64,000 bases of DNA from Blastocystis sp. Blastoise (lineage: Eukaryota; Protista; Bigyra: Opalinata), in the NCBI GenBank assembly GCA_039096225.1, contig JBBPEB010000002.1, positions 372,001 to 436,000 of the forward strand. Reading direction: 5' to 3'. The notes below the pieces were generated by a model that was given only the letters and a program-made list of their open reading frames with translations, did no database searches and had not been told where the DNA came from. Position 1 is the stretch's first letter, and each line of letters starts with the position of its first letter. The position numbers and the translations under genes were made by a program. Shown here one piece after another: positions 1 to 64,000 of the stretch.

Positions 1-1451
1 TTATGCGTATACTGCATTACTCTTTGCCTCTTGTGGTGTGAACTCTCAAATAATATCTGTAAACCGTTTGATTCTTCTACATGGTCCTCCAGGAACAGGG
101 AAAACATCTCTTTGTCGATCGTTAGCTCAAAAGTTATCTATACGTTTATGTGATGTATATGATAATATTCAATTAATAGAAATTAATGCACATTCGTTAT
201 TCTCAAAATGGTTCAGTGAAAGTGGAAAATTAGTTATGAAGCTATTTGGATTTATACAAGAACTTTTAGAAGATAAACAATCACTGGTTATCGTTCTTAT
301 TGATGAAGTAGAATCTTTAAGTTCTTCCCGCCAAGTAAGTATGGCGGGAAGTGAACCGTCTGACGCAGTACGTGTTGTCAATGCGCTTCTTACACAAGTA
401 TATGCATATTTAATATTATATATATTATATTATATATACTATTATAAGTATATTTAAACTATAAAGTTAATAGTATTTATTTTAATTGAATAATTAAATA
501 TTTCTATACATATTTTTGTATTCATAAAGAAATTATTATTCATAAATTGTATTATAATTTTGTTTTCATTAACTAAATAAATTAAATATTATTATAAATG
601 AATAATATATATGATTCTTTCTAGATTGATAAGCTTCGTCGGTTTTCGAATATATTAATATTGACAACATCTAATATAACCTCAGCCATTGATAGTGCAT
701 TTCTAGATAGGGCTGATTTAAAGAGATATATAGGTCCACCTGGAGTAAGAGGACGATATGAAATATTTAGGGAATGCATACAGGTATAGTTCTTATAAAT
801 TGTAGTTATTATTTTTATTCAATGTTTTTGTTGTTGTTGAGAATATATAATATTTAATATATTTTTTATTATCTATCATTCTATATCTTCAATATAATAT
901 ATTTTATCATTCTATATCTTCAATATAATATATTTTATCATTCTATATCTTTTATATAATATATTTTATCATTCTATATCTTTTATATAATATATTTTAT
1001 CATTCTATATTTTTAATATAATCTATTATTTTATATCTTCAATATAATCTATATAATAATAATATATAATAATAGGAATTAATTCGTGCTTCTATAATAG
1101 TGACTCCAATTGATATGCCTCATTATTCACAAGAAATACATTATTCACAAGTAACTCCTCAGAAACAAGAAACTAATGAAGATGATATGATCCTAGCTAA
1201 TTATCATACACAACTTGTAGAAATTGCAGAGCTTGCCGATGGACTTAGTGGACGATCTTTGCGAAAAATACCATTTCAAGCACATGCATGCTATCTAGCT
1301 AGTTCACGGTCAATATCGCTTGATGACTTCCTTGTCGCTCTCAAAAAAACCATTGAAGTATTCTATTCTAATATTTTCATTAGTTTCATTACATAATTCT
1401 ATTTAATATCATATACAGGACGAGCTGAAGGATAGAAGCATGCTAAAATAA
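1..1451 (+). CDS. PCH2: Pachytene checkpoint 2 / TRIP13 AAA+ ATPase (5' end outside window); exons <1-397, 625-783, 1076-1357, 1419-1451
   Basis: Motifs [18 protein letters not shown] (Walker A), [27 protein letters not shown] (Walker B), [44 protein letters not shown] introns keep the frame to TAA at 1449-1451. Confidence 0.95.
875..1050. repeat. ~31-bp tandem minisatellite (ATATTTTATCATTCTATATCTTCAATATAAT-like, ~5 copies) inside PCH2 intron 2
   Basis: Directly visible periodic copies. Confidence 0.8.
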
Positions 1452-1766
1452 GAATAATGAACTCACATTTTGCTCATTATCTTCAAATTATAAAATTAAT
1501 TTTTCATTATATTGAAAGTGACATCTATACCGTATTCCACAAATTCCTATTTGTTTAGTTAAACTTAAAAAAAAGCCTTAATTTAAAATAAAACGAAAAG
1601 AAAAAAATATATAAACATTTTAGAAATATAAGCGATAAAGACTCTATCCCCGTGATTCTATTCTTTAATTCTTTTCTGCCTAGTTTTACGGTAATTACAA
1701 ACAAAGGATTTTTTTTTCTTATTTCATAATTATTATCTATATATTTGTAGTAAATTTGAGAAAGAG

Positions 1767-2189
1767 ATGTCTATTGTATATGTTTTTTATATGATAATAA
1801 TATACACTTATTATAGGCTCAAGATTTAGTGAATCCTAAGCCTTTTCTTCATTCTTTAATTGGCAAACCTGTTATTGTCAGACTGAAATGGAGAGCTGAA
1901 TATAAAGGCTACTTAGTGTCTGTAGATAATTATTTCAACATCCTTCTTGGAAATTGTGAAGAATACAGTGATGGTGCCTTCTCTTCTCGCTTAGGAGATG
2001 TTTTAATCAGGTATTTTTAAATTTTTTATTCTGTTTCTTTTCTTATCTACCTTATATATATATATATATATATCTTTTCATATTATTTATATATATCTTA
2101 GATGCAATAATGTTTTATATATTCGTGGCATTCCTGAAGAAGATGATGAACAACCTAAAGAAGAGAAAGAAACTGAAATGGCTGAATAA
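1767..2189 (+). CDS. SNRPF: Small nuclear ribonucleoprotein SmF; exons 1767-1775, 1817-2010, 2102-2189
   Basis: [49 protein letters not shown], typical SmF Sm1/Sm2 motifs. Confidence 0.93.
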
Positions 2190-2348
2190 TCCTATTATAT
2201 GTCGTAACTATTTGAAAGTATCCTTGTTGTCATTATGCTTATTTTTATATGTATTGAAATTTTTAAAAGTAATAAAAAAAGAATAGTTTTGGTTTCGTTC
2301 GTTCTTCATTTATATATCATAACAATACTCATTTTTTATTCAATTTAT

Positions 2349-2861
2349 TTATTTACTACAACGAAGAAACTCCTCAAATTGATTTAAATTGATTTGCTTA
2401 ATGAAGGCAATACATGGATACACTTTAGACCCCCATTTTGGATGAATAATTAGTTGACATCCTTGGCATGAAACACGTAAGGAATTGTCAACTACAGATA
2501 TAATATCTAGCATATTAATATGTGCTGAATTCTGATTAGAGAAAACTAGATCACCAGTAGCTGGATCAATAAGTTCACACCATGTATTATTAGAGTCACA
2601 GTAAGCTTTTAATTTATATCCCCAATTATAAAAGTTTTGTATTAATCGTTCTTTTTCATCATCAACATTTGATCCCATATTTGCTAAATCATATTTTGAC
2701 TTTATATATATAATAATAACATAACAATCAGCTAAATTGACTTCTTCAAAGAATGATTTTAGATCAAACTGAATTAAATATGGTATTTTGGATATAACAA
2801 TCTGAAAGGAGTCTGAAACATTAAATACTGAACCTAGCTGAAGAGAATCCAATGTGGACAT
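2349..2861 (-). CDS. MMADHC: Cobalamin trafficking protein CblD/MMADHC-like, C-terminal domain only
   Basis: KSKYDLANMGSNVDDEKERLIQNF..WCELIDPATG..GCQLIIHPKWGSKVYP resembles the MMADHC core (EREVLLEKF..WADFIDPSSG..GCCKVIRHxxWG). ATG at 2861. Confidence 0.75.
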   Translation of the reverse strand: MSTLDSLQLGSVFNVSDSFQIVISKIPYLIQFDLKSFFEEVNLADCYVIIIYIKSKYDLANMGSNVDDEKERLIQNFYNWGYKLKAYCDSNNTWCELIDPATGDLVFSNQNSAHINMLDIISVVDNSLRVSCQGCQLIIHPKWGSKVYPCIAFIKQINLNQFEEFLRCSK

Positions 2862-3125
2862 TGAAAATGGTTTTATAATAAGTATGATATATTTCACAGA
2901 TATACTCTAGAAATCTATTCAAATTAATTTCAATAATAAAATATCAAAATTAATGATAAATTAAGAGTATATTGATAAGTTTGTTTTTGTCTTCAAATTC
3001 TTCTAAATAAAAAGTCATAGTTTAAATTCTTTTGTTGATTGAAAGTCAATTTTATTATAGTTAAATAAATCAAATAAAATCTTGAAGCATAAATAAACAA
3101 AAATTGTTATGATATTCATATATTT

Positions 3126-3867
3126 TTATTTTTTATTTTGATATACATTGGATTGTAGAGGTGGTATCCCATAAAATACTATATATATAATAATAATATA
3201 TATATATGTTTATAATAATAAATAGAGTTATAATAATATATATAGTTATAATAATAAATTTATATATACACTTTGTATAGGAGTAAACACAATAATATAT
3301 ATATATATATATATATACCAACTGAAGTTCCAGTAAGAAAGTTGAGAATACATGATGATTGAGATGTATATATACACGTAGAGAGAGAAAGATTATCATT
3401 ATAGAATGATTTTAAAAATGTTTTTGTATATCGATCTATATCTCCATCTGTAACGTCATATAACGTACATATCTATTAATATATATATATATATATATAT
3501 AAAGAGAGAAATCATGGAATAATAGAGAAATATATGATAAATATAAAAATATATTATTATTCTATATACTGTAACAGGTGAATGAGTACTTAAGAAATAG
3601 TATATATTCCCGTGGGGATGAAACATATTTCGATGACGCACACTTCCTGAAGAACAACCAAATAATAAATATATACATGATTTCTATGTATATATGAAAT
3701 TATATAGTTATATATATAGATATATATAACTATATATATATGAAATTATATAGTTATATATATAGATATATATATATACTAAAGTTGCGCCTAATGTCTC
3801 TATATTAATATATTTATCACCATTTCCATGACCGATATATACATATATTCCTTCATCTTGCATATAC

Positions 3868-3937
<70 letters not shown>

Positions 3938-4053
3938 AGGCTTGTTCTTGTGTTGGAATAGTGTTTCTCATGCCTATCCAATTATATTGGTCGGTATATT
4001 CCTGAATTAACGGCATTAAACGACTCACTGTTTTAGTTAAATCTCCTCCTGGC

Positions 4054-4084
<31 letters not shown>

Positions 4085-4231
4085 ATTATTATTATTATTA
4101 TTATAAAAATAATGATGTATATAAACGTATAAAGTATATATATATACATTAATAATATAATTTGTTTTAGTGAAATCAACATGGTAACTGTTATTATTCT
4201 ATATATATATAGAATAATATCTCACTGTCTG

Positions 4232-4270
<39 letters not shown>

Positions 4271-4820
4271 TGTTGTAGGAGTTGAAATGTATGAATTACA
4301 TCTATATATCTACTTATAGATACTTTATTTTTTCTATATATAGGAATATATTCGAGAGGAAACATTTGAAGATAATCACTTAAAACCAGGATTATATGAC
4401 TTTTTTCAGGGGAAACTGAAGAATTCTCACGGTATTCTTTAGAATCAGACGAAGATAATTGGTCTGAGAGTTTATTAATTACCGCGGTTATTTCATTCAA
4501 TAATAGATTTTCATGATCTTCCTAAATTTAGTTATATATAGTTATATATAATTATATATACAGATATATAGAGATGTTCACAGTTTTTAATTGTGTTCAG
4601 AATAGTATTCCCAGAGTTGGGGGATAATAACAGTATATAAATAAGTGATTCAGGAACAATATATCCATAGGATTTAAAAATAGAATGAAGATAAGAGGAT
4701 TGAATTTGTACAGCTGTACGATATATAGAATTCGAATAGAATGGAGACATTAATGGAAGATATTCATTAAAGATTTGTGTTTCCATATTATCCAATAATC
4801 TCTCCAGAGCCTTATCATGG

Positions 4821-4857
<37 letters not shown>

Positions 4858-5160
4858 AATCTATTTATATACTTCTTTGTGACCACCATTGAATGTTCTT
4901 TTCACGAATTTGTTCTGAATTCCCGTGATTATTTTGATCATTTGATGAATTTATAAGTGGAGACAATGTTACTATATACATATATACTTATATATACTTA
5001 TATATATACGATTGTCATATTTCTGAGTGGATTCCTCAGTATTATTCTTCGTATTCCCGTGGTTATTTTCATTTGAATTGATAATCAAATCATTTTGCTC
5101 TAATATATAATTAAATTGAAAGAGAAATTTATTCATTATTCCTGGCTTTAGATATATATA

Positions 5161-5218
<58 letters not shown>

Positions 5219-6210
5219 TATATATATATATATACTCCTTTTACTCTGTATAGAATGACGTGATGTGTAACAAGTGTATATATATATATATAGGGATATA
5301 AAGAGGAATAGAAGACACCCACAATAGAGTAAGAACAAGGAAAGCAAGAGATCTATATATATATATATTATATATATATATGTTTATACAGATAATAATA
5401 ATACCATATTTAATATATATATATATATATATACTTGTGAGTGAATATATTTGGAGGCTTGTTCCCGCGTATATATATGGAGGGAGTTATATATAGTGCC
5501 TTCATTATTATGAAGAGTCTTTTCCTTTTTATCTTTCGATAAAATGAAGAGATTCCCGCGGTTATAAGGATATAACTATATATATATACAAAAATCTATA
5601 TCTGTCTCTTTATTTATATATATAAAGTATATATGTCAAGAATATATATAGATTAAGTATATATATATATACTTTATATAGATGTTCATAAAGATCAATT
5701 GATGAATATATCGGAGACGACGCGATAGAAATCATATATATATCAAAATACCTATATATATACATATATATATATTCATTATTGCAATTAGTATGTATAT
5801 ATACTTTTGTTCATCAGGAATATTCGCGGTTATTCCGACATTTCGAAGATAGAAGGATAAGGAGACAACATCTTGAAGTATCGACGGATCGTGGGAATAT
5901 ATTAAAAATGACTCACATCGAACTTGATAATCGTGAATATATCTATATGAGAAATAATAGTTAGAGAATATTATTAATCATATATATATATATATTTACT
6001 GTTTTTCATCATCTGTAAATAGAGATATATCATTATTATGAAGCTATATTCATATATATAATACATATTAATTAATGTTTATATATATACCCTTAATTGT
6101 GCTTGTATATATAATGGATAAATATGTATATATATATGTTTATATAAGTATATATGCTGATTATTCATGAAACAACACGTTTTACTACTATCTAATAATC
6201 TCTCATATTG

Positions 6211-6290
<80 letters not shown>

Positions 6291-6680
6291 TTGTATAGAG
6301 TAGTGCCTGTAGATAGAGAAGATGAAGATGAAGAATATATATACATATATAAACAGAAGAAGAAGAAGAAGAAGAAGAAGAAGAAGAAACAAGTATATTA
6401 GTATAATTTTGATATATATTATTCTTCCGATAGAACGAATTCGAAAGACTGTCATAGAGTGACGCGTAGAGGGATATAATAGCGTCATATTCTTTTTGAT
6501 AGACTATATATATTTGTAAATATAAATAGTTATGCAAATATATATCACATATAATAATAATATATATATATATACATAATATAGAGAGTATTTCTACATA
6601 TATAGAATATTTAAGGATAGGATTGAAGGGGTACAATTTAAGTAAAACATCTTTTAAAGTAGATATATACTCATTATTAA

Positions 6681-6748
<68 letters not shown>

Positions 6749-8268
6749 GTATATAGAGAATAGAACAACGGAGAATGAGGGATAATAGATGTCGCTTTCT
6801 TTGTTGGAATAGTATTCTTTGGAGAAACCTGCTTGTTTCTCTCTGGAGGTGCCATTAGTGTTACTGTAGTAGAAGAGAGAGAAAGAAGGGAAGAGATAGA
6901 AGAATAAGGAAGAGATATACTTAATGAATAACTCTAGAAGAAGAATATAATATATAATAATATATAGTGAACAACCTAATCATTAATAGATTCAAATAAA
7001 TATATAATAGTAAAATGACAATAATATTTAGTATAAATAATAACTTCATTAAAAGAATAATTCAGAATCACATATATAATAATAATATTCATATTTATAT
7101 ACCTTATTATAATAATAAATAGTTTGTTTATATAAATGTTGATATCGATAGAGATCTCCAATTGATTTGAGTTGTTTGGCGGCTTTTCTTTGGAGGGAAA
7201 TAATAATAGGTGATGAAGAAGGCAGAAGAGTAAGAATTGTTGATATATATGTATATAGAGAATGAGAGAGAGAAAGTATATAGTGAAATGAAGAAGAAGA
7301 AAAAGAGAAGAATGTAATAGAGAGCTCTATGACAACTATATATGTATATATACTTAGTAATATATACATTATTTATTAGAATAGATAGAAGAAAGAACAA
7401 TGATTCTAGTAATGATAAATATTATTATATTTATAAAAACAACAAACACTAAAACTAATAATATACATACATAAAATAGGGTAATAATACATCATAATAT
7501 CTTCTTGATAGTCGTGGGAATATACAGATTTTGACTTCAGATAGTCACTATTTTCATAATTATTTAGTATATATGAATAATCTTTTTCATATTGTTCAAT
7601 TGATTTACAGATATACATATATATATCTTCTTCTATTCTCTGTAGGTTATGAAGAATAGAATCATAATTATCTTTATAAGTAGAAAATAAAGATGGCTGA
7701 ATAACCGTGATTATAGGTAAAAGAGAATGAAGAATAGTAGAAGGAAGTTGTAACGAAGAAGAAGAAGCGTAAAGAAGAGAAAGTAAAAGATATATGAGAG
7801 AAGAGAGAGAAGAATGAATAGTAGTAGAAGAAGAAGGATAAATAAAATAATTCTATATATATATAATTATACATAATAATGTATATGAAAATACTTTTTG
7901 AAAGAATTCTGTTACTTTATCAGTATATCCATAATATAATAGCCAATAAATATATCTATAAAATACTATATCTGAATGCTTTGATACATTATCTAAATAA
8001 TGATTATATATATCCTGACATCTCTCTATATATCCATTTTCACATTCTATATCGAACAGATGACACGTGCGCAAGGAACACAAATCCATAAGAGGAAGAA
8101 TAGTGTCCTTTTTATACTCTAATTGTGTTTCATCTATATGTAAATTTAGCCAATCAAATGTGTAGAAATGATTCAGTAAATCACCTCGTTCCTGATTTAA
8201 TATGGACATATATATATATGTATATATAGAATAATGACAGCCAATAGTCTTATTTAACATATTAAATA

Positions 8269-8303
<35 letters not shown>

Positions 8304-8776
8304 TATATATAGAATGAATTGAGGAATAATTAACAATATAAACAATATATATACAGTTCACTTATTTGAGGACATGTGACAAAAAGACAGTTTGTGAATA
8401 TGCAATAGAAATCATGTATATATAAAACTTCTTCAGGCTCGTACAATTGAGACAAATCATTTGCTGACAAATAAATACTATTTAATAATGTTTCATTAGT
8501 TAAAATAGAGAAATCAATATCCATAATTAATGGAGAAACCATTTGTGATCCACTTTCGAGATCTGCGTCATTTGTGTTTTTCTGTTCCACTTCTCCTTTT
8601 CTTTTATCATCTCCTTCTGTTTCTCTATTTATATCTTTATCTATGTCTATATCTATGTCTATATAGGGATTTTTCATTTGTTGCTGAATAGCCTCATGAT
8701 ATAACCGCGGGAATTCACAATCAGGAATGATTATAGTTATTAAATATATATATATACTACACTCATACTATTTAGA

Positions 8777-8818
<42 letters not shown>

Positions 8819-9227
8819 TATATATATATATATATATATACATTAGAGTCTTTAAAGATTATTTTTAATTGTTTCGCTAGATATACAGTCAGAGAGAGAT
8901 AAATAGCGCGGGAAATGACGCGGTCTTGAAGGATTTCTTGGAGAGAACAGAGAAAGGATGATATGAACGTAGAGATCTATATATATATAGTAAATGAAAT
9001 AATTCATGGATAACATAAGTATATATATAAGTATATATATATATAAGTATATATATATATATATATACATCTAATGATTGGTCATATATATATATTTTTA
9101 TGATATGAATGAATTGATTGATTTCAGTATAAGGAATAAGAAATGGAAGAGATGGATACCTATATATTTATATAGATATATATATATATAATGAGAGAGA
9201 AGAAAGGTTATATATAAAGAGAAAGAG

Positions 9228-9313
<86 letters not shown>

Positions 9314-9843
9314 GATTCATATATACCAAATAATAGCACGAGAGAGAGACTCAATTTGTTCTTCACGTTGATTCCCGCGGTTATATAGCGAACTCAAATA
9401 AATATATCTATAATACACATAAATAATAAGTATATCTTAAATATATATAATATATATATATACTTTTGATATAAATGAATTGATTCAATTTGTTGTTCAT
9501 ATTCATCTGATGAGAGTTTTACGTCCGTACCCATTTTCCCGTGGGAATCTGAGTATTTTAAAATATATAAATATCGTTCAAATAGAGCTGTTGCATTTGC
9601 CGTTAACTGTTGAGCAAGTGTCAATGAGGGATCGTGAGGGTCTTTATTAACGTCATATATAACGGATAATTTTAAAGATGTATTATAAAATAAAACAGCA
9701 ATTTGATAGATCTATACATAGAGTAATATATATATATATATATATTATGTATATTATATATATACATCTTTGGTAATGATAGTATTAAGAAATGATGGCA
9801 TTAGTGTGTCCAGAAGGGAAGAATAGAGAGAAAACATAGTTGA

Positions 9844-9899
<56 letters not shown>

Positions 9900-9944
9900 A
9901 ATAATACTTCAGTTATATAGGAATCAATTTGATCTGAAGATGAT

Positions 9945-9982
<38 letters not shown>

Positions 9983-10063
9983 TTCTGATATAAGTGTACA
10001 TATATCCTTGAAATAAAGTAGAAAAAGAGAAACAAATAGTGTTACAGAGGACTCATGCAGAGT

Positions 10064-10100
<37 letters not shown>

Positions 10101-11665
10101 AAGAATGTCTATATTCATAAAAAGGGATATCATAAAATTGATGAGAGATGAATATAATGATAATGAATAAGAAGAAGATGATAATGCATTCTATATATAA
10201 ATACAGTAAATAATAGATTTATAAATATCAAATAAGATATTTATAACTAATTAACATATAAAACGAAAATGAATAATATATATATATACAAATTGATCTC
10301 TTTGTTGTTTAAGAAATGGATATATATAAAGAAAACAATTCTTTTCTATATCCTTATACATATCTGTACTGAAATTGACTGAATTTGGTGAAAGAGACGA
10401 GGTTGAAGAAGAATATTTTTGACAAATATACTATATAGAAATAAAACATAAATAAATATACTACTATATATAAACATAGACAATATATATAAATAGATAT
10501 ACATCTAAATTTGAAGAGTATATATAAATATTTAATTGACATAATATCTTTGAATCGTCTATAAACATATATATATATATATTTCATGTGAAACAATACT
10601 ATTTTGATTTTGAATATATGCTGTATATTGACTGAGAATAGTATTCCAATAGGGAAACTCGTTCTTTAAATCACTGTTTGAACACAAATAATAATGGCAT
10701 ATATACACAAGACACGAAAGATAGGAAGAAGAAAAAAGAGTCTATATATTATGATTTATAATGAAAATAATAATCAATATAATAATAATATGTATAATAA
10801 TAAATTCTTATTAACTGAATTAAACATATATATATAACAAGAGAAATATACTATATCCGATTTTATTAGTTTTTTGAAGGATGTTATTAAAGTGTCTATA
10901 TATATATTTATATCATTATAATTACTTATATATATATACGAATAAATAACGGAGATTGATTGAAGTATCGTCTTAATAATGCTGACATATGCTGAAATAG
11001 AAACTCACTATTCTTTGTATATATATAAGTATATGCAGAAATAGAAAAACATATTGAAAAATAATTTGGGTATATTGACTATATATTAAATAAAAATTAG
11101 TTTTTAAAATATATTTCATAATATTTATAATTAATTATATTATATATATACTTCATGATTAATATCTTTTAAGCCAAGTGTCCAATATAAACTAGACAAA
11201 TTCTGAAAATAGCTTGAATTACTTACATTACTGAACGAATGAAGATGTTTTAACCAATACATTAGCTGTATTAATATATATTATAATGTTGGTAATAGTA
11301 TTATAATAGTAAATAATCATACAGTCGATGAATATGTTTCTAGAAGAATCACAATAGTCTGATTGCCCTGATTTTGATACAGATAATATAGATAGGAGGT
11401 TCTATATATATCAAATGCATAAAATCCAAAATAATATACATTAATTTTATAATTTTGATAGATATGTCCTCTTTGCATTCTTTTGAAGGTAAATAAGAGA
11501 GCCATGAAATGTTCAAAGATGTTTTGTATTCTTTATAAACAATTGCATCACAACTTTTGAACAATGACAACAACTTTTGGGAGCAATCGTTCAGTAACTT
11601 ATTCTTTGATTGTTCCTAAAATAAGTATATTCAAAAAATCAATATGTATATATACCATCTTTCAT
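3126..11665 (-). CDS. ESP1: Separase (peptidase C50), many exons; the N-terminal extent to 11665 is inferred from an unbroken run of minus-strand exons
   Basis: C-terminal catalytic motifs YVYIGHGNG (His), LFGCSSG (Cys), [19 protein letters not shown], and terminal FYGIP. Upstream exons are poorly conserved and could be a separate gene. Confidence 0.8.
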
Positions 11666-12329
11666 ATCCTCCTTGAAACGAAACGTTTTGTATTTCTTTT
11701 TCAGATTATTTAAGACTATAGAATACCATTTTTAAATCATAATTTTTGTCGGGTAACACGAGAATACGATATTTTAAGACAATTTTTTGTTTTTTGCTTA
11801 TATTATTTATTCTATTTTAAATTATATTTTTAATGATCTTCTACATATAATTTCATGCATAGAAGATATTTAGAGTCAATAAATTTATAGTTGAGCTGTA
11901 CTATGTGAGTGATTATTGTATTATCTGCATAAATGACTAGCACAATATGTGTATGTATTTAGAGTATGCAAATACAGAAAATAAACAGAGCAATATTCAC
12001 ATGATGAATGTACTTTTATTTTTATTTTTGTCTATTTTATTATAGTTATTATTAATGATGAAAGAAAATGAATCAAATAGCCACAACTAGTTCATCTGAG
12101 CAGTCTTATCTCAATGAAATACGTGAATATGATCCAAATCATCATTTTCTAAAATTTTATTTGATATAATTATATATGGTTCTGATATTACTAACACATA
12201 ACTTCAAAATAAGATTTTTAGAAAATTTAAAATGAAAACAAAAAAAATAATGACACAAAGAGAAGACATTTACAATATATGCAATAATAAGCATTATGAA
12301 ATAAAAATAGGAATCAAAAGTGTTTTTAT

Positions 12330-12645
12330 TTATCCTAAGAGTAAATCTATCACAATAAAAATGGTATTAACGATAACAAGAGGTACTATATACGAAAATG
12401 ATTTTTACAGATTCATAAAATAGACATATAAAGAATATGGATGGATGCTAGATATAATAATAAATACATCTTAACCATCGTACAGCTTGTAAAAGACCAA
12501 TGACTTGATTTTTGATTGGATTAGCACCATACATATTACTGGCTGCATCCCAACCATGAGGTTTCAAGAATCGTTTCTCATTAACGATAGCTAATCCATT
12601 AACAATGAGTAGAATAGCTTTAAGTAAATTCCAGAGAGTAAACAT
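12330..12645 (-). CDS. YOS1: Yos1/IER3IP1 ER-Golgi transport membrane protein; exons 12645-12468, 12385-12330
   Basis: MFTLWNLLKAILLIVNGLAIVNEKRFL..IKNQVIGLLQAVRWLR / LPLVIVNTIFIVIDLLLG*. Confidence 0.9.
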
Positions 12646-13136
12646 TTTATATTAAACGATTGTTTAAATATGAATTTAAGTGGAAATTGATATTTTAAAA
12701 ATGAAAACAGAAGAATTGTCGGCTTCCTCGAATTCCAGCAGAAAAAATACTAAAAAGTGATTCTGCCTTGCTAACAGCGTCAAATTCCACTCTTGTCAAT
12801 CATTCTTTTTCTTCTCTACAACGTTTATTAATGATGTGTTTGGGAGGCATTTTAACTGAGGATATAGGGATTAAATAAAACTTTTTAAAGTGGTCCTATT
12901 TTGTGTTCTAGTGAATATAGATGAATTCTATGATATTTAATTTGTTAAATATTATAATAAGAAAAGGAATCCTAATTAACTAAAAGAAAAAAAAACGCAT
13001 TTGATTTTGTTTTAAAATAGAGCTATTATTACGAGAATATATATATATAATTCAATTTAAAAAGAAGAAATAAATAATTAATAAAAATGATGAATCAATT
13101 AATAAATTAAAAAAAAATCTATAAAGAATAAAATAA

Positions 13137-14034
13137 TTATAGGAATGTTTTCAATTCTTCGTTTCCATTGAAATCCACTTTTGGAAATAAAACGATTTTA
13201 GTATTTTGAATGTTATTGTAAGCAATATCATTTTTCATAGAATAAACAGAGTCTAATTGCATATATTGAGCATCTATACCTAGTTGTTTTAACACTAATT
13301 CTGAGGCTATAGAAAAGAAGTTTTAGTAATTTATATTTATTTATTATTTAACATTTATTTATTATTTATGTTTTATTTATTATGTTTTATTATTTATTAA
13401 GTTTTATTATTAATATTAATATTATTATTATATTAATATTATCATATATAATATACTTTGAGGAATAATTGGAGATAAAAGAATTGAGGACACTCTTAAA
13501 CCTTCATATACTTCATATCTATATATATATATATACATAGATATATTCATTATATAAAAAGTTTATGATTATATATATATACAATAATGTATTTAATTTG
13601 TCAAGAATATCTGGATTCTATATATATAATAATACATATATATATATTCTATTATATATATACATTATTAATTTGTTTAACAAGTTTCCAGGGTTCATTT
13701 TCATGGAATATTTTATTTAAATATTTAAGATGTTGATTAATCAAATCAATTCCACTATGAAAGCAACAGTCATCAAAACATTCAGTTACATTTTTTGCCA
13801 TTTGTACAATTCTTTCTCTGTTTTCATTGGGCATTGCATGAGGGATTGATGAGATAGAACTAGTTGATTGGATATATTTTGTTATCTTATTATTTGTACA
13901 ACGGAGAAGAAGATTCCCATAATTATCTGCTAATTGTCCGTTAATAACTGAAGATAACCGCGATAATTGAATATCTGCATCCTTATCAATACAATTCTCA
14001 GTCATAAAATAATAACGAAACATCTCTGGAGTAA

Positions 14035-14091
<57 letters not shown>

Positions 14092-14797
14092 GGTTATATA
14101 TATACATATTTGTTAAGAACATCCAATGGAATATAATTCTTTCGACTTTTCGATATTTTTGAATTATTGACAGTCCAGTGAGAATGACAAATTTGGCGGG
14201 AAGGGAAAGGGAGGGCTGTTTATATATATATATATAAAGAATAATAAATAGGATACATTAATAAAAGTATTTATAACTATAGATATAAACAAATAATAAA
14301 AAAATATTATAGTATATAGACTATAAACAATAAGATTCTATATATATATAGAATATATACAGAGAGACGAGAGAAATGCAAGCCAATATATAGAGTGAAA
14401 CTTTAATATATCTTTACCAAAAATTTGTATCGATGCAGGCCATAATTTGAAATCAGGTACAATTTCATTATTATTATTAGTATTAGTATTAGTATTATTA
14501 TTTTTATTATTAGTATTAATATTTGTAGTAGATGTAGTTAAATAGTTACAAAGAGCGTCAATCCATACATACATAGTCTGACTGGAATCACCTTTATATA
14601 TATATAATAATAATAATAATAATATATATATATATAATTAAATAAAATTAAATAAGAAAATTTCAACTTTAAATAAATATATACCGGGAACAGAGATCCC
14701 CCACGGGACACGTGCCGCAGGACGTGATACAGAAAGGTCAGGAAGAGGAGACTGTAACATTTCTACAACTTCATTATAACGGCTTTTAGGAGTAATC

Positions 14798-14829
<32 letters not shown>

Positions 14830-15872
14830 TATATATATTTATATACAAAGGATGGGTTATTTTGAAGGAATTCTAATATTTGGTTTTGATACTTAGACAG
14901 TCTATATACATATATATATATTAATAGTAATAATAATACTAATAATACAAATAATATAAATATATATATACTTAAAAACATAATTATATTCCGAAATCCA
15001 TTCAACAGGATGTCCACTTTCTAAAGATATCTATATATATATCTATATACATATATATATACATATATATATACACGTATATTATTGTCCACTGTAGTTT
15101 GTTTTTCTGTTAAAAATGATTCATCGCTTCGACAATACCATCCCTCGTATTCCCCTTTATAGATATCCCCGCGGGAAACCATCTGATTCCATACATAATC
15201 ACATACCTTTATATATATAGTTAAAATGTATATAATTATCAAAAGTACATATATATATAACTACCAAATATCGAAAACATAAAACTAAATATATAACAAA
15301 ATTATTCAAATATGGAAAACATAGAATTAAAAGCATTCTTAAAAAACATAAATAATACAACCAAAATGATCAAAGCAAATATATATATATATACCATTTC
15401 ATGTCTTTTCTCAGTTGTTCGAATAAAGTCATCATAAGATATATTAAAGTGTTTAAATGACTTTTGGAATTCAGAAGATATTTTATTCGTATAATCAACG
15501 ATACTTTCTCCGGAATTCTGAGATTCCTTTTGAATTTTACTTCCATGTTCATCAGTGCCTGTAGTGAATAATACATGATCACCCTTTTGTCGATGCCAAC
15601 GAGAAATACAATCGGCTAGTACGTTAGAATAAATATGACCTATGTGAGGAGCTCCATTTACATAGTAGATCGGTGTAGTCACCGTAAATTGACGTGATAT
15701 ATTAACCTATAAAAGAAATAATAATAATTCGAATATAAAAAGACATTTGACATAGTATAATTAGGTTTTTATGTACGGATTGTGTTGATAAACATCGTAG
15801 AATAGATGTCGATGATTGTAAAAAAATAGATGATGGCAACTTTTGAGGAATACACCTGATCAAATGAAACAT
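13137..15872 (-). CDS. MARS2: Methionyl-tRNA synthetase, bacterial/mitochondrial type, multi-exon, with a possible N-terminal targeting peptide
   Basis: [15 protein letters not shown] (HIGH), [59 protein letters not shown]. The N-terminus is Ser/Arg-rich. Confidence 0.92.
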
Positions 15873-16416
15873 AGACGTCTCTATATATAGAACAATAATT
15901 TAAGCATAGAAAAAATCAATTAATAATACAATTCATACACCTATTAAAAAAAACAAACTATTTTTCATTTTTTTAAGTCGTCTTCTCGTTTAGTATAAAA
16001 ATACATTTTTAAAATTCATTTTTTATTATTTTTTAGAATTCTAGTATCCTCTACTTTTTGTAGTACTGTATATTAAGAAAAATATAAACAAATTATGTAT
16101 GATCTTTCCGGATTATGTCATTATAATATATCTGTTCCAATTTAGATTGCGTTATGAATATTGCTGATATAAAAAATCGTTGCTATTAACTAAATGGAGC
16201 AAATAAATAGACAACGGTGTTCATGGCATAAATAAAACAACTTAACAATCATATTATATAGTATAAAACAGTATAAAATATATGTTACGCATAAATTAGT
16301 GTCTCAAAATAGAAAAATGGAAAAGAAAAGAGAGACAATCAGTTTTTGGTATAAGATAACCGTTTGTTTACGATAAATATAAGTGGACACATATTCCAGG
16401 ATACTGCTAATTGCTT

Positions 16417-16882
16417 TTAAATATCTCTGAATTCCTCAGCATTATGAGTTTTATTCAATTTATCTTGTAACTCATCTTTATGAAGAAGAAGTTGATCTAG
16501 CTATATATAAATATTATTAATCGTCTATTATCATAATTATATATAATAATAAATATAAAACCTAAGCCATAAATCAAAAACAAAACAAAAAAATACTTGA
16601 TCACGAAGTGGTGTACATTTAATTCTAGCATCATAAGCATCAGCAGCAGTTCCAGCTAAAGCACCAACAATAAATGGACTGTAACGCTTCATTTTGATCG
16701 AGATAGGTACCGTAATAATGGAAGCGATGACACAATACTACACGATATAGACATATTACGTTCTTATTAGTATCAAATACCTTTAATTTGTAGCTAACAC
16801 ATCGATCATACTGATCTCTGAGGTCTTTTTCCTTAGATGAGACAATATCTAATTCTTTCAATATATCTAGAGTGGAGTCCAT
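16417..16882 (-). CDS. Small hypothetical protein (~100 aa, 3 exons) with two short hydrophobic segments
   Basis: Spliced reading MDSTLDILKELD..RCVSYKLK / YCVIASIITVPISIKMKRYSPFIVGALAGTAADAYDARIKCTPLRDQ / LDQLLLHKDELQDKLN..DI*. Confidence 0.65.
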
Positions 16883-17068
16883 TTTATGTAGAAGCTTTTT
16901 GATATATTATTTGAAATATTTATGAAGAATAATGAATAATAAATGACAGAAATCAAATGGAAGAATCTTTTTTTCTACATAATCAATTTCAGCATGATAC
17001 AGTTACTAACTGATTTTTTCTTATTTTATCTGAAATTTGATTTTTGTGTTTTTTCTTTCATGCTAGGA

Positions 17069-18758
17069 ATGGATAGTTATTCTGATTTGAATATGAATAA
17101 TATGCATGTAGGTCAATATGTATATAAATAGAATCAAAATAGATCATAATAAGTCGATGATACTACTAGTTTCTTCATCAATTATATATATTTTATCTAT
17201 AGAATTCGCAGAATGATGAGAATGATGAGAATAATGATAGTAATGTGAGTAAAGCTGTGAATAGTATTGAATTACAATTAAAGGTATATGAATACTCAAA
17301 AAAATGTTAGTTTTTCTTTTATATTTGTAATTATTTTAATTTATTATATATCTAGAAAGATAATGAAGAGTTAAGAGTGAGGAATGATCAGCTTCAAAAG
17401 CAATTACAAAATATTTATGAGCAATTAGGAGTATCTAATAGTGATTTTACTAATATTCAAGTAAAAATTGATGAATTAAGATCAGCTACATTGAAATATG
17501 ATGCTTTAAAAGTATGTATAATAAGTAAAAATATAAAAATATTTATGATATTTGTGATATAGAATGAATTTGATAGTTTTCAAAAATCAAATTTGTCTTT
17601 AAATAATGAGAAGAAGTCTTTAACAATGAAATATAATCAAATATGTAATTATTTAAGTATAATAAGTGATCGAAATACAAAGCAAGCAAGTGATATTACT
17701 CAACTTAATGAACAAGTATTAAGACAGAAAACTAAATTAAGTATATTATTATTTTTTTTTTTATATAATGAAATAATAATATAAATAAATATAGGTGATA
17801 TTGAAACTGAGAATAAGTTATTGAAAAATAATAATAAGATAGAATTAACAAAATCTGAAGAATATAAGAAGCGTTTTGAATCAGCTAAAGAAGAGATAAA
17901 TAAGATAACACAAAAATTGAATGAAATTAGTACTGAACGAACAGATCTATATAATGATTTAATAGTATATACTAGAATAATAATAATTTAAATAAATATT
18001 AATATATTAATATATATATATAAATAGAAAGAAAGAAGTAAATGTAGTGATTATGAGTCTCAGATACATAGTTATATAGTGAAAGAAAGAGATTATTGTC
18101 GTCAAATTGATTCTTTAAAGAATAATATAAATGATTTAAATGAACAAATTATATCAAAACAAAATACAATTACTCGATTACAAGAAAGTGTATGTTTATT
18201 ATTTATAATAAATAAATAAATAAAAATATAATTATAAAAATATAATTATAAAAATATATAGATACAGAAATTAGCAAGTGAGATAGAGATGAATAAAGAA
18301 GATTTAAGTTCTATTCAATATAAATATTCAACATTACAAGATCAAGAAACTAGTAATTCAGAGAGTAGAAGACAATTACAAGTAGAATTTAAACGAAAAG
18401 AAGAAAAGATAAAAACTATGGAATTAATGTTACAGAATACAAGAATGAATTGTGCTCTTTTGAAATCTACATTAGAAAAAGCAGGTATACCATTACCTCA
18501 ATTTTTAAGATCTGAAACACAAGTATATTTTTATTATTATTATTAAATTGTTTATATCTGTATATATAGCCTATTATACAAACATCTCAAGAATTATCTT
18601 CAAATAATGAATCCATTCTTGATTCACCTAGTAATAATCCATTTGCTAGAGTATCTTCAACAGCTCCTGCATCATTATTTCAAACAAATATGAATATTAA
18701 TAATATTAATAATAATAATAATAATAGTAATAATAATAATAATAATAATAATATTAAT

Positions 18759-18831
<73 letters not shown>

Positions 18832-19631
18832 TTAATAATAATATTAATAATAATATTAATAATAATAATAATAAAAGTTCTTTTATACGTACAGAATCTT
18901 CTAAAGATACTTCAATGTCTCATAATATTACATGGACTTCAACTAATCAATATCCATCAACAACACCTATTCATACAGTCTCTAATCCTTCAATAAATCC
19001 ATCAACAATATTCCAATCAAAAACATTTCCTTCTTTAAATACTAAACCTATCTATCCTAATTATCCATTCTCTACATCTATTCAACAATCAACAACATTT
19101 GAAACTCCAACAACATCACAAACATCATGGAATCCTATTCAAACTAATCTTTATAGTTCTACTTATCCTCCTTCTTCTACTCCTCATCCTTATACATTTC
19201 AACCTTATATTCCTTCTAGTTCTATTCTATCAACTACACCTAAAATTAATAATAATAATAATAATAATACAAATACATCTATACCTATTACTCCTATTCA
19301 TCAACCTGATTTCACACTTCCTTTCTCTTCTATTAAACCAATAATACCACGATCTCAAACAACAAATACAATTTTAAGTCCTATATTAAGTTCTTCTAAT
19401 AATCAAAATTCTACTTTACTTAATACTCCAATTAATATACAAGAGAAATCAAAAGATAATATAAATACATCAAAAAATAATATATCTCCTAATACTTCAT
19501 CTTCACAATCATTCTCTTCAATTGATATCGATAAATCAATTTCTGGATTCTCTACTCAAATTGATGCCATAAGAAAAATCAATACTGAAATCACTTCTGT
19601 TTTTAATGAATCTGGTATCATTCATTCTTAA
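17069..19631 (+). CDS. Hypothetical coiled-coil protein with poly-Asn and an S/T/P-rich C-terminal region, multi-exon
   Basis: Successive heptad-rich exons (ELRVRNDQLQKQLQ.., LQVEFKRKEEKIKTMEL) joined by GT-AG introns to the 18690-19631 ORF. Confidence 0.7.
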
Positions 19632-21220
19632 GAATAATTATATGATATTTTTATTTTCACTTATTATTAATATGATATTTTCTTTTTTTTCCTATTTTCT
19701 ATTTTCATTATTTTTTATTTTTTTTATTTTTATTTTTACATTCTTTTTCCTCTTTTTTTTATTATTTATTTTATTACTGAAAGAATATTATTATTCTATT
19801 TTATGATAGTGAAAAAAGTTTAAAAATATTCTTTATTCTCATATTATTGCTTAATAGTGTTATTCTTTTATCTTTTAAAGTGGGTAGTATTTTATGTGAT
19901 GATATTATTACTTTATTAATAAAACATGTATCAATTATTATTTGATAGTGTTATAATTAAATGTGTTTTTCTTATAATTGTCGATAATATAATAAATATC
20001 AAATTATTTGTTCAAAAATTAAAAAAAACTTCTTACTGATTTAATTGAAATATTACCTAATTTAAAACAAGTTATACTGATAAAAATTTTATATTAAAGA
20101 ATAATATACACAATTTCATATAAAATAATAATTTTATTTTATAGAGATTATATTTTTAATTACTGATTCATTTTTCTATATCATGATATATTATAGTACC
20201 ATATTGTTTTCTATATAAATGAAAGTATATCTCTTTATCATTTATTTCTATTGGTTCCTATTCTTCTATTATAATTAAGATGTTTATAGGCTTTAATACA
20301 TTTCGAATATTATTAAATGACTTACTCTAGCAAAAAATATTATAAATAGTAATGAGAACGATATGTATTTGATTTTATGCAAAATAATAATCTTATTAAT
20401 CAAAATATATATATATAATTATATATAAAATGATTAAAATATTTATATAATGAAGAATAAATTGGAAAAAAAAATATAATTTATAAATGAAAAGTAAATA
20501 AAAAGAAGATTAATGAATATTAAAATAAAAGATTGTTAGTATATGATAAAAAATAATGAATATTTTGAAGAATAGAAAAATAATTTTGAAGATAAGAAAA
20601 AATATTTATTGTATAAAAAGTATTAGAATGATTTTATATGTGAATAAGAAATAGAATATTGAAAAAAGAAGAAGAATAAGTTTGGATTAATTAAATAATA
20701 ATGATAAAAATGTTATTATGAAGATAAATAGAATAAAATAGAGAATATATAATGAAATATGAATGAATTCAATTGAATTGTTTTTATATTAAATAATAAA
20801 TAAATAAAATATAAAAGAATAATAATAATCGTAAAAATTTCAAGAAAAAAAGAAAAATATAAAAAAAAAGAATGTAAAGTGATAATGAATGAATATTTGA
20901 TGATAAATAAGAAAAATGAATAGATGTTTGAACATAAGACTGAAGGTAAGAAAGGGTAAGAATGGTAATAATCGTGATAAATAGATAAAAAGAAGGCTAA
21001 ATAGATAAATAAACCTGGAAATAATATAAATAAGAATGAAAAGAAGTCCATTCATTTTTGTATGAAAAGATAAAATACTCTTACTACTGTGTCTGCTTTA
21101 TAGCTTAAATTGATTCAGGTAAATAATATAATAATAAATATAATAGTTGATATATGTAGATAATATAAAATGAATAAAAATAGAATATAAAATAATAAAT
21201 AATTTGTATAGCTGAAGAAA

Positions 21221-21771
21221 ATGTCTCTTAGTGAATTATCTGTTGTCGAAAAGGAAGAACTCATCGTTTCCCTTGCTGCTCTTATCTGTGCTGATGGTAG
21301 CGTTGCTACTTCCGTAAGTAGTTATTATAATTGATAGAAAATTGAATAATAATAATGATATTTAAAATATAAATGATTTAATAAGATTGAATATAATTGT
21401 TTTAAATGAAAATAATATTATTAAATTGTTAATTTATTATTATTATTATTTTTTATTATTATTATTAGTATTAATTTTATAATATATATATATATATATA
21501 GAAGGAAAACCTTGATACTCTTATTGAAAAGAGTGGTAACAAAGTCGATTCTTATTGGACTGCTATCTTTGCTTCTCATCTTGAAGGAAAGAACGTTCTT
21601 GATATGATCGCTTCTGGAGTTTCTGCTGCTGCTGCTCCTGCTGCTGCTGGTGCCGCTGCTGCTTCTACTGATGCTCCTGCTGAAGAAAAGAAGGAAGAAG
21701 AAGAAGAAGAAGAAGAAGACTTAGGTGGTGCTGGTGGTCTCTTCGGTGGTGATGATGATGATGACTGGTAA
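21221..21771 (+). CDS. RPLP1: 60S acidic ribosomal protein P1, copy 1; intron 21314-21501
   Basis: [78 protein letters not shown]. Confidence 0.93.
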
Positions 21772-21961
21772 ACCATTTAATTCATCTAAGAAAGATGTAA
21801 ATTGTTTTTTCTTCATCGAATATAACTACAATAATAAGAGAAAAAATAATTGTTTTGTTATTAAATATATATATTAAAAAATAATTATTATTTTCTTTAT
21901 TTTTAAAATTTTTATAATAAAACAAAACAAAAATAATAAAAACAATAAATTTACATATATT

Positions 21962-22189
21962 TTATTCATTTTTATTATTATTATTATTATTATCTAAATT
22001 AGTTTTTTTATATTGATTTTCTAAATGATTTGCCTATAATAATAATTAAAATATATAAATAAATATATATACAACATGAAGTGCTTGTTGAACCCATACT
22101 TTGATATCTGGAACTTGATAATTTTGTGCAACATAAAGACCACCAATAAAACCAATAAAAATACTTGAAAGATTAGAAATTCCAGTCAT
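21962..22189 (-). CDS. STMP1: Short transmembrane mitochondrial protein 1-like (DUF4535), copy 1, 2 exons
   Basis: MTGISNLSSIFIGFIGGLYVAQNYQVPDIKVW contains the G..G.Y.AQNY.VP signature. Confidence 0.8.
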
Positions 22190-22734
22190 TATTGTCTATT
22201 AAATCTATATAATATAATTTTAATAAAAATATAGAAATTAAATGGAAAAGTCAATCAGTCATCTCTTTATAAGATACATAATAATTTATAAATAAATACA
22301 TAAAGATATTAATAATAATAATATAAAGACTAAATAGAATAAAAATAACTATTATATATAATAATAATAAATAATAAAATGATAAAAATTTTCGTACAGT
22401 TTTCTTTTTCATTATTATTACTATTATTTTTTTTTTGATTTATAAAGAATTGAATAAAATAAATTTTTGTTTTTTTTATAATTATAATTTTATAAGAATC
22501 TTATTTTAATTTTATTATAAAAATCATTTAGTATTGATTATTAAAATGTATAATAATATATTATTTTATTATTTATTGGTAATTATTATTAATAAAGAAT
22601 ATATATATATATATAATATAATATAACAAAACATTATTAAAAATTATAAATTTATAGAATAATAATAATAATAATAATAATAGTTATTATTATTATTATT
22701 TAAATAACATTAGAAATAATGTTATATAATAATT

Positions 22735-23408
22735 TTAAGCCATACAAGTTTTCTTATTCTTTTCAACAAAGAACATATTTTCAAGTGGTATCTATATATA
22801 ATAATAGTTATCATTAATAAATAAAAATAAAAATAAAAATAAAAATAATAAATAAAAATAAAAATAAAAATAAAAATAATAATAATAGTTTATCAATAAT
22901 AAATAAAAATAAAATAAAAAATAAAAATAAAAATAAAAATAAATACATCATATAATTCATTAATAAGATCTGCTAATTCATCACGAATATCTCCTTGAAC
23001 ATGAACTTCATCTTTTCCATCAGCACTCTTTTCTGTTGAAACACCACAAGAAAACTTTTTACCAAATGTTTTACAAGCTTCTTTTATTTTTACATCCCAT
23101 AAATCTAATCCTGTTACAATTGTAATATATTTATGTTTCTGACGACTTTTTATTGTAAATATTAATTCTTTTACACCAGTATCTTTCTTAGACTTCTTTC
23201 TTAATGGCTGAGATATTTTAGCTCGTTTAGCTATTGCTTCTTGTGTAGCTTCAATTTGTTCTTGAGTAAATTCTATACTTGATAATTCTGGATATAAATC
23301 AAGATGAGTTTCTTTTAACCATGGTTTACATAAATCAAAACAAGGACCATATTCACAATATTCAGGTGGTAAACCACAAACATCACAATATTCTATATTT
23401 AAAGCCAT
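22735..23408 (-). CDS. DENR: Density-regulated protein / Tma22 (SUI1 domain), copy 1, 2 exons
   Basis: YCDVCGLPPEYCEY zinc motif, KYITIVTGL, FGKKFSCG, EVHVQGD. Confidence 0.93.
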
Positions 23409-23776
23409 ATTTTCTATATAAATTTTATTATATTTATATATAAAATATATTAATATACATCAAAAATAATATAATATATATATATTTATTATTAAAATAA
23501 TAAAAATATGAATATTGAATTAATGTTTAAAAAAATAATGGAAAAGAAAGAATAATAGAGTGAAAAATGTAAAAGAACCATGAATATAGAAAGATAAGCA
23601 AAAAGTCAAAAGAAAAAAATAATGATAAAAGAATCAAGGGAAGAAATAGAATAAAAGTAAAAAATATGAAAAGAATCGATAATATAATAATATTCCATTC
23701 AATCGTATGTATATATAATAATAGGATAAATAAATATATATTAGAATATAATATTTTGAATATATAAAGAATATAA

Positions 23777-26374
<2,598 letters not shown>

Positions 26375-26745
26375 ATAATAATACATTTATTATATTATTA
26401 TTTTAAATGAATTCTATAAATATTTATATTATTAATTCTATATATAGTTTTTATTATTCTCAATTTATTTAAATTTTTCAGTATATTTACTGTTTTTTCT
26501 TATTTGTTTCTCTTCTTTTTGTTTACTAATCTGTCTTCTTCATTCTCTTTGTTGTTGGGGTCGAATATTGTAGGGTTTAAGGTTTAGTGTATTTGCAATC
26601 CTATCAAAAAATGTACCACTTTCATAGTATAATACACTCATTTATGTTAACATAGAGTTAAGCATATATTTGTCTTCTGGCATTGAATTACCGTAGTTTT
26701 ATACATACATTAATATAAAATCACTATGGACATTTTTTCAGGTTT

Positions 26746-26959
26746 CTGTCAAAAGGTCCAACGACTTTTTTGTTTTGGTTTCCCCAGTGGTGAGCAGTGA
26801 AAATTTTTAAATATGTAGCTGACAAAAGGTTATTTGATTTTTCTGTTTGGTTTCCCCAGTGGTGGAGCAGTGAAAAAATTTTAAAGGGTAGCTGACAAAA
26901 GGTCCAACGACTTTTTTGCTTTGGTTTCCCCAGTGGTGAGCAGTGAAATTTTTTGTCAG
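26746..26959. repeat. 73-bp tandem repeat x3 (CTGACAAAAGG...TTTGGTTTCCCCAGTGGTGAGCAGTGAAA...)
   Basis: Units start at 26746, 26819 and 26892. The array ends with TTTTGTCAG, the reverse complement of the unit start. Confidence 0.9.
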
Positions 26960-27244
26960 AGTTTCAGTGATTTTATAAAATCGAAAAGCAGTGCAAAAGT
27001 ATGACGCACCTTAAAACAATAATTGGCGAATAAAAATGGTTTTAAATATTCTCTATTTTTTCATTTATTGGTTTTTTTATTCTTTTTGTGGTGTAATAAT
27101 AAACGATATAACAAAACAAACAAATTAAATATTATCAAATAATCATAAAAACAAATAATAGAAAACAATAATAATAAATATATAAAAAAAAGATAATAAA
27201 ACATATAATAAATAATATAATAAAATATATATAATATTTAATTT

Positions 27245-27843
27245 ATAATATTTCAACCAGGACAGTTTCAGTCTTTAATTTGCATTTAAGCCTAAGCAAC
27301 CTATATAAAGAGATGATATTAGTTAAGTATTACTAATAATAATATATATATAACATTTTAAAATAATAATAAAATAAAAAATATATACCTTTTCTAATCA
27401 TTACAAGACAGGCAAGGAATCAAAGACAAAGAACCATCCTATAAAAGATATATGATAAATAGTATAATGAATAAAACAATATAATTAAATATATATATAT
27501 ACTTTTTATAAACCATTCTCTCCAATTAACAACAACGACAGCAACGGAACCCCTGGAAACCTATATAAAGATAGAGTAAGTTATATAATATAATAATATA
27601 TAATAAAGTAAATTAATATAGAATAATAAAATATAAATATATACATTAATGCTATATAAATATAAAGTGGGGTTAGTTATATAATATGTAATAGATAATA
27701 TAGATGATATATACCTTCTTTTAACATTGATTCCTTCCATTCTAGACCTAAAGAACCCATCTATAAGAGAGCCACGACCACACACAAGAAGGACCAGAAC
27801 GTTTAAGGAGACCAGCAAGTGTCAAAACACCAAGCAGAGACAG
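27245..27843 (-). ncRNA. Putative spliced non-coding transcript (or pseudogene); exons 27843-27715, 27560-27503, 27438-27389, 27300-~27245
   Basis: GC-richer blocks bounded by host-style TAG acceptors and GTAT donors. No spliced frame stays open across them. Confidence 0.45.
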
Positions 27844-29754
27844 CTACAATAGAAAAATGAATGAATAGAGTAGAAAAAATAAAATATAAAGAAACAGCAA
27901 ACACCTACCATCATAATAGTATCATATATAATAAAATAAAAATAAAATTTAATAATATATCATATTAATCATATAAGATATAATAAAATAAATATGTGAT
28001 AAGTCATGTAGCATTTTGTTTTGTTATAAAAGGGTGTAATAGGAATTTAGAAGATATAGCTGAAATAATGAAAATAAACATGAATAATCTCATATCTACT
28101 AAATATAGAGAATCTTCATCATAAGAAAAATGAATGGTTAAGAATAAAAGAGAAAGAAAAATTTTATTTCTATGAGGAAAATGGATATTGTTATTGTTAT
28201 TTTCAATTTATCATAATTATCATAAGTAATACAAAAATTGTTTTATTTTAAAGAATTATATAGTTATTTATCATTATATCATTTTATAATCAGTTTTGAC
28301 TATGGAAGAGTGATTTTTATCCTTAATTGTCAAAATTATTTTTAATATCACTCAGTAAGTATAAGTCTTTTAAAAAATAAATATAGGTTACAATACAGAC
28401 TTATAGAGAAGACTCTGAAACTTCTATTTCCAGAATAAAAGTCATTTATATAATCCAGAATGATTGCCTGAATCATTATTTAAAGAATCAGTTTTATCAC
28501 ATATCTTCAATAAAATTATAAAATAAAGAAAATGAAGATAAAAAGGTCTAGAGTCGAAAAATGTTATGAAATATTATCTTTTTAATGTATTTGTCCCGAT
28601 TTTTTATTAATCTGTTATCATAATATGACAAAGAGAGTGGTAAAAACATTTTAAAAGTGAATTAAAGCAATAATTGAGATCAAGTTAAAGTCTTCTAATA
28701 CCTTTAAATAGACTTGAAATACATAGAGTAAGCATTTTTTCATGCAAATAGTGTTTTTCATTTAAATAATATCAAAAACAAATCAAAATAGTATTTTATA
28801 ATTACTCAGCAAGAACTTTTTCTAGTATTCAAGGACTTACTATTATCAAATATACGTATAAACAAACAAAAATCATATTTTATATATTTTTAGTTGAATA
28901 GTCGGAGTCGTGTTGATAGTTTATTATAAAACAAATGCAAAAATCACTTTTTTGTCAAAAAAAGTCTTATATCGATATATAGTTTTATTCATAATTTATT
29001 TATTGTCTACAAACTCTGTGTATTCATTTTAAGTGATTTTTAGTAAAACTAAAATTATTTGAAATACATATTCTAATTTCGAAAATGACAAAAACATATT
29101 ATATTACATATTTAGTGTTTAAATGAAGTTTAAAAGTTATTAAAATATCAATTAGTTAAAAAATATAAAATATTGAGAATCTCCATTTTTATGACTTGTC
29201 TTAAATCACGTTAAAGGTGTATAATTGAATAGTTGCATTGATTATTTGTATGATTCTAGTAATATTTTCTAAGAATTTTGTTTTTTAACAAGAATAAATT
29301 CTTAATTTATTGTTTATCAACTTAAAAATGTATTTAAATGATTATTTTCTTGTGTAAAAGGGTATAGTGGTTATATGAAAAAAAAATTACGCAGAATCAT
29401 TTGATAATATAATTTTGAAAAATGAGAATTATTATTTTGAACTAAACTAATTTTTCACATATACTCATTATAAAACGACTTGAATAATCTTTTGAGAAGA
29501 TTATTTTGTTTTATAATACACTTAAGAAGTAATTGAATGTTATTGTGTCTCTTTTTGTTAAAAAGATTATTTTGAATGCTATTTTTGATTGATCTATATA
29601 TTATCAATGCATTCAATGATGAAATAAATACATATGTAAAGAAAAAATAGTAATTGATCTAATTTATCTTCATCTATTTGAATAGATAATTTTTGAAAAA
29701 ATTAATATAATATAATTATTGATACCTATATATAAAGAATTAGTTATGTAATTG

Positions 29755-29823
29755 ACCTTAAGACAGGAATTGAACCTGTTTTCTATCATAAACTGATAGA
29801 TACTTACCAATATAAGCTTAAGG
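29755..29823 (-). tRNA. Non-canonical tRNA-like cloverleaf (nominal anticodon TTT); pseudo-tRNA or tRNA mimic
   Basis: Minus strand reads CCTTAAG CTTA-TATTGG-TAAG TAT CTATC-AGTTTAT-GATAG AAA ACAGG-TTCAATT-CCTGT CTTAAGG T. All four stems pair perfectly and the T-loop is TTCAATT. It lacks the position 8-9 linker and U33. Confidence 0.6.
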
Positions 29824-31567
29824 ATAATATAGAATAAAAATACATAAATGAAAGTAAAATAGTAGGAATAATGAGTCAGTATGATGTGTAAGGATATATT
29901 TATATATGTATAAGTGAAAAAGGATGCTAGAAGAAGGGAAAAGAAGTAAAAAAGAATAAAAGAGAAAGAAATATAAAGTAAATGAGATAGGGTCTTTAAT
30001 TATTGAGATTAATAAAAAAAATGAAAAATAATTTATAATAAATGACAAAGATAGATATATAGAGATCTATAATAATAAGGAATGCAGAAGAGAAGAGGAT
30101 TAGAGGATAAAGAATAAGAAGAAGATAAGGAAGATAAGGAAGAAGATAAGGAAGATAAGGAAGAATAAGAAGAAGATAAGGAAGAAGATAAGGAAGATAA
30201 GGAAGAATAAGAAGAAGATAAGGAAGAATAAGAAGAAGAAAAGAAGAATAGGAAGAAGATAAGGAAGATAAGGAAGAAGAAGAAAAGAAGAATAGGAAGA
30301 AGATAAGGAAGAAGAAGAAGAATAGGAAGAAGAATAAGAAGATAAGGAAGAATAAGAAGAATAAGAAGATAAGGAAGATAAGGAAGAAGAAGAAGAAGAT
30401 AAGGAAGAAGAAGAAAAGAAGAATAGGAAGAAGAAAAAGAAAAGAAGAATAGGAAGAAGATAAGGAAGAAGAAGAAGAATAGGAAGAAGAATAAGAAGAT
30501 AAGGAAGATAAGGAAGAATAAGAAGAAGATAAGGAAGAAGAAGAAAAGAAGAATAGGAAGAAGATAAGGAAGAAGAAGAAGAATAGGAAGAAGAATAAGA
30601 AGATAAGGAAGATAAGGAAGAATAAGAAGAAGGAAATGAATAATGACAACAAGAAGATGAAGAATAAATAGAATAATGATAAGAAAGAATAAATAGATTA
30701 ATAAGAGAACAAGAGGATGAATGTGAAGAAGAGACAAGGAAGGAGGTGAAAAAAAGAAAGAAAAGTAAGATAAAGAATAGGAAGAAGATATACAAGAAAA
30801 TGAAGAAGAAGAGAAAGAAAAGAAAAGAAGAATAAACAAGAAACATATATAGAGAAACAGAAAGATATAAAGAAATAAAAGAGATAGATAGATAGATAGA
30901 TAGATAGAGAGAAAAAAAAATACAAAGATATAAATAGATAGATACACTAATAGATGAATAGAAAGAAAGAAGAAAAGAGAGACATAAAGAAGAAATTAGA
31001 TAGAAAGAGATAGAATTCTATATAGAATGAGAGATATACAAAAGAAATCAAATGAAATAGAGAATAAGATAAAAATAGATACAAGAATAAAGATAAAAAG
31101 AGAAATAGAGGAGTAGGGAAGGTGTATAAAAAAGAAAGAATATAAAGATAGGTAGAGAGGAATTGAGAAGGATAGAGAAGGAGGAGGAAAACAGATAGAA
31201 TTGGAAGACGAAGAAAAGAAGATGAGACGAAGAAGGGAGAAAAAAGGAGCAGGAAGTGAATATCAAGAAAGATAAATTTATATAGAAAAAAATTAGAAAG
31301 AAAAATACATACAAAGAAAACGATAGGGAATGATAGAGAGAATTATAATTTGAATGACATAGAGAGAAGGAGAGACAAAGCAAGATAAAGAAGTATAATA
31401 GAAAAAACAAAGAAGAAAAAAAAGAAGAATAAAAAAAGAAAAGATAGAACAATAGTATATGAGAGAAGAAAGAGACAGAAAGAAAACGGGAAATAGGGTA
31501 GAGACATAGAAGGTAATAAAATATATAGAAGGGGAGAGGGGATTGAGATAAATAAATAGATAGATAT

Positions 31568-31640
<73 letters not shown>

Positions 31641-33650
31641 GATAGAAGAATACCGAAAGATATAGAGAAGGAGATAAATATTAATAAAAAGGAAAATATG
31701 GATAGAGAGGAGATAGAATCAAACAGAGAAGGAGAAGTAGATAAAAGTCGATTGAGGGAAGAGAGAAGTAGATTAAAATAAAAACAAATAGCAAGAGTTA
31801 AAAGGAAGAAGGGAAGAATATAGAATGATTTGAAGAATGAGATGTATATAGAAGTGAATAGAAGGAAATAGAGAAGGAGAAGTAGATAGAAAAGATTAAA
31901 AATAGAAGGAGATAGAAAGATAAGAGAATGATATAGATACAATAGAATGAGATAGAGAAGATAAAGTAGATAGAAATGGATAGAAATAAGAAAAATAAAT
32001 AGGATAAGAGAGAAAGAGAGATAAAAGGATATAAAAGGATATAGAAGGAGAGAAAACGGATTGAGATGTAGTAAGATGGAAGGATGTAGATGGAAATAGA
32101 GAAGTAGATAGAAGATGATGGAGAATAAAGAGGAGATAGAAGAGGAGATAGAAGGAGAAAAAGAAGAAGAGGAAGTAAATTAAGTTAGAAGGAGATATAA
32201 TAAGATAGAGAAGTAGATATACGTAGATATAAGGAAATATACGAAGATATAAGTAGATAAGAGAAAATAGAAGGAAATAGAGAATGAGATTGAGACACAT
32301 AAATGAGGTAGAATGAGATAGATAAGGATAGAGAAATATGAAGAGAAATATAGGAATACAGAGAGATAGAATGATGTTGAAAGAGAAAGAAAAGGAAAGA
32401 CTGAAGATTGAGACAGAAGGAGTAGCTGAGATAAAAGGAAGATAGAGAAGGAAATTGAAAGATGAAGGAAGAAGGAGAGAAGATGAAAGAAGAAGAATAT
32501 AGAAGAAGATAGAGAATGAGATAATAGGGATAGAAAGAGAAAAATAGGAAAAAAGATGGTTAGAAGAAAATAGAAAAGGAGAAAGAAGGAGAGATAGAAG
32601 GAGAAATAGAAGGATATAAAAGAGATTAAGAAAGAAGTTAGAGACAAGAAGATATAGATATATAGAAAGAAATAAAAGGATTAAATAGAAGATTAAGATA
32701 GAAGAAAAGAGACAAAATAGAAGTAGATATAACAATATAGAGAATGAAAGGATAGAAATAAAAATAGAAAATAGATAACTAGAACATAAGAATATATAAT
32801 AATAGAGAGAAGGAGAGAGAGAAAAAAAAGTAGATATAAAGTGGAAAAGGAGACATAGAAGGAAATATAAAAGGAAACAAGAAGGTAGAAAGAGACATAT
32901 AAGATAAAATAGACAGGGACAGAGAGAAATAAATGGAAAAAGAATAAGGATAAAGATGGATACGAGAATAGAGAGGGAGAGAAGGAAGATTGAGATAGAA
33001 TTATACAGAAAGAGGAGAGAAGGAAGATAAAGAAGGAAAATAGGGCAGTAAAAAAAAGGGAATCAGAAGGAGGAGAGAAGAAGTATGAGAAGAATAGAAA
33101 GAAGTAAGAGGAGGAAGGCAAATAATAGAAGAGAACTATATATATAATAAATAGTGATATAAATATAAATAAGAAGATGAAGATCTGAAAAAAGCAAAGA
33201 ATTATATGGAGAAGAAGAAGAAGAAGAAGAGGAAGAGGAAGAAAAGGAGGGTATACACTAATACATGTCGAGGAAAAAGAAGTATAGAATAAGGAGAAGA
33301 GGATAACAGGATAAAAGAAAAAGACATAACGAAATACAATGTAAATAGAATAGTGATTAAGAAAGAGTAATGAAAGAGTGATATAAAAGGGAAGCGAAGA
33401 TAAGAGAGAGGTATAATTAAAAAAAAGAAAAATAAAGGAATTTAGATAGAAGAAAAAATAAAAGAAAAATGAAGATCTGAGGAAGATAATGAATCAAAGG
33501 GAGAGACAAGGATATAGGCTGGAGACAAGGCATAGGAAGAAGTAATAAAGAAAGAAGATGAAGAAATAAGGAGATAAAAGTGTAGAAGGAAGAAAATGAA
33601 GAAGAGAGAAGAAGGAATCATTTTGTGTAAGAAGAAGAAATAAAGAAGAA
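29824..33650. repeat. ~3.8 kb low-complexity tract, almost all A/G on + with C nearly absent; includes a compound GAA/GAT/AAG array (~30110-30630) and (GATA)n (~31569-31638)
   Basis: Directly visible composition. The long S/F/L ORFs on - are by-products of it. Confidence 0.9.
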
Positions 33651-35645
33651 CTAGATAATAAATAAATAAATAAATAAATAAATAAACATACCTAATAGAA
33701 AAAAATGAATTTGGTGATGTTGAGTCATAGGGAAAGATAACCAACAGAAACAGTAGAAAACAACCTAAATAAATAAATAATAATAAATAAAAATATAAAA
33801 ATAATGAAAATAAATAATAAAATGAATTAGATTCTAATTTAAGAAAAAACAAAAAGAAAGCTAATAATAGATAGAATGAATATACGATAAGTACTCTATT
33901 ATATAATACTTAAAAATATAACAAAGAAAAAAATTAGAGATAATTATAAAAATAAATAAATACATATATACTTTGAAAGTAGTTTGACATCATAGACGTT
34001 GTTGACATGGACTGAAGAGGACTCTTATAACCATGGACGAGCAGGAACCTATACATGCTAGAGAATGGGAGAATGTTAATATTGATAAAGAATAAAAAAT
34101 AGTAATATACATACAAGAGAATAATCTGAAGTTAAAATCAACTTCTATTTTTTAAAATAACAGCTAATAAAAATAAAATAAAAATAAAGAAAATAAGTAA
34201 CAAATGAAAATATTTTCTAAGTTAATAGGCTCAATAGCGTATGGGTGTATTCAGGTCTTAAAAGAAAAATCATTTTTGCGGGAATATCAAGAAACTCAAA
34301 AAAAGTATTTTTTCCCTCCTTTTTTCACTGTCACTTTTCTTTAATATTTTTGACTTTTTAGTATTAAAAACGATTCTTACAGGCATGTATAGAGACTCTA
34401 TACCACTTTTGAGACTAAAAATCAAATATTTAAAAATGAGTGAAAAATCTTGACTAGCAAGAAAAACAATTATGTGAAGCTGAGTATGTTGTGTATACAC
34501 ATATCTAACAACAGAGATGATAAAAACACACAACTCCTCTTGGTTTAGGACATAATTATGAATTCTCTCAAAAAAGCTATTTTAAACCTTAAAACGATAC
34601 CCTGAACTATAAATCAAGTCCTGAATGATATTCTAAAGTCATATTTTTAAAAACAGGTTTAATGACGATAATCAATAAACAAAAACAAGAGCTTCCGTTT
34701 TACTTTTCTTTTTTGAATTTTTAATTGTTTTGACTTTCTAGGGTAGTTGGCTGAAAGAAATGTTGTCGTCTTTAGGCTAAAAAATGATGAATAAAAAAGT
34801 CAAGTCATTTTATTGTTTTTTCCTTGGGAAATAAAAAAGAAGAAATTTTTAGGTGTGTTTTGGTTTAGGCTGTATAATGGTTTTTATTGTAAAAGGACTT
34901 GACGAGAATGATTGAAATGATAATACATCACTCAGAGAACACACAACTTTAAAAAATTTGTCACTCATGTAATCCATTCCTGAATTATAGACTTCAGAGA
35001 AAAAATTAAAGTCTTTTTGGTTTTAAACAGTCATTTTAAATCATAAAACACTGTAAAATAGTCAATATTTAGAATGTCTATGATTATATAAATAAACAAT
35101 ATATTTTGTAGAGTTATTTTTAAGTTTTTCTCGTCAAAAAGAGAGAAACTTGACAAGTTGGCGGACACTCTTTTCTCGAGTTTAGGCCAACGTATTTTTG
35201 ATTAAAAAATCCCAGTCATTTTGTTGTTTCTCTTACGGGAAATAGGGTCAAAAAAACACAAAATGTCCATAGTGAATATTTATATTAAATTCATCAAGTG
35301 TAAAGGTATAAGTTACTTCTACTAAAGTCACGAATGTTGTGTATTCAATGAAACAGATAAAGATATTACAAATAGTCAACAGTTGACAAAATTTTAAACT
35401 TATAATCCGTTATTATATCTACAACAAATACACTAAACCTTAAACCCTACAATATTCGACCCCAACAACAAAGAGAATGAAGAAGACAGATTAGTAAACA
35501 AAAAGAAGAGAAACAAATAAGAAAAAACAGTAAATATACTGAAAAATTTAAATAAATTGAGAATAATAAAAACTATATATAGAATTAATAATATAAATAT
35601 TTATAGAATTCATTTAAAATAATAATATAATAAATGTATTATTAT

Positions 35646-38257
<2,612 letters not shown>

Positions 38258-38625
38258 TTATATTCTTTATATATTCAAAATATTATATTCTAATATATAT
38301 TTATTTATCCTATTATTATATATACATACGATTGAATGGAATATTATTATATTATCGATTCTTTTCATATTTTTTACTTTTATTCTATTTCTTCCCTTGA
38401 TTCTTTTATCATTATTTTTTTCTTTTGACTTTTTGCTTATCTTTCTATATTCATGGTTCTTTTACATTTTTCACTCTATTATTCTTTCTTTTCCATTATT
38501 TTTTTAAACATTAATTCAATATTCATATTTTTATTATTTTAATAATAAATATATATATATTATATTATTTTTGATGTATATTAATATATTTTATATATAA
38601 ATATAATAAAATTTATATAGAAAAT

Positions 38626-39299
38626 ATGGCTTTAAATATAGAATATTGTGATGTTTGTGGTTTACCACCTGAATATTGTGAATATGGTCCTTGTTTTGAT
38701 TTATGTAAACCATGGTTAAAAGAAACTCATCTTGATTTATATCCAGAATTATCAAGTATAGAATTTACTCAAGAACAAATTGAAGCTACACAAGAAGCAA
38801 TAGCTAAACGAGCTAAAATATCTCAGCCATTAAGAAAGAAGTCTAAGAAAGATACTGGTGTAAAAGAATTAATATTTACAATAAAAAGTCGTCAGAAACA
38901 TAAATATATTACAATTGTAACAGGATTAGATTTATGGGATGTAAAAATAAAAGAAGCTTGTAAAACATTTGGTAAAAAGTTTTCTTGTGGTGTTTCAACA
39001 GAAAAGAGTGCTGATGGAAAAGATGAAGTTCATGTTCAAGGAGATATTCGTGATGAATTAGCAGATCTTATTAATGAATTATATGATGTATTTATTTTTA
39101 TTTTTATTTTTATTTTTTATTTTATTTTTATTTATTATTGATAAACTATTATTATTATTTTTATTTTTATTTTTATTTTTATTTATTATTTTTATTTTTA
39201 TTTTTATTTTTATTTATTAATGATAACTATTATTATATATAGATACCACTTGAAAATATGTTCTTTGTTGAAAAGAATAAGAAAACTTGTATGGCTTAA
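38626..39299 (+). CDS. DENR: DENR/Tma22, copy 2
   Basis: ORF identical to 22893-23408, plus last exon IPLENMFFVEKNKKTCMA*. Confidence 0.93.
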
Positions 39300-39844
39300 A
39301 ATTATTATATAACATTATTTCTAATGTTATTTAAATAATAATAATAATAACTATTATTATTATTATTATTATTATTCTATAAATTTATAATTTTTAATAA
39401 TGTTTTGTTATATTATATTATATATATATATATATTCTTTATTAATAATAATTACCAATAAATAATAAAATAATATATTATTATACATTTTAATAATCAA
39501 TACTAAATGATTTTTATAATAAAATTAAAATAAGATTCTTATAAAATTATAATTATAAAAAAAACAAAAATTTATTTTATTCAATTCTTTATAAATCAAA
39601 AAAAAAATAATAGTAATAATAATGAAAAAGAAAACTGTACGAAAATTTTTATCATTTTATTATTTATTATTATTATATATAATAGTTATTTTTATTCTAT
39701 TTAGTCTTTATATTATTATTATTAATATCTTTATGTATTTATTTATAAATTATTATGTATCTTATAAAGAGATGACTGATTGACTTTTCCATTTAATTTC
39801 TATATTTTTATTAAAATTATATTATATAGATTTAATAGACAATA

Positions 39845-40072
39845 ATGACTGGAATTTCTAATCTTTCAAGTATTTTTATTGGTTTTATTGGTGGTCTTTA
39901 TGTTGCACAAAATTATCAAGTTCCAGATATCAAAGTATGGGTTCAACAAGCACTTCATGTTGTATATATATTTATTTATATATTTTAATTATTATTATAG
40001 GCAAATCATTTAGAAAATCAATATAAAAAAACTAATTTAGATAATAATAATAATAATAATAAAAATGAATAA
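39845..40072 (+). CDS. STMP1: STMP1-like, copy 2
   Basis: ATG at 39845, GGLYVAQNYQVPDI, one intron, TAA at 40070-40072. Confidence 0.8.
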
Positions 40073-40262
40073 AATATATGTAAATTTATTGTTTTTATTA
40101 TTTTTGTTTTGTTTTATTATAAAAATTTTAAAAATAAAGAAAATAATAATTATTTTTTAATATATATATTTAATAACAAAACAATTTTTTTTTCTCTTAT
40201 TATTGTAGTTATATTCGATGAAGAAAAAACAATTTACATCTTTCTTAGATGAATTAAATGGT

Positions 40263-40819
40263 TTACCAGTCATCATCATCATCACCACCGAAGAGACCAC
40301 CAGCACCACCTAAGTCTTCTTCTTCTTCTTCTTCTTCTTCTTCTTCCTTCTTTTCTTCAGCAGGAGCATCAGTAGAAGCAGCAGCGGCACCAGCAGCAGC
40401 AGGAGCAGCAGCAGCAGAAACTCCAGAAGCGATCATATCAAGAACGTTCTTTCCTTCAAGATGAGAAGCAAAGATAGCAGTCCAATAAGAATCGACTTTG
40501 TTACCACTCTTTTCAATAAGAGTATCAAGGTTTTCCTTCTATATATATATATATATATTATAAAATTAATACTAATAATAATAATAAAAAATAATAATAA
40601 TAATAAATTAACAATTTAATAATATTATTTTCATTTAAAACAATTATATTCAATCTTATTAAATCATTTATATTTTAAATATCATTATTATTATTCAATT
40701 TTCTATCAATTATAATAACTACTTACGGAAGTAGCAACGCTACCATCAGCACAGATAAGAGCAGCAAGGGAAACGATGAGTTCTTCCTTTTCGACAACAG
40801 ATAATTCACTAAGAGACAT
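40263..40819 (-). CDS. RPLP1: 60S acidic ribosomal protein P1, copy 2 (Glu tract 10 versus 8 in copy 1)
   Basis: Inverted copy of 21221-21771 with two extra GAA codons. Confidence 0.93.
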
Positions 40820-41970
40820 TTTCTTCAGCTATACAAATTATTTATTATTTTATATTCTATTTTTATTTTTTATATTATCTACATATATCAACTATTATAT
40901 TTATTATTATATTATTTACCTGAATCAATTTAAGCTATAAAGCAGACACAGTAGTAAGAGTATTTTATCTTTTCATACAAAAATGAATGGACTTCTTTTC
41001 ATTCTTATTTATATTATTTCCAGGTTTATTTATCTATTTAGCCTTCTTTTTATCTATTTATCACGATTATTACCATTCTTACCCTTTCTTACCTTCAGTC
41101 TTATGTTCAAACATCTATTCATTTTTCTTATTTATCATCAAATATTCATTCATTATCACTTTACATTCTTTTTTTTTATATTTTTCTTTTTTTCTTGAAA
41201 TTTTTACGATTATTATTATTCTTTTATATTTTATTTATTTATTATTTAATATAAAAACAATTCAATTGAATTCATTCATATTTCATTATATATTCTCTAT
41301 TTTATTCTATTTATCTTCATAATAACATTTTTATCATTATTATTTAATTAATCCAAACTTATTCTTCTTCTTTTTTCAATATTCTATTTCTTATTCACAT
41401 ATAAAATCATTCTAATACTTTTTATACAATAAATATTTTTTCTTATCTTCAAAATTATTTTTCTATTCTTCAAAATATTCATTATTTTTTATCATATACT
41501 AACAATCTTTTATTTTAATATTCATTAATCTTCTTTTTATTTACTTTTCATTTATAAATTATATTTTTTTTTCCAATTTATTCTTCATTATATAAATATT
41601 TTAATCATTTTATATATAATTATCTCTTTTTTTTTTAATTCTCGGTTATTGTTATATGTTCATATTATTTATATATATATTTTTTTGTGTAATAAGATTA
41701 TTTTTTTCAATTTTTAAAATTAGATCACTAATTTTATAAAGAAATGCTCACCGATATACAATAATTCATGTGTAGTTTAAAGTGATTCATAAACCGATTG
41801 ATATTCTTTTTGTACACTCATTTAACAAAAGACACAGTTTTTAAAAGTAGCGTAAACAATAAAAACCTCTAACCGCGGGGAATTGTTTTGAGTAGCTATA
41901 AATATGATTTTTTCATATGCTTTTAAACTATCTGTCTTCATTTCAATTTTCGTTATAGATATTTGTAGCT

Positions 41971-43483
41971 ATGGGTTCTCCACCTGTTATTCTTGTTGCT
42001 GGTTCTGAAAAAAGTGGGAAAACAAGTATTATAGATGTTGTCTTCAGAAAAATATCTGCATATAAAACCTATTACCAAGAAACTACTAAGACTCTTCAGC
42101 GTCAAGAAGTTCATCACAACCCTTTATTTCAATATGATGTGTGTGAACTGCCTAGTAATCCATTAGAAACAACACGTGATGGAATTCACTTGAATCCAAC
42201 CTATAAATCACAACTCGCTAATGTCAAATTACTTATATATATAATTGATCTTGATAAATATTCGTCAAGGTCAGATCCATTTGGAAGTAAAAATACTTTC
42301 AACTTTCGTGAATTACTTCCTGAATTACTTGAATGCAATAATGATTTACTTGTGTCTATCTTTTTACATAAAACTGATATTAATATGTCATCAGAACAAT
42401 TATCAAATATTCAAAAGTCTGTTCAAGCTACAGTATCTGATATATATTCAACACTTGATATAAGTCCATCTACTTCTTATTCACGTACATGTGTATTTGA
42501 TTATAGTATTTCTGAAGCTATTAGTAAAGTTATACAAAGACTTATTCCTCATAGACCTGTTCTACTTGCTTTATTAAACTCATTCTCTCAAGTATATATA
42601 TATAACATTTAATTATTATCAAAGTAACAAATCTTTTTCTTGTATAATATATATATATATACTCCTCGTTACAATACTTTATATAAATCAATATATACAT
42701 ATACTCCTTATTCAAATACTTTATATATTAAAAGTTATGAATTATTACTTTGTATAGAGTAGTAATATCGAGAAGGTTTATATATTTGATACATATTGTA
42801 AGATATGTTTAGCTCAAGATTCGACTCCAAGTGATATAGGAATGTATGAGTTATGTAGAGATAATATAGAAGTTATTAGTGATATTCATAATATATATAA
42901 TGTAGATATGAATACAAATAATAATGAAATGAATTCAGAAGGAATTCATTCTGAAGATACAAATAATCATTCTTCTAATAAATCTGTTAATAGCATTACT
43001 AAGTATTTATATATTATTACATTTATTATGTTTTTAATGTAAATATAGATTATATATGTTAATTATTATTATACATTTATTATATATTTTTAATTTAAAT
43101 ATAGATTATATATGTTTATTATTATACATATATTATATATTTTTAATATAAAATTATATATAAAATAGATTAGAGCGTTCGCATTCCACTCTTGGTATAT
43201 ATGTATATCCCTGTATTTCGAATACAGTTATTGTTAGTATACTTAGAGAAGAACATTTCAATAAACTTGGTATTTTTTATTTTTATTTATTTATTATAAT
43301 TTGTATTTTTATTTGTTTTGCTATGTGTTGCAATACTATTTGTTCAAGTCTATATTAATATATAAATTCATTTTTAAAACTATGTATATATTCATGTTTA
43401 TATAAATATATATAGGTTTGATTCAATATAATTTACAACAATTAAATGAATCCATTCAAAAACTAGCTACTTTAGAAAACTAA
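41971..43483 (+). CDS. GTR2: Rag GTPase RagC/D (Gtr2)-like, divergent, 4 exons
   Basis: GSEKSGKTSI..VVFRKISAYKTYYQETT, IFLHKTD, TCVFDYSISEAISKVIQRLIP, IEKVYIFD..KICLAQDSTP.D..MYELCRDNIEV, GLIQYN. Confidence 0.82.
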
Positions 43484-44345
43484 GTTTGTCTTTTTTTTAA
43501 TCTATTTTCTTTGATTTAAAAATTTCTTGATATATATTTTTCAATTTATTTTCTTTTCTTTTTCTTCTCTCTTGTAATCATTATTATGAATCGTAACTCG
43601 TTTCTTAAACTTCATTTTTGATGTTGTATCTCCTGGCTATTTACATATTTGAATTTTCTATCTGATTAATTTCATATTAAACGATTAACTGAATACCAAT
43701 ATTTTTTATAAACAAAAAAAATGTTTAAATTCTTTTTAATTGGACTTCTTATTGTACAAATCAATTCCTTTTTAATTGAAGAATAAAGGAGCATATCATT
43801 AAAATATCTACACCACCACTGCAACAACGTTCAGTCGAATTTAAAAAATGAATTATGTCTTATATTCAAAAGATATACACATATCTAAATGCTCACCATG
43901 ATTTCTATATAAAATCATAATTTTTGTAATGAATAGTTTCTTTATTTTCCAATTAATACACCAATAGTGATCACAATTCATGAAAGAAAGCCAAATATAA
44001 ATCCATTTTTTGCTAGATCATCACTGGCTTATATTAAAAAAGTATTCAATGTACGAATTACTTAGAACTCTCGAGAGTTGAACAAAATGAATAAAGAAAA
44101 AGAGACGGTTTCTGTTATAGAACTGAAATTATAAAAAATACGTTGTTTTCAGAGAGAGAATCCTGAGAATCTGATAATATAAATAGAATCATGATTTTTT
44201 ATTGATAAACAAGCAAGAAAGACAGTTGTTTCCAGAATAAAAAATGATTCCTGAAAAGATAGTGAGAAAAAGCTAAAATTTATATTTTTTATAAAATATA
44301 CATATACTCTTGCTTATTTACATATTATATTCATAAATATACACA

Positions 44346-44888
44346 ATGCCGGTATCAATTAGTTTAGATGAAGCGTTACAAAACCTTCGTGCGATGTTTC
44401 CTCAATTTGATAGTGAGTTTCTTGTTGATATCTTAAAACAGAACCGTGGATACTCATGAATTATTGTCTTGATAAAAAATAAAAACTAACGAACACATAC
44501 TTTTTAGGTGGAAATGTTGATAATACAGTTACGATGCTTTTAGCTCTTTCTCAAGATGTTGCACCTCCAGGTCAAGATAAAGTAGCTAAAAAGCAACGAA
44601 AAGAAGTAGAGGATATAGAATTTGAATTCGGTTTAGATTTACATCGTGAGTGGAAAAAGCCTGTTCCAAAAGGATTCTTACGGGTATTTGTTTCTTTATT
44701 ATGTTTATTGTGTTTATGATATTATAGTTTGGTGATGATCAAGATCTTGATGAATTATTAGCAATCGTAAATATTTTTTAGATCCATTTATTTTTCTCAT
44801 TATATATATTATATTATATTATTATATTTATTGCTATATCTTGATAGTATACATTTATTATTATTTATAATGACATTATGTAATAATG

Positions 44889-44936
<48 letters not shown>

Positions 44937-45198
44937 TAATAATAATAATAATAATAAATATAATAATAATAATAATAAATATAGCAACTTCAGCGTTCCA
45001 TGTATGAAGAAGCTAAGAATTCTTCGTCTGCTCCTTTGGGATATGGTTCTGGAGAATCGACTTATGATCCCACATATCATGCTGGCCCTGATTCTATTGG
45101 ATATATGCCTATGTTATTATTATGTTAGTTATTATAATTATTTTTATTTTTATACTTATTATTAATATTTATATACTTCTTATTATTATCATTTATAA

Positions 45199-45271
<73 letters not shown>

Positions 45272-45679
45272 AATGTTCTAATTAGTTTTATACTTTCTTT
45301 TATCTAAAGAATATATCTCTTTTATTTGAATTCTACGTTTATATATATGCCTAAATATAAATTTGATAATTCGAATAATAAAACATTAATGGATGAAGTT
45401 AAAGAATCATCAAAAAAATTAAAACATACATTTGTGAAATTATTTCATATTAATCAAAAAATCAAAACTGCTGAAGAAAAAGATATTAATATTAGAGGTA
45501 TCTTTTTTTTTCTTTTTTGATAAATATTTATTGAAAATTCTTTTTTTTTACGATTTGTATTTGAAAATCTATATTTCATAGGACAACCTGGTGAAACTGA
45601 AATGGTTACTATGAAACGTAAAGGGAAAAAGAGGTACATGGCTGTATCTACTCAAGACAGTGATGATGAAAAACTATAA
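44346..45679 (+). CDS. CUE-domain (ubiquitin-binding) protein, multi-exon; internal exon structure approximate
   Basis: EALQNLRAMFPQFDSEFLVDILKQN-GNVDNTVTMLL carries the MFP and LL CUE motifs. Confidence 0.75.
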
Positions 45680-46188
45680 AATAATAAATTTGTTGCATAT
45701 TTGTCTTTTGAGCAGTTTATAAAAATGATTTTTATTATGAGAATAGAATTATATTGTTGCTTTTTCTAATCTATTCTTTTTATAAGCATTTTTTTTTTGA
45801 TTTTTTAATTCAAAATTATTCCTGTCTAGTGAATATCTGTATAATACATTGTTTGATAATAGCTGAACATTTTGTTTTGAATTCCTTTTGTTTTGAATTG
45901 TGCACATTGTCTAGTATAAGATGGTTTTGCTTGATGAATTCTTTAGGTTCTCTTGTTCACAACATATTCATATAATTATATCAATAAATAAATAAAAAGT
46001 TTTGACTTTTTCTTTTGGAAAACAAAAAATTATGAAAGAAAGCATTTTACAGTGAGGAAATCTATAATAATCTTGAAGATAACAAAATATAATCTTTTTT
46101 ATGTTGTCTTTTTAGGTTTTTTAAGTATTTCTTACCAATCTTTCTTTTATACATACTATATTTTAAAGGATAAATATAGATTATAAGA

Positions 46189-49100
46189 ATGTTCTCCTCA
46201 AAAGATCTTAAGAAATGGATAGAAAGAGTTTACTGTCCATGTGCTCTTGTAGCTTCTGCTAAAAGTGCAGAATCAATTTGCCTTGATTGTGGTCTAACAT
46301 TTATCAATATGATTACGTATATATGCCATAGAATCCATTGTTTCAATTACATTTCTTTTCTTTTAGTCCTTTTTTGGATATAAAGAATGTGAACGCTCCT
46401 CTCCGATCAAGTACATCTAGTTTCACAATCAAAGGGTTCAAAGTACAACTTACAGATTTAAGACAATTCAAAGCGTTGGATAATGAAGATATAGAAGCTG
46501 TATGTAATTAAAAATAAGTTTTTATACAATATTTATATTTCGTAATATGTTTATTTTAGAATATCAAAGACTTTTTATTGAATAATCAGCCTCCAAAAGA
46601 AGCAATTACAAAATTAATTCATAAAAACTCTGGAATGCTTCCAATAGAGCTTACAGAAGAAGCTTGGTATCCTAAATTCCGTGAAGAGTTGAATAAGAAT
46701 TTAAAATATCATGAATTTGATATGATTGATCATCCCGTCGGTGCTTTTGTTGCTGTTGGTTCAGGGGAAAGTGATCCTATTAAAAAATTTGATGATTTAG
46801 CACAAAAAGTTATTGGTATGAAGCAATTCCAATCTGTATTTATTTTTATTATTATTATGTATTATATATACGGATATATATATATATATTATTTTTCGTA
46901 TTATCGATATATCCAATTTTTTTTATTGCTTACATTTTATTTTTATAAATAAAAGGTTATATATCTTATAATCTATATATTTACTGATATATATTATTTC
47001 TTTAGGGTTTATATGAATCTAATATACCTATATTTTATGTATTAGTTCATGATAACTGTACAGATATAGATGCTAAAGATATATTAAGAAAGATGAAGAG
47101 TAAATTTAATGCTAGTAACTGCAAGTTAATTACTATAAATAGTATTCCAACTGAAGAATCTCATGGTATTCTAGAAGAATGGAAAGATTATACTTCTCCT
47201 CCTAAATCTAAGTATATATATGTATACTATTATTTTTATATTATTTTATAATAATTATATTATTTTATAATAATTATATTATTTTATAATAATTATATTA
47301 TTTTATAATAGTTTTATTATTTTATAATTAAATATATATAGTGGTAAAGTTCCAGGTTGTCGTATGAATCAGTCTGATTTAGATAGTATACAGGAAGCTA
47401 TGGTATCTATTATTAAGAGAGGTATTATTCCAAATATAGAAAAACGTTGTTATCAATATAATAATGATATTGCAGCCGAACGAAAAGGATTAAGAAATGC
47501 ATTTAAATCGTGGTTACGAACTCCTAAGGCGAATGAAGGAGGTAAGAATAGTATCATGTACGATAAAGATTCTACGGAGTTCAAAATTCGTGTTCTTGGA
47601 GATTTAGCATTTATGGTTCATGTATATATATATATATATGAAGCTATTTCAAAATCATATTTATATATTATATATATTCCTTATTTACATATATATATTG
47701 AATCTATTGTTCTAAATTATTTATATATAGGATTATAATACTGCTATAGAAAATTATAGAATGATTATTGAAGATTATAAAGCAGATAGTGTATATATAT
47801 ATTATTATTTAATTATTTAATTTTTTAACTTCTTTCTTTATTCTACATATATATATATATAGTCTTATAATTATTTGGCGAATGCTATGGAGATGTTATT
47901 ATTAAGTGAATTAATCACTTCAGGTCCTCAAAGAGACACAATGGAAACTATAGATACTATTGCTACTTATTATAAGAAAGGGAAAGATAAATGTTCAAAT
48001 CATTTTATTTCCCGTGTTTATTTCTTAGCTTCAGATTATCAGAATTGTAGAGATTTCTATAAGGGTGAAATGCAGAAGTATAAACCAAATGTTGGTCCTT
48101 TTCTTGTTAAGGCATCTAGCTCTGAATCTTCTGAATTTGCCGCCATGCTATTAGATCAAGCGGGAAAATGTTTTTCTGATATTGAAAGTAAACGAGCTTA
48201 TTTTCAATATATTATGGCAGGTCATATTTATGGGAAATTAGGTATTACTGGGCACACAATTCGTTGTTATTATATGGCTCTACAAGAATTTGCTCAGAAA
48301 GGATGGCAATTTATTGAAGTATATATGTACTATTTTTATAATTGTTTTTAATTTAAAATTATTATTTATTTATTTAATATTATTATGTATTTATTAAAAT
48401 AAATTATTATTTATTTATAAAAAATATTATTATTTATAAAGAATTATTATTTGTTTATTTTAATATATTATTTATTTGTATACCTATATTTTTAATCATT
48501 ATATTTCAACATATATTTACATATATACAGAATCATATATATCGTACATTACAATCTAAAGTATCTGTATACGAATCTCCTGAGAATTCTCTTCCTTTTT
48601 ATAATAATTTTATCGCTTGTGAATATCAATCCCAAGAGATTCAACATCAAATAATGGATGAATTCTGGTCAACTATATCTTCTATATCTAAAGATAATAA
48701 TAATCATAATAATAATAATAATAATAATTCTCTATTTCTTCAACAATTACCCTTGCCCTTAATAGATATGAATTCTTTACGTATACTTATAAAAGATAAT
48801 GCTTCTTCAGATATTCTTATTCCTCTTAATGGATCTCTTAAATATGCTCAAGGATGGTCTAATTTATATTCTACTGTTTCTTATTCACGTCTTAATGTAC
48901 GTTCTATTATGGGTAATACTAATGATACTCAAGGTAATATCACTAAATTAGTATGTGGTCAACCCTATATTGTTGAATTCTATATACAAAATCCATTAGA
49001 TCTACCTTTACAAATAGATAATATGAAATTAAATATTATTAATAATAATGAAGAAATAAATATTGAGAATATAGATGATTATGTACAAAGTGAAAAGCTA

Positions 49101-50680
49101 TCTTTCTTATTATCACCTAAAGAAACAAAATTAATAACTTTACATATAAATGCATTAAAAGCTGGATTATTTAGAGTACAGAGTATTCGTTGGACCTTAA
49201 ATAATGAGAAAGGAGAACTTATTGATGTAGATTATACATTAGAAATAAAAGGAAAGAAATTACATGCTACTCATGAACAAAGAAGTACTGGAGCTCGTAG
49301 AATTGAAAGATGTTTAGAATTAGAAATACAAGATGATCAAGCTTATTTAGGATTTGATGTATAAGTCTTTTTTTATTCTATTATTAATATATATATATAT
49401 ATATATTTTAATTTTATTTGTTGATAATGTTATAGTTCATATTTTTTTTTTTTTTTTATTTATCACTTTTTTTTTAGATTGAAAATAGTAAATCTACTAT
49501 ATATAAGAATGAGATTTTACCTCTTAAGTTTAAATTAGTAAATAAAGGTATAGTTAATATTGATAAAGTAATTCTATTTACCGATTTAAACTCCTTTTAT
49601 CATAATCAAACAGGTTTTAAAGATATACAATCTATTACTCCTTCTCCTGCTTCTCCTATAGATATAGATGAAGAAGTAAATTTCTTTTCATTAATTAAAA
49701 ATAATACAATGCTTTTACCAAATGAGACTTTCTCCGATGATTGCTATATTCATATCCCGTCTACTAATAAATTGAATGTGAAATTCTTAGTATTATATTG
49801 TGGAGAAGATCAAGTATTTAAAGTACTAAGATATGAAATGAATGTATATTATTATTATTATTATTATTTTAAAAGTATTATTATTATTATTGATATGAAA
49901 TTATTATTATTAATAATATGAGAATTATTATTATTAATAATAATATGAGAATTATTTTTATTGTAAAATTTCTTTGATTATCATTATATTTATTTTTATA
50001 TATTATATATACTTTATATCATACCATATGTTTATTTTCTCTCTTTCTTAGTTTATTTGTAATCCTCTTTTATCTGCTACAAATAATGTTATTCCTCATC
50101 CTATCGATAAAACTACAGAAATTATTCAAACCATCTATGAAAACCACTCTGATTCTATTGCTATAAAAAACATATATGTATATATATATATATATATAAA
50201 TTTTATTTACTTATTATAATATATATATTCATTATTCAATATATATATATATATAGACAACTAGTCGTTCTCCTAATTATATGTTTTCATCCTTCTTGCC
50301 CTCAAATCCTATATCACTTCTTCCTTCTCAACAAATATCTACGTTTATGAATGTATGTCTTCAACAAAATAATGAAAATATACTTCAACTACCATCTTTA
50401 TATAAACAATTTATGAATGATTTCAAAATTGATTTCAAAAGCACTTCACTTTCAGGTATCTTATTTATAATTATTGTTTTCATTCCTTTTTTTTTATTTG
50501 ATTTCTTAATAGTTATTTTGAATTATATAAAAAATATATATTTTTATAGAAGAATATTATGTAAATTCCACAAATGATTCGCAATCACATCATGAAAATC
50601 TAGTTATTGATTCAGTCTGGGAATTAGAAGATGGAAGTTGTGGACTAGTGTTCAACCAACCCCAATTAACAATTGAATAA
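46189..50680 (+). CDS. TRAPPC8: TRAPP III subunit TRAPPC8/Trs85-like, multi-exon
   Basis: HEFDMIDHPVGAFVAVGS.E.DPI, IPNIEKR..RKGLRNAFKSW, EFKIRVLGDLAFM..DY..A, AAMLLDQAG, MAGHIY..GW, NPLDLPLQI. Confidence 0.85.
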
Positions 50681-51177
50681 AATAAATCTTTATTTATTTG
50701 ACTTTATCTATATTTGAATCGAATTGCTTGTTTCTTTTGACTATATATTTATTTCTTATATTCACTTTTCAAATTATTTTTACAGGTATTATTTTTATAT
50801 TTTGAAATTTTGTTCGTATTCTTCTAAAAATATATTCAACTCCTTCTCAACATACTACTATAACAAAAAAAAATTCTTGAGTCGTATATACTTTTAATCA
50901 TCAAAAAATATCTATTGTTATATTATAATAATTTATGTTTAAAATAAGTTTATTGCTTGTAACATTCTCAAAGAAGAATTTAATGCAGTTAATAATTAAA
51001 AAATACAGTTTAATGAAATAAAAATAATCTGAGAGAATATTTTGGAGGTTCTTTCCAGAGAAAATTGTATAGAATAAATCCTTTTTTATTACGAAAGTAA
51101 TATTTATTGGTATTAGTGTATGTTTTATTATTTAGCATTATATATTATAATTAGATTTCTTTGTTCATTCAGTATCT

Positions 51178-52632
51178 ATGAGTAAACTGGATTCGGTTGA
51201 GTTAGAAAATATTTTGAATCCTCAAGATTCAAGTGATAAGATGGTAGCACGATGGCAAAGGAAAATGCAACAAATAAAATCAGATCCTATACCAAAAGAA
51301 TATAAAAAAGATATGAAAGAACCAATTCATTCAGAAAATGTTTCATCTGCTGATCGTTTTATTCCAAATCGTGCTAATATGAATATGGATAAAAGTGGAT
51401 ATGAATTTTCTATTGATTCTAAAAAGGTTCCTCAGAATTCTTCGACCCAATTATACTCAGAAACACTTGAAGATAATTTAAGTAATAATAGTGAGGAATG
51501 CCAGGAGAAATCAAGCAATATCTTAGCATTTAAGAGACATGCACCTGAGCCAAATGAAGCTTATCAGAGTTCTATGAAGAAGATTTATGCTCAACGAAAT
51601 GAACAAATATTCCGAATGAAGAGAACAACTCGATTTATACCTTCTACGCCTGAACGAGTATTAAATGCTCCTGATATTCTTGATGATTTCTATATTAATG
51701 TACTTGATTGGGGAAAGAATAATTCATTAGCTATAGCTTTAGGTTCTTCTATATATTTATGGAATGCATCAAGTGGTTCTATATCAGAATTAACAACCTG
51801 TGAAAATGGATATATTTCTTCTGTTTCTTGGATTAAAGATAGTAGTAATATATTAGCAATAGGAACAAGTACAAATGTTGTTGAATTATGGGATGTTATA
51901 AAGAATAAACGAATTCGTTCTATGGATGGTCATTCAGCTCGTGTGAATGCTTTATCTTGGAATCATCATATATTATCATCAGCAAGTCGTGATACAACAA
52001 TTATTAATCATGATGTTCGTATAGCAAATCATATTTCTTCTATATATCGTGGTCATGATCAAGAAATAAGTGGATTAGCATGGTCTCCCGATGGAACTAT
52101 GCTGGCTTCAGGAGGAAATGATAATCTTGTAAATTTATGGGATTTTAAAATAGCTACAGAAACAGAATCTACATTTCAATTAACAGATCATAAATCAGGT
52201 ATAAAAGCATTAGCATGGTGTCCTTTTCAAAATAAAGTTTTAGCTACAGGAGGTGGTACTGCAGATCGATGTATAAAGTTATGGAATACATCAAATGGTA
52301 CACTTCTAGATAGTATAGATACAGATTCACAAGTATGTGCTTTATTATGGAATAGACATGAAAAAGAATTATGTTCTGCACATGGATATCAACATAATCA
52401 ATTATCTATTTGGCAATATCCACATTTAACCAAAATCAAAGATTTATCAGGACATTCTTCACGTATATTACAATTAGCCTTATCACCAGATGAAACTACT
52501 GTCTGTTCTGCTGGAGCTGATGAAAAATTATGTTTCTGGAAAATATTTGATATTGATGAACACTCTAAAGAAAAAGAAACTGTTTCTATTAATAAAAACT
52601 CAATTTCTTCTTTTATGTCTTCTATGCGTTAA
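51178..52632 (+). CDS. CDC20: APC/C co-activator CDC20/Fizzy (WD40), intronless
   Basis: C-box DRFIPNR, PERVLNAPDILDDFYINVLDW, LASGGNDN, LATGGGTADRCIK, C-terminal MR. Confidence 0.95.
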   Translation: MSKLDSVELENILNPQDSSDKMVARWQRKMQQIKSDPIPKEYKKDMKEPIHSENVSSADRFIPNRANMNMDKSGYEFSIDSKKVPQNSSTQLYSETLEDNLSNNSEECQEKSSNILAFKRHAPEPNEAYQSSMKKIYAQRNEQIFRMKRTTRFIPSTPERVLNAPDILDDFYINVLDWGKNNSLAIALGSSIYLWNASSGSISELTTCENGYISSVSWIKDSSNILAIGTSTNVVELWDVIKNKRIRSMDGHSARVNALSWNHHILSSASRDTTIINHDVRIANHISSIYRGHDQEISGLAWSPDGTMLASGGNDNLVNLWDFKIATETESTFQLTDHKSGIKALAWCPFQNKVLATGGGTADRCIKLWNTSNGTLLDSIDTDSQVCALLWNRHEKELCSAHGYQHNQLSIWQYPHLTKIKDLSGHSSRILQLALSPDETTVCSAGADEKLCFWKIFDIDEHSKEKETVSINKNSISSFMSSMR

Positions 52633-53310
52633 TTTTTTTTTTACATTCTAAAAATATCTTTTCCACTTTTTTTTAGATATATATATTTTTTATTTCTTTT
52701 CTCATTTTTCATTTTGAATATTATATATGTTTATATGTTTTCGTTTTAATACTAGTTTTTTTTTTGTTTATTTTGAAAGGAGTTTTTTATAATCCTATTT
52801 TTTGAATGGATTATGACGTATTATAGTATATAAATAATATATTATATGGATGACAGACATGATTAGAGATTTATAGACTTTTTAACTCTCAGATATATAT
52901 GAGTCATATATTGTTTCAATGAATAGTTAAACGAATAATTACGTATTTCTATAGAACAAAAAAAAATAAATATGTTCAGAATTTATTCATATATATAATG
53001 ATCATATAAAAATGCCTTAAGAATAAAAATAATATACAAAAAGAATAAGTGTGAACAACGAGGATTGTTAATAAACTAAAGAATAATATTATATGAACAC
53101 CTATATGACGTGTATAACGAAAAAGAAAAAGTAAAACTGAAAACACTAAATATATATATCCCAAAAATATGAAAACAATGAATATAATAAAAAAAAAAAA
53201 TAAAATGAAAAACACAAGCAAAGAATAGAAAGCAATAAAAAAAAAGTGTTTACTCTTATCATTTTTCAAAATGGTAAAAATAAAATGAATAAATATCGTC
53301 ATTAATAATA

Positions 53311-54819
<1,509 letters not shown>

Positions 54820-54966
54820 AATTAAAAGGTATATTATGAAGCAATGACAAAATATAAGGCAAAAAAAACAAAAAGCGTTTTTCTTTTTTATTATTTCTAG
54901 AAATGTTCTGGAAATCAGATTCATCCAGTTTTGTTTTTTTGAGTTTACATGAAAAGGTCGTGTTTA

Positions 54967-55002
54967 CTAGGGTGAATTAAAACACCGCTCTATGTCAGCG
55001 GT
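54967..55002 (-). terminator. Helitron 3' termination signal (GC-rich hairpin plus CTAG)
   Basis: Stem 54984-54989/54997-55002, CTAG at 54967-54970, followed by T on the minus strand. Confidence 0.75.
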
Positions 55003-55622
55003 TATCAAAAATACGCTTTAAGCGCAAAGTGCGCTTTGAGAAGGTCGTTTTTGTGCTTTAAAATTTTTAAATATTTATTTTGTTATAATAATATCATAAG
55101 ATGATAATTTTGTTATAACATTTATCTATTCAATCAGAAGTGCATAAAAATGATGTTTTTAGAACATTTGAGAGACAATTTTGTTAGGAGGTTAAATTGG
55201 ATTGCAATGGAAGCAAGTTCTATTGTTAACAACAACTTGATGATTAAATAATAAATTTGAAGAACTTATATAAACTAAAATAGTCATAAAAAATCGTAAT
55301 AGAATCAACATAATGAATACTAATTGAGGTTTGTTAAATAATAAAAAAACGATCATTTTCATTTATATAAATGAAAATAACACATACAAGCGTTTCACGG
55401 CCTCCCTACGCAGGCCTACGCTTGGGTTTTATTTTTAAATATTTAGTTTTAGTTTTTAGTCTTTAAGTTTAACAAAAGAACAAAAATATTTTATGTTTTA
55501 CTTTTAAGAACAGCAAATGAAAATTGAAAAGAGAAAAATAATAAATGAAAACAAATTTATAAGCAAACAATAACAAATATAAAAGAAACAAAATAATAAA
55601 ATAGAAACAACTAAAACGATAA

Positions 55623-58600
55623 CTAATTTAAAACTCCATCAAAAATACAATTAGTCGTAAATACCTTATTAGGATAGTCTTTACTAAGATGTCCTTGATT
55701 ATTATTATTACAATTTTCTGCATAAATATGTAAACCATTAAAAGAACGAACTCTACTAAAAGCAACATATAATTGACCATGACTAAATACAGGTCTCTTT
55801 AAATATAATCCAATATTTTTAAATGTTTGACCTTGTGATTTATTAATAGTCATAGCAAATGCTAATCGAACAGGAAATTGTTTTCTTCTCATCTTAGTAG
55901 GAAGTGAATCATCTGATGTAATTAAACTGATTCTTGGAATAAATACAATATCTTCACCAGGTAATAAATTATCTGGTTTATTTAATAATTGAGCACGAAT
56001 AACATTATTTAATGTTTCAAGAACAACTAATCTTGTTCCATTACATAAACCTTTCTTTATATTAAGATTTCTCAATAACATAATAATACATCCTTTTCTT
56101 AATCTTAATTTATGAGGAGGAAATCCTTGAGGAAGAAAAGTATTAAGAAATTCAGGAGAATAAGCAGCTCTTTCAGAATCATTAACTATTTCATCTTCTA
56201 AAGTATCAAAACTATAATATATTTTTTCTGATTCTGAAGAAGGTATTAAATCTAATACTTTCTCATTTATATCAAAAGTATCTTCATTCGTACAACATAA
56301 AATACAATTCTCAGATAAATCTTTTCTATGTTGTTCTGATAAAATATTTCTATTATGAAGTATATTCTCCCATATCTCTTTATATAAATTTTCTGTACTT
56401 ATACATTGTGAAGGTATTTCTACAATATTATCATTCAAATCAGATTCATTATTTAATCGTTCACCATTTCCTACTTTCATTAACCATTCTTTAAAATCTA
56501 AAGCATCTCTATCTGCTCTCATATTCTGAACTAAATGACATTGTATAAAATTATTCCAATATTTAAATCTTTTCAAACATACACCAACAGTAGATGATTC
56601 ATTTCCATTTTTAACTACTGGTAAATATTGTCTAAAATCTCCACCTAAAACAATAGTTTTACCAACAAAAGGATATTGAAGACATGGATCTTCAGAATCT
56701 ATTGAACTAAATAAATCATGTAATAAATTATCAAGAACTTCTAAAGCATAAATAGAAGCCATAGGTGCTTCATCCCAAATAATAATAGCAGCTTTTCTTA
56801 AATCATTTGCTTTTGCACTACTTCTTGTTATATGTGAAATAGACATTTCATTCAGATCAAGTGGTAATCCAAATACAGAATGAGAAGTACTTCCTCCTGA
56901 TAATAAAGTAGCTGTTATTCCTGTGAATGCAACAGCTAATACAGGTTTTTCTCTTGTACGAATCATCTTGATCAAAGTATTATATAAGAATGTTTTTCCA
57001 GTTCCACCAGGACCATCAATAAAGAACATATTATTATTATGAGGTTGAGTATTATTAACAGATACCATAATTCTATCAAATATTTCTTTTTGTTCTCTAT
57101 TTAATATTTGATAATTTCTTTCTGCTTCTCTATGTGCAACATCAAAATCATAAAATTCTAATGTAGAAACACCACTATTAGGATTAAAATGTGAAGTATA
57201 TTGAATAGTAGGCATATTAGTATATTTACCTCCATTTGATTCTATTAATGTTTTGATATTATATAAAGCTCTTGGATAACAATAATTGATTACAATAGGA
57301 TCTTGATCAATAATATCAGGATCAGTTGAAAGAGAATGATTAATACGTTCATTTATAGTAAAATGATCTATTGTATATTGATAATATATATCAGAAATCA
57401 TTTCATATTTAAATTCATTCCATAAATCCATTGCTTTATCAGTAATATTATAATATACAAATAATAAAGCAAATACTAATCGTAATTGAGAAGGATGACA
57501 ATCATACATTACTTCATCTAATATATGTCTATATTCATTAGTATCATCTAATAATCCTCTTGCTATACATACTCCTTCATAAGTTGGATAAGGTAATTCT
57601 CCATCATACATTCTTAATGATTCAAAACTTGTTGGTCTATTTACATGAGTTAATAATAATTTTAAACAAAATGCTTCTTTATTAGTTGGATTTATATAAG
57701 GTATTCTTCCAAGTGTCTTCGAATTCTTTTGTCTTGGTTTCCATATATGTTCTCCTTTACACCATGTATAATATTGAGGAAACATATCATATGTCATAAA
57801 CTCTGGTTCTTCTAAAGTAGGAACATATAAATGATTATTTAAATCATCATTTGCTTTGAAATATGCTTCTAACATAGATAATTTATTTCCTTGTATTTCT
57901 TCTGCTTGTTCTTCTGAACCATCTGTATATACTATATTCTTATCATTCTCATCATGAATCAATAATATTTGAACAGCTATATTTGATTGTACTATAGGAA
58001 ATCCTAATATTCTCCAAACTCCTTCAGTTGATGATATATATCTTGCATCTAAATATTGTTTAACTTCATTATTATTTGTTTCATTTGAAGAAGCTGATAA
58101 TTCTGCTCTCATTGAATCATGACCTTTTGTTGTATATTTATATAGATATTTTACTGTATGTAAACTATAAACTGCTTCAACATTAATATGTGCTTCTAAT
58201 TTGAGTGATAAATATGGATTATATGGAACAACATATTCATTAGTAGCTTCTAAATCACCATTAGTACGATGAAATACTACTTTTCTTCCATCATTTGGTC
58301 TAAAATATAAAGGATAAGAATCATTAGGAATTGTAGTACATTCTTGAAATGGTTTAGGAAATCCTTTCTTACATATTCCATGAGAATCTAAACATGGAGA
58401 ATTAGATACATGAGGACCATGTATATTCATTGTACTTACTATTTTAAATAATCTAGGATTCTTTTCTTCATCAGGAAGATAAGCACATATAATAGAATCA
58501 AGTTCATTAGTATCATGTATTTTATCTTGTTGTTCAACATTCAATAAGATATGAGCATGAGGTAATCCTCTCTTTTGAAATTCAACAGTATAAGTAATAG

Positions 58601-60477
58601 CTTGTGCTTTACCAAATACATTCTCATCTTTTAATAAATGATATAAATATTTCAATTTAATTGCAAATACTCTACAAACCAAATCAGGTCTTTCCCATGC
58701 TTCTTGATTAGGATATAAATTATCTACTATTTCTTTCCATTTTGGATTACATGTAAAAGTAATAAAATAATCTGGTTTACCATAATATCTTACTATTGTC
58801 ATTGCATCTAAATAAGCTCCTTTCATATATCTAGGTCCTCCTACAAAACCACTATTTAATATAATAGGTTTTCCTATTCCATTTGTTACTTCTTCATCTA
58901 TTACTTGTTCTCTTCTTCTTTGATTATATTGTCGTAATACATTATAAGATTCTGCTCTTAATTTTGATTGATTCATTTCTATAAATGATAATCGTTGTTC
59001 TTCTATTTTAGAATAAGCATCTACAATATATTGTAAGAATAATTTTCCTCCTGATAAGAAATAATTCTTATTAGGAAATGATCTTGGAAAACAAAGAAAA
59101 GAATAAAAATCTTTTAAAGTAAAAGATGATTTCTCATATACAGGATTTCCTATTAAATCTATAGGATATCCTTCATTATTAAATTGTTGATAATTAGCTA
59201 ATAAAGTAATTGATTTTGAAAAATCATCATGAGTTTGTCTTGAAGACTCTCTATCCTCATTATCTATTTCATCTTCTTCATTATCTAATAATTGATTTCT
59301 ATTATTATATCTACTATTTCTATTTGTTCTACTTGAATATTAGTATTTTCTATTGTATTTGAATTGATTTGAGAATGTATTTCTATATTATTATTTCTTC
59401 TTGGAATATAATTAGGATTTCTTCTTAATTCACTTTTAGATGCAAGAATAAATAATGGAATTCCTGTTGGATAAAAAATAGGATAAACCATAGGATCACA
59501 AAATGGATTATCATATTTCATTCTTGTAAAATGTTGTCTTATTTCTTCATTCATATTATGATTTGTATTATTATTATTAAGATGAATTCTTGGATAACAT
59601 CTAAATTCAGTATGAGGAAATGTTTCCATAGAATTAATAGGAACTATAAGTGCTATTTCATGAGAAGCAGAAGGAGTATTATATCTTCTTTGATCATCTG
59701 AATGTAATGTTTTGAATTTTAATGAAACATCTACTTGTGATATATGAAGATTATTGTTATTAGTTGTAGCAGTAGTTACTTCTTCATGTAATGTCTTAAA
59801 AGCATTCATTAATTCATTATTTAATAATGAATTATGTAATACTCTCATTATTTCTGTATTTAAATTATCATAATATTGATTATTTGATCGAAGTTGAAAA
59901 GCTTCTTCTTGATCATAAATATATATTTGATTATAATTAGGAGTAATACCTTCAGGAGGATATAAATCTGCCATAGAATGATATATATTTCCATGTACTT
60001 TATAGAAATATATTCCATTATTATCTAATCTTGTTTGTGTATCAGTACATGACATAGAAGCAAAAGCTATTGAATTATTATACCTACGAATATCTTTCTT
60101 AAATTGTTTTGAAGAATCTGTATTATCATTCAATAAATTTTGTATTGATATATCTGGTTCTGATAATGAACCTAAACGAACTTTTCCACTACGACAACAA
60201 CCACTATATTGACTATTCTTTAATATAATATTTCCTTCTGTGTCAAGTGTCCATTGTCTTCTTCTTTTTGTATATATTGTTGTATTATTTATTGTGTCAT
60301 TATAAGAATTTGAAGGTTCTTCAAAAAATGTTGTATCATAGTTTATAGTCCAAACAAATTTGTTTCGTTCATGTTCAAAATGTAAAGCATTACAACATGA
60401 ACATTTATATATCATTTTACCCAAGTCATAATATTCATATTTATTTTCTTCTTCATCAATTATTTGATATGAGTTTC
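55623..60477 (-). CDS. Helitron RepHel core (zinc finger, HUH/Y2 Rep endonuclease, Pif1-family SF1 helicase); one frameshift near 59285-59345
   Basis: CSCCNALHF..GCCRSGKV, FITFTCNPKW, VEFQKRGLPHAH, YLYKYTTKG, GPGGTGKT, DEAPM, GGDFRQ, LCNGTRL, FAMTINKSQGQT, HGQLYVAFSRV. Confidence 0.95.
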
Positions 60478-60549
60478 CTATATATAAAAGAATTGTTTAA
60501 TATTTTTCAAGATTCATATTTAAAAACAATATATTACTATTATTCATAC

Positions 60550-63342
60550 TTATTGGAGAAAAAGCCAAAATATCTCTTCTTGTAAAAATTAAATTATTTA
60601 ATTCATCGTTATTGTCTAGAAGTATATCTATATATTATTATTTATAATTCATAATTATATCAAACATATAATATATATTTATATTAAAAAAAACTGTTAT
60701 AAAAACAAAAAAATATAATTAAAGTTGTAATTACTTGATAGATTTTGATTATTCTCATCATTAGTTAATTGATCACTAATATCATGATTATTTATTATGT
60801 AATCATCGTTTTGTTCACTCTGTAAATTTATACTGTTAGCAATATTTTCTTCGTTTATATTATTATTATCCAATTCTATTAAGTTATTTACACTATTAGG
60901 TACTATTATTATCCCATTTTCAACGTCATTTATTTCTATCATATTTTCATCATTAATAGTTACTTCAGAATGATCATTAATATTACATGTTGTTATGTCA
61001 TTTAAGTTCCTAGAAATACTATTATTCATATCAATAATATCCATGTTATTATATAAAGCAAGTGTTTCGTCATTGGTTATTGATTCAGATGATGATTTTT
61101 CACTATTTTCAATTATACTACTGTTTGTGATATTTATATCTTCCAAATGTACTGTGAAATTTAAGTCATTGGAATCAATAATGTTGTTATAAGTTGGAAA
61201 AGTATTATTTTGTGAGTTGTTACTATTAATAGTTTCTTTATCCTGATTTAAATTTTCAACATTCTTTTCATCATGAAAGTCATCATCAATTAAATCGTGT
61301 ATACCATTATTAATTTGGAACTCAGAATTCTCTGTAATATTCTTATTAAATTCAGTGTCACGATTTTCTTCGATCATAGATTGATAATCAGAGCAAATGC
61401 ATTCATTGTCATCTGTTTTATTGAGATTAGATACTATAAAATATTCTTCATCATTTCCATTGTTATTATATTCATTTGAATCTCTATTAGTTAAGTTCGG
61501 TTGATAATGTGTTAAACTTCTTTGCGATATCTCTTTATTACTCATTAAATCAGGGAACAACTGTGTCGATAAAACATGTTTTTCAGTATCAATAATTGAT
61601 TTTTTTTGTTTTTTGTTTTTTACCTATGTATATTATTGAATAGTCTAAAAATATTGTTAATTGAAAGAAAAATCCTAATAAAAAGAAAAACAGTAAAACA
61701 TGTTAAAAACTAACTGTGGAAATAATTATATAAGCATTTTATATGTTGGAATATATTTTTAATGAATCTTAAAAACTAAAATTTTATTCCCTTATTTAAA
61801 AAACAATCATTTAATTTGAAAAAATTAAAAACAAAAAGTTTATTAAAAATAAATATGAAGAATGATTAATTAATAATTATATAAATAAAATTATATTATG
61901 AAATATATATTTTATTAGTACATACTATCAGAGTCACTGCTCTCCAAAAATGTTTTCAAAAGTTTTGCTTTCATATCATTTCTTGCTGTTCTTTTTATTG
62001 TTTTATTATCTAAAAAAAAAGAATATTAAGAAATATAATAAAAATATTAAATTATACCAAAATAATATATATATATATACTATCGATCTTTGATTCCAAA
62101 GTGGAATCATCATTTGATCTAAAACTGAATAAAGAGCTTTGATTTCTAAGTATTATTTCATTTGTGACATTCCCATGATTATTCTCATTAAGAGAATCTA
62201 AAGAAATATATAATCATAAAAATAATCATAAAAAAAAATAATCATTAAAATAACTTTAAAAATAGTCATAATCATAATAATCATGGAAATAATAATGAAA
62301 AAAGTCATAAAAATAATCATTAAAATAGTCATAAAAATATCCATAAGAATAGTCATAAAAATAATTATAATAGTCATAATAGTCATAATAGTCATAGAAA
62401 TAATATAATAAACCAACATATTCATGAAACATTATATATATATATTACTATATGAAATTAATATAATTACTTACCTGAATTTGTAAAGCCAAAAACCTTC
62501 GATAAAACTTCTAGAGTTTGTGGAATTAAATCATTAAGTATTTCTTTAGCTAGAATAATACAAAAGGATAACAATAATAATGAATACATATATATATATA
62601 TTTATATATATATACAATAATGCATCCCACTAACGCTCAGCATAGTACTTCTATCGAATTCTATTCTATTTGTTGCATTTTTATAGCCTATAAAAAATAA
62701 ATAATTCATATAAAAAAAATATATATATACCTTTGTTAGATATACTAACACCATATTTTGAGAAATTCTTCGTATTCAGATTAGTATTACAATTTTGGTT
62801 TGATATATTTCCATATTTGTGTTTCTTTGCTTTTTTATGTTTCTTATTTTTCTTTTCCGCCGATCCATCTTTCGCTGAATTTTCATTAAGTTTATTATCA
62901 GAAGCAGAAGTAATATTAGAAGAATTATATATATCTTTTGAATTATTAGTAGTAGTATTAGTTACATCAGTAGCTTCTTTCTTTTCTTTTTGTTTAAAAG
63001 AGACATAATCTGATAAACTTAATATTTTTTTAAATTCAATTGGATTATAATTTTTATCGTCACTTTTTATATCTATAATTTATAAGAATAATCAAGAGTT
63101 TATTTTAATATAAGATTTATATATATATATTCATACCTATTTTTGAAGATGATTCAAGAGGAGGAGCAGAAGAAAAACTGTAAAGTACTGGATATTCATC
63201 TATATATTTATGAGAAAAGTAATTATAATTTTTATCAAATATAAAAATTACCACAGTCTGATTGATCTATTAATATCCTTAATTTAGCAGCCCAAAAGTA
63301 CGGTGTCTTACACACTTTCACCTTTATTGACTTTGTTATTAA
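60550..63342 (-). CDS. Spliced low-complexity N-terminal extension of RepHel (or captured gene); exons 63342-63252, 63199-63137, 63072-62731, 62687-62616, 62549-62475, 62197-62081, 62009-61926, 61623-60735, 60627-60550
   Basis: GT-AG introns, all phase 1. The frame is open throughout except for a 1-nt excess in A-tracts near 61600-61620. Start codon not located. Confidence 0.65.
62205..62400. repeat. Degenerate 9-12 bp minisatellite (AATAGTCAT / AAAATAATCAT) in a Helitron intron
   Basis: Directly visible repeated units. Confidence 0.75.
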
Positions 63343-64000
63343 CTTTTATAAAATAAAAATAACATCATAAAAACAGGAACACAATTCTAAAAATGACTGT
63401 TAAAGAAATTTTTCGAAAAATCTTAATTCCTGGCTAAAAAACGCAAAAAAACCATTTTCGCACAAAATTTTAACCAAAATTATTGGATTATTTTTATTTT
63501 ATCCAATATTTTTTATTTTCATAAAAACACTTATTTTTCGTTTTTCATTTTTTATTGTTTTCTCATTTTTTCTATATCTATTCACATACTCTATATTTAT
63601 TTTTATAAAATTAACTTTTATTGACGGGTTGGTCTTATAAATAGTTTTGACGCGTAAATTTGTTTATATTTAGAACTTGACAACATATCAATACACACAT
63701 CACTAACTTTTTACTCTAAAATGGTTTCAGTTGTTATGATAATGACCTCAAATAATCTGAAACAACAATAATTCCTTTAAATAACAACAAAAGACAGACT
63801 GATATCCGACACATTCCTTTTGAATAAACTTATTTGAGCTTTAATATATTTATTTAACTCTATATCCGTCATAAATATGTTTTATATTTTAATAATATCA
63901 TTTAAAAAAGAAATATTTGTTTATAAAAATTTTTCATATTTGATACCAAATTATATAATCTTGATATCTCTATTCACTGGCAGGCATATTTATGGAAATA

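What the first reader, a model, noticed from the sequence alone, without database searches (positions are those of the whole stretch)
20415..41623. 21-kb palindrome: two gene-bearing 6.2-kb inverted arms around an 8.8-kb core lacking protein genes
Seen: 20415-26595 is the reverse complement of 35425-41623, duplicating RPLP1, STMP1, DENR and RIO1 around a unique core. Known: an IR-core-IR layout defines Komagataella, Candida tropicalis and S. pombe centromeres, flip-flop mating-type cassettes in methylotrophic yeasts, and fold-back or transposon-induced duplications. Inference: this may be an invertible cassette or centromere-like locus maintained by arm-to-arm conversion. This core is by far the longest stretch without protein genes in an otherwise dense window.
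Basis: partly seen in the sequence, partly recalled or inferred. Interest (0 to 1): 0.85.

Follow-up and report, generated by a model that had tools for sequence, protein, structure and literature searches.

The report
Transposon-centred inverted gene duplication, Blastocystis
In a tortoise-gut Blastocystis, four housekeeping genes were recently copied as a mirror image, and the gene-free middle is not a centromere but one of about 30 near-identical copies of a jumping element that may itself have set off the duplication.

Summary
The inverted repeat is in the assembly as described. Arms 20415-26595 and 35425-41623 differ by one substitution and four microsatellite indels and carry RPLP1, STMP1, DENR and RIO1, found nowhere else in the genome. 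The core is not unique. 8,553 of its 8,829 bp are a non-autonomous CACTA/En-Spm element (26722-35274; 15-bp TIRs, AAT target duplication, subterminal repeats) with about 30 near-identical copies, up to three per contig; a Tnp2-bearing relative has the same ends. Only 126 + 147 bp are unique. None of 10 other copies tested has inverted flanks. So this is neither a Komagataella-type centromere nor a programmed flip-flop cassette. It is a very recent local fold-back duplication whose loop is almost exactly one transposon. That fit is unlikely by chance. I favour the element having seeded the fold-back (0.5) over a later insertion into a 273-bp spacer (0.27). No reads could be laid, so an assembly error (0.1) is not excluded. 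The genome is Blastocystis sp. Blastoise (Rus-B). The scan had already noted this CACTA family, and other transposon-centred palindromes, on other DNA of this genome.

The parts
20415..26595 (+). Left arm, 6,181 bp
   Evidence: two copies in genome
35425..41623 (-). Right arm, 6,199 bp, reverse complement of left arm
21221..21771 (+). RPLP1 (60S acidic P1), two exons; Glu run of 8
   Evidence: PF00428, E 2e-20
22064..22189 (-). STMP1/DUF4535 coding stretch (3' end not fixed)
   Evidence: PF15054, E 1e-9
22738..23408 (-). DENR, two exons
23777..26374 (+). RIO1 kinase, multi-exon; start and stop read from sequence
   Evidence: three exons hit PF01163; sequence
26596..26721 (.). Unique left spacer, 126 bp including the left AAT target copy (26719-26721)
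26722..35274 (+). Non-autonomous CACTA/En-Spm element, 8,553 bp, about 30 copies
26722..26736 (+). Left 15-bp terminal inverted repeat, begins CACTA
26746..26948 (+). Subterminal 73-bp tandem repeat, 2.8 copies, left end only
27250..27850 (-). Short exon-like blocks between GT-AG intron-like stretches inside the element; not joined or searched
29755..29823 (-). tRNA-shaped fold inside the element, non-canonical; not called by ARAGORN or Rfam
29850..33900 (+). Purine-rich, strongly skewed low-complexity tract inside the element
   Evidence: (GC skew 0.6-0.9)
35260..35274 (-). Right 15-bp terminal inverted repeat
35275..35424 (.). Right AAT target copy (35275-35277) plus unique right spacer of 147 bp
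26710..26719 (+). 10-bp flank sequence whose inverted copy lies just right of the element (35279-35288); extends the pairing of the element ends
35646..38257 (-). RIO1, second copy
   Evidence: mirror coordinates
38626..39296 (+). DENR, second copy (WA158_003446 by locus-tag order, inferred)
39845..39970 (+). STMP1, second copy
   Evidence: mirror coordinates
40263..40819 (-). RPLP1, second copy; Glu run of 10
20381..20414 (+). AT-only stretch abutting the left arm, 31/37 like the reverse complement of 41671-41707
41671..41707 (-). Partner of 20381-20414, offset 47 nt from the right arm end

Best explanation
A recent local fold-back inverted duplication seeded at a resident CACTA element. Shown: a complete element with an intact 3-bp target duplication fills all but 273 bp of the loop, the arms start 126 and 150 bp from its ends, and the arms are practically identical. 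Inferred order: (1) the element inserted next to the RIO1 3' end. (2) A break or stalled fork about 130-150 bp outside one end left a free 3' end. (3) The two element ends were held together, by TIR pairing in single-stranded DNA or by the transposase's paired-end complex, which put that free end beside the opposite flank. (4) It primed there and copied about 6.2 kb backwards. (5) It was rejoined to the distal chromosome by end joining, perhaps leaving the short similar patch at the outer junction. The result is a fixed, unprogrammed duplication of four genes. Which arm is the new copy is not known.
For: Element anatomy and copy number; matching 3-bp target duplications at 7 of 8 other simple insertion sites plus this one. 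The chance that one of 31 copies falls in a given 273 bp is about 2.5e-4, so the co-location needs a cause. The breakpoints are nearly symmetric about the element. Of 10 copies compared, this one has the strongest end-plus-flank pairing, -22.1 kcal/mol against -17.2 to -19.6, owing to a 10-bp flank inverted repeat seen at about 1% of background sites. Arms (1 substitution in 6.2 kb) and this element copy (1 private substitution in about 4.5 kb) look equally young. An 8.8-kb single-copy-type loop lies inside the 766-70,466-bp range of human fold-back spacers (PMC3907307). Widely spaced inverted repeats pair in single-stranded DNA in yeast (PMC10164571). A Tnp2 transposase lies between identical TIRs at C23:362896-378401.
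Against: 0 of 10 other copies has inverted flanks within 8 kb, so this is rare. In repeat-primed fold-back the non-homologous tail is removed (PMC10164571 abstract) and the arms should start at the repeat itself; here unique DNA remains on both sides. A 15-25-bp stem across 8.5 kb is far weaker than the Alu pairs of that study. One other copy also has an 11-bp hairpin near its site without a duplication. No outgroup or empty allele is at hand, so order of events is inferred, and no reads were laid.
Confidence: 0.5

Rival explanations
1. Duplication first, insertion second. A near-perfect palindrome with a 273-bp spacer arose by ordinary fold-back repair. The CACTA element later jumped into the spacer, and widening the loop to 8.8 kb made the palindrome stable enough to persist.
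For: The element has a clean target duplication, as after a plain insertion, and removing it leaves one contiguous unique 273-bp spacer. Short spacers make inverted repeats unstable (PMC10164571 abstract), so survivors would be enriched for widened loops (inference). The other copies are plain insertions.
Against: The target is tiny (2.5e-4 for this family) and the insertion is within about 10 bp of the spacer's centre. Arms are not more diverged than the element copy.
Confidence: 0.27
2. Assembly artefact: a false inverted copy built around a 30-copy repeat.
For: All arm differences sit in simple repeats or a homopolymer, so the true arms may be identical. The centre is a repeat that could mislead a graph. 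No reads were laid.
Against: Four distinct junctions are needed, each into unique DNA. A heterozygous inversion cannot supply them all, and fold-back chimeric reads leave no 8.8-kb loop (reasoning, own knowledge). The same assembly places other copies between matching target duplications. It is a nanopore assembly with N50 1.3 Mb (PMC12129017). The RPLP1 difference is in frame.
Confidence: 0.1
3. An older inverted repeat kept identical by arm-to-arm conversion or core inversion, with the transposon a late passenger.
For: 31/37 similarity continues past the outer edge with a 47-nt offset; background fraction 0.0005-0.04 depending on window.
Against: The match is AT-only, short and found after the fact, and could be a templated junction patch. 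The inner edge is sharp: spacer halves align at chance level, 57.5 against 57.6 +/- 7.1.
Confidence: 0.08
4. Centromere of the Komagataella / C. tropicalis IR-core-IR type, or a programmed flip-flop cassette.
For: Layout only; the core is the longest gene-poor stretch in the window.
Against: The core is a mobile element on at least 18 contigs at 1-3 copies each, not one unique core per chromosome. Arms are gene-bearing. Inverting the core would change no host gene's promoter or neighbour, as both arms are complete copies.
Confidence: 0.03

Closest known systems
CACTA / En-Spm (CMC) non-autonomous elements, e.g. soybean Tgm family (PMC2613891)
   Same: TIRs starting CACTA (15 bp here, 13 bp there), 3-bp target duplication, asymmetric subterminal repeats, Tnp2 (Transposase_21) in a relative with the same ends
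   Different: Stramenopile host; this copy has no transposase; cargo is a purine-skewed tract and a tRNA-shaped fold
Fold-back inverted duplications with a single-copy spacer (human, PMC3907307; yeast, PMC7467729)
   Same: Arm - unduplicated spacer - inverted arm; spacer size in range; sharp junctions
   Different: Only 6.2 kb and interstitial, with no evident terminal deletion or translocation; the spacer is 97% one transposon; junction microhomology cannot be read without the ancestral allele
Inverted duplications from sister-chromatid (alternative) transposition of maize Ac/fAc (bioRxiv 2020.01.07.897926)
   Same: Transposon-associated inverted duplication of host genes
   Different: There the centre is an excision footprint and element ends lie at the new outer junction. 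Here the centre is an intact element with its target duplication and no element end is at either outer junction.
Komagataella phaffii centromeres (PMC5010909)
   Same: IR-core-IR layout; the core could invert by recombination in the arms
   Different: There: 2-kb IR, 1-kb core, four centromeres unrelated in sequence, CenH3-bound. Here: gene-bearing 6.2-kb arms and a multicopy mobile core.

Membership tests
CACTA/En-Spm transposon (core) | Terminal inverted repeats beginning CACTA | tested here: met
   15-bp perfect TIRs at 26722 and 35274; 61 exact hits in genome, control 0
CACTA/En-Spm transposon (core) | 3-bp target-site duplication | tested here: met
   AAT here; matching and different triplets at 7 of 8 other simple sites
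CACTA/En-Spm transposon (core) | Subterminal repeats | tested here: met
   73-bp x 2.8 at the left end, asymmetric
CACTA/En-Spm transposon (core) | Dispersed copies in unrelated flanks | tested here: met
CACTA/En-Spm transposon (core) | Tnp2 transposase, in this copy (autonomous) or in trans | tested here: met
   Absent from this copy; Transposase_21 at four places, one between identical TIRs on C23. Mobilisation in trans is inferred.
Fold-back inverted duplication | Unduplicated spacer between inverted copies | tested here: met
   Spacer halves unique and not homologous
Fold-back inverted duplication | Inverted microhomology at the turn-round | not testable with these tools
   Needs the ancestral allele; no close relative found
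Fold-back inverted duplication | Doubled read depth over arms, spanning reads | not testable with these tools
Alternative (sister-chromatid) transposition product | Element end at the new outer junction and excision footprint at the centre | tested here: not met
   No TIR at 20414/41624; only two TIR hits in the window; centre is an intact element
IR-type centromere (Komagataella, C. tropicalis) | One IR-core-IR per chromosome around this kind of core | tested here: not met
   1-3 core copies per contig; 0 of 10 with inverted flanks
IR-type centromere (Komagataella, C. tropicalis) | CENH3 binding, Hi-C clustering | not testable with these tools
   No such data
Flip-flop mating-type cassette | Alternative genes in the invertible segment and both orientations in the population | tested here: inconclusive
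   No recognisable protein gene in the core; orientation counts not obtainable
Long-TIR Mutator/foldback element moving as one 21-kb unit | Target duplication at outer ends and other copies of the arms | tested here: not met
   No direct repeat at the outer ends; arms occur only here

The most novel reading that the evidence does not exclude
Paired transposon ends act as a scaffold that steers break repair into local mirror-image copies of neighbouring host genes, with breakpoints set symmetrically 100-150 bp outside an element that stays intact. If the other transposon-centred palindromes noted in this genome have the same geometry, this is a recurrent route to gene duplication distinct from alternative transposition and from repeat-primed fold-back.
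Probability: 0.2. Interest if true: 0.65.

Novelty: new member of a known kind. Interest (0 to 1): 0.33.

Why it matters
It removes a centromere candidate and shows that gene deserts with strong strand skew in this genome can simply be copies of one young CACTA family. It records a very recent doubling of three translation or ribosome genes (RPLP1, DENR, RIO1) and STMP1. The family and the palindrome are not mentioned in the main text of the genome paper ('CACTA', 'inverted', 'centromer' 0 hits). If the element seeded the event, the locus is a clean natural case for testing how an active transposon duplicates adjacent genes.

Tried and rejected
I did not fetch the rest by another tool. Spliced models were searched exon by exon by reference, and the joined step was left out, including for the exon-like blocks inside the element; P0001 and P0018 are proteins that a tool returned. 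Outgroup for gene order: ST1 and ST3 DENR neighbourhoods differ entirely, no other tortoise isolate was found, and the metagenome scan was empty, so the new arm cannot be told from the old. Telomere seed at the inner arm end: the genome's repeat is TTAGGG, the motif at 26571-26587 is a 7-mer type with one mismatch, and AAACCCTA is not enriched in the window; not used. Decayed homology in the spacer: none. Purine skew across the outer junctions did not settle polarity. Rfam and ARAGORN found nothing in the region. A recalled DIRS-1-centred inverted duplication in Dictyostelium was not confirmed in the paper read and is not used as support.
Full report
Observation. Self-BLAST of the window gives one long inverted match of 6.2 kb at 99.45%. 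They differ by one substitution (21847, in an A run) and four indels: 2 nt, 6 nt in frame in the RPLP1 Glu run (8 vs 10 Glu), 3 nt and 11 nt in AAT/TAT tracts. Exons searched one by one hit Ribosomal_60s, DUF4535, DENR_N/SUI1 and RIO1. In the whole assembly the arm has two long matches, DENR two places and the right flank one. There are no N gaps.

Organism. DENR is identical to WA158_003446 of Blastocystis sp. Blastoise on a 1,322,594-bp contig, the length of our contig C15. The size (33.3 Mb), N50 and GC match isolate Rus-B from a Russian tortoise, a nanopore assembly of a diploid (PMC12129017). GenBank lists two accessions for the DENR protein, so the depositors annotated both copies.

The core is a transposon. 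The two ends of the core match about 30 other places at 94-100% identity, and every match starts at 26722 and stops at 35274. These points carry perfect 15-bp inverted repeats beginning CACTA, flanked by AAT on both sides. An exact search finds 61 such ends against 0 for the control; they pair into at least 29 elements, mostly 8.55 or 8.83 kb, on 18 contigs with up to three per contig. At 7 of 8 other simple sites the flanking triplets match and differ from site to site; the tandem pair on C13 looks like one copy inserted into the end of another. A 73-bp subterminal repeat lies at the left end. These are the marks of CACTA elements (PMC2613891). The copy has no transposase, but Transposase_21 occurs at four places, one inside a 15.5-kb stretch on C23 bounded by the same TIRs; this is the likely helper (inference). 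The window's copy has one private substitution in about 4.5 kb compared, so the burst is very recent. The scan had already described this family on other DNA (s1-718335, s1-723221); I reached the identification before reading those notes.

What is left. The core is 126 bp unique + 8,553 bp element + 3 bp target copy + 147 bp unique. The two unique pieces are single-copy, unrelated to each other (alignment score 57.5 against 57.6 +/- 7.1 for shuffles) and hold no convincing reading frame. For 10 other insertion sites, 8 kb of left and right flank share no match of 100 bp or more. The inverted arms are thus particular to this site.

Centromere and cassette. Komagataella centromeres are one per chromosome, unrelated to each other, with a 1-kb CenH3-bound core (PMC5010909). 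Here the core is a mobile repeat spread unevenly over contigs and the arms are full of housekeeping genes. Because both arms are complete copies, turning the core round would change no host gene's context, so a switch would have nothing to switch. Passive inversion through 6.2 kb of near identity is possible and untested.

Mechanism. The layout flank - arm - single spacer - inverted arm - flank is that of fold-back inverted duplications, whose spacers in humans run from 766 to 70,466 bp (PMC3907307; yeast: PMC7467729). It does not fit sister-chromatid transposition, where the centre is an excision footprint and element ends lie at the new junction (bioRxiv 2020.01.07.897926). The open point is why the loop is almost exactly one transposon. 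A given 273 bp has a chance of 2.5e-4 of receiving one of 31 copies. Either the element came first and shaped the event, or it landed later and was kept because it stabilised a tight palindrome. For the first: the arms start at nearly equal distances from the two ends (126 and 150 bp), as expected if the ends were held together when a free 3' end primed on the far flank; a 10-bp inverted repeat in the flanks extends the TIR pairing and makes it the strongest of 10 copies (-22.1 against -17.2 to -19.6 kcal/mol; such hairpins at about 1% of background sites); and arms and element look equally young. Notes of the scan on other transposon-centred palindromes in this genome (s1-726027, s1-728714) point the same way, but I did not check them. 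Against: in repeat-primed fold-back the tail is clipped and arms start at the repeat (PMC10164571); the stem is short for an 8.5-kb loop; and most copies do nothing of the kind. I give 0.5 to transposon first and 0.27 to insertion second. All steps of either path are inferred; only the end structure is shown.

Outer junction. The 34 bp abutting the left arm resemble, at 31 of 37 columns, a stretch 47 nt beyond the right arm (background fraction 0.003, 0.0005 or 0.04 for 100, 150 or 350-bp windows). It may be a templated junction patch, of the kind reported at yeast breaks (PMC11724301), a remnant of older and longer arms, or chance in AT-only DNA. It does not fix which arm is new, and ST1/ST3 gene order is no help.

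Artefact. No read evidence was obtained. On structure alone an error is unlikely: it needs four false or mixed junctions into unique DNA, and the assembly resolves other copies of the same element between matching target duplications. I leave 0.1.

Limits. Spliced models were not joined.

Verdict. Real in the assembly; a recent inverted duplication of four genes around a young non-autonomous CACTA element. Both parts are known kinds. The remaining interest is the symmetric fit of loop and element. Interest 0.33.

Noticed in passing
window 29755-29823 (-) and 29850-33900: The element carries a tRNA-shaped fold with a non-canonical anticodon arm directly downstream (minus strand) of a 4-kb polypyrimidine tract; earlier scan notes read this as a mascRNA-like element after a long non-coding RNA.
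   Followed up: partly
G000:C13:909068-926219: Two head-to-tail copies of the element; the left flank ends in a partial TIR, as if one copy inserted three bases into the TIR of the other.
   Followed up: partly
G000:C23:362896-378401: 15.5-kb stretch with the same 15-bp TIRs and a Transposase_21 frame of over 720 codons, 62 bp from a non-autonomous copy: likely autonomous partner.
   Followed up: partly
G000:C5:500192, C19:220920, C23:205345: Three further Tnp2 frames (758 codons open) not bounded by the exact TIR searched: a second CACTA subfamily.
   Followed up: no
G000 element copies (L007): Two size classes, about 8.55 and 8.83 kb; the longer class is about 95% identical at the right end and diverged around 27500-28500.
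   Followed up: no
window 26571-26587 and 35433-35449: A 17-bp stretch with one mismatch to a TTTAGGG-type repeat lies 8 bp inside the inner arm end; elsewhere it occurs only in a C20 array and at contig ends. The genome's telomere repeat is TTAGGG.
   Followed up: partly
G000:C20:1045987-1076829: Tandem array with a period of about 800 bp, each unit holding a telomere-like 17-mer.
   Followed up: no
window 60093-60504 and L008:160-571: A 414-bp stretch 94% identical to DNA near the C31:567755 element copy: another small repeat family.
   Followed up: no
window 41971-43480: Rag-family GTPase (Gtr1_RagA, WA158_003448), single copy and very diverged: no other hit at E 1e-8.
   Followed up: partly
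GenBank KAK8815229-KAK8815234: Four accessions lie between the two DENR copies, two more than the RIO1 pair needs; models may have been called inside the element or RIO1 split.
   Followed up: no

Follow-up and report, generated by a model that had tools for sequence, protein, structure and literature searches.

A candidate spliced, pyrimidine-rich noncoding RNA in Blastocystis with a tRNA-like cloverleaf at its 3' side

The window analysed here, a stretch of 64,000 nucleotides from Blastocystis sp. Blastoise, carries on its minus strand a series of short exons and introns that leads into a 3.8-kb pyrimidine-rich tract and, directly past this tract, a tRNA-like cloverleaf. The exon/intron anatomy of the upstream unit is supported by sequence analysis, and the orientation and order of exons, tract, and cloverleaf are compatible with a single minus-strand transcript. 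The reading that we prefer, although we place it somewhat below an even chance, is a spliced Pol II non-coding RNA that would be cut by RNase P, probably of the protein-only type, at 29824/29823. The features of the unit are as follows.

34115..34162, minus strand: exon before intron 1, read from the sequence; 34162 is not a defined 5' end
34049..34114, minus strand: intron 1, 66 nt, GTATGT...TATAG, moderate support
33972..34048, minus strand: exon between introns 1 and 2, 77 nt, GC 0.42
33765..33971, minus strand: intron 2, 207 nt, GTATAT...TTTAG, strong support
33692..33764, minus strand: exon between introns 2 and 3, 73 nt, GC 0.32
33651..33691, minus strand: intron 3, 41 nt, GTATGT...TCTAG, good support
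29824..33650, minus strand: U/C-rich, G-poor, unstructured tract, 3827 nt, delimited by composition and change points
31546..31640, minus strand: tetranucleotide microsatellite of about 24 copies inside the tract
30110..30695, minus strand: degenerate tandem repeat of 9/12/21 nt inside the tract
29755..29823, minus strand: tRNA-like cloverleaf, 69 nt, identified by folding, Rfam alignment, and shuffles
29766..29776, minus strand: perfect B-box, coinciding with the T arm of the cloverleaf

Exons, introns, and the pyrimidine-rich tract

The three GT-AG introns of the preliminary description (34114-34049, 33971-33765, and 33691-33651) proved to be exact in their coordinates, with the donors GTATGT, GTATAT, and GTATGT and acceptors that all read TAG. 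The short exons between them had been called GC-richer, and this holds: introns 1, 2, and 3 have GC contents of 0.24, 0.12, and 0.10, compared with 0.42, 0.32, and 0.30 in the exons that follow, the last value referring to the first 101 nt only. A fit based on composition and blind to GT and AG recovered intron 2 with base precision (33970-33766), came within 5 nt for intron 3, and was off by 27 nt at the 3' end of intron 1. Splice-matrix scores at least as high as those of intron 2 were reached by none of 257 background GT sites and 1 of 272 AG sites; the corresponding numbers were 10 and 13 for intron 3, and 8 and 175 for intron 1, which has a weak acceptor, and the donor scores are partly circular because the 19 candidate introns behind the matrix (all shorter than 300 nt, one of them off register by one base) were chosen partly by the same GTAT rule. 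Between 33600 and 34200 four strong donors are found on the minus strand and none on the plus strand. A candidate further intron upstream of intron 1, tested off register by one base, scored poorly.

Composition shifts at the 3' splice site of intron 3 (33650) and again near the cloverleaf. The tract in between consists of 56.5% U, 26.2% C, 14.9% A, and 2.4% G. It had been described as nearly pure pyrimidine, which is overstated, since pyrimidines make up 83% overall, ranging from 91% in the repeat 30690-30100 to 73% over the final 276 nt; its composition is nevertheless extreme for the window, with 84% compared to 58% in the best 3-kb window elsewhere. The mean predicted folding energy is -1.3 kcal per 200 nt, compared with -24 and -30 in the flanks. 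The tetranucleotide TCTT, which we take to be a PTB-type motif, occurs 276 times, 181 occurrences being expected. The tract contains just 13 AG dinucleotides, no AATAAA, and 18 GTA sites as possible donors, of which those at 33337 and 33264 are donor-like. Strong splice-site scores inside the tract favour the plus strand (14 donors compared with 2 on the minus strand), which probably is a compositional effect. Shorter U/C-biased tracts also occur upstream of RagA and DENR, on the sense strand.

The skew was thought to stop at the 5' base of the cloverleaf. It does end within tens of bases of this position, with a change point at 29819 (support 29808-29831) when the cloverleaf is included, but the boundary blurs once the cloverleaf is excised: of the four test windows, three then place the change point at +21 nt and the widest at -88 nt relative to the junction, with support from -26 to +60 in two windows and from -106 to +28 in one. 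The idea that the tract forms triplex DNA or R-loops received little support. No more than 6 purine mirror repeats reach an arm length of 12, the longest arm being 15, the longest pure purine run measures 44 nt, and RNA of the minus strand, with 2.4% G, is poorly suited to R-loop formation.

That no coherent protein is encoded is upheld by several lines of evidence. Three-base periodicity is at the intergenic level: the block chi2 is 7.2, compared with 43-45 for controls that are coding and 5-6 for DNA between genes. The longest open frames do not exceed the range of simulations, which reached them in 25 of 300 cases on the minus strand and 239 of 300 on the plus strand, and neither homologs nor domains were found. 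Minus-strand frames of 248 and 134 codons were absent from the protein collection searched, and none of 7988 candidates (proteins of 136-434 aa) matched the 248-codon frame at E<=0.001. A plus-strand protein rich in K, E, and R was ruled out by stops in all frames together with the absent periodicity. It is highly improbable that the unit represents instead the mRNA of a small hydrophobic protein, with an 88-codon ATG frame across introns 2 and 3 and a very long 3' UTR. One frame does stay open over all three junctions, and the introns would then fall in the leader and the coding part rather than past the stop. However, stops are scarce on a U/C-rich strand, where the spliced model has six ATG frames of more than 40 codons; the 65-residue unspliced part had no Pfam match, none of its 27 candidates, all proteins of 35-114 aa, matched at E<=10, and the periodicity of a coding region is lacking.

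Public sequencing runs were compared with 33810-35420. Run X1 yielded five unspliced, DNA-like contigs, and it agrees with 33820-34161 and 34961-35274 without any difference. Because its contigs are unspliced across intron 1 and even in depth over intergenic DNA, X1 is read as DNA. X2 (poly(A) RNA), X3, and X4 gave no contigs in this interval, which does not imply absence of transcription, and no splice joints were present in the public contigs checked there. On the downstream stretch the share of words was 0.56 for X1, whose kind is guessed, 0.00 for two other runs, and 0.06 for X2, from gut, a value that refers to words only, not placed on the sequence, and is no evidence for transcription.

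The tRNA-like cloverleaf

The cloverleaf consists of a 7-bp acceptor stem with U as discriminator, a D-like arm of 4-5 bp that is joined straight to the acceptor and carries GG at 29808-29807, an anticodon-like stem of 7 bp with a 5-nt loop, a variable region of 2 nt, and a T arm of 5 bp with the loop UUCAAUU. All 23 pairs are Watson-Crick. Its departures from a tRNA are confined to linkers and loops. There is no U8-A9-G10 linker, the variable loop is largely missing, and the anticodon loop is not a normal one: the U8-N9 linker of canonical tRNAs is deleted in the Rfam alignment, the variable region falls short of the canonical 4-5 nt, and a 7-nt reading of the anticodon loop, A-G-UUU-A-U, has G in place of U33. 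In contrast, G18/G19, the T-loop consensus, and the 7+5 bp stack are those of a canonical tRNA. Because the pairs, the D-loop GG, and the T-loop are kept whereas the linker, variable, and anticodon loops are lost, a selected mimic of the tRNA elbow fits the sequence better than a working or decaying tRNA.

A tRNA-like element had been proposed directly past the tract and in the same orientation, and it proved genuine, its fold going beyond shuffles and simulations. It has a z-score of -4.3 with none of 200 shuffles folding equally well, and shuffling the inner 37 nt 5000 times never yielded two equally stable hairpins. The cloverleaf is the sole match to a T arm plus acceptor in the window, and such a match was obtained in 6 of 400 simulated windows. 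The Rfam tRNA model (RF00005) aligns over positions 1-71 with 23.3 bits, the cut-off being 29, and an E of 0.0069 in a 201-nt search; at the gathering score Rfam gave no match, and over 26500-35600 it gave two at chance level. ARAGORN does not call it at the default threshold, and under relaxed settings reports it as Lys(ttt) or Ile alongside dozens of false genes. The tmRNAs, including those of mitochondria, carry a G3-U70 alanine identity pair; the cloverleaf has U3-A70, and no tmRNA was called. Neither a telomere-template-like run nor an Sm site is present in the unit.

In metagenomes, the exact 23-nt cloverleaf pattern had no match. A relaxed pattern with the same acceptor strand returned 21 public loci (1 viral, 20 metagenome), all of ordinary tRNA shape, which without exception keep the two-base linker (T8 in 21, A9 in 19) and none of which has a pyrimidine tract upstream. 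The one blastn match to a phage, over 31 nt, was at chance level. Since no homolog was found, there is no covariation for the cloverleaf.

Setting of the unit and alternative explanations

The putative RNA unit occupies an 8.8-kb spacer flanked by 6.2-kb inverted gene duplications.

35425..41623: right arm of the inverted duplication, with the genes RIO1, DENR/SUI1, and one taken by eye for ribosomal protein P1
34250..35424, minus strand: upstream region, strand-balanced, with the densest TGAC/GTCA cluster of the window
27250..27909, minus strand: second spliced unit with introns 27908-27844 (weak), 27714-27561, 27502-27439, and 27388-27301 (strong donors)
20415..26595: left arm, 99.6% identical to 35425..41623

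Pfam matches in the duplicated arms are DENR/SUI1 and RIO1, and the left arm likely is the derived copy, as judged by its outer flank. The inverted repeat raised the possibility of a centromere or boundary role; no evidence supports it, and the arms are ordinary genes. In the upstream region TGAC/GTCA motifs reach 16.2 per kb, compared with about 3.3 across the window, which ranks first among 1175-nt windows and makes this region a candidate promoter or transposon-derived end. Parts of it also occur in run X1, in a second version that has diverged.

The perfect B-box, the window's sole match to this pattern, is accompanied by an imperfect A-box, judged against the generally known consensus, and by a first run of at least five T at 29701, 54 nt downstream. 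Because of the B-box and the T-run, independent synthesis of the cloverleaf by Pol III is possible. The cloverleaf would then be an autonomous Pol III gene and the spliced U/C-rich unit a separate Pol II transcript ending nearby, possibly at a TFIIIC/Pol III roadblock. The A-box-like D arm lies at tRNA-like spacing, no 3'-protecting element precedes the cloverleaf, and the tract boundary is approximate, all of which agrees with this explanation. We nevertheless regard it as unlikely: T8 is missing from the A-box, which also contains one base too many, a same-orientation position at the tract end would need a coincidence or a roadblock, and the Arabidopsis GUT15 element, whose A-box is also altered, is not transcribed by Pol III (PMC6152437). 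Even then, the cloverleaf would be an unannotated tRNA-like small RNA that was missed by ARAGORN and the Rfam cut-off.

The preliminary description had also placed non-coding exons downstream of the cloverleaf. A second spliced minus-strand unit without a long sense frame was indeed found at 27250..27909, but it may be a separate gene, because about 1.5 kb of strand-balanced, intergenic-like DNA intervenes; exons of the same transcript are possible as well. In its 76-codon antisense frame, a 43-codon exon matched one repeat protein of 3042 aa (about 40% over 26-28 aa), a match inflated by repeats. If both exon groups, which are non-coding and on the minus strand, formed one transcript, the cloverleaf could lie, along with most of the tract and about 1.9 kb downstream, in a single large intron from which the tRNA-like RNA would be cut; the two donor-like GTA sites would suit such a model. 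There is precedent in GUT15 (PMC6152437): this Pol II lncRNA has several exons and carries, within an intron, a tRNA-like RNA whose acceptor-D junction and anticodon arm are abnormal. For the locus studied here we consider such a host gene quite unlikely: introns of the window contain 2.5% C compared with 26% in the tract, the DNA between cloverleaf and downstream exons looks intergenic rather than intronic, and an intron of this size is at odds with the 19 reference candidates.

It is very unlikely, finally, that the arrangement is neutral, i.e. a decayed tRNA pseudogene next to an expanded low-complexity tract and exon remnants at a site of rearrangement, or that it reflects a local error of assembly between the inverted repeats. 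The nearly identical inverted arms around the locus, the Helitron in the same window, the missing homologs, and the lack of RNA in the runs placed on 33810-35420 fit such an origin, as does a three-base slip that converts an ordinary tRNA start into that of the cloverleaf. Low-complexity DNA is common in such genomes and accounts for about 12% of AT-rich Blastocystis genomes, as stated in PMC10690189. Yet decay would have made several separate changes while sparing 23 of 23 pairs, and the splice signals of intron 2 top the background. The exact agreement with X1, possibly the source sample, over both intervals and its word share downstream also speak against this reading. Likeness of the unit to Helitron flanks was not found, nor was a Helitron-type 3' end anywhere in the window by a descriptor search, a weak test because the same descriptor missed the real Helitron.

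Proposed maturation and comparison with known systems

In the preferred reading of a spliced RNA cut at the mimic, Pol II would start near 34.2-34.3 kb, the three introns would be spliced out, and the polymerase would read through the tract, poor in AG and devoid of AATAAA, which would serve as terminal exon. The cloverleaf may act as a cleavage tag, because features used by RNase P are kept and those of translation are lost: the ruler of RNase P, a 12-bp acceptor plus T stack and the G18/G19-U55/C56 elbow, appears intact. RNase P would cut at the 5' base of the mimic, and RNase Z is predicted to free the small RNA at 29755. The upstream RNA of about 4 kb would be left with a single-stranded U-rich tail without a triple helix. 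Since ENE and A-tract are absent, this end would be without any known protection. Pyrimidine-tract-binding proteins could hold the tail, the RNA serving as an unstructured multivalent scaffold, which is the function that we prefer; alternatively, the upstream RNA may be short-lived and the small RNA the lasting product. The G18-U55/G19-C56 elbow is recognised by PRORP, which is reported to have taken the place of the RNA enzyme in stramenopiles (PMC10941002).

Whether Blastocystis independently evolved a spliced pyrimidine scaffold RNA of about 4 kb with a PRORP-made 3' end, neither poly(A) nor triple helix, and mascRNA-like release is doubtful on present evidence. If true, it would be the first such lncRNA outside vertebrates within the literature searched and would point to a new mode of 3'-end protection. 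tRNA mimicry would then be a general way of ending Pol II transcripts, convergent in a stramenopile, a single-protein RNase P would suffice, and an end could persist without a triple helix. Among open-licence full texts, no paper joined Blastocystis with mascRNA or with RNase P and PRORP, or joined tRNA-like structure, protist, long noncoding RNA, and mascRNA.

A MALAT1/NEAT1-like architecture had been suggested, and part of the likeness holds. As in MALAT1/mascRNA and NEAT1/menRNA, a long non-coding stretch is followed directly 3' and on the same strand by a compact cloverleaf with a 7-bp acceptor, for which cuts by RNase P and then RNase Z are predicted. mascRNA reportedly lacks the 8-9 linker as well. 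Its 7-nt T loop and 5-nt anticodon-like loop, given for human mascRNA in bioRxiv 10.64898/2026.01.19.700226, are shared by the cloverleaf. The kind itself is not supported, because the unit contains three introns and lacks both an ENE and an A-rich tract; moreover, its sequence is U/C-rich rather than mixed. As already noted in the preliminary description, no triple-helix A-tract precedes the putative cut; runs of A do not exceed 1 within the final 40 nt or 3 within the final 150 nt. The leader-trailer helix, 7 nt in the MALAT1/NEAT1 type, is reduced to 3 bp beyond a 2x2 mismatch in a 101-nt fold. The Rfam model for mascRNA/menRNA, whose presence and clan in the release used we assume, was not among the five families reported at E<=10, where overlapping clan-mates are hidden. 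None of 54 U-rich runs in the tract forms a U-rich internal loop with helices on either side, the ENE as defined in PMC8457004. Because the triple-helix elements are absent, the unit is, on its sequence, not a member of MALAT1. MALAT1 appears limited to jawed vertebrates (PMC10869381), with FRMD8-SCYL1 synteny, whereas the host here is Blastocystis-like, the neighbours are RIO1 and DENR, and the enzyme of this stramenopile would be PRORP. According to a 2025 survey, no lncRNAs other than MALAT1 and NEAT1 are matured by the tRNA-processing machinery (PMC12941219).

The unit resembles Arabidopsis GUT15 in combining multi-exon non-coding structure with a tRNA-like element of conserved T loop, altered A-box, abnormal acceptor-D junction, and non-canonical anticodon arm. 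In GUT15 the element lies in an intron and carries an additional base in its linker, whereas the Blastocystis cloverleaf lacks the linker and comes after a pyrimidine tract of 3.8 kb. With canonical nuclear tRNA genes and pseudogenes the cloverleaf shares the geometry of acceptor and T arm, the D-loop GG, and the B-box; it differs from a canonical tRNA in its length of 69 nt, the missing U8-A9-G10, the 2-nt variable region, the lack of U33, and a score below gathering. Being long, rich in repeats and pyrimidines, and furnished with potential PTB-type motifs by the hundred, the tract recalls human PNCTR, which is described as a Pol I transcript, whereas the candidate unit of Blastocystis would carry spliceosomal introns and a tRNA-like end.

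Composition of the pyrimidine tract and structure of the cloverleaf

The introns, the U/C-rich and G-poor tract, and the tRNA-like cloverleaf studied here lie in a spacer between two inverted arms.

Features of the locus (window positions)
20415-26595, left arm of the inverted duplication, 99.6% identical to the right arm
26596-35424, spacer of 8829 nt, unique sequence between the inverted arms
35425-41623, right arm of the inverted duplication, 99.6% identical to the left arm
34114-34049, minus strand, candidate intron 1
33971-33765, minus strand, candidate intron 2
33691-33651, minus strand, candidate intron 3
33650-29824, minus strand, pyrimidine tract
29823-29755, minus strand, cloverleaf of 69 nt
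27908-27301 within unit 27250-27909, minus strand, second intron group with three top-scoring donors

The tract consists of 56.5% U, 26.2% C, 14.9% A, and 2.4% G. Its pyrimidine bias per 3-kb window amounts to 84% compared to 58% in the best stretch elsewhere in the window, and with a folding energy of -1.3 kcal per 200 nt versus -24 and -30 in the flanks it is essentially unstructured. TCTT and TATC are enriched. AATAAA does not occur in the tract, which is unsurprising given its composition. The preliminary description had found no coherent protein, and our data agree: three-base periodicity is absent and the longest open frames do not exceed the simulation level. Five tract frames gave no Pfam match at the Pfam cut-offs, homolog searches of tract frames retained 0 out of 27 and 0 out of 7988 candidates, and neither of two frames was found by exact-sequence protein look-up.

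The composition changes at 33650, the first base 3' of intron 3, and again at 29819 (support 29808-29831). The latter fits the proposal that the skew ends at the 5' base of the cloverleaf, but only in part, since removal of the cloverleaf shifted this change point by +21 nt in three windows and by -88 nt in the widest one. Its sharpness is thus partly due to G residues within the cloverleaf itself. G-poor leaders with a pyrimidine bias, 0.4-0.8 kb long, were also located on the sense strand 5' of RagA (40941-41700, plus strand) and DENR (23421-23800, minus strand). These are shorter and weaker in composition than the tract and share its polarity, which suggests from sequence that the tract is transcribed from the minus strand. 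Over its 3.8 kb, the tract contains one run of at least four T on the plus strand; hence, were Pol III to move off the cloverleaf in this direction, it would find no terminator.

The cloverleaf folds with -20.6 kcal/mol (z -4.3; 0 of 200 shuffles as good) and represents the top-folding 75-nt window on the spacer minus strand. Six of the seven acceptor pairs have probabilities of 0.88-0.97 in a 300-nt context, all 23 pairs of the four-arm model are Watson-Crick, and shuffling of the inner 37 nt gave two equally stable hairpins in none of 5000 cases. A descriptor combining T-loop, T-stem, and acceptor had the cloverleaf as its sole match in the window and was present in 6 out of 400 simulated windows. 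The Rfam tRNA model aligned end to end with 23.3 bits (cut-off 29), and ARAGORN missed the element at default settings. G18/G19, the UUCAAUU loop, and the 7+5 bp stack are kept; the U8-A9-G10 segment, most of the variable loop, and U33 are gone. All 21 public loci with the same acceptor strand and T arm are ordinary in tRNA shape and have two linker bases, so that an origin of the cloverleaf from a normal tRNA via a short slip is plausible. mascRNA is likewise reported to lack the linker and would in this resemble the cloverleaf. Because several changes occurred and every one spared the stems, we argue, from this one sequence, that selection has acted on the shape of an RNA that takes no part in decoding. 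The cloverleaf is thus a genuine tRNA mimic of an unusual kind, and its position is suggestive.

Candidate introns and public sequencing runs

All three introns of the preliminary description are present in the sequence at exactly these coordinates. Intron 2 was recovered to the base by a composition-only fit; among background sites, 0 of 257 GT and 1 of 272 AG reached its splice scores, and its support is strong. Support for intron 3 is good, with a fit within 5 nt and 10/257 GT and 13/272 AG background sites scoring as high. Intron 1 has a fair donor (8/257 background GT sites score as high) and a weak acceptor (175/272 AG sites); donor scores are flattered, as the matrix derives from 19 hand-picked introns selected partly by the same donor rule. 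In the second, candidate spliced unit no sense frame is open across the introns and no long sense frame was found. Reverse-complementing its predicted spliced form gives a 76-codon open frame over two junctions, and the one exon of this frame that was searched has no credible homolog.

A search for sequencing runs returned four (X1-X4), which were compared as assembled contigs. Five contigs of X1, the kind of which was guessed, map to 33810-35420 with 0 joints and are unspliced through intron 1. X1 contigs also cover intergenic DNA at a depth of 2-3; thus, X1 behaves as DNA. X1 also contains second versions of the upstream region, about 7% diverged, with 16 differences and 2 gaps over 34371-34607 and 6 differences over 34900-34990; they are an allele or paralog. 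X2 (poly(A) gut RNA), X3, and X4 had no contigs on 33810-35420, the only stretch compared.

Genomic setting of the locus

The GC content is about 22% across the window, and introns are short and of the GTAT...TAG type. PMC10690189 describes an AT-rich Blastocystis clade with diploid genomes, in which introns are longer and variable and low-complexity DNA makes up about 12%. The DENR/SUI1 query, which contains some intron read-through, found its best match in Blastocystis, a protein 95% identical to it across 95% of its length, with two accessions on a single contig as expected from a duplication, in a record that may not be independent of the window. Further Blastocystis proteins reached 56-59%.

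The arms differ by one mismatch and otherwise by small indels, and carry RIO1, DENR, and a likely ribosomal P1 gene. The right arm continues at its outer end into the RagA leader and the left arm reaches no gene, which makes the left arm the probable copy. The duplication may also be an assembly artefact. Recombination between the arms could invert the 8.8-kb spacer. Both inner arm ends (26570-26595 and 35425-35450) stop right after a degenerate TTTAGGG-like run. Here, 9-nt matches to the telomere unit of other stramenopiles make up two of five in the window. A 27-29-nt motif lies in inverted orientation near both spacer ends (26710-26736 and 35260-35288, 26/29 identical), and the local alignment of the spacer flanks was better than 500 of 500 shuffles by a narrow margin. 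A GC-richer 73-nt unit occurs in three tandem copies at 26732-26954 and nowhere else in the window. In the Helitron at 55623-60496, the Rep/PIF1 frame (1238 codons) looks intact, and a frame of 403 codons lies next to it in a different register.

Possible maturation pathways and known systems

The most economical explanation, which we hold tentatively and at somewhat below an even chance, is a single spliced Pol II transcript that passes via the tract into an elbow mimic and is cut by RNase P. Pol II would start below a TGAC/GTCA-dense region, and the spliced transcript would be read through the tract into the cloverleaf and cut at the tRNA-elbow mimic. According to sections of PMC10941002, all RNase P forms measure the elbow-to-acceptor distance, PRORP reads the G18-U55 and G19-C56 pairs, and stramenopiles reportedly use PRORP in every compartment. 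A small RNA would next be set free by RNase Z and the CCA enzyme, as passages in PMC8457004, PMC10424219, and PMC12502584 report for mascRNA. Since the protection device of MALAT1 is missing, the U-rich end of the long product would be covered by protein or else the product would be short-lived. As its favoured function we conjecture a pyrimidine-protein scaffold, by analogy to PNCTR as portrayed in part of PMC6224606.

The strongest competing explanation is a small RNA made independently by Pol III, since the cloverleaf has a perfect B-box and a T-run follows 3' of it; we consider this rather unlikely. A GUT15-like intronic arrangement with both exon groups in one transcript appears improbable, as the C content is 26% in the tract but 2.5% in local introns and the DNA 3' of the cloverleaf looks intergenic. 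Neutral decay or misassembly is rated slightly lower still, and a small-ORF mRNA is very improbable.

The proposed Pol II transcript does not belong to the MALAT1/NEAT1 class suggested initially, since it fails on three defining 3'-end features and on distribution. In contrast to MALAT1, the locus has no ENE, A-tract, or leader-trailer helix; that no triple-helix A-tract precedes the putative cut site had already been noted. In the portions available, PMC12941219 names MALAT1 and NEAT1 as the only lncRNAs matured by tRNA machinery, PMC10869381 restricts MALAT1 to jawed vertebrates, and PMC6152437 describes GUT15 as a Pol II host of a tRNA-like RNA in plants. Among the open-licence full texts searched, none joined Blastocystis with mascRNA, Blastocystis with both RNase P and PRORP, or protists with a tRNA-like structure in a mascRNA-type lncRNA. 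Although not a member, the locus may work like MALAT1/NEAT1.
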